From NCBI GenBank assembly GCA_965216875.1, contig OZ244207.1, forward strand, positions 5,536,001-5,600,000: 64,000 nucleotides of DNA, given 5' to 3'. Below are positions 1-64,000 of this stretch, in pieces. Below the pieces are notes generated by a model, which was not told the origin of the DNA, made no database searches, and saw only the letters and a list, made by a program, of their open reading frames with translations. Both the position numbers and the translations under genes were made by a program. Within the stretch, counting starts at the first letter, position 1. Each line of letters begins with the position of its first letter. The DNA is from Rubripirellula sp. (GTDB lineage Bacteria; Planctomycetota; Planctomycetia; Pirellulales; Pirellulaceae).

Positions 1-1499
1 TGATCTTCTTCGTATCCCTTGCCAATGTCGTGAACCAAGAGCGCCAGGTGCAGCAACCCCTTGTCATCCAAGCGACGATAGCGGCGTCCCATTCCGGTCG
101 TGTCGGTCTGCAATTCGGTCGCCGCTTCGACCGCACGAATGCTGTGCGCATCGACCGTGTACTTGTGATAAGCATTGAATTGCAGCAGACCACGCATACG
201 TTTGAATTCAGGAATCAACTGCTCGATCACCCGAAGTTCATGGAGTCGCCGCAGCAATTCGGCAAGCCGACCAGGTCGGCTGAGTAGCGACAGAAAGGCT
301 TCGATCGATTCCTGATCTGGCTTTGTCGGTTCTCGCTCCTGCATCGCAACCCGAATCGCTTGCCAAGTACGGTGCGAAATTCGTTTGCTGTGCTGATTGG
401 CCAAGCTCATGAGCCGCAACACATCGGGAAGGCTCTTCGCAAACTCATCAAGCGCTGCGGCGGGAACCCAAATGTGCGTCGGCCCCATACGAATGTTGTC
501 GTCGATCGTTCGTGAAAGAACCCTTTCAACAAGTCGCCCGGCCACTGGTCGGCCGCGTGAATCATCGGCAAAGAATGCGGCGGCATATCGAACGTTGCGC
601 GTGTTGTCGAAATAGTCCTGCATGAACTGTTCGACGGGCAACACACCCTCTGTCCCTTTGTAGCCCCATGCCTCGGCGATCTCCATTTGGGTCGAACGGT
701 CGAGAATGTCTTGGCTTTTCTTTTCTCGAAAGTGCAGTTCGTTGCGCAGCCGCAACATGAACTGATACGCTTGCCGCACTTGGCGATAGTCTTCTTCGGG
801 TAGAACGCCAAGCTTGATCAGTCGTTCGAGATCCGTTTCGCCGTAACGCGCGAAACCAATCCAACGGATCAATTGAATGTCACGAAGCGCGCCGCGTGAT
901 CGTTTGACATTGGGGCGAAGCAAGTAGTTGGTCTCGCCCCACTTTTGACGTTCTTCACGCCGAGCCGCGACCAAGTCACGAATCAGTTTCTTGCGACGCC
1001 GCATCGCACCATGGCGAAGCGATTGGAAGAACTTGCTGTAAAGTTGCAAACTTCCCGCCAGCAACCGAGATTCGGTGAGCGAGGAGAAGATCACCGGGTC
1101 GCCCCAGGAAAGTGTGCAAGCTTCTTCGGCGTTGCGAATGGAGAAACCAGGTTGGACCCCGGCATCCATCAGGTCGCGGGTCAGGTCGCCAGCGACCAGC
1201 TGTGCCAAACGTTCACTTCGTTTGGTCGTCAGCAGCATCAGGTCGGCGTCGGAGTAAGGCGCCAAGTCGCGACGTCCGAAACCGCCGTGGGCAACCAGGC
1301 AGAGTCCCCCCAGACGCTCGTCGGCAGCGTAGTCGCGTGTTGCCTCGCCCCACACATCCAAGACGACATCATCGTACAGGTCGGCCAGACGGGTCGACAC
1401 CTGCATGCCGGGCGAACCGGCCTCGTGCTGCTCTCGCGCTCGTTCACGACCTTCGCGAAGTCGCTCGCGACACCGGGTGACGACGGGTCGCATCGACAT
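1..1499 (-). CDS. glnD: [protein-PII] uridylyltransferase/uridylyl-removing enzyme; 3' end lies beyond the window
   Basis: Absent from the ORF track because it runs off the edge. Manual translation from the ATG at 1499 gives MSMRPVVTRCRERL..., the nucleotidyltransferase motif AHGGFGRRDLAPYSDADL, LLRPNVKRSRGALRD, QFNAYHKYTVDAH and the HD motif HDIGKG. It lies directly downstream of glnB. Confidence 0.93.
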   Translation of the reverse strand, partial: MSMRPVVTRCRERLREGRERAREQHEAGSPGMQVSTRLADLYDDVVLDVWGEATRDYAADERLGGLCLVAHGGFGRRDLAPYSDADLMLLTTKRSERLAQLVAGDLTRDLMDAGVQPGFSIRNAEEACTLSWGDPVIFSSLTESRLLAGSLQLYSKFFQSLRHGAMRRRKKLIRDLVAARREERQKWGETNYLLRPNVKRSRGALRDIQLIRWIGFARYGETDLERLIKLGVLPEEDYRQVRQAYQFMLRLRNELHFREKKSQDILDRSTQMEIAEAWGYKGTEGVLPVEQFMQDYFDNTRNVRYAAAFFADDSRGRPVAGRLVERVLSRTIDDNIRMGPTHIWVPAAALDEFAKSLPDVLRLMSLANQHSKRISHRTWQAIRVAMQEREPTKPDQESIEAFLSLLSRPGRLAELLRRLHELRVIEQLIPEFKRMRGLLQFNAYHKYTVDAHSIRAVEAATELQTDTTGMGRRYRRLDDKGLLHLALLVHDIGKGYEED

Positions 1500-1543
1500 G
1501 AAACAAGACCTATCGGTTCTGCGTTGCTAATCCGCGCCGCGAT

Positions 1544-1891
<348 letters not shown>

Positions 1892-2162
1892 TCAAGCAGT
1901 ATCAGTTGAGCACTCGGCGCGGACTTTTGAACCAAATTGCGCTGCTGGTTGAAAGGGCTTGCGGGCCAAACTTCGGCTTCTGCCAGCCGTCCGCATTGTA
2001 CACTTGCCGTGTCAATCAACCACCCGGGGCGACGACTCTAACGCCTATTCTTGACCAAGTCATGGGGCGAAAACTGGTCGCCGAAGGATTTCAGAGCGGT
2101 GCGTGAGCGTTTCACACGCGTTCGATCACGCACACAGCGGCCTCCAAACTGCCGCTATCACG

Positions 2163-2714
2163 CTAGTCGGGCCGATTCCACTCGAATTCCTTCGCGCCGG
2201 CAGCGTGATTGACCGATCGAGAGAGGACAAAAAGCAGGTCGCTGAGCCGATTCAAATAAACGATCACCGGTTCCGAAACTTCGTATCCCTCGCAGGACGC
2301 CATCGAAATCACACGCCGCTCGGCCCGCCGACAGACTCCTCGGGCCATGTGCAGGTGCGACGCCGCCGACACACCTCCAGGCAGAATGAATTGTCGCAGC
2401 GGTTCCAATTTGGCCTCGTGAACGTCGATCCATTGTTCCAAACGATCGATGTGAGCTTGATTGATGATCTGCATGTCATGCTTCGCCGGATTAGGCGTCG
2501 CCAGCTCAGCACCAATCGCAAACAACTCACATTGGATCTGGTGCAAGTAGCCATCGATTTCGTCCGAGAGGTCTTGCGACCGAGTCACACCTAAAACGGC
2601 ATTCAGTTCGTCAACCGTACCGTAGGCCTCGATCCGCGGATCATCCTTGCTGACACGCGGCCCCCCAAACAGACCGGTGCTACCAGAGTCTCCGGTGCGG
2701 GTATAAATCTTCAT
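2163..2714 (-). CDS. ATP:cob(I)alamin adenosyltransferase, PduO type
   Basis: MKIYTRTGDSGSTGL, YGTVDELN, RGVCRRAER and YLNRLSDLLF motifs. Confidence 0.93.
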   Translation of the reverse strand: MKIYTRTGDSGSTGLFGGPRVSKDDPRIEAYGTVDELNAVLGVTRSQDLSDEIDGYLHQIQCELFAIGAELATPNPAKHDMQIINQAHIDRLEQWIDVHEAKLEPLRQFILPGGVSAASHLHMARGVCRRAERRVISMASCEGYEVSEPVIVYLNRLSDLLFVLSRSVNHAAGAKEFEWNRPD

Positions 2715-2804
2715 CGGTTGGCGATCCTGGGAGGTCGAAAAGGCGTCTCGTGTGATGACACCAATAAGCTTACCGATTGGTCAAAGCCCAAACCGGAAAA
2801 CACC

Positions 2805-3266
2805 ATGAGTCAGATTCCAAACGAACCTGTGCGAGCGGCCGGCATTTTATTGATGCTCAAGCCAAACGACGCAACCGATCGCCCCACAAAGTTCCTGCTG
2901 ATGCGGCACAAGAATCGTTGGGACCTGCCCAAGGGTCATTGTGATGGCGATGAATCGTTCACCGAAACCGCACTACGCGAAACCGAGGAAGAGACGGGAA
3001 TCGCTCCCGATTCCATCACGTTGGCGTCGGACTTTCAGTTCGAACTGTCCTATCCCGTGAAGTACAAACGCCACGGCGGTGTGACCCTTCAGAAACAGGT
3101 GCGTTACTTCCTGGGTTTTCTCGATAGCGAGCCGACGTTGACTCTCACCGAACATCAGGGGTCGCAGTGGTTCGATTGGCAGCCGCCCCACAAGATCCAA
3201 GAGCAAACGATCGACCCCCTTCTCGCCGCGGCCGCCAAGTACCTCAACGGTGACCAAGACGCATAG
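2805..3266 (+). CDS. NUDIX hydrolase, Ap4A hydrolase-like
   Basis: Nudix box GHCDGDESFTETALRETEEETG preceded by RAAG and WDLPKG. The ATG at 2805 is preferred over the ORF-track start at 2718. Confidence 0.88.
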   Translation: MSQIPNEPVRAAGILLMLKPNDATDRPTKFLLMRHKNRWDLPKGHCDGDESFTETALRETEEETGIAPDSITLASDFQFELSYPVKYKRHGGVTLQKQVRYFLGFLDSEPTLTLTEHQGSQWFDWQPPHKIQEQTIDPLLAAAAKYLNGDQDA

Positions 3267-3286
3267 GTGTGTGCTTGCGCGATCAG

Positions 3287-3351
3287 CGTTAGTCGTCCCG
3301 CCTTTTGGGGCGGAAGAACCTGAAGATTCCGGCTAAAGCTCGGTACTACGA
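3287..3351. repeat. REP-like family B copy
   Basis: AAGATTCCGGCTAAAGCTCGGTACTACGA is identical to the core at about 32763-32792. Confidence 0.78.
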
Positions 3352-3379
3352 TCGAGCGGCTCACGATTGCGAGACCGGG

Positions 3380-4996
3380 TTAGTACTGCGCCCCAAGCAC
3401 TTTCAATTCGAACTTGCCGACCGCGTCAATCGTGGTTTGAAACAATGCAACCTCGTCACGATCCGACAAATCACTCGTCGTGAATGTCAAACGACCCGCT
3501 GCGGCCGGCTTGCCCGTCGTTGCATCCAACGCCAGCCACTGGTCACCCGCATGCGCCAGCGTCCAGGCGTGGAATTCCATCGAGGCATCCTGTCCCTCGT
3601 CGTCACCGGGACGATAGGCCAATCCCACGGCGATGCGAGCCGGAATCTGACGAGCCCTCAAGAGAGCGGCCAACAAGATCGCTTGTTCAACACAATCCCC
3701 TTCGGCAAGGTTGGCAACGTCGGAGGCTCGTGAGACGCCTTCAAAGTGGTCCTTCGTGCTAATCAAGGAATGGGCAGTCGCGGCAAGCTCCACGGCGACA
3801 TCCTTGTCCGACATGGTCGAATTACTACGAATGGCAGCGGTGACGATACGACGAATCATCGGGGCGCCCGAGTCAACCAGGGCGCTTGCTTTGCGATCCG
3901 CGCCGGTCGGGGGAAGGTCTACGGTCTCAAACCCCTTGCCGACGGTTTCTTCGCGGCGACTGACCAATACCTGAAGGCTGCCATCATCGCGCCGGCGAAT
4001 GTACTGCTGAGGTGCTGGGCCAAGCTCAAACGGTTCCGGTGACCGCAGATTCGATTTGGTCGGCGTGAGCTGGTAGGCAACTCGCTTGGCGTTCTCATGC
4101 TTGTCTAAGTCACCTTCAACAGCAAACGAGACAAGGCGAACCTGATCTTCGGGTCGGTTCAAACCTTCGGTGGCTGAGGACTGATCGGTGCGAAAAGTGA
4201 TCATGTCATAGCCGGGCCAATAGGTCCTGCGGATCGAACCCTCGGCGTTGGCCCAAATCACCCATCGATTGATCGATTCGTCGGCAACACTCTCGCAGTG
4301 GATTTCCAGCAACTTTTCTGATTTGCCGTTCATCATTGGAACGGAGGCTTCGATGTCACATTGCATCGAAACGGTTGCGACCAGGTTTTCAACCGGCACC
4401 AACATCTTCAACGTCCTGCGATCGCCCAAACCGATGGGCTTGCGCCGCAGGGACTGTTCCACCGCCAAAAGCCCACGGTTCTCGGGCAACCAGTCCAACG
4501 TGGCCGAGGTACGTTCTTTGCCGCGCACCGTCTCGACGGACAACTTCCCGTCGGCAACGCTGCCCGTATGCCGTGTCCTAAGAGGCCCGATCAAGAGATT
4601 GGTTTGGTATTCGATAAGTTGGCCAGCATCCGTTTCCGTGCTGACCTGGTTAAGCCTTTGGATCAAAGTTGTCGGCCCGCGATGGATCTTTAAATAGTTG
4701 TCGACTTGATAGCGCACGTCGGGCAACTTCATGTCCAAGGCATTCCGTCGCGTTTTTTCAGCAACGATGTGACTGTACCCAACGTGCTTGCCGCGGACGA
4801 AGTACGCCTCCCACGTCTCCCAATTGCCTGGGAATGATGCGCCGGGCGATTCGACGATCACGTCATCCAGCTCGGCCTGGGTCGCATCATCCTGTTCTGG
4901 TGTGACAGGCTTGAGCGGCGGTCGCGAGGGAATGTCGCAACCAATCACGATCAGGGCCAAGGCGACGGCAACACAGGGTTTTAAAGAGAGGGTCAT
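3380..4996 (-). CDS. Transglutaminase-like domain protein, probable lipoprotein
   Basis: C-terminal GDCVEQAILLAALLRARQIPARIAVG, HAW and LDAT (Cys-His-Asp triad). The N-terminal hydrophobic stretch ends in IVIGC. Start uncertain. Confidence 0.82.
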   Translation of the reverse strand: MTLSLKPCVAVALALIVIGCDIPSRPPLKPVTPEQDDATQAELDDVIVESPGASFPGNWETWEAYFVRGKHVGYSHIVAEKTRRNALDMKLPDVRYQVDNYLKIHRGPTTLIQRLNQVSTETDAGQLIEYQTNLLIGPLRTRHTGSVADGKLSVETVRGKERTSATLDWLPENRGLLAVEQSLRRKPIGLGDRRTLKMLVPVENLVATVSMQCDIEASVPMMNGKSEKLLEIHCESVADESINRWVIWANAEGSIRRTYWPGYDMITFRTDQSSATEGLNRPEDQVRLVSFAVEGDLDKHENAKRVAYQLTPTKSNLRSPEPFELGPAPQQYIRRRDDGSLQVLVSRREETVGKGFETVDLPPTGADRKASALVDSGAPMIRRIVTAAIRSNSTMSDKDVAVELAATAHSLISTKDHFEGVSRASDVANLAEGDCVEQAILLAALLRARQIPARIAVGLAYRPGDDEGQDASMEFHAWTLAHAGDQWLALDATTGKPAAAGRLTFTTSDLSDRDEVALFQTTIDAVGKFELKVLGAQY

Positions 4997-5462
4997 TTCA
5001 AAAAGGTCTTCGACCAAACAACGGATGTCGGTTTGACGGCGCGACGAACCCGATAAGAGCGACACGACGAAAGCACGACGGTCAATTGCGGATAAGGATT
5101 CGTCGTTTCGGCTAGCGGTTAACCGATGCTGATTGCGGTTGTCGACAAGAGTGAATGCAGTGCAGGGCGCAATCGCTTCCGAGCATTGTAACCTGAGGCA
5201 GCAAATGTTGCCCGAAAACAACAGCATGTCGATTCTATGCGCGGTCCGGTTACAACGGCTCTGCCAGCTAAGGCACCTTTGACGGGGATTCCGGCGTTTT
5301 TCATCGGCCTTCCCGCAACGTCAGATTGGTTTGTGTCACCACGTCTCAGAAGTGACCTAGCGTTGGGGTGTAAGAGATTGACCGAGAGGTCGAAGCGGTG
5401 AAATTGCACAAACCGCATCCACCGCACGATTCCCCAGTAGTGCAGCAAGACCGAGATACGAC

Positions 5463-6167
5463 ATGGGTTTTCTGAAACGCATCCTTCGCAATGGTATCAG
5501 TGATGACGCGACTCGCGCAGCAAGCAATGGCAGCTTTGAATCGCTGACCGACGAAGAACTGCAGGCCCACATGGGGATCTCCAGTTATGGCGTGTTTGAC
5601 CTGACCGATGCCATCCGCCCGTCCTATGACTTGCAGATCGTGCCTCGCCAAGGCTTCCGTCACGATGAGTACGTTGACGAAAATAGCGGCAACAACACAC
5701 CCGTGATCATGGCTTCGGCCACGAGCCACCAATTGATGGATCTGTTTCTAGAATTGATCGAGCCGCTGGGGGCTGTAGTCGATGTCGTTCTGGAATCGAG
5801 CCATCGCATTGGCGGCGAACACGAGGACCTGTACCGCGAACACATCGACATGCCGGTGCTCAAGAGCATCTTGCTTGAATTCGAAGACTTGCTGCTTAAC
5901 GACGGATGCACTGGCATCGCCGTGATCAATCCGGCCAAACGCCAAGAAGTGCAACTGGACGAGCACAAGCTGTTGATCATGTACGGCCAACCGCTCAGCT
6001 CGTTCGAGTCCGTTCTGATTGGCAACGATGTCTATCCAGACGAAGAGCTTCAATTCATCACCGAAGCCGAGCACGTCCACAGCAGCAGCGAGCGACTGTA
6101 CGACCAATTCAACGTACTCAAGACTCGCCTTGGCATGGACAGCGAAGAAATGGCTGGCTCGTGGTAG
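5463..6167 (+). CDS. Hypothetical acidic cytoplasmic protein
   Basis: 234 aa ORF with ATG start and protein-like composition that fills the gap between genes. No family recognised. Confidence 0.75.
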   Translation: MGFLKRILRNGISDDATRAASNGSFESLTDEELQAHMGISSYGVFDLTDAIRPSYDLQIVPRQGFRHDEYVDENSGNNTPVIMASATSHQLMDLFLELIEPLGAVVDVVLESSHRIGGEHEDLYREHIDMPVLKSILLEFEDLLLNDGCTGIAVINPAKRQEVQLDEHKLLIMYGQPLSSFESVLIGNDVYPDEELQFITEAEHVHSSSERLYDQFNVLKTRLGMDSEEMAGSW

Positions 6168-6306
6168 GCCGAAGAGGTAGCCCAACGTAGCTGCCCAAAA
6201 TGGCTCCTCAGGAATGGATCGCCAATTCGACGAGGCCTTACGGCTCACAGCTCACGGGGATATGATCGGCCTCTCTGTCCGATCACCGCAACCCGCGTTT
6301 GTTTAG

Positions 6307-6834
6307 ATGATTCTGGTACTCAGCGCAAGCCTTCACCCCACCAGTCGCAGCCGTCTTTTGGGCCGCGCCTCGTTTGACGTGCTGTCGAAATCCGGCAGCG
6401 AAGCCGAGTGGTTTGATCTTGCCGAAAACCCATTACCACTCTGTGATGGTGCCACAGCCTATGGCGACCCAAACGTCATCAAACTGGGTGAGTTGGTGAC
6501 CGCCGCCGATGGGATCCTGATTGCCTCGCCTGTCTACAACTACGACGTCAACGCCGCAGCAAAGAACGCCGTTGAATTAACCGGCCGCGCCTGGACCGGC
6601 AAAGTGGTCGGAATGATGTTGGCCGCTGGTGGCCAAGGAAGCTACATGTCGCCGATGGGATTGGCCAACAGCCTCATGCTCGATTTCCGCTGCATCGTGC
6701 TGCCAAAGTTTGTCTACGCCACTGGCGAATCGTTCGAAGGCGATCAGCTTGCCGACGACGAGATTCAAGGACGTGTCGAGGAAATGACACAAGAGCTTGT
6801 ACGGGTCTCTACCGCGCTTGCAACGAACCAGTAG
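6307..6834 (+). CDS. NADPH-dependent FMN reductase, flavodoxin-like fold
   Basis: SASLHPTSRSRLL phosphate loop and ADGILIASPVYNY...KNAVE motif. Confidence 0.88.
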   Translation: MILVLSASLHPTSRSRLLGRASFDVLSKSGSEAEWFDLAENPLPLCDGATAYGDPNVIKLGELVTAADGILIASPVYNYDVNAAAKNAVELTGRAWTGKVVGMMLAAGGQGSYMSPMGLANSLMLDFRCIVLPKFVYATGESFEGDQLADDEIQGRVEEMTQELVRVSTALATNQ

Positions 6835-6897
6835 CGTTGTGGTCCCGGCTTTTGAGAGGAGCCCGGCCAAGCCGGTACGACCAACGGCTCCACGCGC

Positions 6898-7506
6898 TCA
6901 TTGGCGATAGAGCCCCTTTGCCGAAATCAACGCTTCGACCGAGCGAGGCGTTCTATAACGAATGCTTCGTTTGCGTGCGATTCGACTCCGCAGTTCGCTA
7001 CTGGAAATCTCGATCAGTGGCATCTTCAGTTCGTTGCTCCGAATTCGTTGAATGTGATCCGGATCGGTCAAACTTTCCAAGACGGAATAGTCGAGTTCGG
7101 CCTCGCCACCGCGGCGCACCACCGATAGCGATGCGAGCTGCAACAGCTCCTGTGGCCGCTCCCATTTCTCGATCGTCGCCAGCGAATCGCCGCCGATGAT
7201 CAAAAACAACTCGTCGTCGGCGTATTCCGCTTTGAGTTCGCCGAACGTGTCGACGGTGTAGCTGACGTCACCTCGCTTGATCTCGCGATCGTCGACTTCG
7301 TGTTTTTCGTCGCCTGAAATTGCCAGACGAACCATTTCCAATCGATCATCGCTGCTGGCCGTCGCGCCGTGCAATTTCAGTGGCGAGGTCGCGGCCGGAA
7401 TCCAAATCATCTTGTGCAGGTCGAGATGTTCGATCGCCGATTCAGCGATCCAAAGATGGCCGATGTGGATCGGGTCAAACGACCCGCCAAAAATTCCGAT
7501 TCGCAT
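6898..7506 (-). CDS. nadD: Nicotinate-nucleotide adenylyltransferase
   Basis: MRIGIFGGSFDPIHIGH (HxGH), SYTVDT, IIGGDS and ISSSELR motifs. Confidence 0.95.
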   Translation of the reverse strand: MRIGIFGGSFDPIHIGHLWIAESAIEHLDLHKMIWIPAATSPLKLHGATASSDDRLEMVRLAISGDEKHEVDDREIKRGDVSYTVDTFGELKAEYADDELFLIIGGDSLATIEKWERPQELLQLASLSVVRRGGEAELDYSVLESLTDPDHIQRIRSNELKMPLIEISSSELRSRIARKRSIRYRTPRSVEALISAKGLYRQ

Positions 7507-7637
7507 ACTTTCCCTTTCGAGATCCGAGCGGTTCTCAGGTGGAGCCCGCTCCGATGTGACCAAACGTGTCCCAGCGACGGCGACAATTCCAAGCGGATTT
7601 GCAATTCACCCTTCTTCGCATCAACGGGGCATCCACT

Positions 7638-10109
7638 ATGTTGACGGATAACACGCCCGACACCAATCAGCCCTTTGTTGCGCCCTCAATGCCCGACTCG
7701 AATTCGTCACCGCACGATGACCTTGGACCGCTGGGAATCCCAGCCGACCACCCGTCAGAGTCCAAGCGGGAGGAAGAGGGCAAAAACCAAACCTCGGGCC
7801 AAGCTCCCGGCCAATCCCCAGCCCAGGGTGAGCTTTTTGAGACCCAGCCGCCTCCGTGGGAATTAGCGGTCGAAGACGATGTCGCGGTGGCATCGGTCGT
7901 CTTTAGTGAGGCGCCGCACGGTCCGCTCGACTACCGGATTCCCGACTCGCTGCGAAACGAACTCGAACCGGGCATGCGGGTCCGCGTGCCGCTCGGTCGT
8001 CGCAAGAAATTGATGTCGGGCTGGTGTATCGACACCAAGCTTGGTTCGTCCATGCATCGATCCCTTCGTGACGTTGCCGAAGTGTTGGATGAAATCCCAC
8101 TTTGTGACCCGCCGCTGGTTCGCTTGGTGACTTGGATCAGTTACTACTACCAAGCGCCGGCCGGCCAGGTGTTTGATACGCTCGTTCCGTCCAGTGTCCG
8201 GGCGAATGCCGGAACAAGAGAGCGAAACTACCTGGCCCCTAATCATCAAGCCATTGACGACGACGTGATCGAGAAGTTGCCCAAAAAGCAACAAGCCGCT
8301 TTGCGTTTTCTGATCGCCGCCGGTCGCCCAATGACCGCCGCCCAACTGACGGTCGAGGCGGGTTGTACCAACGATCCGATTCGCCGACTCAAAGCCAAAG
8401 GGTTGGTGAAGGTCGAGGTCCGACGCGAAATGACCTCGGGCATGTCCAATCGCTGGCAAAAAGATGACGGCGAGAGCGAAAAGAACCACGTCCTTTCAGA
8501 CGATCAATCCACAGCACTCGGCACGATTGTCAGTGCGGTTGATTCGGGCAAAGGCAAAACGCTGCTTTTGCATGGCGTCACCGGCAGCGGTAAGACCGAA
8601 GTCTACATTCGAGCAATCGAACACATCGTCAAGTTCGGTCGCGGCGCGATTGTCTTGGTTCCCGAAATCAGCTTGACGCCTCAGACGCGCGGGCGTTTTG
8701 AACGCCGATTCGAATCGGTCGCCGTCCTGCACAGTCAAATGACGCCATCGGAACGCCACTTTCAATGGCAGCGTATTCGTCGTGGTGAAGTCCAGGTGGT
8801 CGTTGGGCCTCGTAGTGCCGTTTTCGCTCCCCTGCCCCACCTCGGTTTGATCATCATCGATGAAGAACATGATGGATCGTTCAAACAGGACTCCCAACCT
8901 CGCTATCACGCGCGGAAGGTCGCCCACGCGCGGGCAATGTCGCTAAACATCCCACTTGTCCTTGGTACCGCAACGCCATCGATGGAATCGTGGTTCGCCA
9001 CCCAAACGGGACACGCGGAACTGATTTCAATGCCCGGGCGAATCAATGACCGCCCAATGCCCGATGTTCAACTGGTTGACCTTCGGGTCCGCGATGATCG
9101 CACTTCGGGAGCCATCAGCCGGCCACTTCACGCGGCGGTTCAGCAGACGCTGGATGAAAAGGGGCAAGTCATCTTGCTGTTGAACCGTCGCGGTTTTGCA
9201 ACCACAATCCAATGCCCTGCCTGCGGGCATGTCGTTGCCTGTCCCGATTGCGACCTGCCGCTCACGCATCACCGTGACGGCGGTAAAGCAGTGTGCCACT
9301 ACTGTGACTACACCATTGCCACGCCACCTTGGTGTCCCGTTTGTCGCTTCGATGGCATTCGTTACGGCGGACTGGGGACTCAAAAACTTGAGGTCGAAGT
9401 CAAAGCTCGGTTTCCCAACGCGCGCGTCGCCCGCATGGACAGCGACACGATGCGACGGCCGGGAAGCCATCAACGTGTTTTGTCTTCGTTTCGCGGAGGC
9501 AAAGTCGACATCCTGCTTGGCACTCAAATGATTGCCAAAGGTCTCGACTTTCCCAATGTGCTGTTGGTCGGCGTGATCAACGCGGATGGTGCCCTTCACT
9601 TCCCCGATTTCCGCGCCGCCGAACGCACGTTTCAGCTTGTCACACAAGTCGCTGGCCGAACCGGTCGCGGCGATCGAGGTGGCCGCGTGATTGTGCAAAC
9701 ATTTTCACCCGAACACCCAGCGATTCAAGCTGCCTCGCGCCACGACTACGAAATGTTCGCCTCGACCGAGATGACCAATCGGCGCAAGTTCAACTACCCG
9801 CCACTTGGGAGCGTTGGCCGGATCATCATCCGAGGCGTGATCGAAGAGGTGACCGAAGCGGTCGCCGATTCACTCGTTGCGCGACTCGAAGGGGCGCGCG
9901 AGGCATTGGGCGTCGAAGTTCGAATCCTCGGACCAGCGCCACCGCCGATTGCCAAACTACGCGGCAAATTTCGTTTTCACATCCTGCTGCAATCAAAGGA
10001 TCCCACCGAGCTGGGCAACACGATCCGCCGAGCAACGGAATCCTTCACGATTCCCGACAAAGATGATGTCCAGTACGTCGTCGATATCGACCCGATGGAC
10101 ATGCTGTAA
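7638..10109 (+). CDS. priA: Primosomal protein N' (replication restart helicase)
   Basis: HGVTGSGKTEVY, IIDEEHD, LLNRRGF, Cys zinc cluster, GTQMIAKGLDFPNV, QVAGRTGR and C-terminal DIDP. Start uncertain. Confidence 0.96.
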   Translation: MLTDNTPDTNQPFVAPSMPDSNSSPHDDLGPLGIPADHPSESKREEEGKNQTSGQAPGQSPAQGELFETQPPPWELAVEDDVAVASVVFSEAPHGPLDYRIPDSLRNELEPGMRVRVPLGRRKKLMSGWCIDTKLGSSMHRSLRDVAEVLDEIPLCDPPLVRLVTWISYYYQAPAGQVFDTLVPSSVRANAGTRERNYLAPNHQAIDDDVIEKLPKKQQAALRFLIAAGRPMTAAQLTVEAGCTNDPIRRLKAKGLVKVEVRREMTSGMSNRWQKDDGESEKNHVLSDDQSTALGTIVSAVDSGKGKTLLLHGVTGSGKTEVYIRAIEHIVKFGRGAIVLVPEISLTPQTRGRFERRFESVAVLHSQMTPSERHFQWQRIRRGEVQVVVGPRSAVFAPLPHLGLIIIDEEHDGSFKQDSQPRYHARKVAHARAMSLNIPLVLGTATPSMESWFATQTGHAELISMPGRINDRPMPDVQLVDLRVRDDRTSGAISRPLHAAVQQTLDEKGQVILLLNRRGFATTIQCPACGHVVACPDCDLPLTHHRDGGKAVCHYCDYTIATPPWCPVCRFDGIRYGGLGTQKLEVEVKARFPNARVARMDSDTMRRPGSHQRVLSSFRGGKVDILLGTQMIAKGLDFPNVLLVGVINADGALHFPDFRAAERTFQLVTQVAGRTGRGDRGGRVIVQTFSPEHPAIQAASRHDYEMFASTEMTNRRKFNYPPLGSVGRIIIRGVIEEVTEAVADSLVARLEGAREALGVEVRILGPAPPPIAKLRGKFRFHILLQSKDPTELGNTIRRATESFTIPDKDDVQYVVDIDPMDML

Positions 10110-10143
10110 GCACAGCACTTCCTGGTGCGTCTATCACGAAAGC

Positions 10144-10791
10144 CTAGGGTTCCAACCGTTCGATGCGCCAGGAACCATCGTCGCAGAGCGCATAGTTGAT
10201 CCGATCGTGCATTCGGCTTGGGCGGCCTTGCCAGAATTCGAAGCGAGTTGGCGACACTTCATATCCACCCCAATGCTCAGGCCGCGGCACTTCGTTGTCA
10301 CCATATTCGGCTTCAACTTCAGCCATCCGCGCGTCGAGTTCCTCGCGACTTGCAACGACGGCCGACTGCCGACTCGCGTGAGCCCCCAACCGGCTGCCCC
10401 GAGGACGTGATTGAAAGTAGTCGTCCGAGTTCGCAGAATCGGTTTTCGACGCCGCCCCCTCAATGCGAACCTGGCGTTCGAGGTGCGGCCAAAAGAAGCA
10501 AAGAGCGACACTTGGATTGGCTCCGATTTCGACACCCTTGTCCGAAGCGTAGTTGGTGTAAAAGTAGAGATGCTTCTCCTCGATGCCCTTGAGCAACACG
10601 ATGCGCGAGGAGACCCCCCCAGTAGCATTGACGGTCGAGAGCGTCATGGCGTTGACCTCGAGCCATTCGGGCAAATCCGATTGGCGGGCCGCATCAAACC
10701 ACGTTTGAAACTGAACCATTGGGTCGCTGTGGATGTCTTTCTCAAGAAGGCCATCTCTCATATAGGCCCTCCGCATTTGATCAATCGTCAT
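10144..10791 (-). CDS. pdxH: Pyridoxine/pyridoxamine 5'-phosphate oxidase
   Basis: NAMTLST, RIVLLK, FYTNYASDKG, RQVRIEG, YFQSRPRGS and EFWQGRPSRMHDR motifs. Confidence 0.95.
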   Translation of the reverse strand: MTIDQMRRAYMRDGLLEKDIHSDPMVQFQTWFDAARQSDLPEWLEVNAMTLSTVNATGGVSSRIVLLKGIEEKHLYFYTNYASDKGVEIGANPSVALCFFWPHLERQVRIEGAASKTDSANSDDYFQSRPRGSRLGAHASRQSAVVASREELDARMAEVEAEYGDNEVPRPEHWGGYEVSPTRFEFWQGRPSRMHDRINYALCDDGSWRIERLEP

Positions 10792-10989
10792 TTTGGACCG
10801 TTTCTGTGCGTTGACCGTGATAAACAAGACCCGCACGGGATCTTTCCTTTAGGGGATTTTGGCGCGCCGCTTGCCTATTCAGTATTGGGCAAACGGGCGC
10901 TGCCAAATTGACAGGCTAAACGTCTCGCTGCGTCGCGGCTAGAGATTTGTCGTTTCTGCCAACCATCCAACCGCAACTCACTGCTTGCT

Positions 10990-11592
10990 ATGCAACTGTT
11001 AACTGGAAATCTTCTCGTGGCTTCGGCGGACGTCAATGATCCCGTCTATAGCCGAGGTGTCTGTCTGATTGTCCATCACGACGAAGAAAACGTCATTGGC
11101 GTGATGCTCAATCGTCCCATGCAACCCAATCCCGCGGCGTTGATCAAGATGCTGAGCGACAATGAACCGCAGCCGGATCGGGCACTCATCGAAGCCGCCA
11201 AAGAACTGCCTCAGACAGCTGCACCTCTGGGGATGGTTCATTTTGGGGGTCCGCTCTCAGGCCCGGTGGTAGCGATTCATCCGATGAGCCAATTCGGTGA
11301 GGCAGAAACGGGCCAAGGGATCTATGTTGCTGCCCAGAAAGAGCACCTTGAAGAACTGGTGCGTGCCCAGCCTTGCCCTTACCGATTGATCGTTGGACAC
11401 CTGGGTTGGGAAACGGAACAATTACAATCAGAATTTGACACAGGACAGTGGCACCTGTTGCCGGCAACCGTCGATGTCGTTTTCTGTAACGCTCAAGAAA
11501 TGTGGCCCGGACTGATCCGGCGAGCGACAGCACGATCGATGGCTCACTGGCTGGACATCCCCGATGTCGCCAACGCCTACGAATTGAATTAG
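10990..11592 (+). CDS. YqgE/AlgH family protein
   Basis: GNLLVAS, GVMLNRP, HFGGP and GHLGWETEQLQSEF..GQW motifs. Confidence 0.88.
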   Translation: MQLLTGNLLVASADVNDPVYSRGVCLIVHHDEENVIGVMLNRPMQPNPAALIKMLSDNEPQPDRALIEAAKELPQTAAPLGMVHFGGPLSGPVVAIHPMSQFGEAETGQGIYVAAQKEHLEELVRAQPCPYRLIVGHLGWETEQLQSEFDTGQWHLLPATVDVVFCNAQEMWPGLIRRATARSMAHWLDIPDVANAYELN

Positions 11593-11680
11593 TCGGAACT
11601 CAACGAATCTCCGACCACCACCAAACCACCCTTTGCTCGCGACACCGGCCAGTGCGAGCCCCTCACCCACGAGTGCATTT

Positions 11681-12070
11681 GTGAATCAAACGGAAGACGA
11701 TCCTCCGAAAAAGAAGTTCCGCGTACAACGACGGCGACTTGGGTCGATCAAACGCTACTTTCCAGACAAGGAATTTGGCTTCATCGAGGGTGAAGATTTC
11801 CGAGACGATGTCTTCTTTCACCGTCGCGATTGGGAGGGTGTCCCTCGCGATGACGACAACGCAAGACCGGTTGAGCCCATCGAAGAGATGTGGGTTGAGT
11901 TCGAAATCGACGACGAGCTCTTTTCGACCGAAAAGAAGCTACGAGCCAAGGTCGTGCGACCGTCCAATCGTCCCGAAGGCCGCCGTTTGACGGCCAAGGA
12001 CGCGAACTTCGAATCGCCCCGTCATCATCCCAACGCGCGACGCAAACGCCCAACTTGGCGCAACAAATAG
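11681..12070 (+). CDS. Cold-shock (OB-fold) domain protein with basic C-terminal tail
   Basis: RNP1/RNP2-like motifs KEFGFI and DVFFH, and a tail HHPNARRKRPTWRNK. GTG start estimated. Confidence 0.75.
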   Translation: MNQTEDDPPKKKFRVQRRRLGSIKRYFPDKEFGFIEGEDFRDDVFFHRRDWEGVPRDDDNARPVEPIEEMWVEFEIDDELFSTEKKLRAKVVRPSNRPEGRRLTAKDANFESPRHHPNARRKRPTWRNK

Positions 12071-12092
12071 AGCGAGAGCATTGTTGGCATCC

Positions 12093-12132
12093 GTAGGCCG
12101 GATCAAGGAGCGACAGCGACACAGATCCGACA
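12093..12132 (+). repeat. REP-like family A: GTAGGCCGGATCAAGGAGCGACAGCGACACAGATCCGGCA
   Basis: Near-identical copies at 31189-31228, 38063-38103 and 63460-63499 (minus). GCCGGATC...GATCCGGC stem with a 5' GTAG. Confidence 0.85.
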
Positions 12133-12167
12133 TCATCACCGCCCCCACGCTCAAGCGAGCGTAGCTA

Positions 12168-14090
12168 CTACTCGTCAGCAGGTAGCTTGCCACCGCTGGC
12201 ACGTGCCTTGATCATCTCTTGCTCAAGTTCGTTGACCAGTGTTGGGTTGATGTGCTTCTGCAACAAATCGCGAGTGGTTTTGAACATCTCGTCGACCTTG
12301 CGCACTTGGTTCGGATTACGTCCGATCGCTTTGACGAAGAAGTCTTGTTTCTTGCCCATTTCGTTGGCCAGCTTTTCGTTGGTCGGACGATCCTTCAACG
12401 TCGCGAACAACTCTTCGGCTCGCTTGATCTCGCCCTTCTTGAGTCGCAACATGATTCGAGCTTTGTAGAGCTCGCGGATGGCAACCAGGTCAATGATCGA
12501 GTTCTGGACACCGCGAATGTAGGCCTCGGCTTGCAAACGCATGTCATCGCCGCTGATGTCGGCGATTTCAAGCTCGGTGAGGCCCGGAACCGTAGGCAAA
12601 CGAGCAAGCACGGCGCCGCCGTTCTTGACGTAGAACAACCGTAGCGGGTCATCCGTCCGTTTGACCCAAATACGTCCATTCCAATCGGTTCGACCGATGA
12701 AATCCATGTGTTTCGATTCGAGCTCGCGTTGATAGATCTCGTAGCCGATCAGCGGAAAATCGGGGTTACCTTTGGCGTGCAAACGGACGAGGGTTTCCTC
12801 GCCAAACGGCCGCACCTTCAACGCCATGCGAAATGTTCGATTGTTTTTGCGGCCCTGCAGTCCGCCGGGGCGGCCCGCATGAAAGTCCATCTTCAACTTG
12901 TCTTCATCCAACTCGTAGACATACAGGTACGCCCAGTCGATGGGTCCAATCAGAATCGGTCTTCCATTTCGGTCGTTCTTGCGAACCATCGGCTCGAGAA
13001 CATCATGCAATCCGACATAGCCCGGAGAGTCTTCACTCAGAATCAACCCGCCCGCCCGAAGTAGGCCGACAGCGTTTCGTTGTCCTGCATCTTCGATTCG
13101 AACCACCGGCGCAAACGCGCGAGTCAAGGCACGACCCACCGCAGGAATAAGCCCGTAGCGATCGGTCGATTCTTCAACAGCAACAGGTCCGAAATGGTGC
13201 ATCAGTGTGTCCATCTCGATGGCTTGGACTCGATGCGGGACGACTTGGTCGTCAACGTGGACAACAAAGATCTTGTCGTAGTTCTCTACCGCGTCGCTCA
13301 CCAACCCACTAACCGCAGGCGTAAGCAACTTGGCTTCGGGCTCGTCCAACCCAATGGCCATGCCACGTGACAACATGACCGCTTCGACATCGGGATCGCT
13401 CCACAATCCAGCAACATCACGTTCGTCACCGTCAATCGCCTGCAAACGATCCGCGACACCTTCAAGAGTCTCGTCGCCGAGATCAGCACCGCGTCGCTTT
13501 GCGTCGGCAATACGTCCCTTCGTTGCAGCGACGGTTTTAATCAGAGTCGCAACATTAGCCGCAACACGGATGCGAACCGACTCGGGGTGATCCTTCTTGA
13601 CTGCGATCACGGGATCGGACGCCGAAAGTGTGTCGAATGAAAACGACTTCATGTCGCGGTTGGCAATCGAACGCACCGATAGGGGCGCGTCCTTGATGTC
13701 CATCCGCCAAATCGCCGAAAAGTGGCGATCGAGATACTGGCGAAGTTCCTGATCGATTCCGGCAGCGTTGTATTGAGGATTGCTCGACACAACCCAAACC
13801 AAAACGCGGTACGGCCGGTAGTCCCAAGGTAACTCCTTGATCTCCGCAATCTCAGACGGCTCGGCTGGTTCGCCACTGGGATCATCGGGCAACGATGCCA
13901 CCGCATCGGCAATCGCAGACTCATCGCCAAGTGCGCCCGCTTGCCCTGCTTTCTCTGGGGCTGTCACCGCCTGATTCGAAGACTCTCCCTCTTGCGCTTG
14001 CAATGACGCTCCTGTCACCAGCAGCATCGCGGTAACAACAACAGCAACGCGCATCCAACGCGGTCGTTTTGGCTTCATCAAACTCATCAT
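12168..14090 (-). CDS. Large exported hypothetical protein; last gene of the ExbBD-containing operon
   Basis: About 640 aa with a signal peptide (RVAVVVTAMLLVTGASLQA). The start overlaps the upstream stop as ATGA at 14087-14090. Confidence 0.8.
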   Translation of the reverse strand: MMSLMKPKRPRWMRVAVVVTAMLLVTGASLQAQEGESSNQAVTAPEKAGQAGALGDESAIADAVASLPDDPSGEPAEPSEIAEIKELPWDYRPYRVLVWVVSSNPQYNAAGIDQELRQYLDRHFSAIWRMDIKDAPLSVRSIANRDMKSFSFDTLSASDPVIAVKKDHPESVRIRVAANVATLIKTVAATKGRIADAKRRGADLGDETLEGVADRLQAIDGDERDVAGLWSDPDVEAVMLSRGMAIGLDEPEAKLLTPAVSGLVSDAVENYDKIFVVHVDDQVVPHRVQAIEMDTLMHHFGPVAVEESTDRYGLIPAVGRALTRAFAPVVRIEDAGQRNAVGLLRAGGLILSEDSPGYVGLHDVLEPMVRKNDRNGRPILIGPIDWAYLYVYELDEDKLKMDFHAGRPGGLQGRKNNRTFRMALKVRPFGEETLVRLHAKGNPDFPLIGYEIYQRELESKHMDFIGRTDWNGRIWVKRTDDPLRLFYVKNGGAVLARLPTVPGLTELEIADISGDDMRLQAEAYIRGVQNSIIDLVAIRELYKARIMLRLKKGEIKRAEELFATLKDRPTNEKLANEMGKKQDFFVKAIGRNPNQVRKVDEMFKTTRDLLQKHINPTLVNELEQEMIKARASGGKLPADE

Positions 14091-16438
14091 AGTCCTAACC
14101 GCCATCGCCCAGCGTTTTGATACAGCGTCACGATATCGCTCCCGACTCCTGTCAATTCCTTTCGGTAGGCGTACGAATCGACCATTTGCCAAAGGGGCAA
14201 CACTGGCAACTCGTTATGAACGATAAAGTGCAAATCGAGCAAACGGTCGCGAATCTGTCGCCAGTTCTTCGCTTCTTCTAGTCGACGCAAACCGAGGCCA
14301 ACAAGCTGGTCTTCGCTACCCGCGAGTCCCTCGGGTCCGAGAATGCGACGCGCGTCAATAATCGGTTCCCAAATTGCGGCGGCCACGTAGACGATGTCGG
14401 CAACATCTTTCTTTGGAAACGATTCGCCGACAGGCAGTTGAACAAGCTCGACATCGAGACCGATCAATTCCCATTGCGTGCGAATCGCTTCACAAGCAAC
14501 TCGGGACATGTTGTCCGCTGGAAACGCCAAGCGAATGGGCGTCATCTTCGGCATCTCGTCCTTGTTTCGTTCCGCGATCGACTTCATCTGGCTCTTGTTC
14601 ATTTCGACCAATAACTGAGCGAGCGGCGGCTCATATCGGCGGGGATTGATCGTTTGGTCGTAGGCGTAGCCGAGCGGATCATTGAGCGTCATACCAGCAG
14701 GAAACGGACCGGACAGCACACGGCATCCTTCCGTTTCCAATCCCTCAAGCAATTCGCCATTCAAAATGTCTTCGCGATTGATGCCATAAAGCAGAGCACG
14801 TCGAAACGTCCGTTCCGCGATGTAGGGATGATCCGAACACGGCACGAGCATGTGAACGGTTGGCAATGGATAGTTTGCGACAACGATTTTGTCACTCTGC
14901 TTCAGTCGCACGGCGTCGGCAGGGAAAAGCTGATCCAACACATCCACTTCGCCTTGCAACAACTTGCTCACACCCTGCGAAGCCGACTCGCTGCGAACTT
15001 CGACGATCTCACGCGGTTGCGTCGGAGTCTCGGGCTCGCCAGTCAAAATGTATCGAACGATTTCATCCTCGACCAAATCACGGCGATAATCGCCCGTTGG
15101 CGAATTGGGTTTGCCGCCAAACCAACTCCCGTCGACCGGAATCTGCAGCAGCGAAATGGGCATCACGTGGGGACGTCGCAGCCGAAAATTCACTTGCTTG
15201 GGGCCTTTCAACTCGATCGAGTCGACAACGGCCGCCCAGGGCGAAAAGTAGAGGTCACTGCCCTGCTTGGCACGTTCCGCCATCACGTCGGCCAAGAACG
15301 GAGCGCGAATGCGGTTGAGGGGTTCTTCAAGCGCATCAGGGTCAATCAACAAATCGAATTGCATCCGGTCCGCCGTCATTTCGGTATCGCCAAAGATGAA
15401 CTCGTATTCGCCACCTTCGGGACCGGCATCTTGGATTTCGAACAAGATTCGATAGAGCAAACGACCGCTGCGGCGCGATGCCCAGTTGTCAATCTGTGTT
15501 GGGTCCAACTCGGTTGCCGACTGCAACACACCGACGTTGATCATCGGATAGGTTTCGTGAATCTGACGAATCAGCTCTCGGCCACCTGAAATATCGGGTT
15601 TGAGATAGATGCTTTCGAATGCCAGCTTGCGGGCTTTGCGGTAGTCCTTTTGCTCGAACGCAGCAATCGCTTCGCGGCGTTTCTCTTGTGCCATCCCTAG
15701 GAAGGTCCCGTTCCACTTGGCCACCGACTCAAATCGGTCGTTGACATAGTCGTCCTCAATTCGAGACAACAGCTGCTGAGCCAAATCGAGTTCGCCTTCG
15801 CCAACCAATTTCTCCATCAGTCGATCGATCGTCTTATCCATTGCGCTAAGCACGGCAGACGTTTTGTATTCGGGAGCGTAGCGGCGAAGCTCTTCAAGCA
15901 TGGTCAACGTCGGAGCGAGCTCACCACGCTTGGCACGTTCGACCGCGTCTTTCCAAAGAAACTCACAACGAATATCACGGAGCCCGGGTAGGTTCGGGTA
16001 GTCACGAATCAAAATCGACAAGAAGGGATAGGCGCCAACAAAATCACCCTTGGCGATACGCTCACGGGTCTCGCGTTCCAGGCGCACTTCCCAAAGATCG
16101 ATATCCTTGATCTCGGACCACTTCACCGAGAAGTACTTGGCTTCGATTCCGATGACTTGGATCTTGAGCGCACCGCGTTTGGTTGCCGGTATCTTTCGCC
16201 CAGGAAACTCAAGCAGTCGTACTTTGGCCCATCCACCTCCCGAGGCCTCGCTCAGGAAAAGCAAGTCGTGTGGTTCTTCCTGCAGCAGCTCCAAGCCTGG
16301 ATCCGCTGGCTTGCCCGTCTCGGCATAGTTGAGAATTTGGGCATGGACCGATTGCACGTAGCACGTAACCAGCAACAGGGCACAGCCAATCGAAAGAAGT
16401 CGAGTTGCTCGCGACATAGGAACCGATGTTTGAATCAC
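14087..16438 (-). CDS. Family-5 (oligopeptide/nickel-type) solute-binding-like protein with an N-terminal helical-repeat region
   Basis: Signal peptide, then an alpha-helical region, then SBP_bac_5-like motifs: TELDP, PTGDY, LLQGEVDVL, FRRALLYGINREDI, AIRTQWELIGLDVEL and NELPVLPLW. Confidence 0.75.
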   Translation of the reverse strand: MIQTSVPMSRATRLLSIGCALLLVTCYVQSVHAQILNYAETGKPADPGLELLQEEPHDLLFLSEASGGGWAKVRLLEFPGRKIPATKRGALKIQVIGIEAKYFSVKWSEIKDIDLWEVRLERETRERIAKGDFVGAYPFLSILIRDYPNLPGLRDIRCEFLWKDAVERAKRGELAPTLTMLEELRRYAPEYKTSAVLSAMDKTIDRLMEKLVGEGELDLAQQLLSRIEDDYVNDRFESVAKWNGTFLGMAQEKRREAIAAFEQKDYRKARKLAFESIYLKPDISGGRELIRQIHETYPMINVGVLQSATELDPTQIDNWASRRSGRLLYRILFEIQDAGPEGGEYEFIFGDTEMTADRMQFDLLIDPDALEEPLNRIRAPFLADVMAERAKQGSDLYFSPWAAVVDSIELKGPKQVNFRLRRPHVMPISLLQIPVDGSWFGGKPNSPTGDYRRDLVEDEIVRYILTGEPETPTQPREIVEVRSESASQGVSKLLQGEVDVLDQLFPADAVRLKQSDKIVVANYPLPTVHMLVPCSDHPYIAERTFRRALLYGINREDILNGELLEGLETEGCRVLSGPFPAGMTLNDPLGYAYDQTINPRRYEPPLAQLLVEMNKSQMKSIAERNKDEMPKMTPIRLAFPADNMSRVACEAIRTQWELIGLDVELVQLPVGESFPKKDVADIVYVAAAIWEPIIDARRILGPEGLAGSEDQLVGLGLRRLEEAKNWRQIRDRLLDLHFIVHNELPVLPLWQMVDSYAYRKELTGVGSDIVTLYQNAGRWRLGL

Positions 16439-16502
16439 TGGGTGTTTTCTTCAAGTACTGCCCAACAGAGGCAGTGCGGACTATTTCAATGGTAAGCGTG
16501 GT

Positions 16503-19500
16503 CTAAGCACCTGGGATTTTGATGATGTAAACCACACCCTCGGCACCGGGCACCAGCATCGACGTCCCCGCAATCAACGGCGTCGCCGAAATGGGCTCGC
16601 CCAAATCGCTTTCGCCAACGATTTGACCGCTCGATTTGTCAATCGCAACAATCCAACCGCTTTGGCCACAGACAACAATGTTCTCTCCCACCAGCAATGG
16701 CTTACCGACAGGTGTGCCTTGCGGAAGTTCCACTTCGAACTGTTGCGAGCCATCTTCAGAAATGGCGCGTAACATCTGGTCGTCTGTTTGAATCAAGCAG
16801 GTTCCATTCGCGGCAATCGGCCCCCAAACCACACGGCCATTGAGCAGGGTTCGAAACTTCTCATCCAAGGAAACCAAATTGTGACCAACCACATAATCGG
16901 CTGATGGGCCGGTGAAGGTCGCAAAGAACGTGTTGCCGACGCCCGCGGCAGGTCCAATGAACTTGAATTCAAGGTCCTTTGACGCCAGCTGCCGGATTTG
17001 TTCTTTCGACTTCGCTCGCAAGCGGTAGATCTTTTTCCGACTATCAGCGATCACGACCTGCTCAGGGTCGCTAGGCAACATCACGGCTGTCGACCAACTC
17101 ACTTCCGAAGCCGGGTCGCTTGCGGGTTGGAACGGAGCTGCGTTTTCAACTCCGGTCCGGTAGTCCACCATCACGACTCTGCCGTTGGAAAGAGGCAGCA
17201 ACAAGCCGCCACCAACGATGGCTGCACCACCACTGAGGTCTGCATCGTGAATACCAAGTTTGACCGCGCGTAACCATTCGCTTTGACGCTCAGGGGCATA
17301 GACCAACACGTGACTCTTGGTCGTTTGGTTGATCATCACGCTCTTGTTGGGTCCCGCGTCCATCGGATCGGTATAGAGACTCGTGATCTGCTTCGACCCT
17401 GGATTTTCGATCGGCCCGGCGGTCGACCCATTGGCAAGCTCGTCGCGGCCTAAACTGAACAGTGCCGCTTGGCTGGTCACCACATGAACGCCTGAACCTG
17501 GCGCCTGTGTGATCATCGAAACAGGAACGCCAACATCGGTGCGCCAGATCTCGTCTCCCGACTTTGGATCCACACAGGTGACGCGAATCGTCTTGGTGCC
17601 ACGGAGCATGCGTGAGTAGACGAGTGCACCATCGACGGCAAAGGGACGGCCGATGAATGTGTCGTGAGCATGGTGGTCCCAACCGCGAACGACACTTCCG
17701 GTGTTGATCTGCAATTCGAAGCGTCCGACAGACGCCCCGGTGATCCACATTTGCGAACCTTCCACCGCCATCTGAGTCCTGGTCGGCTTGTTCATGAACG
17801 GAGCGCTACTCGCGGCGAGCGTTACCTTTTCGCTGTCCTCTGCCGTGGGTTCGATATCGTAAACAGCGACCTCGCCATGATCGGTCAAGACAATCAATCG
17901 CCGGCCCTGAATGATCGGGCTGACGGTCACGTTTCCATTCAAACGAAACGGCTGTTGCGCACGCTCGAGGCTTGCACCCTCGCCGTCAAACTTCAGGACA
18001 TGGATGTTGCAAAAATCGGTGCCTGCGTTTTCGATCACAAACAGATGCCCAAGCAAGGCAACTGGCGAAACCGCGATCGTTCCTTCGGCGTGGCCAACGT
18101 AGAAGCTCTCGACGCACGACCCGTCATCTGAATTGATCACATACAGATTGCTATGGTTACCAGGCAAATAGGCTTTGCTGTAACTGCCGATCCCCGGCCC
18201 CACTTCGATCGGCTGAGGAATCTGAGTGACCCAATTGGCTTCACCGGAGTCGGCGTCCAGTTTGACCAATCGGCCCGAGTGTGCCGATACGTAGATGTCG
18301 TCACGCCGAACAACCGGCTCGCTGAACGACTCGTCAATCTTGGTTCGCCATCGCACCTCGCCGTCCTCGGCTTCACAGCGCATCACGTCGCGGGTTGACG
18401 AGTCGGAAAGGATCACCGCCCGTCCCTTGCTGATCCGCACCGGTGGCAGGTCCTTTGCATAACCGACAAAACGGCGCCACTTCAATTTGCCATATTCACC
18501 ATCGAAGGCCAAAACCGAACCGCCGGCCCTGAGGTACAGTGTTTCGCCAACCAAGTCTCCACTGCGATCGCCACTTGGCGTTGTCAGCACGATCGCGCGG
18601 GCGTCGGCACCGTTTTGAACATCGGCGACAAGCTTTGGCAGGTTGGCGGAGGGCTCAACAAGCTTCTGCTGAATCCCGCTCGCTTCTCGAATCAGACTGA
18701 TAAGGCGTTCGTTGTCGAACAGTTCGGGATAATCACGCAGCAAACGTTTGCGGATGTCATACGCGCGTTTGGTGTTCGTTTCGGCGAGCGACTCTTTCAT
18801 CGACGCTTCCGATTCGTCAAGCGAAACGTTGCGATTGATGTCGCGTTCAACACGCTTGCGATCTTCCATCACCGAATCGATTTGAGCGGCCAAGGATGCT
18901 CGCACGGTTGCGGTGATGTAGTTCGAATCGTTGGTGTACTCGATTTGCTGATCGAGTTTTTCGAGCAGGTCACGCTTCTTTTCGGTGTCAGGCTCGTCGA
19001 CCGCATTCTCTGCAATGTTCTTGGCGACGCTGACCAGCAACTGAGCCAAGTTGGCGCGTTCCTGGTTTAGACCATCTTCATTCTCCTTCTCGATCAGCGG
19101 CAGTTGCTCGGCCTCGATCTCGAGAGCACGCCCAGGATCATTACGAAACTCAGCCGCTCGGTAGAGATTGGTCATCGCGATGCGTGTTCGCGAAATCGAC
19201 GAGTACTGGTGATTTTGACCGTACGAGTCAAGAAACTGGTTGTAAGCACCTTGAGCCTGACTGTAGTTCTGCTGTTCGTAGAACTTGTGGGCGCGACCGA
19301 TCACGGTATCGGCATCTTCGCGTGAGAGAACGAATGCGATCCCTGACCCAATGAGAATCAACAGGATGATGATTCCGGCGTACCCATAGATCTTGAACGA
19401 GTCCCAGACCGACTTTTCCGGATCGGCCTTTTTAACGCGTGACTCGGGGCGAGCGGCGGGAGCATCACCATTGCCGTTGGCTTCAGCTACCATCGCATCA

Positions 19501-19892
19501 CCGACGCTCATCGGCTCGGCAGCAACCGGCACGGCCGCGACAGGCATCGCTTCGACAGGCATGGCCTCGACGGCAGCATCCATCGGCTCCGCTTCAACGA
19601 CCGCCTCGACAACATCGTCTGCATCTTCCGGAACGATATCGAGTTCTTCGACACCAGCGGTCAGATCGGCCTCTTCGGCATCGTCTTCATCGTATTGGCC
19701 GCTTCGCAATTCGCCGATCAATTTCGTGGCTTGAAAATGAGTCAATTGACCATTGTCGACCAACAGTTTTGCGACGGCTTCGGGAGTGACTCGCGTTCCA
19801 CCTTGCGCGAGTTGTTCGCGTAGCGCTTCGATGATCTCTTGGTCCAATAGGCCAAGTCTTTCGAGCCGATCGATCAATTCGTTTGCAAGCAT
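16503..19892 (-). CDS. Single-pass membrane protein with PQQ-like/BamB-type beta-propeller repeats
   Basis: One TM helix (YAGIIILLILIGSGIAFVL), a TPR-like helical part, and repeated A/L-D-x-x-x-G-x-x-x-W blades (FDGEYGKLKW, AEDGEVRW, LDADSGEANW, VDPKSGDEIW). Confidence 0.82.
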   Translation of the reverse strand: MLANELIDRLERLGLLDQEIIEALREQLAQGGTRVTPEAVAKLLVDNGQLTHFQATKLIGELRSGQYDEDDAEEADLTAGVEELDIVPEDADDVVEAVVEAEPMDAAVEAMPVEAMPVAAVPVAAEPMSVGDAMVAEANGNGDAPAARPESRVKKADPEKSVWDSFKIYGYAGIIILLILIGSGIAFVLSREDADTVIGRAHKFYEQQNYSQAQGAYNQFLDSYGQNHQYSSISRTRIAMTNLYRAAEFRNDPGRALEIEAEQLPLIEKENEDGLNQERANLAQLLVSVAKNIAENAVDEPDTEKKRDLLEKLDQQIEYTNDSNYITATVRASLAAQIDSVMEDRKRVERDINRNVSLDESEASMKESLAETNTKRAYDIRKRLLRDYPELFDNERLISLIREASGIQQKLVEPSANLPKLVADVQNGADARAIVLTTPSGDRSGDLVGETLYLRAGGSVLAFDGEYGKLKWRRFVGYAKDLPPVRISKGRAVILSDSSTRDVMRCEAEDGEVRWRTKIDESFSEPVVRRDDIYVSAHSGRLVKLDADSGEANWVTQIPQPIEVGPGIGSYSKAYLPGNHSNLYVINSDDGSCVESFYVGHAEGTIAVSPVALLGHLFVIENAGTDFCNIHVLKFDGEGASLERAQQPFRLNGNVTVSPIIQGRRLIVLTDHGEVAVYDIEPTAEDSEKVTLAASSAPFMNKPTRTQMAVEGSQMWITGASVGRFELQINTGSVVRGWDHHAHDTFIGRPFAVDGALVYSRMLRGTKTIRVTCVDPKSGDEIWRTDVGVPVSMITQAPGSGVHVVTSQAALFSLGRDELANGSTAGPIENPGSKQITSLYTDPMDAGPNKSVMINQTTKSHVLVYAPERQSEWLRAVKLGIHDADLSGGAAIVGGGLLLPLSNGRVVMVDYRTGVENAAPFQPASDPASEVSWSTAVMLPSDPEQVVIADSRKKIYRLRAKSKEQIRQLASKDLEFKFIGPAAGVGNTFFATFTGPSADYVVGHNLVSLDEKFRTLLNGRVVWGPIAANGTCLIQTDDQMLRAISEDGSQQFEVELPQGTPVGKPLLVGENIVVCGQSGWIVAIDKSSGQIVGESDLGEPISATPLIAGTSMLVPGAEGVVYIIKIPGA

Positions 19893-19971
19893 GAGTGCCT
19901 GTCTATCCGTTTGAGCTTTAAGTGTGATTTGTTTGTGTTCGGCACAAGCCGATGGGTTTGTCGCACGGCGA

Positions 19972-20730
19972 TCAGTCGAACTCTTCGACTTGCGTGACTT
20001 CGAGTTCCGCATAGCCGGCGATTGTGCCTGCGTCCATCGCATCGACGAGATGCCGAAGCTTGGCCAACTCGTGCACTTTGACAATCAACCGCATGCCATC
20101 CGTGTTGCCCCCAATGGCTTCTTTCAAAACCGTGATCAGGTTCTGCTTGCCCGCCGCGTCCCTTTCCCAATCAGGAGCGAGGACGAGGAAGCCGCCAAAT
20201 TCGTCGACCTGGACTTCAACCATGTCCAGCTCTTCCTGCTCTTCTTCAACCACCGACGTACTGGGCGCGTCGGTTTGTTGGCGCGGCATTTCGATCGACT
20301 TCTGCAAACTAAACGCAGCCGTCACCATGAAGAAGATCAGCAGCAAAAACGTGACGTCGACCATCGGCGTCATGTCGAGCTCTTCTTCTTCGCGCGGCTT
20401 GCGATCAAAAACGGGCTCGTCATCTTCTTCGTCGTCAACCGCAGGTGGCGCTGCGGATGCAACTCCAGCAACCGGCGACGCCGCGACTGCTGTCGCTGCA
20501 ACGGGAGCCGCATCGACCGCCACAGCTTCGACCGCCACAGCTTCGACGGGTGTTGCTTCCACCGCCTCGACGGGCGTTGCTTCCACCGCGACCGCTTCGA
20601 CGGGAACCGCATCTTGTTCGGGCACATGCACCGCGGAATCACACTGGGGGCAGCGCACTCGACGCCCGGCCAACCGATCGTTGACTTGGTGAGTCGTTCC
20701 GCATTCCAGACAGGTGACTTCGATAGACAT
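19972..20730 (-). CDS. exbD: ExbD/TolR family protein with N-terminal zinc ribbon and low-complexity linker
   Basis: CLECG...CPQC, an EAVAV/EATPV linker, then the LDMTPMVDVTFLLLIFFMV TM helix with the conserved Asp. Confidence 0.9.
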   Translation of the reverse strand: MSIEVTCLECGTTHQVNDRLAGRRVRCPQCDSAVHVPEQDAVPVEAVAVEATPVEAVEATPVEAVAVEAVAVDAAPVAATAVAASPVAGVASAAPPAVDDEEDDEPVFDRKPREEEELDMTPMVDVTFLLLIFFMVTAAFSLQKSIEMPRQQTDAPSTSVVEEEQEELDMVEVQVDEFGGFLVLAPDWERDAAGKQNLITVLKEAIGGNTDGMRLIVKVHELAKLRHLVDAMDAGTIAGYAELEVTQVEEFD

Positions 20731-20796
20731 GGCTTGCCGTGAGGCGATAAGTGAAGGTGTAGGAGGTTGTCTTAGGTGGCAGCGATCTTGCCAGGC

Positions 20797-21252
20797 CTAG
20801 AGGTTGTCGACTTGTTTCACGGTGACCTCTTCAAAGCCCGCGATGGTCGCAGCATCCATGGCGTCAACGAGCCAACGCAGTTTGGCTTGCCGGTGAACAA
20901 CGATTCGCACCGGCAAATCGTCTTCAACGACCGACTTGAGTGTCTCGACGAGCTTCTTTTTCCCTGCCGCGTCAATCTCGCCTGCTTTGGTCAGCACCAA
21001 AAACGACCCGTAAGAATCGATCTGTATCTCGACGGGCTGTTCGTCTTGCGTGATCGCGACCTTACCCGGCAATTCGGACGGCTGGGTCGGCATCGCGATC
21101 GACTTCTGCAAACTGAATGATGCGGTGACCATGAAAAAGATCAGCAACAGGAACGTGACATCAACCATCGGTGTCATGTCGACACCGTTTTTCAGCGACC
21201 AGCGTTGCTTGCTTGGCTGGTTGGATTCCACGCTATAACGCGAACGCCGCAT
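20797..21252 (-). CDS. exbD: ExbD/TolR family protein, paralog of the 19972-20730 gene
   Basis: VDMTPMVDVTFLLLIFFMVTASFSLQKSI; the C-terminal AKLRWLVDAMDAATIAG is shared with the neighbour. Confidence 0.88.
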   Translation of the reverse strand: MRRSRYSVESNQPSKQRWSLKNGVDMTPMVDVTFLLLIFFMVTASFSLQKSIAMPTQPSELPGKVAITQDEQPVEIQIDSYGSFLVLTKAGEIDAAGKKKLVETLKSVVEDDLPVRIVVHRQAKLRWLVDAMDAATIAGFEEVTVKQVDNL

Positions 21253-21743
21253 TACTCTTCCTTCACCGCGATGTAAGTCGAATCGAGTTCGTCAAAGGCG
21301 TCACCGATGACTTTTTGAAGTCTTGTGACTTGGCCAACCTGCACGTCAGCGTCGCCAAACAGCATCACATGCTGTTTGTCTTTACCGCTTGGTTTCTCGA
21401 GTTCGTTGGTGATGTATTCGATCACTTCCGAAGCCTGAACATCCTCATCAGCACTGAAATCACGACCGTCAAAACGCGACAGCTTGACTTTGTCTTTGCC
21501 CATTGGATTGATAAAGATCACGGCCGAGTCTTTGGCCGAGATCGCGAGGCCATTGTCAGCCGGTGGGATCGTTCCAATCTTGGTCGGATCCATCGTCGAA
21601 CAAACAATGAAGAAGATCAGCAGCAGGAAGGTGATGTCGATCATCGGGGTGATGTCCATTTCGTCATCACCGCGTTTTTTACGAGGCAGCGCGAAGTCGT
21701 CGTCTTCTTCGTTGACGTTGTCTTCTATTTCTCCGTTGCTCAT
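21252..21743 (-). CDS. exbD: ExbD/TolR family protein
   Basis: MDITPMIDITFLLLIFFIV TM motif, followed by a periplasmic domain with LFGDADV. Confidence 0.9.
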   Translation of the reverse strand: MSNGEIEDNVNEEDDDFALPRKKRGDDEMDITPMIDITFLLLIFFIVCSTMDPTKIGTIPPADNGLAISAKDSAVIFINPMGKDKVKLSRFDGRDFSADEDVQASEVIEYITNELEKPSGKDKQHVMLFGDADVQVGQVTRLQKVIGDAFDELDSTYIAVKEE

Positions 21744-21811
21744 TTTGCCTGTTCTCTACTGAAGGCTTGAGTAAACCGATTCAACAACCTGGCGGCTATC
21801 AGACAGGGCGA

Positions 21812-22519
21812 CTATTTGTTGGGAGATTGAACAGCCATCGGATCAATTGCGGCCGCAGTTGGTGCGCCGCCAGCGGGTGTTCGTGAAAGTCCGGAACGAA
21901 ACGCTTGCATGAATCGGGCAAGTCCGGCACCAACCAAGTCTTCCATCTTGGCAATACGAATGTTGACGTTGGCGACCAAGACCATCAGCGGAATGGCGAT
22001 GGCCAATCCACACGCGGTGGTGCGAAGCGCGATGTTGATGTCGTTGGCCAACAGCGATGGCTCAACCGATTCCGCCGTCGCCAAAGTCTTAAACGCACCC
22101 ATCATTCCGAAGACCGTCCCGAACAGACCAATCATCGGCGCCGCTTTGATGACCGTTCCCACCCAAGAAAGTCGGTATTCCAAATCGGCCATCACGTCGC
22201 GTTGGAATCGATCCAGCACAAACGTACGAGCCTTCTTGTATCCAAGACCACGATTGTTGACCGCCATTTCAACAATCTGTGGAATCGCACGCGCGTCGCC
22301 TTCGCAGTATTGCACCGTTCCTTCGAAGTCACCGGCAGCAAGCATCTGCTCGATGTCATCCATGAACACGTCTTGCTGCTCTTCGTTTTTGAAACGCTTC
22401 TGATTGACGCGAGTCCAAACGATCACGATGCAGTACAGGCCCCAAAGCGCGGCCAACGCCAGCGCCCCGTAGGTCGTTGTGGAGATAATGGCGAACAGGT
22501 CAATTTCGGCGACAAGCAT
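21812..22519 (-). CDS. exbB: MotA/TolQ/ExbB proton-channel family protein
   Basis: Three TM helices with APMIGLFGTVFGMMGAF and ALRTTACGLAIAIP signatures. Confidence 0.92.
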   Translation of the reverse strand: MLVAEIDLFAIISTTTYGALALAALWGLYCIVIVWTRVNQKRFKNEEQQDVFMDDIEQMLAAGDFEGTVQYCEGDARAIPQIVEMAVNNRGLGYKKARTFVLDRFQRDVMADLEYRLSWVGTVIKAAPMIGLFGTVFGMMGAFKTLATAESVEPSLLANDINIALRTTACGLAIAIPLMVLVANVNIRIAKMEDLVGAGLARFMQAFRSGLSRTPAGGAPTAAAIDPMAVQSPNK

Positions 22520-22676
22520 CAGGGTTCTAGTCCTTACGAAAGACGAAGGTTGTGCGAAGCGGGTTGCGGTCGAATGGGTTGGGAAAAGGAGTCAGCAACA
22601 CGCGAAGAGTCGCCGACGAAGGCGGGTTGAACGAATAAGTTAGGGCCTGTGGGGCATCCAGGCTACCGACAGACCG

Positions 22677-23594
22677 TCAGAGTCGCCGATATCGTTGGCT
22701 CACGACTCGAAAATGGTAGCCGTCGGGGATCGGCTCGCAGAGGAATACGGTGGTGGCAATTTCCTGGCTGGATGAGCGCCCGTGGCTCCTAGCATATTCG
22801 AGTTCTACTGCAGCGAGCTGATTTTCGAGCGTCTCTGGGATGAATTTTAACAGTTGGCGCCCTGATAACTCGACCCCCGCCAGCCCAAGAAGCTGGCGAT
22901 CGTAGGCGACCAGGGGTCCCGACTGGCGCCACAGGAAATAGAGCCGCTTCTCATCACGGCTTGCACCATGCCGCAACTGGGGAGTCGAGGAGAGTGAGCT
23001 GGCGTAATCCACGCCAGAGCGGCCACCACCAATGGCCGCTAACTCGATCCCAAAATGGTCCAGCTGCTTGGCGTAGGAAGCACGATTGGTCGCCTCGAAT
23101 TTGAGCTGCCAACGCTGGAAGCGGGGCACGCCCTGCTGGTTGTTCGGCCCCGGCTCGCGACTGTCTCCGGCCTGCTTTCCGCGGCGGTTCACATTTTGGG
23201 CCGTGTCAACGGCAACGGGGCTGGCCGCCACTGTGCTGACCGCCTCCGTCACCGCCTCAAGTTGTTGAGCCAGTGTGATCTCCAACAGCTGCTCGACCTC
23301 CTCGACTCCAGGTTCCTGGAAATCAAGCTCAAAACCATCGGGGGACGTGGTTGCGGAGGCCTGCTCGGGTTGCGGGATGGGTCGCGCCATTTCGGGCGCC
23401 TGGTCCAGCAACCACACCATCACCAAGAGCATCACCAAGCTGCCAAGCATCAGCATTAACGACATCAGCAGTGACGTCACTGCATCAAATAGGCTGACCC
23501 GAAGCGACGAGGACCGGTCCGGCGCATGCGATTGCGAGGGATCTCTCACATCGTCCGATGGAGCTTCGCGCTCATCGGTGGAGTGTTCAGACAT
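22677..23594 (-). CDS. Hypothetical single-pass membrane protein, paralog of 23630-24562
   Basis: N-terminal TM helix. Shares GFELDFQEPGVEEVE, AVTEAVSTVAAS, RFQRWQL, YAKQLD and LKFIPETLENQLA blocks with the upstream gene. Confidence 0.8.
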   Translation of the reverse strand: MSEHSTDEREAPSDDVRDPSQSHAPDRSSSLRVSLFDAVTSLLMSLMLMLGSLVMLLVMVWLLDQAPEMARPIPQPEQASATTSPDGFELDFQEPGVEEVEQLLEITLAQQLEAVTEAVSTVAASPVAVDTAQNVNRRGKQAGDSREPGPNNQQGVPRFQRWQLKFEATNRASYAKQLDHFGIELAAIGGGRSGVDYASSLSSTPQLRHGASRDEKRLYFLWRQSGPLVAYDRQLLGLAGVELSGRQLLKFIPETLENQLAAVELEYARSHGRSSSQEIATTVFLCEPIPDGYHFRVVSQRYRRL

Positions 23595-23629
23595 CAGCGA
23601 TCACGAATGGTTCGAGGGAGCGACAGGGT

Positions 23630-24562
23630 CTACCTGCGTGGCCGTCGATATCGCTGATCAATCACCTCAAACGCGTAACCGCCACTGGCCGCCTTGCTTT
23701 GAAAAATCGTCTTGGCGATTTCGGTGACCGAGTTGTGTCCATGCTGACGGGCATATTCAAGCTCGATCACGGCGAGCTGGTTTTCCAGCTCGGGTGGGAT
23801 GAACTTCAGCATTGATCGATTCGGCAACGGGACGCCCGCCTTTTGCAATAACTGTCGGTCGTATTGCATCAGGGGGCCTGGAGCATTCCACATGAAGTAC
23901 AAACGTTTCTCCTCTTTCGAGGGGACACGTCGCTTCTGAGGATTGCCCGCTAGGTTGTTGGCGATATCGACCCCTTGAATCGAACCACCAATCGCGGCCA
24001 ATTCAATCTTGTAGTAATCGAGCTGCTGGGCGTATGCGTTGAGACTTCGAGCCGAGAACTGAAGCTGCCAGCGTTCGAAACGGGGGATAATGTCTTCCCC
24101 CTCACCGGGAGGACCGGGTGGTCGGCTGTCACCAGCACCGGTTCCCTGCGTGCTTGCCACTGCATTGGAATCGGTCGTCGTCAAAGACGCGGCGACGGTG
24201 CTCACCGCGTCGGTAACCGCCTCAAGCGTCTCGGCCAGCGTTGGCTCCATCAGCTCTTCGACTTCTTCGGCACCGGGAGGTTCGAAATCTCGTTCGAAGC
24301 CTTCAGGATTCTCACCTCGGCCGGCCGGATTCTCGATGATGGGCTCGATCGGCTGGGGAGGGAAAGACCATCGACTGGTCAACCAGACGATGAACAGAAT
24401 CGTGACAAAGGTGCCGATGAAAAGGATCAGCGCCATGAAGAACGACGTCACGATGTCGAACTGGCTGATCCTCAGTTTTGCTCGTTCCTCCTCGCGCGCA
24501 GCCTGTCGGTCGTCGACCAACTGGTCGGCTGGATTCTGGGAAGGGTCGGTGACCGATGCCAT
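23630..24562 (-). CDS. Hypothetical single-pass membrane protein with Pro/Glu-rich linker (TonB-like topology)
   Basis: TM helix (FFMALILFIGTFVTILFIVWL), P/E-rich spacer, GAGDSRPPGPPGEG, and a globular C-terminal domain. Confidence 0.82.
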   Translation of the reverse strand: MASVTDPSQNPADQLVDDRQAAREEERAKLRISQFDIVTSFFMALILFIGTFVTILFIVWLTSRWSFPPQPIEPIIENPAGRGENPEGFERDFEPPGAEEVEELMEPTLAETLEAVTDAVSTVAASLTTTDSNAVASTQGTGAGDSRPPGPPGEGEDIIPRFERWQLQFSARSLNAYAQQLDYYKIELAAIGGSIQGVDIANNLAGNPQKRRVPSKEEKRLYFMWNAPGPLMQYDRQLLQKAGVPLPNRSMLKFIPPELENQLAVIELEYARQHGHNSVTEIAKTIFQSKAASGGYAFEVIDQRYRRPRR

Positions 24563-24610
24563 GAAGGAGTTACTTTCGCGGGCGGGAATGCGTCGGGGAG
24601 ACGGTGTCTG

Positions 24611-26356
24611 TTACAGATCGTAGTCCAAAAAGACGTACTTCGGGTTCATCGTCTTGTACCATGCTCGCCATTTTTTCTGAACCGAAGCAACGGTCGAAGC
24701 GGAGTGCACGGGCTTTCCACGAGGTGGATTGTCCAACCCCATGCCGTCGAACTGGCGACTGATGAATCGCAACCCATCGCGTGCGTATCGCCAAACCATC
24801 GGATCGGTGTCACTGAGGGCGTAGATCAATGAGGGCACGACACGAAGTTCGTCCGTTGTGCTCAGCACGCGTGCGGCAACGCGGCGCGCCTGCCAAGACT
24901 TACTGCCTCGGACAAGTCGTTCCAAGCGATCAAGCTGCGCGGCACGAGTCGCCGGGTCGTTCGAAATCACCAGATTCTCGGGCAATGACTTGTCGCTCAG
25001 ATTGTCTGCGCCATCCTTTTCCAGCAACGACATCATGCTTTCGAGGTCGGCTGCGATGGGGCGCCCTTTGATTTGCGTCCCTTCGACCCGAATCTCGGTG
25101 GTGTCATCTGGCAAGCCGTAACCACCCGACAACGTACCTTCGCCCAGACTGAAAACGGTCTTTTGCGTGCTGCGGATCAGGAACAGCAAGCCGAACGAAG
25201 TGTCCGAAATCGGTGATGCACGCGATTGGCGATCGGCCCAGCTACCATCACCGTTCTGGAACTTTTTCAGCTCACTAACGCCTGTGTTGTACCAAGCAGG
25301 GCTCTTTTCCTTGACTTTGCCCTGAGCAATCTCGATGAAGCTCTCGTAACGTTCGAGCGTGTAGAGCTGGTAGAAGTACCAGTCGGCACCGCTACCACGT
25401 TTGATCGGGTTGGGATGGGCCTTGCGATAGCCTTCAAGGCTTGAGATGGCCCGCTTGATTGGCTCTTCGGAAATGGTTGCCCGACGGCGACCCGCCTTGT
25501 TCTTGTCTTCTCGGTAAAGCTTGATCGCCTTGGGCAAACCGACAATTCCTGGGTCATCATCATCAGCCCCGGTTTGCCCCCACAGACGAAGTGCGTCGCC
25601 GGCAATCAACAAGCTACTGCCGCCGGCAAGCGCCATCGACATATCGACTCGCTTTTGATTGATCCGCTGGCCGCCACGAGGGAGTTCGCCATGGTACGGC
25701 CAACCACCGTTGACGCTTTGGACCTGCAACAACCACTGCATCGCCTGGACGACCTTGGGGTAGTCCATCTTGATTCCCATGCGATCGAGCGTCCAAACCG
25801 CCAGCAACGCATATTGGGTCTGCGAGGTGTCGCCAGGCTCGGATCCGGGATAGGGCCATCCACCGTGATCGGCCTGCGATTCGAACAAGAAGTGCTGGAG
25901 GTCCTGAAGTTCTTTCTTGTAGCGGTCGCCATCGACGGCCCCCAAAAGGAGAACACAGACGGCCATCTCGTAGTTCTTTTTGTGGCCGTGTTCGCCCGAT
26001 CCACCTCGCAGCGCGTTGACCATCTTGAGTGCTGTGTCGACACCGCGCTTGACGACCGGATGCGCGGCATCATGCCGACATTTGTAGTGTGCGTATCCGG
26101 CCAGGATCGTTTCACCCGCCTTCCCGCTCCAATCGTTCACTTTGGTCGAAAACTGTTCTTGAGGAGCAGTTTCAATAAATTTCAGCCCCTTGTTGATCAT
26201 CGCCTGAACGGTGGGATGCTCGGGGGTGTAGCCCTGGGCACTAGCGCGGTCACCGGCCCCGAAAAGAGCCAGAAGGGAAAAACAGGCGGCGAAGGTGGTC
26301 ACCAACCGACTGGGGTTGGCGAACAGCTGTCTGCGATAACAAGGTTTCCAGGTCAT
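24611..26356 (-). CDS. Exported protein with prenyltransferase/squalene-cyclase (QW-type) repeats and C-terminal HEAT repeats
   Basis: Signal peptide ending RASA. Repeats SQADHGGWPY, VQSVNGGWPY and FQNGDGSW; GDTSQTQYALL; HEAT-like VPSLIYALSDTDPMVWRYARDGL. Start uncertain (26356-26449). Confidence 0.78.
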   Translation of the reverse strand: MTWKPCYRRQLFANPSRLVTTFAACFSLLALFGAGDRASAQGYTPEHPTVQAMINKGLKFIETAPQEQFSTKVNDWSGKAGETILAGYAHYKCRHDAAHPVVKRGVDTALKMVNALRGGSGEHGHKKNYEMAVCVLLLGAVDGDRYKKELQDLQHFLFESQADHGGWPYPGSEPGDTSQTQYALLAVWTLDRMGIKMDYPKVVQAMQWLLQVQSVNGGWPYHGELPRGGQRINQKRVDMSMALAGGSSLLIAGDALRLWGQTGADDDDPGIVGLPKAIKLYREDKNKAGRRRATISEEPIKRAISSLEGYRKAHPNPIKRGSGADWYFYQLYTLERYESFIEIAQGKVKEKSPAWYNTGVSELKKFQNGDGSWADRQSRASPISDTSFGLLFLIRSTQKTVFSLGEGTLSGGYGLPDDTTEIRVEGTQIKGRPIAADLESMMSLLEKDGADNLSDKSLPENLVISNDPATRAAQLDRLERLVRGSKSWQARRVAARVLSTTDELRVVPSLIYALSDTDPMVWRYARDGLRFISRQFDGMGLDNPPRGKPVHSASTVASVQKKWRAWYKTMNPKYVFLDYDL

Positions 26357-26580
26357 ATCCTTACCCGACATCTTTGAAAAAAATTCGTGCAGCTGGTGTT
26401 GGCCTAAATAAACTTTGCCAGTGAACCGATTGACGAATTCAAGCATCATACCCTACGATCGCCGACCGTCGAATTGATCAAGACGGCCGGTTTTGTTAGT
26501 TTCCTTCACTCAGGTCACTGACGTGCCGGTAAAACGGCTCCGTAACGAAAAAATGGTTTGTTGCGTCAGTCAATTCCCAT

Positions 26581-26653
26581 GGTGAGATAGCTCAGTTGGT
26601 AGAGCACGGCCCTGAAAAGGCCGGTGTCGGCGGTTCGAGCCCGCCTCTCACCA
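26581..26653 (+). tRNA. tRNA-Phe (GAA)
   Basis: Acceptor stem GGTGAGA/TCTCACC, D-arm GCTCAGTTGGTAGAGC, anticodon arm CGGCC-CTGAAAA-GGCCG and T-loop GGTTCGAGCC. 73 nt; the CCA tail is not encoded. Confidence 0.96.
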
Positions 26654-27049
26654 CTTTTTCTTTTTTGCGACGCTTTCCACGGTCGATCCGTTGGCGTGGA
26701 AACCCTTCGTCGCTCTCGACAAATGCTTGTCGCGCCTCCCAAAACCCGGGATTTCCTGGCTGGATCTGCCTTACTCAGCCTTCTTAACCGTTCGTCCACG
26801 CGGGATCTCGACGCCAATCAACCGATCGTCTCAAGCGGTTCGGCGATCTCGAATTGCCGTGCGAACAAGCAAATCGGGTTTTTCCCCCGTTTTCTATGCC
26901 GCTAGATTATGCAGGCCACGGTTCGATGCTGCGGATGGACGCAATCATTTCGGTTCACCCCCATGACCGCGCCAGTGACCCGTTCGCTGCCTGCCCGGCC
27001 AACGCATCGCGCCACGAGAAATCCTCAGAGAAACCCCTGCGAGAAATCC

Positions 27050-28801
27050 ATGTCCCGAGCCCGCCTCGCTCTCTTGCTCTCCCTGATTGCGTTTGTCTGG
27101 ATTCAATCTCAGCACACGTGGACCTCGCAAAACGCCTGGTCACAAGAACCCGATTCAACGGCCGAGGTCGAATCACAGGCAACCGACGAGAGTGAAACCG
27201 ACAGCGAAAGTGGATCCGATGACGAGAATGGGGCTGGTAACGAGGTCGAAGAAATATCAGGCGATGACCCCGAGGCTGGCAGTGAAGGAGCCGAAGCTGG
27301 CAGCGGGGAAAGTGAGGCTGCCGAAGGCGACGAGGCAAACGATTGGATGTCTCGAGTCGATGGCGTCTTTGGGTCTTGCGTGGGCGTGGTCGCATCGGTG
27401 CTGTTTTTCGACTTCTGGACGTCCGAGTGGCTGGGCACCTCCGTCCCGTTTGTGGTGGTCTGGCTTTTCTTGGGTGCCACGTTCCTCACCATTCGGATGG
27501 GGTTCATCAATTTCCGTGCCTTCAAGCATGCGATCGACCTAACCCGTGGTGTCTACGACAAACCGGGTGAGCCAGGGGAAGTCACTCACTTCCAAGCCCT
27601 CTCGGCAGCTCTGTCAGCGACCGTCGGCCTGGGAAACATCGCCGGCGTCGCCATCGCGATCAGCCTCGGCGGTCCTGGTGCCACGTTTTGGATCATCCTT
27701 GTCGGGCTGATTGGGATGACCGCCAAGTTCTCCGAATGCACACTCGGACAACTTTATCGGGTCAGCGATGAAGACGGACACGTTCTTGGCGGCCCCATGC
27801 GTTATCTGAAGTCAGGTCTTGCCGAACTTGGCCTAGCGAAACTCGGCACCGTCCTCGCTTGGCTGTTCATGATCCTCTGCATCGGCGCAAGCTTCGGTGG
27901 CGGAAACGCGTTCCAGGTCGGACAGTCGCTCGAAGCCATTCGCGGTGACATCCCAGTTCTTCAAGACCACCCTTACATCTACGGCGTCTTGATGGCGGCG
28001 ATGGTCGGCGTAGTGATCGTTGGCGGAATCAAAAGCATCGGGGCGGTCGCTTCAAAAATCGTTCCCTTCATGTGCTTGGCCTATGTGGTTGCCGCATTGT
28101 TCATCCTGTTCGTCAACGTTGGCGCGATCCCAGCCGCCGTGATGAAAATCATCAGCGGTGCGTTCTCTGTCGAAGCAGGACTCGGTGGCTTCCTGGGAAT
28201 CTTGGTCATCGGTATCCAACGAGCCGTCTTTAGTAACGAAGCAGGCGTTGGTTCCGCCGCAATCGCCCACTCAGCAGCAAAGACCGACGAACCGGTCAGC
28301 GAAGGAATCGTGGCGTTGCTGGAACCCTTCATTGACACGGTCGTTGTCTGCACCATCACCGCTCTCGTCGTTGTCGTCACCGGCGCCTACAACGCTCCAG
28401 AAATGGCCGATGCCATCGCTGGCAAACAAGGCGCAACGATCACACTGCACGCATTCACCACGGGCGGCTACGATTGGTTCCGCTACGTACTTTACGTCGC
28501 CGTCGTCTTGTTCGCGTACTCGACATGCATCAGTTGGTCGTACTACGGCGAACGTTGTTGGGTCGAACTGTTCGGCGCTCACACCTCGCTCGTCTACAAA
28601 GTGCTGTTCTTGGTCTTCACCGTTCTTGGTTCGATCGTCACCCGTGGCAACATCCTCGACTTTAGCGATTTGATGATCCTAGGGATGAGCTTCCCGAACT
28701 TGTTGGGAGTCTTCCTGCTGAGCGGAATCGTCAAACGTGAACTCGATAAGTACTGGCAAAAGTACCGGTCAGGCGAACTCAAGCCTGCCGACGAGTCGTA
28801 A
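27050..28801 (+). CDS. Alanine/glycine:cation symporter (AGCS) with acidic N-terminal extension
   Basis: FQALSAALSATVGLGNIAGVAIAISLGGPGATFW, GGPMRY, FSNEAGVGSAAIAH and EPFIDT motifs. Confidence 0.93.
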   Translation: MSRARLALLLSLIAFVWIQSQHTWTSQNAWSQEPDSTAEVESQATDESETDSESGSDDENGAGNEVEEISGDDPEAGSEGAEAGSGESEAAEGDEANDWMSRVDGVFGSCVGVVASVLFFDFWTSEWLGTSVPFVVVWLFLGATFLTIRMGFINFRAFKHAIDLTRGVYDKPGEPGEVTHFQALSAALSATVGLGNIAGVAIAISLGGPGATFWIILVGLIGMTAKFSECTLGQLYRVSDEDGHVLGGPMRYLKSGLAELGLAKLGTVLAWLFMILCIGASFGGGNAFQVGQSLEAIRGDIPVLQDHPYIYGVLMAAMVGVVIVGGIKSIGAVASKIVPFMCLAYVVAALFILFVNVGAIPAAVMKIISGAFSVEAGLGGFLGILVIGIQRAVFSNEAGVGSAAIAHSAAKTDEPVSEGIVALLEPFIDTVVVCTITALVVVVTGAYNAPEMADAIAGKQGATITLHAFTTGGYDWFRYVLYVAVVLFAYSTCISWSYYGERCWVELFGAHTSLVYKVLFLVFTVLGSIVTRGNILDFSDLMILGMSFPNLLGVFLLSGIVKRELDKYWQKYRSGELKPADES

Positions 28802-28840
28802 TCACGAGTCCTGTTCACGAGCCCTCGAGCGCGCCCACCT

Positions 28841-30127
28841 ATGTCTCGTGTTTGCATCTTGAACGTTGTTGGTTTGACCCCAAACCTGCTGCGTCACGCT
28901 CCCAATCTCGCTGCCGTCGGCGACGCCGTCGCATGGAAGAGTCCCGTGCCGGCGGTGACCTGTACGTCACAGGCCACCATGCTGACCGGCCTTGCGCCGC
29001 GCGAGCATGGGATCGTCGGAAATGGCTGGTATTTCCGCGACACCCAAGAAGTCCGTCTTTGGCAACAAGCCAACTCACTGGTGCAAGGCGACAAGTTCTA
29101 CGACGGCGTCGAAACGGCCAAGATGTTCTGGTGGTTCAACCAATCCTCTGGAGTTCGCTACAGCGCAACACCAAAGCCTCACTATGGCTGTGACGGCTCG
29201 AAGGTTTTTGATGTCCTGGATCACACCGAATGCGAACTGACAAAGAACCTCGGCCCCTTTCCGTTCTTCACCTTTTGGGGACCCAACGCAGGCCTGCCCT
29301 GTTCGGATTGGATCGCTCGCGCCACTGCGTTGGTGATGCGGAAGAAACAGCCGCAATTGACGATGGCCTACTTGCCCCATCTCGACTATGACTTTCAAAG
29401 GCTGCCCGACCACGATCCGCAGCGCGTTGCCGAAATCGATCGCTGTGCCAAGCATGTAATCGAGGCCGCGAAGGACATCGATGCCAAAGTGGTGGTCGTC
29501 TCCGAATACGGGCTCACTCGGGTCGATCGGCCCGTCCACATCAATCGTCAACTACGCCACGCTGGCCTGCTTGGCGTTCGTGGCGGCCCCTTTGGCGAAA
29601 TGCTGATGCCAGGCGAAAGCGACGCCTTTGCCGTCGCTGATCACCAGGTCGCACATGTCTATGTGCGAGATCGATCCAAGATCGAACAAGTCCGCAAGCA
29701 ACTCGAGTCGGTCGACGGGATCGATCGCGTCGTCGATCCGGGCGATTTGGAACTCGATCATCCGCGCAGCGGCGAACTGATCGCTCTCTCGGAACCCGAC
29801 GCTTGGTTCACCTATTACTACTGGCTCGATGACGCATTCGCACCCGACTTTGCGCGAACGGTCGACATCCATCGCAAACCTGGCTACGACCCCTGCGAGC
29901 TTTTTATGACCAGCAAGTTTCGCGCGATGCGCAAACTCGCGAGAAAGAAACTTGGCTTCCGCTACAAGATGGATGTGATTCCGCTGGATGCCCATTTGGT
30001 CCGCGGCAGTCACGGGTTGCTGAACGAAACCGATGACGGACCACTTGTGATCGGCCCCGACACGCCGCCAAGTGACATGAAGGGTTTCAAAGACTATGTG
30101 ACCGCGTTGCTTTCAACCGGAAAATGA
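28841..30127 (+). CDS. Alkaline-phosphatase-superfamily nucleotide pyrophosphatase/phosphodiesterase, EboF-like
   Basis: LNVVGLT, PAVTC (Thr nucleophile), HGIVGNGWY, YLPHLDY, VSEYG, DHQVAHVY, DIHRKPGYDP and GSHG motifs. Confidence 0.85.
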   Translation: MSRVCILNVVGLTPNLLRHAPNLAAVGDAVAWKSPVPAVTCTSQATMLTGLAPREHGIVGNGWYFRDTQEVRLWQQANSLVQGDKFYDGVETAKMFWWFNQSSGVRYSATPKPHYGCDGSKVFDVLDHTECELTKNLGPFPFFTFWGPNAGLPCSDWIARATALVMRKKQPQLTMAYLPHLDYDFQRLPDHDPQRVAEIDRCAKHVIEAAKDIDAKVVVVSEYGLTRVDRPVHINRQLRHAGLLGVRGGPFGEMLMPGESDAFAVADHQVAHVYVRDRSKIEQVRKQLESVDGIDRVVDPGDLELDHPRSGELIALSEPDAWFTYYYWLDDAFAPDFARTVDIHRKPGYDPCELFMTSKFRAMRKLARKKLGFRYKMDVIPLDAHLVRGSHGLLNETDDGPLVIGPDTPPSDMKGFKDYVTALLSTGK

Positions 30128-31119
30128 TCTTCAACGACTTGGTGGAACTCTTCCGCCGTTGAAACGGTCGCCACGTGCGAGCGAAAAAAGCGTGCGCCAC
30201 GTTTGCCTTGTGCGTAACAGCAAGCGTACTTTCGCATGAGCACTGTGCCCTTCTCTTCCCCGAATCGATTGGTCACCAATTCGTAGTGACGCAACATCAC
30301 ATCGCGTTGTTTCTCGAGTGACGGATCGGGTGGGATCGGTTCGCCGCGCAACGCCGCCGCAGCTTGGGCGAACAGCCACGGCTTTCCCAAACAGGCTCGT
30401 GCGATCATCACTCCGTCGACGTCGTAACGCCGAAACGCGTCGACCACCTTTTCAGCGCTGTCCAAATCGCCATTGCCGATCAGTGGAATCGACTTGAGGT
30501 GTTGTTTGATTTCCGAGATGCGATCCCAATCGGCGTGCCCGCGAAACATGTCTTGAGCCGTACGGCCGTGGACAGTCAATGCCGCCGCCCCAGCCTCTTC
30601 GACCACTCGCGCGACCTGGTTGCAATTGACATTGTCACGCGTGCAGCCGAGGCGAATCTTTGCAGTGACCGGAGTCGGGCTGCACGTTTCGACCAAGCGG
30701 CTAATGATCTGATACATTCGCTGCGGCTCACGAAGCAAATAGCTTCCGCTGTGGGCCTTCTCGGTCACCTGGCGCACCGGACAACCAAAGTTGATGTCGA
30801 CAACGCTAACGCGATACTCTTCGGCCAAGCGTTTGCCAACCTTGGCCATGGTCTCGGGATCGTTATCCCAAATCTGGACCGCAAGCGGACGCGCCTCTTC
30901 GGCCACGCCCCACAATCGATCGGGATGCTCGGCTTCGTGTTCATCCAGCCAAACGAACCCGCGTGCGTTGACCATTTCGGTGGCCAACAACCCTGCCCCG
31001 CCAAACTCACGCACGACCTGGCGAAAGGCGGCGTTGGTAAACCCAGCCATCGGCGCCTGCAGAACTGGCGGATCGATCACCAGATCGGCAATTCGTAGCG
31101 GCTCGGGAGGAAAGGCCAT
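30094..31119 (-). CDS. dusB: tRNA-dihydrouridine synthase
   Basis: QAPMAG, DINFGCP, VTAKIRLG, TVHGRT, IGNGD and GVMIAR motifs. Confidence 0.92.
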   Translation of the reverse strand: MAFPPEPLRIADLVIDPPVLQAPMAGFTNAAFRQVVREFGGAGLLATEMVNARGFVWLDEHEAEHPDRLWGVAEEARPLAVQIWDNDPETMAKVGKRLAEEYRVSVVDINFGCPVRQVTEKAHSGSYLLREPQRMYQIISRLVETCSPTPVTAKIRLGCTRDNVNCNQVARVVEEAGAAALTVHGRTAQDMFRGHADWDRISEIKQHLKSIPLIGNGDLDSAEKVVDAFRRYDVDGVMIARACLGKPWLFAQAAAALRGEPIPPDPSLEKQRDVMLRHYELVTNRFGEEKGTVLMRKYACCYAQGKRGARFFRSHVATVSTAEEFHQVVEDHFPVESNAVT

Positions 31120-31188
31120 GAGGAAGCGGCTCTGCGTTCGCGGGCAGTTGGGTCAACCGACACATTCTGACCAAAATCGCGAAACTTT

Positions 31189-31228
31189 GTAGGCCGGATC
31201 AAGGAGCGACAGCGACACAGATCCGGCA
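31189..31228 (+). repeat. REP-like family A copy
   Basis: Matches the 12093-12132 copy almost exactly. Confidence 0.85.
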
Positions 31229-31272
31229 TGATCCCCCACACTCTGGCGAGCGACGGTCTTTTGAATCCCAAA

Positions 31273-31349
31273 CGTAGCTACCGTCGCCAGACGGTGGGGC
31301 TCTCCGCAAAAGCCATCCAACGGACCACGCTCTGGCGAGCGTCGCTACG
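31273..31349. repeat. REP-like family C inverted doublet (CGTAGCTACCGTCGCCAGACGGTGG…CCACGCTCTGGCGAGCGTCGCTACG)
   Basis: Second full copy at 32636-32716, with half copies at 12145-12168 and about 31236-31255. Confidence 0.8.
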
Positions 31350-31371
31350 ACCTGTCAGTCCGGAGTGGCTT

Positions 31372-32433
31372 CTACCATGCACGCGACCAGCTGCCGATCA
31401 CGCTGAAGTCGGTCTCCAACTGAATCCCGTCCAGCTTCTGATAGAGCGTCGGGACGATTTCGAAGTTGAAGTAGTTCTTCTTGATCATCGCTTGGAGACC
31501 AAAACCTTGGCTGTACCAATACCCGCCACGGAAGCTTTCCACGTTGGTCGAAATCAATGCGTTGGCTGCCGACGAATCAGCACCGTCGATATTGGCTCGC
31601 CAAACGTGCTGGCCGCGCCATGAGACTGAGACGTTCTCGGTCAGCAGCACGCTTGTCCACGAATTCAAACGGTACTCTTCGCCCAAGCTGTAGTCGCGAT
31701 AGTTGCGACCGATGGGCAAATCGGTTTGAAACTGAATCCCACAACTGAAGCAATCATAGAACTTCTTGTAGGTGATCCCTGGACGCAGATTGAACGTACC
31801 ACTACCGAGTCGCATTGGATAAGGAAGCGGCTGGAACGCTGCCCCGCCGGTTGGGATCGTGGTTTGACGAAAGATCTCGCCCGTTGGGACGGAGCAACCA
31901 AGATTGAAAACCAAGTCTTCGTCTTCGTCACTGATCAAACGCAACAGAGCACCGAACGCCGTGTCACCAAAGCCACTGTTGTGGGTCGTGAAGTTCGTCA
32001 AGTTGGGACGCAAATGATCCATCGTGATGCTCGGCAACATCACCATCGTGTAAAGCGTGATGTCGTCGGTGGCCCCATACATGATGTGGGCCATGTGCAT
32101 TTCCATCGTCATCTGTGTCGGCGTTGCACCACGGTTGGTCAACACGCCATCGACGGTGATTCCGGGACCAGGCGGTGGTGAGGTCGGCGGAACACCCAAA
32201 GCCGCCGTGTCCGAGACTTTTCTCGACCCGATCTTGTTGTCTTCCATGTACATGTTCATGTACTTGTACTCGACCATCCACTCGCCCTTGTTGTGCAGAT
32301 GGTCTCCCATGATGCCTGCGGGAGCATGCTTGTCAGCCATCGACTTGCGGCCGGGGTGATCGGCGTTTGCGCTCGACGTGAAAACGAGACCTGCTGCGGC
32401 AACGAGCGAGAAAAAGAGGGATGAGATTTTCAT
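31372..32433 (-). CDS. Putative outer-membrane beta-barrel 'transporter' (MetA-pathway-like) with His/Met-rich N-terminus
   Basis: Signal peptide, HAPAGIMGDHLHNKGEWM, SGFGDT, LPYPMRLGSGT, alternating beta-strands and a C-terminal Trp. Confidence 0.72.
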   Translation of the reverse strand: MKISSLFFSLVAAAGLVFTSSANADHPGRKSMADKHAPAGIMGDHLHNKGEWMVEYKYMNMYMEDNKIGSRKVSDTAALGVPPTSPPPGPGITVDGVLTNRGATPTQMTMEMHMAHIMYGATDDITLYTMVMLPSITMDHLRPNLTNFTTHNSGFGDTAFGALLRLISDEDEDLVFNLGCSVPTGEIFRQTTIPTGGAAFQPLPYPMRLGSGTFNLRPGITYKKFYDCFSCGIQFQTDLPIGRNYRDYSLGEEYRLNSWTSVLLTENVSVSWRGQHVWRANIDGADSSAANALISTNVESFRGGYWYSQGFGLQAMIKKNYFNFEIVPTLYQKLDGIQLETDFSVIGSWSRAW

Positions 32434-32635
32434 CTGGAGTCTGGGGTGAGGGTAGGCCAAGTAGACTTATCGAATTCATCGACAGGTCTAATGCCATCAT
32501 CAAGACTTGCTCATTGCGCCCTCAAAGTTTGCCTGACCCAAAGGTGAGAGCGCTGTGAAACACACCGATCGCGGTCGGTAAGGCGCTAGCCGCCGGGAAT
32601 ACAACACACCTACTCTCCGCGACTTCTCAACAGGC

Positions 32636-32716
32636 CGTAGCTACCTTCGCCAGAAGGTGGATTCCATTTGGTAAACCACTTTCCACGATCACCACGCTCT
32701 GGCGAGCGTAGCTACG
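32636..32716. repeat. REP-like family C inverted doublet
   Basis: CGTAGCTACCTTCGCCAGAAGGTGG…CCACGCTCTGGCGAGCGTAGCTACG. Confidence 0.8.
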
Positions 32717-32730
32717 AAGCGTGGAAACAC

Positions 32731-32795
32731 CGTTCGTCGTCCAGCCTTTTGGCAGTCTGTGAAAAGATTCCGGCTAAAGCTCGGTACTACGAACG
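32731..32795. repeat. REP-like family B inverted doublet (…AAGATTCCGGCTAAAGCTCGGTACTACGAACG)
   Basis: Related copies at 3287-3351, 38127-38152 and 44970-45032, with a diverged one at 6835-6886. Confidence 0.78.
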
Positions 32796-32820
32796 GCAGT
32801 CTTTGCAGTACCCGATGCGA

Positions 32821-34605
32821 CTACTCTTCGCTCAACTCCATCCACCGTTCTTCGGCGGCGGTGAGCTCTTCGTTGATCTTGGTCATCTCTTCATGCAAAC
32901 GGACCGCTTCGTCGGGATTGGTCTCGTTCATCAACTTGTCGTTAAGCGCCCGCTTTTCATCGTCGAGCCGAGCAATCTTCTTTTCGAGGTTTTTCACCTC
33001 TTTCTCGGCCTTTCGCTGATCACGTTGGTTTTGTCGGTAGTCGGCTTTTCCCTTAGGTGCGGGGCCACTTGGCGATTTCTGAGCCCCTTTTCCCTTTTGC
33101 GCTCGCTCGCGTTCGCCATCGTCAATCTCTTTTTCGACCGATTCAAGGTACGTGTCGTAGTTGCCAAAGTAGTTCTTCACTTTGCCATCGCGAACTTCGA
33201 TCACGCTGGTCGCAACGCGGCGCATGAAGTGGCGATCGTGACTCGTGAAGATCACCGTGCCCTTGTATTGCTCAAGTGCCTCGGCGAGCGCCTCGACGGT
33301 TTCAACATCCAAGTGGTTGCCCGGTTCGTCCAACACCAACACGTTGGCCGTGCCCAACAACAGACTTGCCATACAGAGTCGGGCGCGTTCGCCACCACTT
33401 AGTACCTTGATCTTCTTTTCGATTTGCTCGTCGCGGAACAACAACGCGCCGGCCATCGCCAAAAGATCCTGGCGTGTTGTCTCGGAATCAGAAGCGTATT
33501 CAAGGTGTTCAATGATCGATTGTCGTTCATCCAGACTTGTGTAAACGTGCTGGGCGTAAGTTCCGACCTCGACGCCATACCCCCACTTCATCATGCCGCC
33601 ACGCGGCTCAAGCGAATGAACCAACGTTCGCAAAAGCGTCGTCTTTCCTTGGCCGTTGTCACCAACGATGGCGGCCCGTTGGCCATGTTCGATTTCAAGC
33701 GTGATCTCATCGGCGACTTGGTGATCGGGATAACCGATCACCAAATCTTCGCATCGCACACAGGTTCCCTGGCGCGGTTGGACGCGAGGTGCGCGAATGT
33801 GCACGGTTGGTTCGTCGACTTCGATCTCGGTCGTTTGCAGTCGAGCAAGCTGTTTCGCCTTGCTGCGCGCCTGACTGGCTGTCGACGCGTTTGCTCGATT
33901 CTTGTCGATAAACCGCTGCAACTGTTTCTGCTTTGCCTGCGTGGTCGCGTTGACCCGTCGATCATGCTCTCGGCGTTCTTCACGAAACTCAAGGAACGGA
34001 TCGATTTTGCCCGGGTACATCGTCAACTTGCCCCGTGACAACTCGAGCGTCTGAGAACAGGTGGCCGACAAAAAGGCGCGGTCGTGACTGACGATCAAAG
34101 CGGCCTTGCGGAAATCACGCAAAAAGTGCTCGAGCAAGATCTGCGTACGAAGGTCCAAGAAGTTTGTCGGCTCGTCCAGCATCAGAAGATTCGGATCGTG
34201 CAACAGCAGCGCCGCCAATTTGACTCGGGTCTGCCAACCACCCGACAGCTCCTTGACGGGGCCTTCGAGGTAGGCCCCCTTGAGCTCGAATTGCCCCGCC
34301 ACTTCACCACATCGCCAATCGGGCTGGCCGCTGTCGCGAATCAGAAAATCGAGGGCTGATTCACCCGCCTGAAAAGGATCGTGCTGGCGCAGGTAACCGA
34401 TCCGCAGCGACGGATGGTGGACCACCTCGCCCTTTTCCAGCTCTTCGTTGCCCAACAAGACTTTCAGCAGGGTCGATTTGCCAGCTCCGTTGCGTCCGAT
34501 GAACCCAACCTTGACGTCATCCACCAGCGAGACTTCGGCGCCATCGAGCAGAATCTGGTCGCCAAAACGCTTGTGCGCATCGCGGACTTGAATGAGAACG
34601 GGCAC
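32821..34605 (-). CDS. ABC-F family ATPase
   Basis: Two ABC domains (GRNGAGKST/LSGGW/DEPTN and GDNGQGKTT/LSGGE/DEPGN), no TM helices, and a C-terminal coiled coil. Confidence 0.93.
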   Translation of the reverse strand: MPVLIQVRDAHKRFGDQILLDGAEVSLVDDVKVGFIGRNGAGKSTLLKVLLGNEELEKGEVVHHPSLRIGYLRQHDPFQAGESALDFLIRDSGQPDWRCGEVAGQFELKGAYLEGPVKELSGGWQTRVKLAALLLHDPNLLMLDEPTNFLDLRTQILLEHFLRDFRKAALIVSHDRAFLSATCSQTLELSRGKLTMYPGKIDPFLEFREERREHDRRVNATTQAKQKQLQRFIDKNRANASTASQARSKAKQLARLQTTEIEVDEPTVHIRAPRVQPRQGTCVRCEDLVIGYPDHQVADEITLEIEHGQRAAIVGDNGQGKTTLLRTLVHSLEPRGGMMKWGYGVEVGTYAQHVYTSLDERQSIIEHLEYASDSETTRQDLLAMAGALLFRDEQIEKKIKVLSGGERARLCMASLLLGTANVLVLDEPGNHLDVETVEALAEALEQYKGTVIFTSHDRHFMRRVATSVIEVRDGKVKNYFGNYDTYLESVEKEIDDGERERAQKGKGAQKSPSGPAPKGKADYRQNQRDQRKAEKEVKNLEKKIARLDDEKRALNDKLMNETNPDEAVRLHEEMTKINEELTAAEERWMELSEE

Positions 34606-35314
34606 GGTCAGGACACAAGTGGGTTGAAGGTTTTTGGACGAAAAATGCCTGCTGGGAAACTAAACGACACCCGCCTGTGCGGCAATGGCAGGCTACCAAG
34701 CTCAACCCCCAATGCACGCGAGTTCGAACAGGTGAGCCGCTGGCCGTGAGTCCCCCGATTACTCGGCAGCAGAACGGGCCAACGGCAGCAGAACGGGCAC
34801 TCACCAGCTGAACCGGCTCTCGCCAGCAAAACTGCCCCTTGGCAGCTGGAGAGCGCAATGCCCGGCCGCTGACGCGGGCGCGGTCCATCTATCGCGATGG
34901 CCAATTCAACGCCCCCGATCGAACACCCCGCCAGCGATCGTGCAGGCGAGATCAAAAGTTGTTGACCGAGCCTACCCTGATCGCGGCGGATTATCTAAAT
35001 TGCTTGGGTCATTTTTAGCGTCGAACTCGCGGACCTTCACTCAGTCGTTTTTTGGCCATTTTTGCGCCAGCAGCGATGCCGGAATCGTGCCAAAAACGAA
35101 TCCGGATTGTCGTGTGCGAGATTCGTTTAGCGCCCGGTTCCACGGACCGGCGTGAGGCCCCGAGCAGGTGCCAAACGGGGGATGACGCGACGACACGAGG
35201 ATGCTTTCCAACGGACACCGATTACAACTCAATGACATCTTCGATTGGATACGATTGATTGTCAGTGGTGCCCTGCCCCATCTAGCCGACTTCTGATTGG
35301 CGTTTGCCATCACC

Positions 35315-38059
35315 ATGAATAGTTATTCCTTGGACTACATCGACGACTTGTATGTCCAATACGTTCGCGACCCCTCGAGTGTCTCCGAGACGTGGCGTCA
35401 ATATTTCGAGCAGTTCATGGTCGCTCGACCAAACGGCTCGGCCGCTGCCGACGGCGGCAAGACGAGCGGCTCAAAAGAGATCGACCAAACGCTCTGGCTT
35501 TCGCGTATCCAAGATCGCGTCAACAACCTGGTTCGCGAGTACCGCGTGCGCGGCCACCTTGTTGCGAACCTCGATCCACTTGGATTTGGTCGGCCTGACA
35601 GCCCCCAACTCAATCCCGAGGTCTACGGGCTAAGTGACGAAGACCTGCGTCGCCCCTTCGATTCTTCCGCTCTCGAAAACGTCATCGGCGGAACACTTGA
35701 ATCGATTCTGACGCGTTTGAACAACACATACTGCCGCAGCATCGGCGCGCAATTCATGCACATCGACCGTCGCAATATCCGCGACTGGTTGCAGCGGCGG
35801 ATGGAAACGACAGAGAACCGCCTTGAACTCTCGCACGATGTGCAACGTCGTATCTACGCACGACTTGCCGATGCATCGATCTTTGAAGAGTTCGTGCGGC
35901 GCAAGTTTGTCGGCGCGAAAACCTTCTCGCTCGAAGGAGCCGAGAGCCTCATTCCGATGCTTGACTTGGCGCTCGAAAAAGCATGCCAACACAATGTCAA
36001 AGAAGTCGTGATGGGGATGGCCCATCGCGGCCGCTTGAACGTCATGGCAAACATCTTGAAAAAGCGCGCCATGAACATCTTCTGGTCGTTCGACGACCCG
36101 AACCCCGAGATGAACCGGGGTGGCGGCGACGTGCGTTACCATCTCGGTTACAGCAGCGACTGGAAAACCGCTTCAGGCGACAACCTGCACATCTCGCTGT
36201 GCTTTAACCCCAGCCACCTCGAGTTCGTCAACACGGTCGCCCAAGGTCGAACGCGTTGCAAACAAGACAAGGTTGGCGACGAGAAACGCCAGGAAGTCCT
36301 GACCATCCTGATCCATGGCGACGCGGCCTTTGCCGGCGAAGGCATCGTTCAAGAAACGCTCAACCTGAGCCAACTCGAAGGCTATCGCACCGGTGGCACA
36401 CTGCACATCGTCATCAACAACCAAATCGGATTCACGACTGAACCCGACCAGGGCCGTAGCACCACCTACGCGACTGACATCGCCAAGATGCTGCAGATCC
36501 CCGTTTTCCACGTCAATGGCGAGGACCCCGAGGCGGTCGCTCAGGTCGTTTCGCTGGCGATGGACTTCCGCAAAGAATTCCATCGCGATGTTGTGATTGA
36601 CCTGTACGCGTTCCGGCGCTGGGGACACAACGAAGGGGACGAACCGCGGTTCACTCAGCCGCGAATGTATTCCGAAATCGACCGCCGCGCTAGCGTTCGC
36701 GAAAACTATCTCGCAAGCCTGCTTGAGCTTGGCAAAATCAGCCCGCAAGAAGCCGAAGAGATTCAGAAAGAGCGAACGGAAAAACTCGAGTCTGAATTCG
36801 AGGCCAGCAAAAACGAACCTTTCGTTCCCGACACGCAAACGCTTTCGGCCGATTGGAGCGAGTACTTCGGTGGTCTCGAACCAACCGACCCCACCGACAC
36901 AACGTTCGATGCCGCCGAGCTAGGCCAGTTGCTTGATTCGATCACTCGGCTACCCAACGCGTTCGCTGCAAACAAAAAGCTTCGCCGCCCGATGGCTCAG
37001 CGCCGCGAGATGGCCGAAGGCAAACGCCCGCTCGACTGGGCAAGTGCTGAAGCCGCTGCGTTTGCGAGCCTGCTCGCGCATGGCTATCCCATTCGCTTGA
37101 CCGGCCAAGATGCCCAGCGCGGCACGTTCAGCCAACGTCACGCCGTGCTGCATGATCCCCAATCGGGCGAAACCTACACGCCACTGGAAAACCTTGGCGT
37201 CGAACAAGCCACTTTCGAGATTCACAACAGTCCGCTCAGCGAAGCGGGCGTTCTCGGTTTCGAATACGGTTACTCACTTGATTGCCCCGACGGGCTGGTC
37301 GCTTGGGAAGCACAGTTCGGAGACTTCTGGAACTGCGCCCAAGTCATCGTCGACCAATTCATCGCAAGCGCCGAAGACAAGTGGAATCGTCTAAGTGGCC
37401 TGGTGATGCTGCTGCCACATGGGTTCGAAGGCCAAGGCCCTGAACACTGCAGCGCTCGCGTCGAACGCTTCCTTTTGATGGCGGCCGAACACAATATCCA
37501 AGTCTGCCAACCCACCACGCCGGCTCAGTACTTCCACCTGCTTCGTCGACAGGTTCTCCGCAAATGGCGCAAGCCGCTTGTTGTGCTCACGCCCAAGAGC
37601 TTGCTTCGCCATCCGATGGTGATCAGCTCCATGGATGAACTCACCGATGGCAGTTTCCAAAAAATCCTGCCCGATGATGAGATCGCGCTCAGCGATTGCC
37701 GACGTTTGATCCTCTGTACCGGCAAGGTCTACTACGACCTCGTGGAAGCCCGCAAGAAACGCAAGATCAAAGGGCTCGGCATCATGCGAATCGAACAACT
37801 CTATCCGCTCAGCGGTGACGAGTTGCTCACTGCACTTGATGGGCTTGCAGGTGGGACCGACGTCTATTGGGTCCAGGAAGAACCGACCAACATGGGCGCG
37901 TGGCCGTATTTGAAGATGAACTACGGCGATTTGCTGAACGAAAAATACAAACTGCAACGTATTTCGCGTGCCGAGTCAGCCAGCCCGAGTACCGGCAGTA
38001 TGGCTGCCCACAAGCTGGAGCAATCCGAGCTGATCGACGAAGCCCTCGCCGGACTCTAA
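35315..38059 (+). CDS. sucA: 2-oxoglutarate dehydrogenase E1 component
   Basis: FSLEGAE, GMAHRGRLN, GDVRYHLG, NPSHLE, HGDAAFAGEG, WEAQFGDF and LPHGFEGQGPEHCSAR motifs. Confidence 0.97.
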   Translation: MNSYSLDYIDDLYVQYVRDPSSVSETWRQYFEQFMVARPNGSAAADGGKTSGSKEIDQTLWLSRIQDRVNNLVREYRVRGHLVANLDPLGFGRPDSPQLNPEVYGLSDEDLRRPFDSSALENVIGGTLESILTRLNNTYCRSIGAQFMHIDRRNIRDWLQRRMETTENRLELSHDVQRRIYARLADASIFEEFVRRKFVGAKTFSLEGAESLIPMLDLALEKACQHNVKEVVMGMAHRGRLNVMANILKKRAMNIFWSFDDPNPEMNRGGGDVRYHLGYSSDWKTASGDNLHISLCFNPSHLEFVNTVAQGRTRCKQDKVGDEKRQEVLTILIHGDAAFAGEGIVQETLNLSQLEGYRTGGTLHIVINNQIGFTTEPDQGRSTTYATDIAKMLQIPVFHVNGEDPEAVAQVVSLAMDFRKEFHRDVVIDLYAFRRWGHNEGDEPRFTQPRMYSEIDRRASVRENYLASLLELGKISPQEAEEIQKERTEKLESEFEASKNEPFVPDTQTLSADWSEYFGGLEPTDPTDTTFDAAELGQLLDSITRLPNAFAANKKLRRPMAQRREMAEGKRPLDWASAEAAAFASLLAHGYPIRLTGQDAQRGTFSQRHAVLHDPQSGETYTPLENLGVEQATFEIHNSPLSEAGVLGFEYGYSLDCPDGLVAWEAQFGDFWNCAQVIVDQFIASAEDKWNRLSGLVMLLPHGFEGQGPEHCSARVERFLLMAAEHNIQVCQPTTPAQYFHLLRRQVLRKWRKPLVVLTPKSLLRHPMVISSMDELTDGSFQKILPDDEIALSDCRRLILCTGKVYYDLVEARKKRKIKGLGIMRIEQLYPLSGDELLTALDGLAGGTDVYWVQEEPTNMGAWPYLKMNYGDLLNEKYKLQRISRAESASPSTGSMAAHKLEQSELIDEALAGL

Positions 38060-38062
38060 CCA

Positions 38063-38103
38063 GTAGGCCGGCATCAAGGAGCGACAGCGACGCGGATCCG
38101 GCA
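38063..38103 (+). repeat. REP-like family A copy
   Basis: GTAGGCCGGCATCAAGGAGCGACAGCGACGCGGATCCGGCA, starting 4 nt after the sucA stop. Confidence 0.82.
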
Positions 38104-38161
38104 TGAGTGGAGCCGGCTAGGACTAAGCCGGCTAAAGCCTGTACTACGAACGGTCGGCAGC

Positions 38162-39835
38162 CTACAGATCGTCGCGTAGCTGGTCAAAGTACTGCTGAGC
38201 GTGCTCGCGTTCGGTCCGCGGCAACGTTTGATTCTCAGCTGGGTCACTTTCCTTGCTCAGCTCCGACAGGATCGCTGCTTTAACAGCCTCACGTGTGACG
38301 CCCTTTCGGTTGGGACCATCGGCAAAGCCCGAAACGATCGCTTTGCCTTTCTTGACGTCACCACGAACCTGAGTTTCGTACGTGTTGGTTTCACCTTCGA
38401 GCTCGGGGCGGTCACCCGATCCGTTGCCTTTGCCAAGCCCATCGCCTTGGCCTTGTCCTTGTCCCTGCCCCTGGCCAAATCCTTGACCAAAACCATTGCC
38501 TTGGCATTGTTGGCATCCGGCGCCTCCACAACTCTTGCATCGCATTTGGCTTTGCGACTGCGACAGCTGATCCATCGCCGATTGCAGGTCTTCAAGCTCG
38601 GACATTTGCTGCTGCATTTCCCCAAGCTGATCGGCCATCTGTTGCATCGCGTCAGCGGCCTGCTGGGCATCGCCCTGCTGCATGGCTTGCTGAGCGCGGC
38701 TCATCGATTCGGCCATTTGTTGCATCTGACCCATCTGTGAATCTTTCTGCGAAAGCTCGTTCATCTTTTGTTGCAGACGAGCAGCTTCCGCACCGTCACC
38801 TTTCGAGCGAGCTTGATCGATTTGACGCTGCAGATCTTCTTTTTGCTTTTTGTGTTCTTCAACCGCCTTCTGCATGGCGTTCTTCATCTGCTCAATCTGT
38901 TTCTTGAGCTGCTCTTTTTGCTGGTCCGAAAGCTTGCCATTTCGAATTTGGTTGGCCAGTTGCTTTGCCATCTCTTTGGCCTTGCCAAATTCGCCCTTTT
39001 CCATCGACTTGGCAACCTTTTCGCCAGGTCCCGATTCGAGTCCCTTCATTTGCGACATGGCTCGACGCATCTGGTCGGACGAACCTAGTTTTTGACGTCG
39101 CTCTTCAAGTTGTTTCTTGAGGTCGTTCAGCGCGATCATGGCCTCCTTGCGAGTCATGTCCTGCCGCTTGGTGATCTTGTCCAAGTCGGCTTCCATCTTC
39201 TCAAACAGCTCGCGTGATTCTTTCAGACCATCACTTTCAGCCTTCTTGCGTTGCGCTTGGATGCGTTTCTTGAGCGCGGATGCAGCCTTTTGAACCTGCG
39301 ATACTTCCATCGCATCGACTTTCTTGGTGCTGCTTGCGTCAGTCTCCTTTGCTGGCTCGACCAGCAACAGAACGATGGCCAAGACAGGAACGACCGAAAC
39401 TGGCAACCAACTCATCTTGGTGGGCCGCAACAGGAAACGATCTGAAATCGAAAGTTGCCCTGCTCGCTTTTCGGCGTCAGCCGTCAATGCGATACCGAAA
39501 TCCGTTTCTCGCTCGGTCTCTTCAAGCGTCATCGAACTGCTGAGGCGTTCTTTGAGTCCAAATCGCTTGTCGACTTCGGCAGCGACCGATTCGGCCGATG
39601 GTGCGGTCATCCATGCATAGACAGCCGCAGCGATCAATGCGGCACCCGCACAAGCGCCAATCCAGCTGTAAACCCAAGTATTGAAATCGACATTCATCGC
39701 CCGCAGTGCAGGTAACGAAATCGCAATGGTGGCAACGAGCAGACCAGCGAACAACGTGACGCTCAGCACGTGACCGAAACGCCCCAAAATAAGGCGGCGG
39801 CGAGCACTCTGGACTTGGCTTTCAACTCGGTTCAT
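38162..39835 (-). CDS. Membrane-anchored long coiled-coil protein with a Cys4 motif and Gly-Gln repeat
   Basis: Three N-terminal TM segments, GLKERLSS, K/E/Q/M-rich heptads, CKSCGGAGCQQC, (GQ)n and C-terminal LPRTEREHAQQYF. Confidence 0.8.
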   Translation of the reverse strand: MNRVESQVQSARRRLILGRFGHVLSVTLFAGLLVATIAISLPALRAMNVDFNTWVYSWIGACAGAALIAAAVYAWMTAPSAESVAAEVDKRFGLKERLSSSMTLEETERETDFGIALTADAEKRAGQLSISDRFLLRPTKMSWLPVSVVPVLAIVLLLVEPAKETDASSTKKVDAMEVSQVQKAASALKKRIQAQRKKAESDGLKESRELFEKMEADLDKITKRQDMTRKEAMIALNDLKKQLEERRQKLGSSDQMRRAMSQMKGLESGPGEKVAKSMEKGEFGKAKEMAKQLANQIRNGKLSDQQKEQLKKQIEQMKNAMQKAVEEHKKQKEDLQRQIDQARSKGDGAEAARLQQKMNELSQKDSQMGQMQQMAESMSRAQQAMQQGDAQQAADAMQQMADQLGEMQQQMSELEDLQSAMDQLSQSQSQMRCKSCGGAGCQQCQGNGFGQGFGQGQGQGQGQGDGLGKGNGSGDRPELEGETNTYETQVRGDVKKGKAIVSGFADGPNRKGVTREAVKAAILSELSKESDPAENQTLPRTEREHAQQYFDQLRDDL

Positions 39836-39990
39836 CGCAAGAATCCCGTCAGAACGAATGGGTCTGGGCGTTGTCTTAGTTTCAAATTGTCGGTTATTCG
39901 GTTGCGGGCGCAGGAGCGCCGTATGATAAGTATAGGGTGGATCGGCACACCCAATTGAGGCCGAATTTCCCGAATTGCCGAAGAATTGAG

Positions 39991-40419
39991 ATGCTCCGCA
40001 GGCCTTCGCTTCCCGACCCAGACGCACTAACCACTGCTGACGTCGTGATTTACGACGGCGAGTGCAATTTTTGCCAAGGTCAGGTAGCTAACCTTCGGCG
40101 ATTTGATGTGGGCGGTCGTCACCTCGCCTTTCTCTCGCTCCACGACCCCCGAGTTGCCGAGCGTTACCCCGATCTGAGCCACGACGAACTGATGGAACAG
40201 ATGTACGTGATTGACGGTAAAAATCGTCGTCACGGGGGTGCGGATGCCGTGCGATACCTCTCACGCCGACTGCCGCTCCTTTGGCCGATCATGCCGATCC
40301 TGCACATTCCCGGGACGGCCAGATTATGGCGATGGATGTACCGGCAAGTCGCCAAGCGTCGCTACAAAATCTCGGGACGATCCTGCGACGGCGATTCGTG
40401 CAGCGTCCATTTCGACTGA
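39991..40419 (+). CDS. DCC1-like thiol-disulfide oxidoreductase (DUF393)
   Basis: VIYDGECNFC (DxxCxxC), GADAV and YRQVAKRRY motifs. Confidence 0.88.
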   Translation: MLRRPSLPDPDALTTADVVIYDGECNFCQGQVANLRRFDVGGRHLAFLSLHDPRVAERYPDLSHDELMEQMYVIDGKNRRHGGADAVRYLSRRLPLLWPIMPILHIPGTARLWRWMYRQVAKRRYKISGRSCDGDSCSVHFD

Positions 40420-40507
40420 GAACGTTGGTGAGAACGCCGGGGGCTGTACTTGAACGCCCTCTGTCTTCAGGGACTCGTAGCCTCGTCCACTACCGAGCGT
40501 GAAGATT

Positions 40508-40531
40508 GGTGCGTGCAAGCACACACCCTAC
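40508..40531 (-). repeat. REP-like family D copy
   Basis: GGTGCGTGCAAGCACACACCCTAC, an exact match to the family D unit. Confidence 0.85.
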
Positions 40532-40547
40532 GAAACGACTCTTTCGG

Positions 40548-41348
40548 TTACGCGAACCAGTCGACCGCGTTCTTGAACATCGCAAGTCCGTCGCCGTGTT
40601 CTGGCTGCTCTTTGCGACGTGTCCACGTCGGGTGTTGCGTCGCATCGATATGTCGTTCGGGATGCGGCATCAAACCAAACACGCGTCCGGTTGAATCGCA
40701 GACGCCAGCGACGTTTGCATCAGCGCCATTGGGGTTCATCGGAAACGGAAGCATCTCGTTTTGGACGCCACCCTCGGGACCGTCACAGTAGCGAATCGCC
40801 AACCGTCCGGCATTGCCCAGTTCGTTCAACACCGATTCGCCTGCTGCCACAAACTTGCCTTCGGCGTTTGCCATCGGCAGGTACATTCGCTCGATGTCTT
40901 TGAGAAAGACGCAGGGTGTTTGGTCAACGGCCAAGTGCACCCAGCGATCTTCGAACCGACCATGGTTGTTCCAGGTAAGTGTGGCGGGAGTCGTGTCTTC
41001 ACCTCCAACGCCCTCGGTCAACACGCCCAGCCGCATCAAGACCTGCATGCCGTTGCAGATTCCGAGCACGAGACGGTCGCCGTTGCCATGAACAAAGGCA
41101 TCGACCATGTCCGACAGGTGCCGCCGCAGTCGAGATGCAAGAATCCGCCCGGCTGCGATGTCGTCGCCATAGCTAAACCCGCCAGGAACGCACAGCACTT
41201 GGTAACGATCCATCAGGGCCGGGTTTTCGATCAACCGATTAACGTGCACACGTTCGGCTGTCGCACCAGCTCGCTCAAACGCATGCGCGGTCTCTTCGTC
41301 ACAGTTGGTGCCTGGGGCACGAAGCACTAAAACGCGAGGAGAGGCCAT
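40548..41348 (-). CDS. purQ: Phosphoribosylformylglycinamidine synthase, glutaminase subunit
   Basis: PGTNCD, PGGFSYGD, LGICNGMQ, NPNG and GLMPHPER motifs. Confidence 0.95.
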   Translation of the reverse strand: MASPRVLVLRAPGTNCDEETAHAFERAGATAERVHVNRLIENPALMDRYQVLCVPGGFSYGDDIAAGRILASRLRRHLSDMVDAFVHGNGDRLVLGICNGMQVLMRLGVLTEGVGGEDTTPATLTWNNHGRFEDRWVHLAVDQTPCVFLKDIERMYLPMANAEGKFVAAGESVLNELGNAGRLAIRYCDGPEGGVQNEMLPFPMNPNGADANVAGVCDSTGRVFGLMPHPERHIDATQHPTWTRRKEQPEHGDGLAMFKNAVDWFA

Positions 41349-41500
41349 GTGTCGTCGTTAGGGGGTTGGATAAAGGTCGGGCATTGGCACGGATTGTCGG
41401 CCAAGATTCTTCCGGCGAAGTTTACGCTCGAAGCGATTCTTTGAGAACCACGTGAGGTTCACCGCAGCGCTGATCCCGTCCTCACCGCCGAGGCAGCCAG

Positions 41501-41547
41501 AAAAAAGCCCCGGTGAGCCAAGCGTTGGCCGTTTCGCCGCCAGGGCT
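41501..41547 (-). terminator. Possible intrinsic terminator after the 41546-43000 gene
   Basis: On the minus strand an imperfect AGCCCTGG...CCGGGGCT stem is followed by a T run, starting at the stop codon. Confidence 0.45.
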
Positions 41548-43000
41548 AGGGGCGTTCTATCTTCACTTGAAGCCGTTCATGGCGGGCGTCCCAGCCGACG
41601 ACCGTGCCGCGGCCCGTCCACAGGTCGCGACCGATATTCTCGAATTCGTCTGCCAGCTCATGGGGGATGTAAAGGACCAATGGTAGAGCGGGATCACGGT
41701 AGCGAGCCCAAACCGCGTAGCCATCCTTGTAGACGTGTGGATCCTCCGCGCCGGTATACAACAACCGCCGCTCGACAATCGCCTCGATCGAGAAGGTCAA
41801 TCCTGTGACCGCTTCGACCAGCATTTCAACTTGATCGCGATCTTCGCGAGAGGCCCAAAGATGAGCGGCGGTCTCGGCGAAGGTGAGCTCACCACCGGAA
41901 ACCGACGGAGGACTCGACGGAGGACTTGAAGCCGGCGCAGAACGGGTGGCGGCCGGCGAGCCAAGTTGAGCCGCATCGACGGGACGTGGCGATTGCTCAG
42001 AACTCGACGCGTCGTCAGGGCTGGATGAGGGCACGACCGTCAGCGTCAGGTCTTTGCTCCAATCGGGCCAACGTGGAATGTCGACTCTCAGTTCCACGTT
42101 CCAGATCAAATCATTGTCGTCCAAATCAAGCGAATAGGGCGCGTCATCAGGCAACGTAAAATCGAGCTTGTATTCTTTCGGCGCTCCGGCCTGCAGCGTC
42201 GTCGCCTCTTCCAACGTCACGATCCGCTCGAAGAAAACCTTTTTGTGCGTGGTCCGATTGCTACCACTTCCGCTCACCACCTGCTCTCGAGCCTCGATCT
42301 TCATCGTGATGCCGTTGACGTTGACGTTTCGTCTCGGCTGCAACGCCAACTGACCACCAACATGACCACCTGGCGTCAACGTTTCTTCATCAAGGTAGTA
42401 GGTCACTTCGCCCAACAATCGTTTTGGCAAAAAGACGCGAACAAACCAAGTTCCAATCCCGATTGCACAGATCAAGCCAAACAAGATCAGTCCGCACGGA
42501 AAGGTTGCGACGGCGACAAAACCACCAATGCCAAAGAACGCCAACAGAATCACCGAGACCACGACCCAAGCGACAAGACCGCCGGTCTGCTTCGTCACCG
42601 ATTCCTTGACTTCGTATTCACCTGCACTGCTTGGACGCATCAAGAACGGCGCAGATGCTTTGGGATCGAAGCCCCATGGGATCTTTGCGCGCGCGTCAAC
42701 GTAATGATCGACGTTCAAATAATGGCCGTGATAGCTGGGAGGCCAATTTGCGACCTTGAGTTCGAACCGGTACGACTCCGTTTGACCCGCTTTCCATTCG
42801 CCCTCATAGAGCGTGAGTGAGGTTTCAGTACCAGTGTCGACATTGCCGCGACCGTGAGTCTTCCACCCCGAGGTGACCTCAAGACCCTTGCAATTGACAT
42901 CGGCATCAGCGCGCACATGAATCACACCGGTGATCGTCTCGCCACCGTTGTAAACGCGCTGAGGTTCATCCAGTTCAATCGATAAATCGCATTTCGCCAT
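41546..43000 (-). CDS. Arrestin-like/SpoOM-type beta-sandwich membrane protein
   Basis: Two similar arrestin-N-like halves (GGETITGVIHV...PPSY...DIPW-like and PGGHVGGQL...APYS...DIPRWPD) separated by two TM helices. Confidence 0.68.
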   Translation of the reverse strand: MAKCDLSIELDEPQRVYNGGETITGVIHVRADADVNCKGLEVTSGWKTHGRGNVDTGTETSLTLYEGEWKAGQTESYRFELKVANWPPSYHGHYLNVDHYVDARAKIPWGFDPKASAPFLMRPSSAGEYEVKESVTKQTGGLVAWVVVSVILLAFFGIGGFVAVATFPCGLILFGLICAIGIGTWFVRVFLPKRLLGEVTYYLDEETLTPGGHVGGQLALQPRRNVNVNGITMKIEAREQVVSGSGSNRTTHKKVFFERIVTLEEATTLQAGAPKEYKLDFTLPDDAPYSLDLDDNDLIWNVELRVDIPRWPDWSKDLTLTVVPSSSPDDASSSEQSPRPVDAAQLGSPAATRSAPASSPPSSPPSVSGGELTFAETAAHLWASREDRDQVEMLVEAVTGLTFSIEAIVERRLLYTGAEDPHVYKDGYAVWARYRDPALPLVLYIPHELADEFENIGRDLWTGRGTVVGWDARHERLQVKIERP

Positions 43001-43661
43001 GGTGAAACTTCTGAGCTTGAACTCGTTCGTAAAGGTACCCTTCGATACCGCGAAAATCACATTCGAAACGCTGCACGAGCGTTTCAGCATCCTGCACAGA
43101 CAATTCCGGCACAGGGCCCGCGGCAAGTCGCGACGCCTCGATGCGCCGATTCAGGACTTCGGCCAGCAAACGCGCGTCGTTACCTTGTCCAATACATTCG
43201 GTATGAACTTGATAGCCAAATCGCCGCAGCGACCGAGTCAGATCTCGATGCGTTGCAAGCACCAAAGGTAGCCCCGTCGCAAAGATCGACCTGCGTACGC
43301 GTTTGGGCAGTCGCTGAGCTTCGTCGACTAGCAGCGGACTCCCCTCAGCAATCGCCGGGCACGGTTCGTCCTCGGGAAGATAGACGTAGTGAGCATCTGC
43401 GAATGATGCAGCCAACACCAACATGCGTGTCGTCTTTCCGCGACCACAATCTCCGATGAATTGAACTGCCGTTTTTGGTTCGCTCAGTTTTTCACGAATC
43501 GCAGCCACATCAACGACCGCAACTTCAACGCGTTCGGCGCGCGTCAATTCACCAAACGGATTGCGACGTAGATTGCACCATGCCCACGGCAACCAACCAC
43601 CCTCGGCGCGATCCGTTTCGGATGCGGCCGATGTTAAGTTTGTGTTGCCAACGTCAAGCAC
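42975..43661 (-). CDS. Small P-loop NTPase (AAA+/DnaA-Hda-like)
   Basis: RRNPFG, Walker A GDCGRGKTT, Walker B LLVDEAQ and LNRRIE. GTG start at 43661 chosen from an upstream AAGGA. Overlaps the next gene by 26 nt. Confidence 0.72.
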   Translation of the reverse strand: MLDVGNTNLTSAASETDRAEGGWLPWAWCNLRRNPFGELTRAERVEVAVVDVAAIREKLSEPKTAVQFIGDCGRGKTTRMLVLAASFADAHYVYLPEDEPCPAIAEGSPLLVDEAQRLPKRVRRSIFATGLPLVLATHRDLTRSLRRFGYQVHTECIGQGNDARLLAEVLNRRIEASRLAAGPVPELSVQDAETLVQRFECDFRGIEGYLYERVQAQKFHHGEMRFID

Positions 43662-43744
43662 GGCGATCAAGTCCTTGGGAAGAGCCGGACAGGATGAAAG
43701 ATTGTGGGCTATGATGCTCGCTTTGACCCCAACGATGCAACCGG

Positions 43745-44470
43745 ATGAACCAAACACAAGCCGAATCGAGCTTGGTAAAGCGAAAAGGCAGCTTCTCGCT
43801 GCGTTTTCTTGTGCCGACCCTGCTGGTCGCCTGCGGCATTGTCCTTCTCGCATCGGGAATCGACATTCGCGATACCCAACAATGGCTGCGATCCTTGGGG
43901 ATTTGGGCGCCCTTTGCCTTTATCTTTATCGCAATCGCCCTGATGTCCGTGCTGTTGCCCAAAACAGCGATTTCAGTCACCGCAGGCGTCCTGTTTGGGA
44001 CGACAACAGGCAGCGTGCTGATGGTGATCATCGCCGTCACAGCCGCGACCACAAACTATTGCATCGGTCGCTGGTGGCTCAAAGATTCCATTGACCAACG
44101 TCTCGACACTGCCGCGACCGACCAGGGCAAAACGCGATTGCTGAGGACCATTCGCGACATGGCTGGAGATGCAGGTTTCTTCTCGCACCTGCTTGTTCGA
44201 CTTGCCCCCATTCCCACGATGGTCATCAGCTATTCAATGGGAGCGGCTGGCGCAAGAGTACGTCCCTACCTGTTGGCAGCCGCCGTCGCTGTCATTCCTC
44301 AAATGTTATGGGTGCACAGCGGAAGCGTAGCCACCTCGATCGGAACCGCGGACTCAAACGTGGCACAATGGACCGGTGTGGTCGTTTCAGTCATCATGGC
44401 GATCCTAATCAGCATCCTCATCCCGCGTGCAGCGATGAAACGGCTTGCTGAATGTTCATCCTCTCACTGA
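43745..44470 (+). CDS. TVP38/TMEM64 (DedA/VTT) family membrane protein
   Basis: LGIWAP, AGVLFG, YCIGRW, VRLAPIP and SYSMG motifs with multiple TM helices. Confidence 0.85.
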   Translation: MNQTQAESSLVKRKGSFSLRFLVPTLLVACGIVLLASGIDIRDTQQWLRSLGIWAPFAFIFIAIALMSVLLPKTAISVTAGVLFGTTTGSVLMVIIAVTAATTNYCIGRWWLKDSIDQRLDTAATDQGKTRLLRTIRDMAGDAGFFSHLLVRLAPIPTMVISYSMGAAGARVRPYLLAAAVAVIPQMLWVHSGSVATSIGTADSNVAQWTGVVVSVIMAILISILIPRAAMKRLAECSSSH

Positions 44471-44498
44471 ACCCCCTCTCACTGAACCGCATGCTACG

Positions 44499-44957
44499 TT
44501 GAACGAAACCGACTCCTCAAAACTCCCTTCCAAAGAACGGTCATCGGTCTACGAATCAGCAATCGACCTGTGGGTCGCAGTGCTTCTGTTCATGGGCCCA
44601 GCCTTTGCATCAGCGGTCGCCATCTACCTGCTGAGCGTGCAAAAACATAGCGAAGCATCGCTGATGTTTGTTACCGCTGCGATCACCTTGGTGGTTACCG
44701 CCGCATTCACCATGCCCTGCCGCTACACGTTGCTCGAAGACACCCTTTCGATCCGCTGCGGAATCATCTTCTACCAAGTTTCTCTGGCCGACATTGAAAA
44801 AGTCGAACGCAGCTCGAGCATGAAGAGCGCCCCTGCCCTCTCGCTATCACGTGTCGCAATCAAGACCGCAAAGCGAACCTACTTGATTTCGCCAAAAGGG
44901 CGCGAGGAGTTCATCGTCGAACTGAAAAAAGCCCTTCCGAAAAATCCCGACGCTTGA
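44499..44957 (+). CDS. Bacterial PH-domain membrane protein
   Basis: SAIDLW, two TM helices, then LSIRCG..ADIEKV, SAPALSLSRV and ISP motifs. Start uncertain (44445-44499). Confidence 0.75.
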   Translation: MNETDSSKLPSKERSSVYESAIDLWVAVLLFMGPAFASAVAIYLLSVQKHSEASLMFVTAAITLVVTAAFTMPCRYTLLEDTLSIRCGIIFYQVSLADIEKVERSSSMKSAPALSLSRVAIKTAKRTYLISPKGREEFIVELKKALPKNPDA

Positions 44958-44969
44958 GCCCACCAGCGC

Positions 44970-45032
44970 TGTTTGTCGTCCCGGCTTTGTCGGGTTGTGA
45001 GAAGATTCCGGCTGAAGCCGGTACTGCGAACG
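44970..45032. repeat. REP-like family B copy
   Basis: GAAGATTCCGGCTGAAGCCGGTACTGCGAACG with an upstream inverted arm, between convergent genes. Confidence 0.72.
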
Positions 45033-45052
45033 GCACGCGGTACCGCATTCTT

Positions 45053-45895
45053 CTAGTCGTTGGCGCATCCCAATTCGTCATGACGACGAAACACGAATTC
45101 GTTGCAGCCCCATCCGTTACCAACCGTCTTGATTCGATCTAGAACGAAGCCGCGTCTCCGCAGCGGCATGATCACGCGATCGGGCGTCGCCACCTCGAAC
45201 GGCAAACCACCGATCCAATCGACCCAGTCGTGCCAAGCCGACATGCCGCGGTCTTTCTTCTTGGCCTTCCAATCCGCAAACGGCAATGGGTTCTTCAACC
45301 GCGCGACACGCGCCAACACGAACTTGGCCTCGTACCAGCCGGCAATGACCAACACCCAGAGTGGCCGAATGACTTTAGGCAAACGATTGTAAACTCGCTT
45401 GATCTTTAGCCATCGCCGACTTGCACTCCCTTGGTCGTTGTAGATCGCGATGAAGAAGTGCCCCTTGTCCGAAACACAATCCGAAGCAATTCGAATCGCC
45501 CGATCCATCTCACCCGTATGGTGCAGGACGCCCCACGAATAGACGACATCGAACTTCCCGATCGACTGCATCAACGTGTCATCAAGGACAGAACCTTGGC
45601 CGACGTCCCAGCGACGATGGGACAGGTCGGCGCCATAGGTGCTTCGCAAATGCTCGGCACATGCTACCGATTGGTTGTCAAAGTCAATTGAAACGACATC
45701 CGCTCCCAACCGATGCGCCGCAAGCGAAAAAAGACCACTCCCGCTGCCGATATCAAGAAACGATTTTCCTGCGAGCGATTCGACTTGCAGCATCTCTTTA
45801 AGAGAAACCACAGCCTGATCGATCCGTTCTTGGTCCAATGTGTCCAAGAAGGATTGCCAGTTCTTTCCGAATTCAAATCGTTCTGAATCACTCAT
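45053..45895 (-). CDS. Class I SAM-dependent methyltransferase
   Basis: RFEFGKNW, FLDIGSGSG (motif I) and FDVVYSWGVLHHTG. Confidence 0.9.
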   Translation of the reverse strand: MSDSERFEFGKNWQSFLDTLDQERIDQAVVSLKEMLQVESLAGKSFLDIGSGSGLFSLAAHRLGADVVSIDFDNQSVACAEHLRSTYGADLSHRRWDVGQGSVLDDTLMQSIGKFDVVYSWGVLHHTGEMDRAIRIASDCVSDKGHFFIAIYNDQGSASRRWLKIKRVYNRLPKVIRPLWVLVIAGWYEAKFVLARVARLKNPLPFADWKAKKKDRGMSAWHDWVDWIGGLPFEVATPDRVIMPLRRRGFVLDRIKTVGNGWGCNEFVFRRHDELGCAND

Positions 45896-46106
45896 ACACG
45901 ACTACCGGTTCCCCGCAATTCATCGCTCTAAATCAACGCCATCGTAGATGCAGATCGAGGTTGCTTCCGATCGAAAAAACCGCCTGAATATGGCGAATTC
46001 GTCGATCACTTCCTATCGGCACGATCGTATAGATTGAAGGGAGCCGCCAAAAGACCCAGGCGGCCGCTTCACGCAAATGGTTTCGCACTGGTCAGGGAGC
46101 ACGCCC

Positions 46107-47540
46107 ATGGATTTCGCCGCTTGTTCACGTCGCCTCGTTGTACTCGCCATTGTCATTCTTGCAGCTCTCTGGCCAAGCTTTGCAATCGGCAACGAAGCCA
46201 AGAGCACGGTGATCCAAGACGTTCCGCATGTTCGTCAGAAACCTGATTTTTGCGGCGAGGCCTGTGTCGCCGCTTGGCTTCAAAAACTTGGAAGCACCCT
46301 CTCCCAGGACGACGTCTTCAATGTCTCAGGCGTTGACCCCGCGCTCGGTCGTGGTTGCTACACACGTGATCTCGCCAACGCGTTGCGTCAACTCCGATTT
46401 GACTGTGGCCCCGTCTGGCACACCATCGAACCAGCCAAGAAAGAGGTGCAACTTGCAACGCTCTGGCAAACGGTTGCCAAGGACCTCGCTGATGGCACTC
46501 CCTCGATCATCTGCATGCGGACCAGCAATGACGCTTCGGCGACCGAACACTTTCGATTGATCCTCGGTTACGACGCAACTCGCGACGAGGTGATCTACCA
46601 CGAACCCGCTGCCGATCGCGGCGCTTACCATCGAATTGACCGCGAAGAGTTGATCGACCTTTGGCCTCTCAAATACACCGCCGACAAATGGACGGTCGTT
46701 CGCTTTGCCCTACGCAGTACGAACCTTCCCGCGTTGCCTCAACAATCCGGCTTCACCAGCGCGGACTACGCCCAACACATCATCGAACTGAAACGACGTC
46801 TACCGGGCAAAGAGTTCAAGGTGCTTGTCGAACCGCCGTTTGTTGTCGTCGGTGATGAATCGACCGCCCGACTACGTCAACGAAGTGAGCGAACGGTGCG
46901 TTGGGCGACCAAGCGACTCAAAGATTCCTATTTCTCGAAAGACCCCAACCAAATCCTCGACATCTGGCTTTTTAAAGACAAAGTCAGTTACGAGACCAAT
47001 ACGATCCACCTGTTCGGTAGCTTGCCGACAACACCGTATGGGTACTACTCATCAACCGATGGTGCCTTGGTGATGAACATCTCGACTGGCGGCGGCACAC
47101 TCGTACACGAAATCGTTCACCCGTTCATCGAGTCGAACTTTCCGGCTTGTCCCTCATGGTTCAACGAAGGACTCGGTTCACTCTACGAACAAAGCAGTTC
47201 ACGTGACGGCAAGATCATTGGCCTCACCAATTGGCGACTCGCCGGACTCCAGCGCGCAATCAAGGCAGGATCAGTCCCGTCATTTGGCCAACTCTGCGGA
47301 ACGACCACCAACGAGTTTTATCGAGCAGACCCTGGGACCAATTACGCCCAAGCTCGCTACCTCTGCTACTACCTGCAAGAACACGGATTGCTTCGCAAGT
47401 TTTATCACGACTTCGTCAAGAATCACAAAGCCGACCCGAGCGGCTATCAAACGCTCAAGCAAACACTGAAAGTCGACGACATGGATGCGTTCAAGAAAGA
47501 CTGGGAAGCGTACGTGATGAAGTTGCGTTTCGAGAGATAG
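46107..47540 (+). CDS. Exported C39-like cysteine peptidase fused to an HExxH (DUF1570/MA-like) metallopeptidase domain
   Basis: Signal peptide; VPHVRQKPDFCGEAC, HFRLILGYD and YHEPA; then TLVHEIVH and PSWFNEGLG. Confidence 0.78.
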   Translation: MDFAACSRRLVVLAIVILAALWPSFAIGNEAKSTVIQDVPHVRQKPDFCGEACVAAWLQKLGSTLSQDDVFNVSGVDPALGRGCYTRDLANALRQLRFDCGPVWHTIEPAKKEVQLATLWQTVAKDLADGTPSIICMRTSNDASATEHFRLILGYDATRDEVIYHEPAADRGAYHRIDREELIDLWPLKYTADKWTVVRFALRSTNLPALPQQSGFTSADYAQHIIELKRRLPGKEFKVLVEPPFVVVGDESTARLRQRSERTVRWATKRLKDSYFSKDPNQILDIWLFKDKVSYETNTIHLFGSLPTTPYGYYSSTDGALVMNISTGGGTLVHEIVHPFIESNFPACPSWFNEGLGSLYEQSSSRDGKIIGLTNWRLAGLQRAIKAGSVPSFGQLCGTTTNEFYRADPGTNYAQARYLCYYLQEHGLLRKFYHDFVKNHKADPSGYQTLKQTLKVDDMDAFKKDWEAYVMKLRFER

Positions 47541-47668
47541 ACGTAGGTGCGGTACGACAAACATCCGCGGCACATCCGTGTGATCCGCGTTATCGGTGGT
47601 TCCCTTTTTCTAATTGATCGTGAGCGAATCACCGTCGGCACGCATGGCGACCAGCGAGAAGAAGGCTA

Positions 47669-47692
47669 GGTGCGTGCAAGCACACACCCTAC
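47669..47692 (-). repeat. REP-like family D copy
   Basis: Exact match; overlaps the stop codon of the FGE-like gene. Confidence 0.85.
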
Positions 47693-48870
47693 TTGAAATG
47701 CTCGGCGATCACTTCGGGGAGCTTGTCGTCGGCCAGACCTGCCTTGCCTCGGTCGCCCATACGCATTTGGACGTTTAGTGCAGCATCCTCGGCAATGTGA
47801 TCCCAGAATTTGCGAATCACTTTGTCGTCAAGCTCTTCATACGATCGGAACAGTCGCATTCCGACCCCGCGTGCTGGGTCATCCGAGAACCACCAAGGAC
47901 TCTTGGGGTAATTGGGATCCTCGTTCTTCCAAACACCATCATCGGAAACCATCCGCGCGGCACTCCGTAGCTGCTCGGGATCGTCTTCCCATGTGCCACC
48001 GCGTACGACACACCCCGTTTCTGTTTCGGGCCATTTCACGACATCGATTGCATTGACCGACTCTTTGTCGGCAAGCCACGCGTAGCCGTCTTCGGTGTGC
48101 GCGTTGACCGTCCACTCGGCAACGTTTCCATGCATGTCGTACAAACCGAATGCGTTTGGCTTCTTTTGGCCGCCAGGCAATTGACCGTTCTCGGCGTTGT
48201 CAAAGTACCAAGCATGGTCGTCGACGCTGTCCGCATCATCACCCCAACTGTACGCGGTCTTTGTTCCCGCGCGACACGCGTATTCCCATTCGGCTTCGGT
48301 TGGAACCCGAAACTGTTGTCCCGTGATGGCCGACAGCCATTCGGTGTACTGCATTGCAGCATACTGAGTCATCGTCACTGCTGGCTGATCAGGTTCTTCG
48401 CCGTATTCAAAGGTGTAGGTCGGTTCGTAAAGCGGAGTCGGTGCGGTGATGGCATCGGGTTGCTCGACCGATTTGATCGGGCGAACGCCGCTCGCCTCGA
48501 ACTCAGTAAAGACTTCATACAGGTTCATGTACTCTTTGTACTCTTCCCAGCGCACTTCGTACTTTGCGACCCACATCGGTGGCACATTGACAGTGATCTG
48601 CGGACCTTCGTCGTCGTTTCGGTCGGCTTCCGATTCAGGACTACCAAGCAAGAAGGTTCCACCGGGAACAGGAACCATGTCAAACGAGATATCGGTACCA
48701 GGTATCCGCGTTGTGTACGGAACCATGTATTTGCCATCCACTTCGACGAAAAGCCCATCAGCCGGTTTTTCAGTGACAACGCCGACGCGATCTTCTGCGG
48801 CCTGCGAGACAACACTCAGGCCAATCAACAACGCGAAACCAAATGCAATCAGACGAACCAAGACGAACAC
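47689..48870 (-). CDS. FGE-sulfatase (SUMF1-like) domain protein, exported
   Basis: VPGGTFLLGS, RVPTEAEWEYACRAG, PNAFGLYDMHGNVAEW and RGG motifs. Start approximate (48861-48870). Confidence 0.88.
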   Translation of the reverse strand: MFVLVRLIAFGFALLIGLSVVSQAAEDRVGVVTEKPADGLFVEVDGKYMVPYTTRIPGTDISFDMVPVPGGTFLLGSPESEADRNDDEGPQITVNVPPMWVAKYEVRWEEYKEYMNLYEVFTEFEASGVRPIKSVEQPDAITAPTPLYEPTYTFEYGEEPDQPAVTMTQYAAMQYTEWLSAITGQQFRVPTEAEWEYACRAGTKTAYSWGDDADSVDDHAWYFDNAENGQLPGGQKKPNAFGLYDMHGNVAEWTVNAHTEDGYAWLADKESVNAIDVVKWPETETGCVVRGGTWEDDPEQLRSAARMVSDDGVWKNEDPNYPKSPWWFSDDPARGVGMRLFRSYEELDDKVIRKFWDHIAEDAALNVQMRMGDRGKAGLADDKLPEVIAEHFK

Positions 48871-48964
48871 TCCAAAGGTATGGATTGAGATTTGCTTTGT
48901 GACCACCGGCACCGCAGTCATTGTAGCGGATACCGCGCCAAGTTCCCCGCAGACTTCACGCTGC

Positions 48965-50236
48965 TCAATTCGCAGGTCCGTTTTCTCGTTCCCTACGGCG
49001 ACGTTCCCGTTCACGCTTCCACTCCATCTCTTTACGACGGTATTCCTTGATCGCCGGCAGAAGGTTTTCATTAGCGAGGCCGATTTGACTGTGGCCTGAA
49101 TCGAGTTTCATTTGGACGTCCTGCTTCACTTTTTCACTGGTGTGGTTCCAGAATTTCTTTATCAGTTCGTCATCAAGTGGTTTGTAAGATCGAAACAAGC
49201 GAAAACCGACGCCGCGTGCAGGATCGGAAGTGAACCACCAGGGGCTGCGTGGAAAATCGGGATCTTCCATTTTCCATTCGTCGTCGTCCGATTCGAGTCG
49301 CACGGCACAGCGAACATCCTTGGCATCGTCTTCCCATTGGCCGCCTCGGACAACACACGACGTGGCGCGCACGGGCCACTTCACCACGTCAATCGCGTTC
49401 ACCGGTTGCTCGCGATCTCCAAGCCAATCATAGGACTTCGTATAGGCATTGACGGTCCACTCGCCGACATTGCCGAGCATGTCATGCAATCCAAATGCGT
49501 TCGGCTTTTTTGATCCAACGGTGCTGTATCCTTCGTGGTCGATCTCACTGTCGAACGACCAAGCGTACAGATCACTCTTGGACACATCTTCGCCCCAAGA
49601 AAATGCTTTGGCGGACCCGGCGCGACATGCGTATTCCCATTCGGCCTCGGTCGGCAGTCGGTATTGCGCCCCCACCATCGCGCTCAACCACTTCGTGTAT
49701 TGCTGAGCGGCGAACTGGGTCATCGAGATTGCGGGCAACTTTGGGCCGCGGCCAAACTCGTAAATGAAAAGTGGTTCATAAAGCGGGGTCGGAGTCGTCA
49801 TAGCATCCACATGCTCGAGAGTGACCTGTGCTCCATGCGTGCGCTCGTACTCGCGCATCACGTCGTACATGTCGACGTACTGGTCGTACTCGGCCTGAGT
49901 CACTTCGCATTTGGCGACCCACATTGGATTCACTTCGACAAAGACGACGGGCCCTTCGTCTGCATTGCGATTCGGCTCACCGGATGGACTGCCCATCAGA
50001 TACTTGCCACCCGGAACAGGAATCATCTCAAAAGTGATGTCCGTGCCAGGAATGCGTTCGGTATAGGGCACCATGAACTGATCCCCAACCTTGACGAAGC
50101 GTCCCTCTTTGGGGCGTTGCGCCGCGATTCCTTTCGAATCTGCCGCGCCGGATTGCTTTTGCGCGATCACCGCGGGCGACGATGATGCAAGAACAAACAG
50201 GGCGATGACTGCTGAGAGAGATTTCAGATTCAACAT
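48965..50236 (-). CDS. FGE-sulfatase (SUMF1-like) domain protein, tandem paralog
   Basis: RLPTEAEWEYACRAG, PNAFGLHDMLGNVGEW and VGFR motifs. Signal peptide follows MLNLK. Confidence 0.88.
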   Translation of the reverse strand: MLNLKSLSAVIALFVLASSSPAVIAQKQSGAADSKGIAAQRPKEGRFVKVGDQFMVPYTERIPGTDITFEMIPVPGGKYLMGSPSGEPNRNADEGPVVFVEVNPMWVAKCEVTQAEYDQYVDMYDVMREYERTHGAQVTLEHVDAMTTPTPLYEPLFIYEFGRGPKLPAISMTQFAAQQYTKWLSAMVGAQYRLPTEAEWEYACRAGSAKAFSWGEDVSKSDLYAWSFDSEIDHEGYSTVGSKKPNAFGLHDMLGNVGEWTVNAYTKSYDWLGDREQPVNAIDVVKWPVRATSCVVRGGQWEDDAKDVRCAVRLESDDDEWKMEDPDFPRSPWWFTSDPARGVGFRLFRSYKPLDDELIKKFWNHTSEKVKQDVQMKLDSGHSQIGLANENLLPAIKEYRRKEMEWKRERERRRRERENGPAN

Positions 50237-50493
50237 TTCAACTCGCGTTTTTGGTCCCGCGTGAAACTCAAACTTCGGCATCCACATCTTCCTCGCTTCC
50301 GTGGGGCGGCTCAACCGACCGCGTCAACCTAGGCGTCATATTTTGACTCAGCCGCACACCGTGCCAGATTCCTACAACGGGAACAGGAATGATGGGCAAA
50401 ACCAGCCATTTCCGCCACAAACGGGGGCCCCAGCGGATCGATACCGTTACGAGTCGATGGGCTCCAACCCTACCAACACCGGAAACGCATGCC

Positions 50494-51375
50494 ATGACTC
50501 GCCCCGTTTGCATCGCCGTGCTACTCGTCTTCGCGGCGTTGAATTCCGCAAACGCTCAGAGCACGAACTCCAATCGCAGCTATGAGTGGACCGCTGGTGG
50601 AGGTTTATGGGGTTCACTGCTGCCATCGTATGAATTGGGCGCAACCCCAGCTGGCAGCCCCGCCTACCGCGACAGCTTGAACAATCTTGGCGGCATCACT
50701 CAGATGAAAGTGGTGCGTCGTTGGCTGTGGACGCGAACGAATTTCGAAGCCAAGGGCTTCTTCGCCGCAAGCGATTCAACAGCATCCTCTGGGATGGTCG
50801 ATGCCGATGTGCCAGATCCCATCACGGGCGCAATCTCGAACCTGACGGGCGGACAACCGTACCTGAAAAGCAAAGCCCAAAACTACGGTGGCGACATTGG
50901 GCTGCGCGACACGTGGCGAACGCGCTTCGGCGGACTGTCGGCGGGCGCATTGTTCAGCTACATGCGGCTGGACCAAAAGTTCGACGTCAACTACTCAGCG
51001 ACCGACCTGTTTCGCGAAGACCTCGATAGCGAGTTTCGTGGCGGCAAAGCGGTCTTTGGCTGGGATGGCTACATTAAAGGTTGCCCGACCAACCTGGACC
51101 TGCAGATCGGATTCTACGATTTGAACACAGACTACCGAGTCGTCGGCCAAGCGACGCCTGGTCAATCGCGAACACGCTGGCAGCGAAACTCGACAACCAT
51201 CGAAACCAGCATCACGGCTCGTAAATGCGTCTACGATGTCGAAGTCATTGGAACACTCGGCGTGATGTACATCACCGACATGCCTGCGATTGCTCACAAT
51301 GTCGGGGCGCCCGCGAGCATCTTTTCGGATGACGCCGTGACCATCACAGGCGCGGTTGAAGTCCTGCTCTGGTAG
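50494..51375 (+). CDS. Exported hypothetical protein, probable outer-membrane beta-barrel
   Basis: Signal peptide ending ANA, Gly/aromatic-rich amphipathic strands and a C-terminal Trp. Confidence 0.62.
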   Translation: MTRPVCIAVLLVFAALNSANAQSTNSNRSYEWTAGGGLWGSLLPSYELGATPAGSPAYRDSLNNLGGITQMKVVRRWLWTRTNFEAKGFFAASDSTASSGMVDADVPDPITGAISNLTGGQPYLKSKAQNYGGDIGLRDTWRTRFGGLSAGALFSYMRLDQKFDVNYSATDLFREDLDSEFRGGKAVFGWDGYIKGCPTNLDLQIGFYDLNTDYRVVGQATPGQSRTRWQRNSTTIETSITARKCVYDVEVIGTLGVMYITDMPAIAHNVGAPASIFSDDAVTITGAVEVLLW

Positions 51376-51399
51376 AAGAACGCCTACTGGTTTCCGCCA

Positions 51400-53376
51400 C
51401 TATTCCACCGCGCGGTTGGGCCGATTCCATTTCAACTTGACGGCATAGATACGGTTATCGCTGCCGTACTTTTCGACGCCCAGGGGCTGCATCCACTCCG
51501 TGACGACGACCCAAGTTTCGTCTTGATTCACATCGACAACGCCAAAGTTGCCTAGCCGTGCTCCCTTTTCTTGCGCGATCACGCGTTCGGTTGTTCGCAT
51601 CACACGTAGCGTCTCTGGATCAACTCTCGCGATCATCAATGGGGCCCGATGTCGAAACACGTGATCATTGTCCAAGCCACGACGCGTGTAGACCAAGAAC
51701 AAGCCGTCGCTATGAGTGACCCAATGTTGCTGGGTGTTGTAATTGCCTAGTTCTTCGCCATCGTCAAATCGCCAAACAACGGGATCGGAGTATTCAAGTC
51801 CATCGCGACTGACGCTGACGTAGCCTCGATCATCATTGCGCATGGTTAGGAAATAGCGCCGGTCGAATCGAGTGACCGATGGCTCGTAGAGACCGCGTTT
51901 GACAGGAATCGTCAATTCGTTGCCATGTTCGACGTATTTCAATTCCGCTCCGTCGAACTGGCATCGAACGACCGTCGTGCTGTATTGTTTTCGCTCGGGA
52001 ACTTTGAAATAGATCGGCAACAGAATCGTCCCATCTTGTTCATCGAACCTCTGTACCGATCCGGCTCCCGCATTCTTGAATCTGGCCTCCTGCGGCATTT
52101 CAAGCCGTTTCCATGGAGCCCACGTTTCGGTCTTCGGATCGAAGACGCTGTAAGCCGTCGAGCGGGGTCGAACATGCATCACTTTGTTGTGTTCGTACCA
52201 GACCGTTTGTCCCGTTCCCAGCAAAGTCTTTGATTTTGCGTGCCACTTTGGTGTGAAATCGCAAACCGTGAACTCGTGTCCTTTGTCGTCTGACTGACGA
52301 ACGAAGGACTCAAGTACTTTGAGTGACTGCCAAGACTCGCCGCCGTCATCGCTGAGCGTTTGATTGAGCGAATAGAACACGTCTGAGCCGGACAACAATA
52401 GCGGTTGAGTCGTCATAACGATCTGCGACGCATCGCGCTGGCGAACGACGCCGGCTCGTGCGTGAACCCAACAGCGTTTCCCATCGAATCCCCGTTGGAC
52501 GACTTGTTGATCGATGGAATAGCCCAACGGTCCGCTTGCCCCTCCAAGCGACAGGTAGGCCTGAAAAAAACGATGGCCAAGTGCTCGATAGGCTGCGGTG
52601 CTGAAGTGGACACGATCGCCCTTGTGCCCCAAACCGCTTGAACTCGCAAATGCAGTATGCGGAACCGACCCTGGCGTCTCGCGATGGACTGCGTCAACGA
52701 TCGCTCGCGCGTCGATGCGGTCGTCGTCGCTTTCCTTGCCAGCAGCCTCTTCCCTGCGCTCGACAAACTGCCCCATCTGTCCAATCACAAATGGTAGATC
52801 AGGCGATTGAAACTCGCGTCGCATTCGTGAAATCAAAGTGTGCAGCTTTGACTCGTACTCGGTCGCCAGCAGCGGTTTCGAATCGGATTCCCCTTGATGC
52901 CACAACACACCCTTGAGCGTCCCATCGCGACGTGCGCGGTTCACACGTTTGAGTGCATCGTCGTAGGGGTGGGCTCCCGTCGATTTGTGATAACCGCCCG
53001 GTTGCCAAGAATCGATTGGCGATCCCCCGACAGCACACGGGATTAACCCTACCGTCGCATCTGGAAATGCTTCGACATAGTCTCTTGCGAAGGTACGTCC
53101 AAGGCCGACACCGACCATCTTGGGCTTGTCAAAGTGAACCGGATCGACCGCAGGAACCCATTGCCCCTCCTGATTCAACATCAAGACTCGTTGATCTGGC
53201 TTCGATGCCGCATCATCCAGCCGACCGCGCCCGGCCATATTGGACTGGCCCGCAAGTACGAACAAATGAAAGTTTGATTTGTCACTCGGGATGGGAGACT
53301 GAGCGTTCGCTTCATGAAGTCCCAAAAAGCAAACCATGAAAACGACGATCAATCGAAGTTGCGTATTGAAAAACAC
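51400..53376 (-). CDS. SGNH sialate-O-acetylesterase (SASA/CE6-like) domain fused to a BNR/sialidase-like beta-propeller
   Basis: LAGQSNMAG, WHQGESD and GDRVHF esterase motifs, then Asp-box-like SDDGGESW and SRDGLEY. Confidence 0.82.
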   Translation of the reverse strand: MFFNTQLRLIVVFMVCFLGLHEANAQSPIPSDKSNFHLFVLAGQSNMAGRGRLDDAASKPDQRVLMLNQEGQWVPAVDPVHFDKPKMVGVGLGRTFARDYVEAFPDATVGLIPCAVGGSPIDSWQPGGYHKSTGAHPYDDALKRVNRARRDGTLKGVLWHQGESDSKPLLATEYESKLHTLISRMRREFQSPDLPFVIGQMGQFVERREEAAGKESDDDRIDARAIVDAVHRETPGSVPHTAFASSSGLGHKGDRVHFSTAAYRALGHRFFQAYLSLGGASGPLGYSIDQQVVQRGFDGKRCWVHARAGVVRQRDASQIVMTTQPLLLSGSDVFYSLNQTLSDDGGESWQSLKVLESFVRQSDDKGHEFTVCDFTPKWHAKSKTLLGTGQTVWYEHNKVMHVRPRSTAYSVFDPKTETWAPWKRLEMPQEARFKNAGAGSVQRFDEQDGTILLPIYFKVPERKQYSTTVVRCQFDGAELKYVEHGNELTIPVKRGLYEPSVTRFDRRYFLTMRNDDRGYVSVSRDGLEYSDPVVWRFDDGEELGNYNTQQHWVTHSDGLFLVYTRRGLDNDHVFRHRAPLMIARVDPETLRVMRTTERVIAQEKGARLGNFGVVDVNQDETWVVVTEWMQPLGVEKYGSDNRIYAVKLKWNRPNRAVE

Positions 53377-53449
53377 GGCAGGCTCGGTGGTGCTTGGTTA
53401 GAATCGCGGTTGCCCTCAACTAGTGCAATTTGCTTTCCGCGCTGCTGGT

Positions 53450-54652
53450 ATGTTAACGCGTTACGATTCCCATTGCTCATTTCGATGCCTCACAGTACTC
53501 GTGTGGCTGGTCGCGTGCTCGACCGATGCGATTGCAGATGAACCGTCGACGCCACGACGACTCTCCCTGCCCGAGACTCCCTACAACTACAGCAATCTCC
53601 CGCTACCAAAACATGTGCGTGATGTTGCCAACCGATTCGACAACACTCCGGCCGACAATCCGATCACGGACGAAGGTGCGACGCTTGGCCGTGTACTTTT
53701 TTACGACCCGCAACTTTCGGTCAACGGCAAAACGTCCTGTGCATCGTGCCATCGCCAAGAACTAGCGTTCACCGACGATCGGAAGGTGAGCGTTGGATTT
53801 GACGGTCGCAAAGTCGACCGCAACTCGATGAGCTTGGTGAACCTGAGGTACTACCGACGCGGCAAATTCTTCTGGGATGAACGGGCCAACAGTCTCGAAG
53901 AACAAGTCCTCATCCCAATCGAAAACGACATCGAAATGGGGCACGATCTTTCGAAACTCGTGCTGCAACTGCAATCTGACCCGCTCTACCCTCCGCTATT
54001 CCGCGCAGCATTCGGTGATGAAGTCGTCGACAAAAACCGGATGGCAAAGGCACTTGCCCAATTCTTGCGTTCGATCGTTTCGTTTCGATCTCGCTACGAT
54101 GTTGGCCGCGAACAAGTCGCCTCGGTACATGATCCGTTCCCGAACTTCAGCGAAGAAGAAAACTATGGAAAGCAGCAGTTCTTCGGGCGTGGCCGCTGTT
54201 TTGAGTGTCATTTGTCAGATGACTTGCCCGCCGAGAATCCCGAGCGACAATCCGCTTTCTTCTACATTGAAACGCCTGTCGTCAACGGAATTGACAGTGA
54301 TGTCCCAGGCGCCGACCTTGGCACGGCAAAGATTACCAAAAATGATCGCGACCGAGGGCGATTTAAATCGCCATCACTTCGAAATGTCGAAGTGACCGTG
54401 CCCTACATGCACGACGGTCGTTTCATCACGCTTGATTCGGTCGTCGAACATTACAACTGGAGTGTGCGTCCCCACCCGAATTTGGACCCACGACTCGACG
54501 ACTTTGCCGCCAACGGGATGGCGCTTCCGGAAGTTGAAAAGGTCGCATTGACTGCATTTCTATTGACGCTTACCGACCGCGAGTTGCTGCAAGACCCAAG
54601 GTACTCTGATCCGTTTGAAAGCCCGCCAAATCAGCAACCGAATGAAAACTAG
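53450..54652 (+). CDS. Di-haem cytochrome c peroxidase/MauG family protein
   Basis: LGRVLFYD, CASCH, FFWDERA, CFECH, FKSPSLRNV and PYMHDG motifs. Confidence 0.9.
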   Translation: MLTRYDSHCSFRCLTVLVWLVACSTDAIADEPSTPRRLSLPETPYNYSNLPLPKHVRDVANRFDNTPADNPITDEGATLGRVLFYDPQLSVNGKTSCASCHRQELAFTDDRKVSVGFDGRKVDRNSMSLVNLRYYRRGKFFWDERANSLEEQVLIPIENDIEMGHDLSKLVLQLQSDPLYPPLFRAAFGDEVVDKNRMAKALAQFLRSIVSFRSRYDVGREQVASVHDPFPNFSEEENYGKQQFFGRGRCFECHLSDDLPAENPERQSAFFYIETPVVNGIDSDVPGADLGTAKITKNDRDRGRFKSPSLRNVEVTVPYMHDGRFITLDSVVEHYNWSVRPHPNLDPRLDDFAANGMALPEVEKVALTAFLLTLTDRELLQDPRYSDPFESPPNQQPNEN

Positions 54653-55920
54653 CGATTGGTCTTGCGCTGCCTGGCATATTTCAAATTCGGCATTCCTTTT
54701 TTGAATGCCTCAAACGCCTCTTCGCTCACCTTCGTGTCGCGCAAGTTCATTGACATCAGTTTCTCCAGCCCTGTGAGATGCTCGAGGCCAGCGTCGCTTA
54801 TGTCGCAATCGTAGACGTACAACGACCTCAACTCAGCACACTGCCCTATCGCTCGCATCGCCTCGTCATCAATTGAAAGACCACTCAGCATCAAACTCCG
54901 AATGTTTGACCCAGCGAGGGGATCGAAGGCCTTTGAAGTCAAGTCTGGTGAAGATCGAAGATTCAAACTAATGACCGATGCCTTTGACGACTTGACCCAT
55001 TGCAGACTTGAATCATCAGCCGATTGCATCGAGAGGTTAAGGGAAGCCATCTTCAGTTGACCAAGCGCGTCAACGATTTCGGGCCTTGCGACAATCCGAC
55101 TCAGCCCCAGCGATCGCAGCTCGATGCTGCCCAACACGTCCAAGTCTTGGCGGGTGACCTCACGCGACATCGTGAACGCCTGCAACCCTTCCACGTCTGC
55201 CAACCGCCTTAGCCCGAAGGGGCTCACGTTTTCACCATCGATCGAGAGGGTGTTGAGCCCGGGCAACTCGGCCAACTTTCCCATTCCTGAATCACCGATC
55301 GAAGTCCGTATGATCGACAACGAATGCAAGGACTTGGCATTCTTCAGTCGATCAAGACTCTTGTCGGTAACCGACCCACCCATTAACCCAACCGAATTGA
55401 CCGCCGGAAGGTGCTGGATGAGTGAACAATGCTTGTCACGATAGATTCCGTGAACCGATCGGACTTGATCCTTATACAGATGCACGTGCACACCGGCGGA
55501 CTGTAATTCGCGGACCGCACGATCACGTTTTGTCTCGCGAAGGGCAAAGACTCGCTCTTTCGCTAACTTAGCCCCCGCTCCATCTGTGTCAGAAGCAATC
55601 CGATCAAGTGCATCAAGAGCCGACTCTCTTGAAGCGGGGTTTTGCGCCATCGCCGCGAGGATTTCGACACATCGTTCGACTTGTTCCGGACCGCCTCGTT
55701 TGGCCGTCGCTTCGACCAACGTGATGGCATAGCCACCTTCGCGAATCAAGGCTTCCGCCGCACGTTGACGCTTCGCGAAGCTTCGGCTTCGAAGGTCATC
55801 GATCGCCTGCTCGACGACATCCGTAACGGGCACCACTTCCTGCGCGGAAACGCAGTAACAAGTGGTCACCAGCAACAACGCTGCTAGTGTGGCACGAGAG
55901 TACGCGACGAGTGTGACCAT
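54649..55920 (-). CDS. Exported leucine-rich-repeat protein with N-terminal HEAT-like helices
   Basis: Repeats such as LxxLxxLxLxxTxVxDxGL (LKNAKSLHSLSIIRTSIGDSGM and LTGLEKLMSMNLRDTKVS), with a signal peptide. Confidence 0.82.
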   Translation of the reverse strand: MVTLVAYSRATLAALLLVTTCYCVSAQEVVPVTDVVEQAIDDLRSRSFAKRQRAAEALIREGGYAITLVEATAKRGGPEQVERCVEILAAMAQNPASRESALDALDRIASDTDGAGAKLAKERVFALRETKRDRAVRELQSAGVHVHLYKDQVRSVHGIYRDKHCSLIQHLPAVNSVGLMGGSVTDKSLDRLKNAKSLHSLSIIRTSIGDSGMGKLAELPGLNTLSIDGENVSPFGLRRLADVEGLQAFTMSREVTRQDLDVLGSIELRSLGLSRIVARPEIVDALGQLKMASLNLSMQSADDSSLQWVKSSKASVISLNLRSSPDLTSKAFDPLAGSNIRSLMLSGLSIDDEAMRAIGQCAELRSLYVYDCDISDAGLEHLTGLEKLMSMNLRDTKVSEEAFEAFKKGMPNLKYARQRKTNR

Positions 55921-56028
55921 CGAAATCAGCTGAATAGGTGAGACATCGATCCATAGCCCAACACAACATTAAAGCAATTCGGCCTCTCTTATTGAAAAGA
56001 AAAACCAGTGCATTGGTCGATTTCTCGC

Positions 56029-57288
56029 CTACTTCCGCTCGCGAACGACATATCCAAACGATTCTTTCGCACACACCACGATGTCGCTTCCTTGTTCAAT
56101 CACGCCAGATTGTGATTTGGCCGCATATTCCACCCCTTTTACCTCGATCGTGCCGTACGGGTCGAGCACCGTTTTGCTTGTACCAGGAGCACCGAGCAGG
56201 GATGTTTCGACCGCCGACGATTTGACCTTCTTCCCGCCCGCTTTCTTTTTGTTCCCGCAATCACAGCAGTCGCAGGGGACATCGCACGGGCAATACGTTA
56301 TGTCACAGAACTGACCACATTCAGCACCAGAACAGCAAAGGTCGCACGCACAATCGCAACCTCCACAATCACAGTCCCCTGCCCTTGCCGCTTGCAGCTG
56401 TCTGCGTCGCCACGGACTTGCGATGGGTCCTTTTGCTCGCTTGGAACGATTGACCTCGCACGCCGATTCAACATTTCCAGACCGCGCTGCCGAAAGGAAC
56501 CCGATGCGATGCAGCAAAACCGAAGCTGCGATCGACTCGTCCTTGCACCGGTCGGACAACCGCCAACCTGCTTCGACAAGCTGGCGGATTGCATATGAGT
56601 AGTAGTGCGGAATGACCGACTCTTCGGCGATCGGATTGTAGTGGCCACGACGCTGATCCATCTTCCAATCATGGGCGCAGTCGGACGCGATCAGGGCAGC
56701 GCCAACGCGCTCGCCAATGGTTCGCAACAAGTCTTGCTCGTCTGGGGAACCCATCTGCTTGGCGAACAACGCAAAGACCAACCCAAACGCCCTCGCAGTT
56801 GGTTGAGTGTACTGTTCGACCGAGTGCCGCTCCGCGGTCGACTCCAGTGCGGCATGTTCCGTCAAGCACTTCCCCAAATCGATTTCAAAATCAGGGTCGT
56901 AAGCACGAAAGCTCGCTTTCATCTTTTTTGTTTGACGGCGCATGGCCAGTCGGGCACTCCACGCAAGCAGCGAACCGGAGTCCTGGACATCATCATCAAG
57001 CTTGGTCTTGGCAAGCAGCATCGCAAAGTTGCCAGCGAACTCGGCCGCTGTCGATTCTTTGGCGCTCCAATCGTGCAACCGGACACCGCGCGTGCGACAG
57101 CATTTCGGGTCGCTTTCACGTGGGGCGGGGACGAGCTTCAAATCGATGCCGGCGCAATACAAAAAGACAGCTTCGTAGCTGACGAAGACAAGCGATCGCA
57201 GACCGAACCGGCTGCGTTGCAGACTGCAACAGCGCGCATAGGCCTGCCGATACTCTCGATGCGAAGGTGGCTTCAGAAACCCAAACAT
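56029..57288 (-). CDS. DUF5685-like protein with a Cys-rich segment and C-terminal NfeD-like OB domain
   Basis: MFGFLKP, YEAVFL and KLDDDVQD; 15 Cys in about 39 aa; GTSKTVLDPYGTIEVKGVEYAAKS...IEQGSDIVV resembles an NfeD C-terminal domain. Confidence 0.7.
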   Translation of the reverse strand: MFGFLKPPSHREYRQAYARCCSLQRSRFGLRSLVFVSYEAVFLYCAGIDLKLVPAPRESDPKCCRTRGVRLHDWSAKESTAAEFAGNFAMLLAKTKLDDDVQDSGSLLAWSARLAMRRQTKKMKASFRAYDPDFEIDLGKCLTEHAALESTAERHSVEQYTQPTARAFGLVFALFAKQMGSPDEQDLLRTIGERVGAALIASDCAHDWKMDQRRGHYNPIAEESVIPHYYSYAIRQLVEAGWRLSDRCKDESIAASVLLHRIGFLSAARSGNVESACEVNRSKRAKGPIASPWRRRQLQAARAGDCDCGGCDCACDLCCSGAECGQFCDITYCPCDVPCDCCDCGNKKKAGGKKVKSSAVETSLLGAPGTSKTVLDPYGTIEVKGVEYAAKSQSGVIEQGSDIVVCAKESFGYVVRERK

Positions 57289-57734
57289 AACGCTCCGTCT
57301 TGCTTTCTTTCTTAATGCGACGCGTGCTTCGTGCGGTTGCATGCTCTCGATGCCGTACAGTTGTCGCGCTGAAATGCATTGTGTTCCAGCAGCATCCGGT
57401 ACATGCAACGATCAAGACTAGCCGTGCCCGCCTCGCCTGTTTGTGCACGCAAACTGCTAGGCTCGATTCCCTCAGCAAGTGTGCCCATCGCCCCCCACAA
57501 GCAGCGACGAGCATCAAATTACCAAAACGTCTGTGCGGCAGCCACACTCCGAGCCGTGTGGAGGGCGCGAAACTCGAGCGGCATCGCGGTGTTTAAGAAA
57601 ACTCCGTCGCCCGCAATCGCGCGCGGCCAGCACTTAAACAAGATGCACCAGCGTCACGACGGCGAGTACCATGACAAGCGTGAACACAACGCGTTTTGGT
57701 AACTGCGGAAAAGACGACTGAAAAAGGTAGAACC

Positions 57735-58910
57735 ATGAAACACCCACGTCTCACGCGTCCGACCGCGTTCCTACTTCGCTCATTGCTCTTAGTTGCTGCC
57801 GCGATCGGTTACCAGGGCTCAGCGCCAGGCGAGGATTCTTCGTTCATCAAGTTGCAAGAAATTGAGGGTCGCACTTGGCTGGTCGACTCCAAGGGAAAAC
57901 CCTTCTTCGCGCATGGCATCACGCACTCAAGCAACAACCGCGCAGCGTTTGGGTTTACCGAATTCTCAACCGCTTGCAAACGTCTTGGGTTCAACGCATA
58001 TGGCTACGGTTGCCCGCCGCAATTGCGAGGCGACATGCCCTACATCGAAAGCTGGAATCACCTCGTTCCGATTTCAACCTATCGCGGCAAAAAGGGCGTG
58101 AAGTTTGTCGACGTCTTCGCCCCGAAAGTGCAAGCCAAACTTGAAGCAGGAGTGAAAGCCAACTGCGCACGCAATCGCAACAGCCATCACAACGTGATCG
58201 GCTACTGCTGGACGGACCTGGGCGCTTGGCCACTGGAAAACCCACTGGGCACAAACTGGGTCGATTTCATCCGCGACCTTCCGGATAACGCCCCTGGCAA
58301 AGCAGCCTACGACGCATTTCTGAAGACGTGGGATGGCGAAGATGAGACGGCGCGTGACCAAGCGTTCCTACGCCTCATTGCCCGTGAGTACTTTCGCGTG
58401 GTTGGCCGGGCCAATCGCAAGTATGCGCCCAATCACTTGATCTTTGGTGATCGCTTCGCATTCAACACACTCGATGACGACGTGATCAAGGAAATGCTTC
58501 CCTACGTCGACGCGATCGCGATTCAGCCACCGTTTTGGGGAAGTTTTCCAAAGCAAAAACTTGACGCGGTCCACAAGCTCACCGGCAAGCCGATTCTCCT
58601 TTGCGACTTTGCCATTCGCTTCAAAGATGGTGACGATGTCCGCATGTGGAAGATCTCCGACGACTCGGTCGCCGCCGGCGACGCCTACAGCGACTATGTC
58701 AAAGCAGCACTCCAAACCGACTATGTCATCGGTGTCTTCTGGTGCAACCCCGTCGATACACCGAAAGGATTTGGCAAACAGGAAGTCAAACAAGGTTTCT
58801 TTGGCGACGGCCTCAGCGTTCGCCCCGGTCTCCACGAAGCCGTTCGCAAGCTCAACGTCCACCGCGAAAGAATGACGCCAGAAAAGCTCACTTCCGAACC
58901 TGGAGCTTAG
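57735..58910 (+). CDS. Exported glycoside hydrolase, beta-agarase (GH50/GH86)-like TIM barrel
   Basis: WLVDSKGKPFFAHGI, LGFN, DVFAP, IGYCWTD, YAPNHLIFGDRF and GKPILLCDF motifs. Confidence 0.68.
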   Translation: MKHPRLTRPTAFLLRSLLLVAAAIGYQGSAPGEDSSFIKLQEIEGRTWLVDSKGKPFFAHGITHSSNNRAAFGFTEFSTACKRLGFNAYGYGCPPQLRGDMPYIESWNHLVPISTYRGKKGVKFVDVFAPKVQAKLEAGVKANCARNRNSHHNVIGYCWTDLGAWPLENPLGTNWVDFIRDLPDNAPGKAAYDAFLKTWDGEDETARDQAFLRLIAREYFRVVGRANRKYAPNHLIFGDRFAFNTLDDDVIKEMLPYVDAIAIQPPFWGSFPKQKLDAVHKLTGKPILLCDFAIRFKDGDDVRMWKISDDSVAAGDAYSDYVKAALQTDYVIGVFWCNPVDTPKGFGKQEVKQGFFGDGLSVRPGLHEAVRKLNVHRERMTPEKLTSEPGA

Positions 58911-58970
58911 TTGTTCCACCCGAGGACCTGGTGCACAACACCGAGCGACGACTCGATGAGGAACGCAACG

Positions 58971-60386
58971 ATGAAACGCCGCAGTTTCAACAAAACACTA
59001 ATCGCATCCTTGCTTGCACAGGGTCTACTTGGAAGCAAGGTTGGCTTGAGCGACGAAGCGTCCATCGAGCTCGATCGTTTCGGCGGGTGGAAGGGTAAAA
59101 CCTTTGCAGCATCAGGTGCGTTTCGCACGGAACATGACGGTGAGCGTTGGTGGATGGTCACGCCCGAAGGCAACGCGTTCCTAAGCTTCGGAATCAATCA
59201 CCTGCATTCCGATCTATGGCGGCAAGAATTCAGCCGCGAAGCGTGGAGCGAGAAACTCGGGGTCGAGGACTTCGATGATTGGCCCAAGTTCAACGCGGGA
59301 TTGAGGACTTGGTTCTTGGACACCTGCGAAGAGTGGGGTTTCAACACCGCCGGCGTTCACAACTCGCTCAACGTCATCAACAAACCGACGCCGGCGATCG
59401 CCTACATGCAACCGATCAAGTTCGTCGACATCCCTCACTGGAAAAAGGAGGTTCCCGATTCCAATTTCCTCGACGTCTTCTCGGACGAATTCGCCTCTCA
59501 CTGCGACCGGCTCGCCAAAGCAGCGGCGGCTCCCGAAGATCCGTTCCTGCTCGGATACACAATGACCGATTGCCCTCTGCTGACCGAAGAAGATTGTCGT
59601 GAACGGACCGATGTGATTGGCGGCGCTCGCCGCGCTTCTCGAATCGGTTGGCCTCGCCGGCTGCGCAATCTTGGCGCTCAAGCGGCTGGCAAGCGGGCAT
59701 ACGTCAACTCCATGCGAGAGGTTTACCGCGATGACATTGACGGTTTCAACGCAACCTATGGAACCACATTCGATTCCTTTGACGCGCTGGCCTCAGCAAA
59801 CAATTGGCGTGTCGGCACTCAACTTTCCAATGCAAATGAAACTCGCGACAACGTCGTTTTTCTCAAACAAGTTGTCGACAAGTATTACCAGTCGGCTCAC
59901 GACGCGATTCGCCGCTACGACCCAAACCATCTGTTCCTAGGCGACAAGATCAACGCCAACACCGACACAATGGACACCGTCCTGCCGGTCACCGCCAAAT
60001 ACACCGATGTCGTGCTTTACCAGATGTACGGTCGCTACGAGGTCCAAAAACCGGGTCTCGATCGATGGTCGAAGCTCACCGATCAACCCTTCATCAACGG
60101 CGACTCGGCGTTCACGATGGTCACCCCCTTCATGCCGCGTCCCTACGGCCCCGTTGCTGATAACCTTCAGCAACGTGCCGAGTGGACTGCGGAGTTTTTT
60201 CTGCGTGCCTTTGCAAGAACAGACTTTGTCGGCTGGCACTACTGTGGGTTGATCGATGCCAACCAAAAAGTCCCGCGCAAACAAGCTCGCCAACACTCCG
60301 GCATGCTCAACGAGTTTGGCGAGCCTTACCCGGAACTGCTCAAAGTCATCAAAAACTGCTCCGCCAACCTATACAAAGGAAAGTAG
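58971..60386 (+). CDS. Tat-exported glycoside hydrolase, beta-agarase (GH50/GH86)-like
   Basis: MKRRSF twin-arginine signal; LDRFGGW, RWWMVTPEGNAFLSFG, WGFNT, DVFS, DPFLLGY, RYDPNHLFLGDK and VGWHYC motifs. Confidence 0.72.
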   Translation: MKRRSFNKTLIASLLAQGLLGSKVGLSDEASIELDRFGGWKGKTFAASGAFRTEHDGERWWMVTPEGNAFLSFGINHLHSDLWRQEFSREAWSEKLGVEDFDDWPKFNAGLRTWFLDTCEEWGFNTAGVHNSLNVINKPTPAIAYMQPIKFVDIPHWKKEVPDSNFLDVFSDEFASHCDRLAKAAAAPEDPFLLGYTMTDCPLLTEEDCRERTDVIGGARRASRIGWPRRLRNLGAQAAGKRAYVNSMREVYRDDIDGFNATYGTTFDSFDALASANNWRVGTQLSNANETRDNVVFLKQVVDKYYQSAHDAIRRYDPNHLFLGDKINANTDTMDTVLPVTAKYTDVVLYQMYGRYEVQKPGLDRWSKLTDQPFINGDSAFTMVTPFMPRPYGPVADNLQQRAEWTAEFFLRAFARTDFVGWHYCGLIDANQKVPRKQARQHSGMLNEFGEPYPELLKVIKNCSANLYKGK

Positions 60387-60454
60387 GGTGTGTGCTTGCA
60401 CGCACCGAATCAACCTTCCACCAGATCATTGGTGCGTGCAAGCACACACCCTAC
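60383..60454. repeat. REP-like family D inverted doublet (GTAGGGTGTGTGCTTGCACGCACC)
   Basis: Perfect 24-nt inverted pair (60383-60406 and 60431-60454). Single copies at 40508-40531 and 47669-47692, and a degenerate one at 3264-3280. Confidence 0.87.
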
Positions 60455-60480
60455 GCAAGAGCGTGGCCCGACCTCTGGCG

Positions 60481-61029
60481 CTAGATCTTGCCGTCGAGAC
60501 CCATTTGGTAGTACTTGTGGGTGATTTTGTCTTGGTTTTCGAGCAACCAATCGATCGAGGGTTCGTTGTTCATCGCCTTGTGAATAGCTTGGGCCATCGC
60601 TTTGCGGTGAATCTCGAACAGTGCCTTGTGATCAAGGTTGTCATCGGTCGCGACGCCGGGGTTGAGCCAAACGCTGCAGATGATCCCCAGGTCATTGACC
60701 TTGTGCTTAGGCAAGTCGCCAGCGCGAACGGCGTCCAAGACTCCGTTGGCAATCGCTGCCTGCACGGTGCCCATCAAGATATTGGTGTAGCGTGTGTTCT
60801 TGACCGTGACTTTACTGACGCAAAGAGTCACGGGGCGAACCTGAATGTCGGTGTTCAAGATCGCGAACACTTTCGAGTGGCCAGCTGACTGGTCACCAGT
60901 CAACGTTGCCAGCGCCGTACCGACAGGACCGTCAAGTTCACCGATCACGACTTCGGGTTCGGCGGCTGTAAAGGGAGGCCCCCCTGCGACGAGCGATTCG
61001 CCCGTACGCATGATGATTCGATCAGACAT
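60481..61029 (-). CDS. fae: Formaldehyde-activating enzyme (H4MPT-dependent)
   Basis: GESLV, GELDGPVGTA, GHS, RPVTLCVSKVTVK, GTVQAAIANGVLDAV and EPSIDWLL motifs. Confidence 0.88.
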   Translation of the reverse strand: MSDRIIMRTGESLVAGGPPFTAAEPEVVIGELDGPVGTALATLTGDQSAGHSKVFAILNTDIQVRPVTLCVSKVTVKNTRYTNILMGTVQAAIANGVLDAVRAGDLPKHKVNDLGIICSVWLNPGVATDDNLDHKALFEIHRKAMAQAIHKAMNNEPSIDWLLENQDKITHKYYQMGLDGKI

Positions 61030-61167
61030 ATTGCGTGATTCCTAAAGTGATTCGTAGAGAAGGCCGCAAGCCTACCGAGAGACGAATGACCTTGCAATCA
61101 CGCAAACGTCTGAGCTTTCAGGCCGCCCGGAAGCATCGCCGATGGCCATGGAACGAACCGACGAAGC

Positions 61168-63261
61168 TCACTGATCCTCGGCGGCTTCGTAGGAAACCTT
61201 GCTCACATCGACACGAATTTCTTCGAGTCGCGTTGCGACATCCTCGGGCATCGACTCCTGAAAACGGCCGCCAATTTGAGCTGCCAAGAAGCGTTCGATT
61301 TCGGCATACATCGCCATCCGATTGACCGGTTTGGCAAACCCATGTCCTTCGTCATCGGCCAACAAATAGCTGACGTCATGCTTCTTCTCGCGAAGGGCGA
61401 CAACAATCTGATCGGCTTCGGCCTGCTTCACTCGCGGATCATTCGCTCCTTGAACAATCAGCAGCGGCTTGGCGATCTTGTCAGCACTGAACAAGGGACT
61501 CGCTTCGCGAATCAGCTTCTTGCCTTCCTCGGTTTCGGGGTCGCCCACCATGCCATACAAAAAAGCTCGACCAGCTTCCCAATACGGTGGAATCGATTCG
61601 AGCAAAGTGAAAATGTTGCTCGGACCGACGATGTCGACGCCGCACGCATAGGTTTCTGGCGTGAAGGCCAGACCCGCGAGCGTGGCGTAGCCCCCGTAAC
61701 TACCGCCCATGATCGCAACCCGATCCTTGTCGGCAATTCCCTCGTCAATCAGATGCTTGACACCCCAGGTGATGTCATCTTGCATGAGCTTGCCCCATTG
61801 CAAGTCACCCGCATTGAGAAACTTTTTGCCGTATCCGCCACTCGCCCGAAAGTTCGGCTGCAGCACTGCGTAACCTCGATTGGCCAGGAACTGGACCAGC
61901 GCGTTGTAGCCCCAACCATCGCGCGGTCCTTTTGGGCCACCATGCACCAAGACGACCACAGGCAAGTTCTCTGTTTCACCGCCAAGTGGCATCGTCAAGT
62001 AAGCCGGAATCTCCAAGCCATCACTGCTGGCGTATCGGATCGGCTCCATCGACGCCAACGCCTCTTCGACTTCCTTCAATTCGGGGCGTGGCGTGTATTG
62101 ATGAATCAACTCGCGGGACCGAGCATCAAAGTACCAAGCCTCGGCTGCATACTTGTCGCCATGCACCGCCACCAAGAACTGGCTGTAGTCTTTTGTTGCA
62201 CTTTGGAAGGCGACCTCTCGCCCGGGAAACTTCTCTTGCAAGAACTTGTAGTTCGCTTCCCACGTTTTGTCTCGCCAGTAATACCGAGTCTTGTTCTCGG
62301 TGTAGGACGTAGAAATGACCTCGCGTGTGTTGCGATCGATCCGCAAACCACCAAAGTCAACGCGCCCGTCGGGATCACTCTCGAGCTTTTTCTTTTCCTT
62401 GGTCTCGGGATCAACGATGAAGAGTGTGCTTAGGTCGAGTTCCCCCTTGTTCGTCACCAGATAGAAGTTCTCGTTGGTCGCATCCCAACCACGCACCCCT
62501 GCGTTTTCGGTCACGGATGTCTCGTAGATTGGCACCAACCCGTCTTTGTCTTTGCGAAGCCACGTTGTGTTGCCAGCCGGATCGGTTCGGGTGAGCAAAC
62601 GCAGCGTATCGTCCCAGTCGAACTCGTAACCGGTGATGCGATCTTCGTTCTTGTAGAGCAGCGTCAGTTCACCGGTCGAGATTTTGAGTTGGTAGAGATC
62701 GTGCCAGGCCTTGTCTCGATCATTGAGCCCTACCCACAACAAGTCGGGATCGTTTTGGCTCGCGTGAACGATTTGCGCCCGGACCTCTTTCATCGCCGTC
62801 AGGTTTCGCGACTCAGGAGTCTCCTTGCCCGATGCTGGCGCTGCAGCTGGATCGACGGCGAAAAGGTTGATGTTCTCATCGCCATCGGAATCCTTCACGA
62901 ACAGGATGTACTTACCATCCTCGGTCCACGTGTATCCATACAAGGGTCGAGCGCTGTCGGTCAGAGGGCGAGCGTTTTCGAACGGCTCCGAGAATTCCTT
63001 GACCCAAACATTCATGATTCCTTGATACGGTTTCATGAACGAGATGTATTTGCCGTCCGGGCTCAACTGCCCGGCAGCGATTTGTGGATTCCCAAAAAAG
63101 AGGGAACGAGGCAACAGCGGCACGTCTGATTCTCCGGCTTGCTTGTCAGTGGCCTCGGCTGTGTCCGAAACCTGAGCGCAGCTTATACCCGATCCCGCAG
63201 TCGTTGCCAGCAGCAATGCTGCGGCCGTTGTCCAACGCATGATTTTCATGAATCCGTACAC
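61168..63261 (-). CDS. S9 family (prolyl oligopeptidase/acylaminoacyl) peptidase, exported
   Basis: VHGGP, GGSYGG (Ser), GANDPRV (Asp) and DEGHG (His), with an N-terminal propeller. Confidence 0.93.
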
Positions 63262-63459
63262 CCCGAATGAAGAGAAATGGAAATGTGCGAGCTTTGTTCG
63301 CCGCGCGACCGAGTTTCTTGGCGACGAGGGTTGAGGACTTGGCCACCGTTGTCAATGCCGGACGTTTTGATGAACCACCATCGCAACATCAGCCGCGCCC
63401 GCAAGATTGTGATGCATGGGACAACCTCAACTCTTTTCACAACGCTGAAACTTAACCCG

Positions 63460-63499
63460 TGCCGGATCTGTGTCGCTGTCGCCCCTTGATCCGGCCTAC
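63460..63499 (-). repeat. REP-like family A copy
   Basis: Reverse complement of the family A consensus, downstream of the comM fragment. Confidence 0.85.
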
Positions 63500-63515
63500 G
63501 GGCCGGCATCGACGC

Positions 63516-63929
63516 TCAAACCCAGAGGTCTCGGTCGAGGGAGCGGTAGGCGATCGCTTCGGCGAGGTGCACGTCTTTGATGTCGGCTTCGCCTTCGACA
63601 TCAGCGATCGTTCGAGCAACCCGCAAGATCTTGTCGTGCGCTCGTGCCGAAAGGCCCATCTCTTCGACACTGTGGCGCAACATCTGCGTGCACGTTTTGT
63701 CGAGCTTGCAGAACGCGCGCACATGTCGGCTGGTCATTTGCGCGTTGTATCGCACAACCAACTCGCTGCCATTTTCGTTTTCAAACCGGTCGGCCTGAGT
63801 CACACGCGCGGCCATCACCTGCTCGCGCATTTGTTCGCTGCTCGTTCCCCCTTTCGACTCGGACGACAGTTCCTCAAACGGCACCGCGGGAACTTCGATG
63901 TGCATGTCAATTCGATCCATGAGAGGGCC
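63516..63929 (-). pseudogene. comM: 3' fragment of a YifB/ComM Mg-chelatase-like ATPase, truncated at the 5' side
   Basis: GPLMDRIDMHIEVP...LSARAHDKILRVARTIAD...HLAEAIAYR is the ComM C-terminus. An in-frame TAA lies 17 codons upstream of the Met, and no frame of 63930-64000 resembles ComM. Confidence 0.8.
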
Positions 63930-64000
63930 GCCACTGTGTGCAACTCCATGGAATTGAATTCGCGAAGATTAGGTGGGGAGTAGCGGCGTAAGGTCCAAGA

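Follow-up and report, generated by a model that had tools for sequence, protein, structure and literature searches.

A comM-inserted element of Rubripirellula sp. whose large serine recombinase gene spans the att site and may exchange a ClpXP-tag-like tail on integration

Introduction

Homologs of comM (Mg-chelatase) are the targets of 12.4% of predicted site-specific large serine recombinases (LSRs) (Durrant et al. 2023, PMC10083194). As these LSRs and sr1 of the Wolbachia phage WO (PMC9203015) are described there, they share with the locus presented here the type of enzyme, short attP and attB sites, a 2-bp core, and a split comM. In the ssrA islands of Dehalococcoides the 3' end of the gene for the LSR DsiB always overlaps attL or attP, an overlap also seen here (McMurdie et al. 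2011, PMC3146451). Its authors suggest that DsiB is perhaps fully functional only on the circle (PMC3146451). The Myxococcus phage Mx8 also carries attP within int, and the new 3' end acquired on integration changes the activity of the enzyme without killing it (PMC6070905). The att site of SSV-type suicidal integrases is likewise found within the integrase gene (PMC7253208). In the phages BPs, Brujita, and Charlie, integration strips off a proteolysis tag at the C-terminus whose coding sequence spans attP, a form of ClpXP sensing (Broussard and Hatfull 2013, PMC3694055).

The locus analysed here lies at the edge of a 64,000-nt stretch of the Rubripirellula sp. genome, referred to as the window. 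We consider it fairly probable that a 43.3-kb element was inserted into comM by its LSR, and that the integrase made from the free circle carries a conserved ClpXP-tag-like tail which the integrated copy lacks.

The split comM gene and its junctions

A preliminary description of the window, made from its letters, held that comM is interrupted at the window edge by one end of a mobile element extending to the right. The minus-strand letters that it quoted agree with a re-read of the edge, and both claims were borne out. The fragment at 63516-63920 (minus strand) matches Pfam Mg_chelatase_C/ComM with an E-value of 2e-31. A genome search with PF01078 traced the 5' part of the gene to the second junction 43 kb downstream (43,268 bp further on), where it ends in an I-S-G-P-L motif. 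Alone, the 5' part scores 442.6 bits against YifB TIGR00368 (cut-off 362.4), which identifies the target as a gene for a YifB/ComM Mg-chelatase-like ATPase. The two halves are in register, and in silico excision gives a 518-aa ComM in frame. The intact comM of a genome of the same genus (G002) has the homologous motif. The window edge is almost certainly the junction of an LSR element in comM. The coordinates of all features are collected in Table 1.

Table 1. Features of the split comM gene and of the inserted element. Extended window coordinates (above 64000) are genome C1 positions minus 5,536,000.
Feature	Window or extended position	Genome C1 position	Strand	Remarks
comM/yifB 3' part	63516..63927		-	Pro codon (S-G-P-L motif) through stop codon
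Crossover core, 2 bp	63928..63929		.	CC on +, GG of the Gly codon on -; centre of attP symmetry
Circle-form integrase coding tail	63929..63991		+	20 residues past the junction codon, then TAA (63989-63991); ends ...IRWGVAA
Element, whole		5599930-5643197	.	43,268 bp; its first 71 bp are window 63930..64000
Element-side att arm, 19 bp	63934..63952		.	Inverted partner of the far arm, 17/19 matching
Ankyrin gene	extended 64688-65236		-	In the element, beyond the window
T2SS-like gene set with PMT-family gene, 2255-aa Rhs protein, and candidate immunity gene	extended 74451-97191			L001:11451 to L002:16191
Phage-like module: MerR-like HTH, DnaD/O-like initiator, DnaC-like loader, tape-measure-like gene	extended 98444-103832		+	
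Large serine recombinase (LSR)	extended 105598-107307		+	Crosses the far core
Far att arm, inverted, 19 bp	extended 107173-107191	5643173-5643191	.	Pairs with 63934..63952
Second core copy	extended 107196-107197	5643196-5643197	.	Far junction
comM 5' part, codons 1-381	extended 107198-108340	5643198-5644340	-	Outside the window

The foreign DNA begins at 63930, directly after the CC at 63928-63929, and not near the TGT at 63935 where its start had been placed. This TGT and its ACA partner are both inside the att arms. The window junction is attR, reading in the direction of comM. Comparison of the two junctions found a common 2-bp core with 19-bp inverted arms and no target duplication; beyond the CC core the junctions have only scattered bases in common. 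attP is therefore an imperfect inverted repeat around the 2-bp core that it shares with attB, and it contains no long duplication. In the 8.26-Mb genome, the sole other match of the 19-mer arm at two mismatches or fewer is its inverted copy at the far junction, so the arm is more than a chance resemblance; one additional match appears at three mismatches.

In runs X1 and X4, both from one sample, single contigs span the window junction with 0 differences, and an X4 contig spans the far junction, also with 0 differences. The two runs possibly represent the source sample, so they exclude a join error but contribute no independent biology. Their assembled contigs are unbranched at either junction; such contigs drop rare variants, and the lack of branching therefore says nothing for or against an excised circle or an empty site. 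Related comM contigs of metagenome run X5 (about 96-97% similarity) end close to both junctions, only a few bases away, and so weakly hint at alternative occupancy.

Another genome of the same genus (L060, G001:C8:444000-460000) contains a 504-bp partial comM duplicate, 96% identical, that ends exactly at the present insertion site. It sits 5.3 kb from a full-length comM bearing two frameshifts, and is likely the scar left by another element at the same site. Just beyond the comM stop, at window 63458-63501, there is a short palindromic, REP-like repeat with very many copies in the genome; in the sequencing contigs it shows up as numerous loose ends and high depth.

The integrase gene and its two predicted ends

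The LSR gene adjoins the att site and encodes Resolvase, Recombinase, and zinc-ribbon domains (Pfam PF00239, PF07508, and PF13408, all above their cut-offs). In the integrated state its frame continues past the far core into 36 residues of antisense comM and then ends. Because the crossover core is inside the last codons of the gene, the integrase encoded by the free circle would have a 20-residue tail of its own. The segment coding for this tail is silent as a part of the integrase in the integrated state, and the window's 70 foreign bases double as att arm and coding tail. The predicted circle tail ends in Ala-Ala, and the host tmRNA tag ends in LAA. ClpX recognises C-terminal Ala-Ala. Both ClpX and ClpP are encoded by the host genome, and for the circle tail to act as a ClpXP degron we would give an even chance.

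A second LSR of the same family is present in this genome (L030, G000:C1:605042-606739). It has 43-46% identity and ends beside a tRNA gene array.

Related recombinases and other comM elements

LSR matches at E<=1e-45 were found in 36 of 300 family-level genomes, and the named matches are Planctomycetota. A phylum-wide search, in which three candidates were scored per genome, gave none at E<=1e-60 in 400 other genomes. Among the fetched loci, six other genomes have the LSR beside a split comM with both junctions retrieved; together with the present one they make up a set of seven comM elements. In all seven the LSR frame crosses the core, the comM motif is restored in frame, and attP is symmetric by alignment, with DNA symmetry scores of 12/16 and 13/16 for rebuilt elements. 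The insertion site is the Gly codon in five of the seven and a Pro codon about 40 codons upstream in the other two, and both orientations are found at each site. Four other genomes share the Gly-codon core. One of them, G582, has the element in the opposite orientation and thus fixes the position of the core independently.

At the Gly site the integrated tails are 1-36 residues long and consist of antisense or off-frame comM. The circle tails of the rebuilt elements are 14-26 residues long, with a hydrophobic strand close to the end. The related comM elements measure about 9-22 kb and carry either primase/polymerase or capsid/tape-measure sets; given such varied cargo, the LSR module appears to be common to varied satellites. 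The closest rebuilt comM element (L222, G582:C12:987500-1004500) has capsid, head protease, tape measure, and primase genes in about 16 kb and, judging by these genes, looks like a capsid-forming satellite.

Four more distant LSRs of the same family (L010, L012, L027, L028) have very short tails ending on the antisense strand of tRNA-Pro. Two others (L013, L026) have longer tails with a hydrophobic strand, i.e. the same overlap at a tRNA-Pro target.

Free-form tails and their conservation

Proteins with the predicted free end exist in databases. The last seven residues of P0007, a natural unjoined protein, are identical to those of the circle tail predicted for the present element, while P0008, 93% identical to P0007, has a short integrated end instead. 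Among 17 database proteins, P0007 ends in IRWGVAA, P0009 in GVAIAA, and P0014 in SMANAA. Of the metagenome and genome loci whose C-terminus is complete, five have an Ala-Ala end (L070, L071, L074, L079, L091), none of them beside comM, and three further loci (L072, L077, L088) are attP-state-like by DNA symmetry and lack this end. L070 reproduces the tail predicted for G704, and L072 the one predicted for G573.

Among the rebuilt elements, Ala-Ala ends occur in 3/7 circle tails vs 0/7 integrated tails, a difference that is not significant alone (Fisher p 0.19). In long host frames the background is 38/2735 (1.4%), and against it the 3/7 circle tails give a binomial p of 9e-5 with kinship ignored. 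After the L070/G704 and L072/G573 pairs are collapsed, 10/16 distinct free-form tails end in Ala-Ala, a proportion biased upward because part of the attP-state set was chosen by tail likeness. L071, L074, and L079 entered in this way (their symmetry scores are only 10, 8, and 9 of 16), P0007, P0009, and P0014 are counted as free forms from protein sequence only, and L026 and L013 (tRNA-Pro clade, free-form-like, no Ala-Ala) are left out of the count. The six remaining tails end in WGS, DSK, RTG, VAS, KTA, and RIA. All of them keep the hydrophobic strand, and the conserved function may therefore lie in this strand and not in the Ala-Ala.

The Ala-Ala forms are scattered over the integrase tree (7 changes for 8 rows). 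Their Ala codons and stop codons differ, and in the last ten codons G704 and L071 are separated by six synonymous changes (the stop counted) vs one amino-acid change. The tail residues 12-26 codons past the core are outside the 19-bp arm and are conserved with synonymous changes in integrases about 36-64% identical to this one. As the Ala and stop codons vary, conservation is at the level of the peptide and not of the DNA site. Judging from these codon patterns, the circle tail is very probably under selection.

Structure model of the tail

An AlphaFold model of the relative P0007 (96-row alignment, mean pLDDT 88.5) stands in for the circle form of the present integrase. In this model the att-encoded linker 525-540 has a pLDDT below 50, the strand 544-550 reaches about 78, and the last three residues are unpaired. 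Among solved LSRs, SPbeta aligns with Z 22.9 (rmsd 11.9, 473 residues aligned) and Bxb1 with Z 18.0 (rmsd 7.7, 372 aligned). The top matches mostly stop in the 518-526 range of the model. Three of the rows extend as far as 540-543, and residues 544-553 are not covered by any solved LSR. The tail is therefore an add-on to the canonical fold. Since this fold is complete before the crossover, the integrated form would retain it whole, unlike the split integrases of the SSV type.

Cargo of the element

From the window edge the element is arranged as ankyrin gene, cargo, phage-like module, and integrase. The type II secretion set of the cargo is near-complete and surrounds the Rhs protein, whose start looks signal-peptide-like by eye, and the candidate immunity gene is downstream of it. 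A similar gspEFG-glycosyltransferase-Rhs arrangement is found in G002 (38-79% identity by gene), and a 267-aa marker gene of the cargo is present in 12/200 family genomes with up to 11 copies per genome, so the module is recurring and not unique. From its gene content it may be a polymorphic toxin system that Planctomycetes export through the T2SS. No description of a T2SS-linked Rhs locus in Planctomycetes was found in the open-access main-text literature searched.

In the phage-like module, the MerR-like HTH (69 aa) is shared with three related elements, and a gene pair has homologs that, in other genomes, occur in prophage-like regions close to head genes. Scans of the larger ORFs and gap frames with Pfam, PHROGs, and NCBIfam gave no match for capsid, terminase, or portal; several ORFs have no family. 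Conjugation families had no match among the scanned frames of the element, and all six tyrosine recombinase matches of the genome are outside it. Viral contigs contain distant relatives only (38% or less) and none of the gene preceding the tape-measure-like gene, for which there was also no Atlas match of 0.9 or more. As capsid, terminase, Tns, and conjugation families gave no match among the scanned frames, the element is likely a defective prophage (a prophage remnant) or a satellite carrying the T2SS-Rhs cargo. It may no longer be mobile on its own. Position and family suggest the immunity role of the candidate gene and a directionality-factor role for the MerR-like HTH.

At L001:18444-18650 (extended 81444-81650) the N-terminus of the Rhs protein is encoded by a 39-bp tandem repeat of about six 13-residue units, which ARAGORN mis-called as two tRNA-Pro genes. 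The left 2.4 kb of the element (extended 64093-66570) has a counterpart of about 90% identity elsewhere on the chromosome, at 2.94 Mb (G000:C1:2938554-2944471). The ankyrin gene there has 96% amino-acid identity with that of the element, and the locus has an extra 3-kb gene inside.

Proposed mechanism and alternative explanations

According to the favoured explanation, the free circle would make an integrase whose 20-residue tail ends in Ala-Ala, and the tagged enzyme would be short-lived. Integration would then take place in a brief pulse that depends on the host protease load. In the integrated copy the tail would be replaced by residues from antisense comM, giving an untagged and presumably more stable form. 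Excision and restoration of comM by this form would need a directionality factor, for which the MerR-like HTH is a candidate. Extended to a whole Planctomycete integrase clade, recombination would serve as a proteolytic switch, with a strand and an ssrA-like Ala-Ala degron stripped on integration into comM or other targets. This extension is tentative, and we hold it with somewhat less than even confidence.

Alternatively, the circle tail could, as in Mx8, switch the structure or activity of the enzyme: the strand would dock on the C-terminal sheet and tune integration versus excision, and the Ala-Ala would be secondary. The hydrophobic strand in all free-form tails, including the 6/16 without Ala-Ala, agrees with this, as does the pLDDT of the modelled strand (about 78 in P0007), and integration of Mx8 alters both the int 3' end and specificity (PMC6070905). 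However, a switch of this kind leaves unexplained why 10/16 tails end in Ala-Ala against a background of 1.4% and with varied codons, and the canonical LSR fold is already complete before the crossover. We regard it as rather unlikely.

The overlap could also be a by-product of compact packing, with att at the gene end and a neutral tail. McMurdie et al. (2011, PMC3146451) gave such a trivial reading for DsiB, and the integrated tails, which range from 1 to 36 residues, cause no evident harm. The conservation of residues beyond the 19-bp arm despite synonymous codon changes speaks against neutrality and makes this explanation improbable.

Of the two leads given earlier for the type of element, the recombinase-based one stands: a large serine recombinase with a 2-bp core is found at the far end. 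The other lead was an AbaR/Tn6022-type, Tn7-like transposon end starting at the TGT at 63935. It could draw on the TGT/ACA triplets in inverted repeats at both ends and on comM being a known target of various elements (PMC12378983), but the junction has an LSR and arms centred on a 2-bp core. A 5-bp target duplication is absent, as the 5-mers flanking the triplets differ, and the Tn7-like end was rejected as having practically no probability. tnsA/B/C and tniQ had no match among the scanned frames of the element; a genome-wide TniQ search returned 0 matches, as did its controls. A deletion remnant or a misassembly at the window edge, which the preliminary description had named as contrary outcomes, is just as remote and was rejected, since the 5' comM is present in register, contigs span both junctions without differences, and other genomes have insertions at this site.

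Significance

The tail swap offers a testable answer to the question raised by McMurdie et al. (2011) of why serine-integrase genes overlap att, and P0007/P0008 are a natural two-state pair for it. When LSRs for genome engineering are mined from integrated copies, their C-terminus would be host-derived and not native, which could alter stability or directionality. The rebuilt att pairs, which cover two comM sites and both orientations, are ready-made integrase/att sets for Planctomycetes. If the proteolytic switch is true, ClpXP load would set the dose of integrase and hence the on/off state of comM, without a separate repressor.

Comparison with known systems

Insertion of LSR elements into comM is very common, and in this respect the present element is ordinary. 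In the passages on the Durrant LSRs (PMC10083194) and on WO sr1 (PMC9203015), att within the integrase gene or a tail swap is not described, and Planctomycetes are not named in the main text of Durrant et al. DsiB differs in its ssrA target and its DsiA partner, and the account of it in PMC3146451 describes no conserved degron-like tail. In the BPs group, as presented in PMC3694055, attP is part of the repressor gene and the integrase has its tag before and after integration alike, whereas here attP is in the integrase gene. What is present here of the BPs type is an attP inside a gene, the integrase, whose free form has an ssrA-like Ala-Ala end. What is absent is the placement of attP in the repressor gene of an int-rep-cro cassette; the far end encodes just a short tail.

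The Mx8 integrase is a tyrosine recombinase. The account of it in PMC6070905 describes no degron. SSV integrases are archaeal tyrosine enzymes that are cut into two inactive halves (PMC7253208), unlike the serine enzyme here, in which only about 20 residues past the canonical fold are exchanged. In the open-access main-text literature searched, no description was found of a serine integrase that swaps a degron tail. Overlap of integrase and att is thus already in print for DsiB, Mx8, and SSV, and the tail swap predicted here from sequence is the less usual feature and is well supported.
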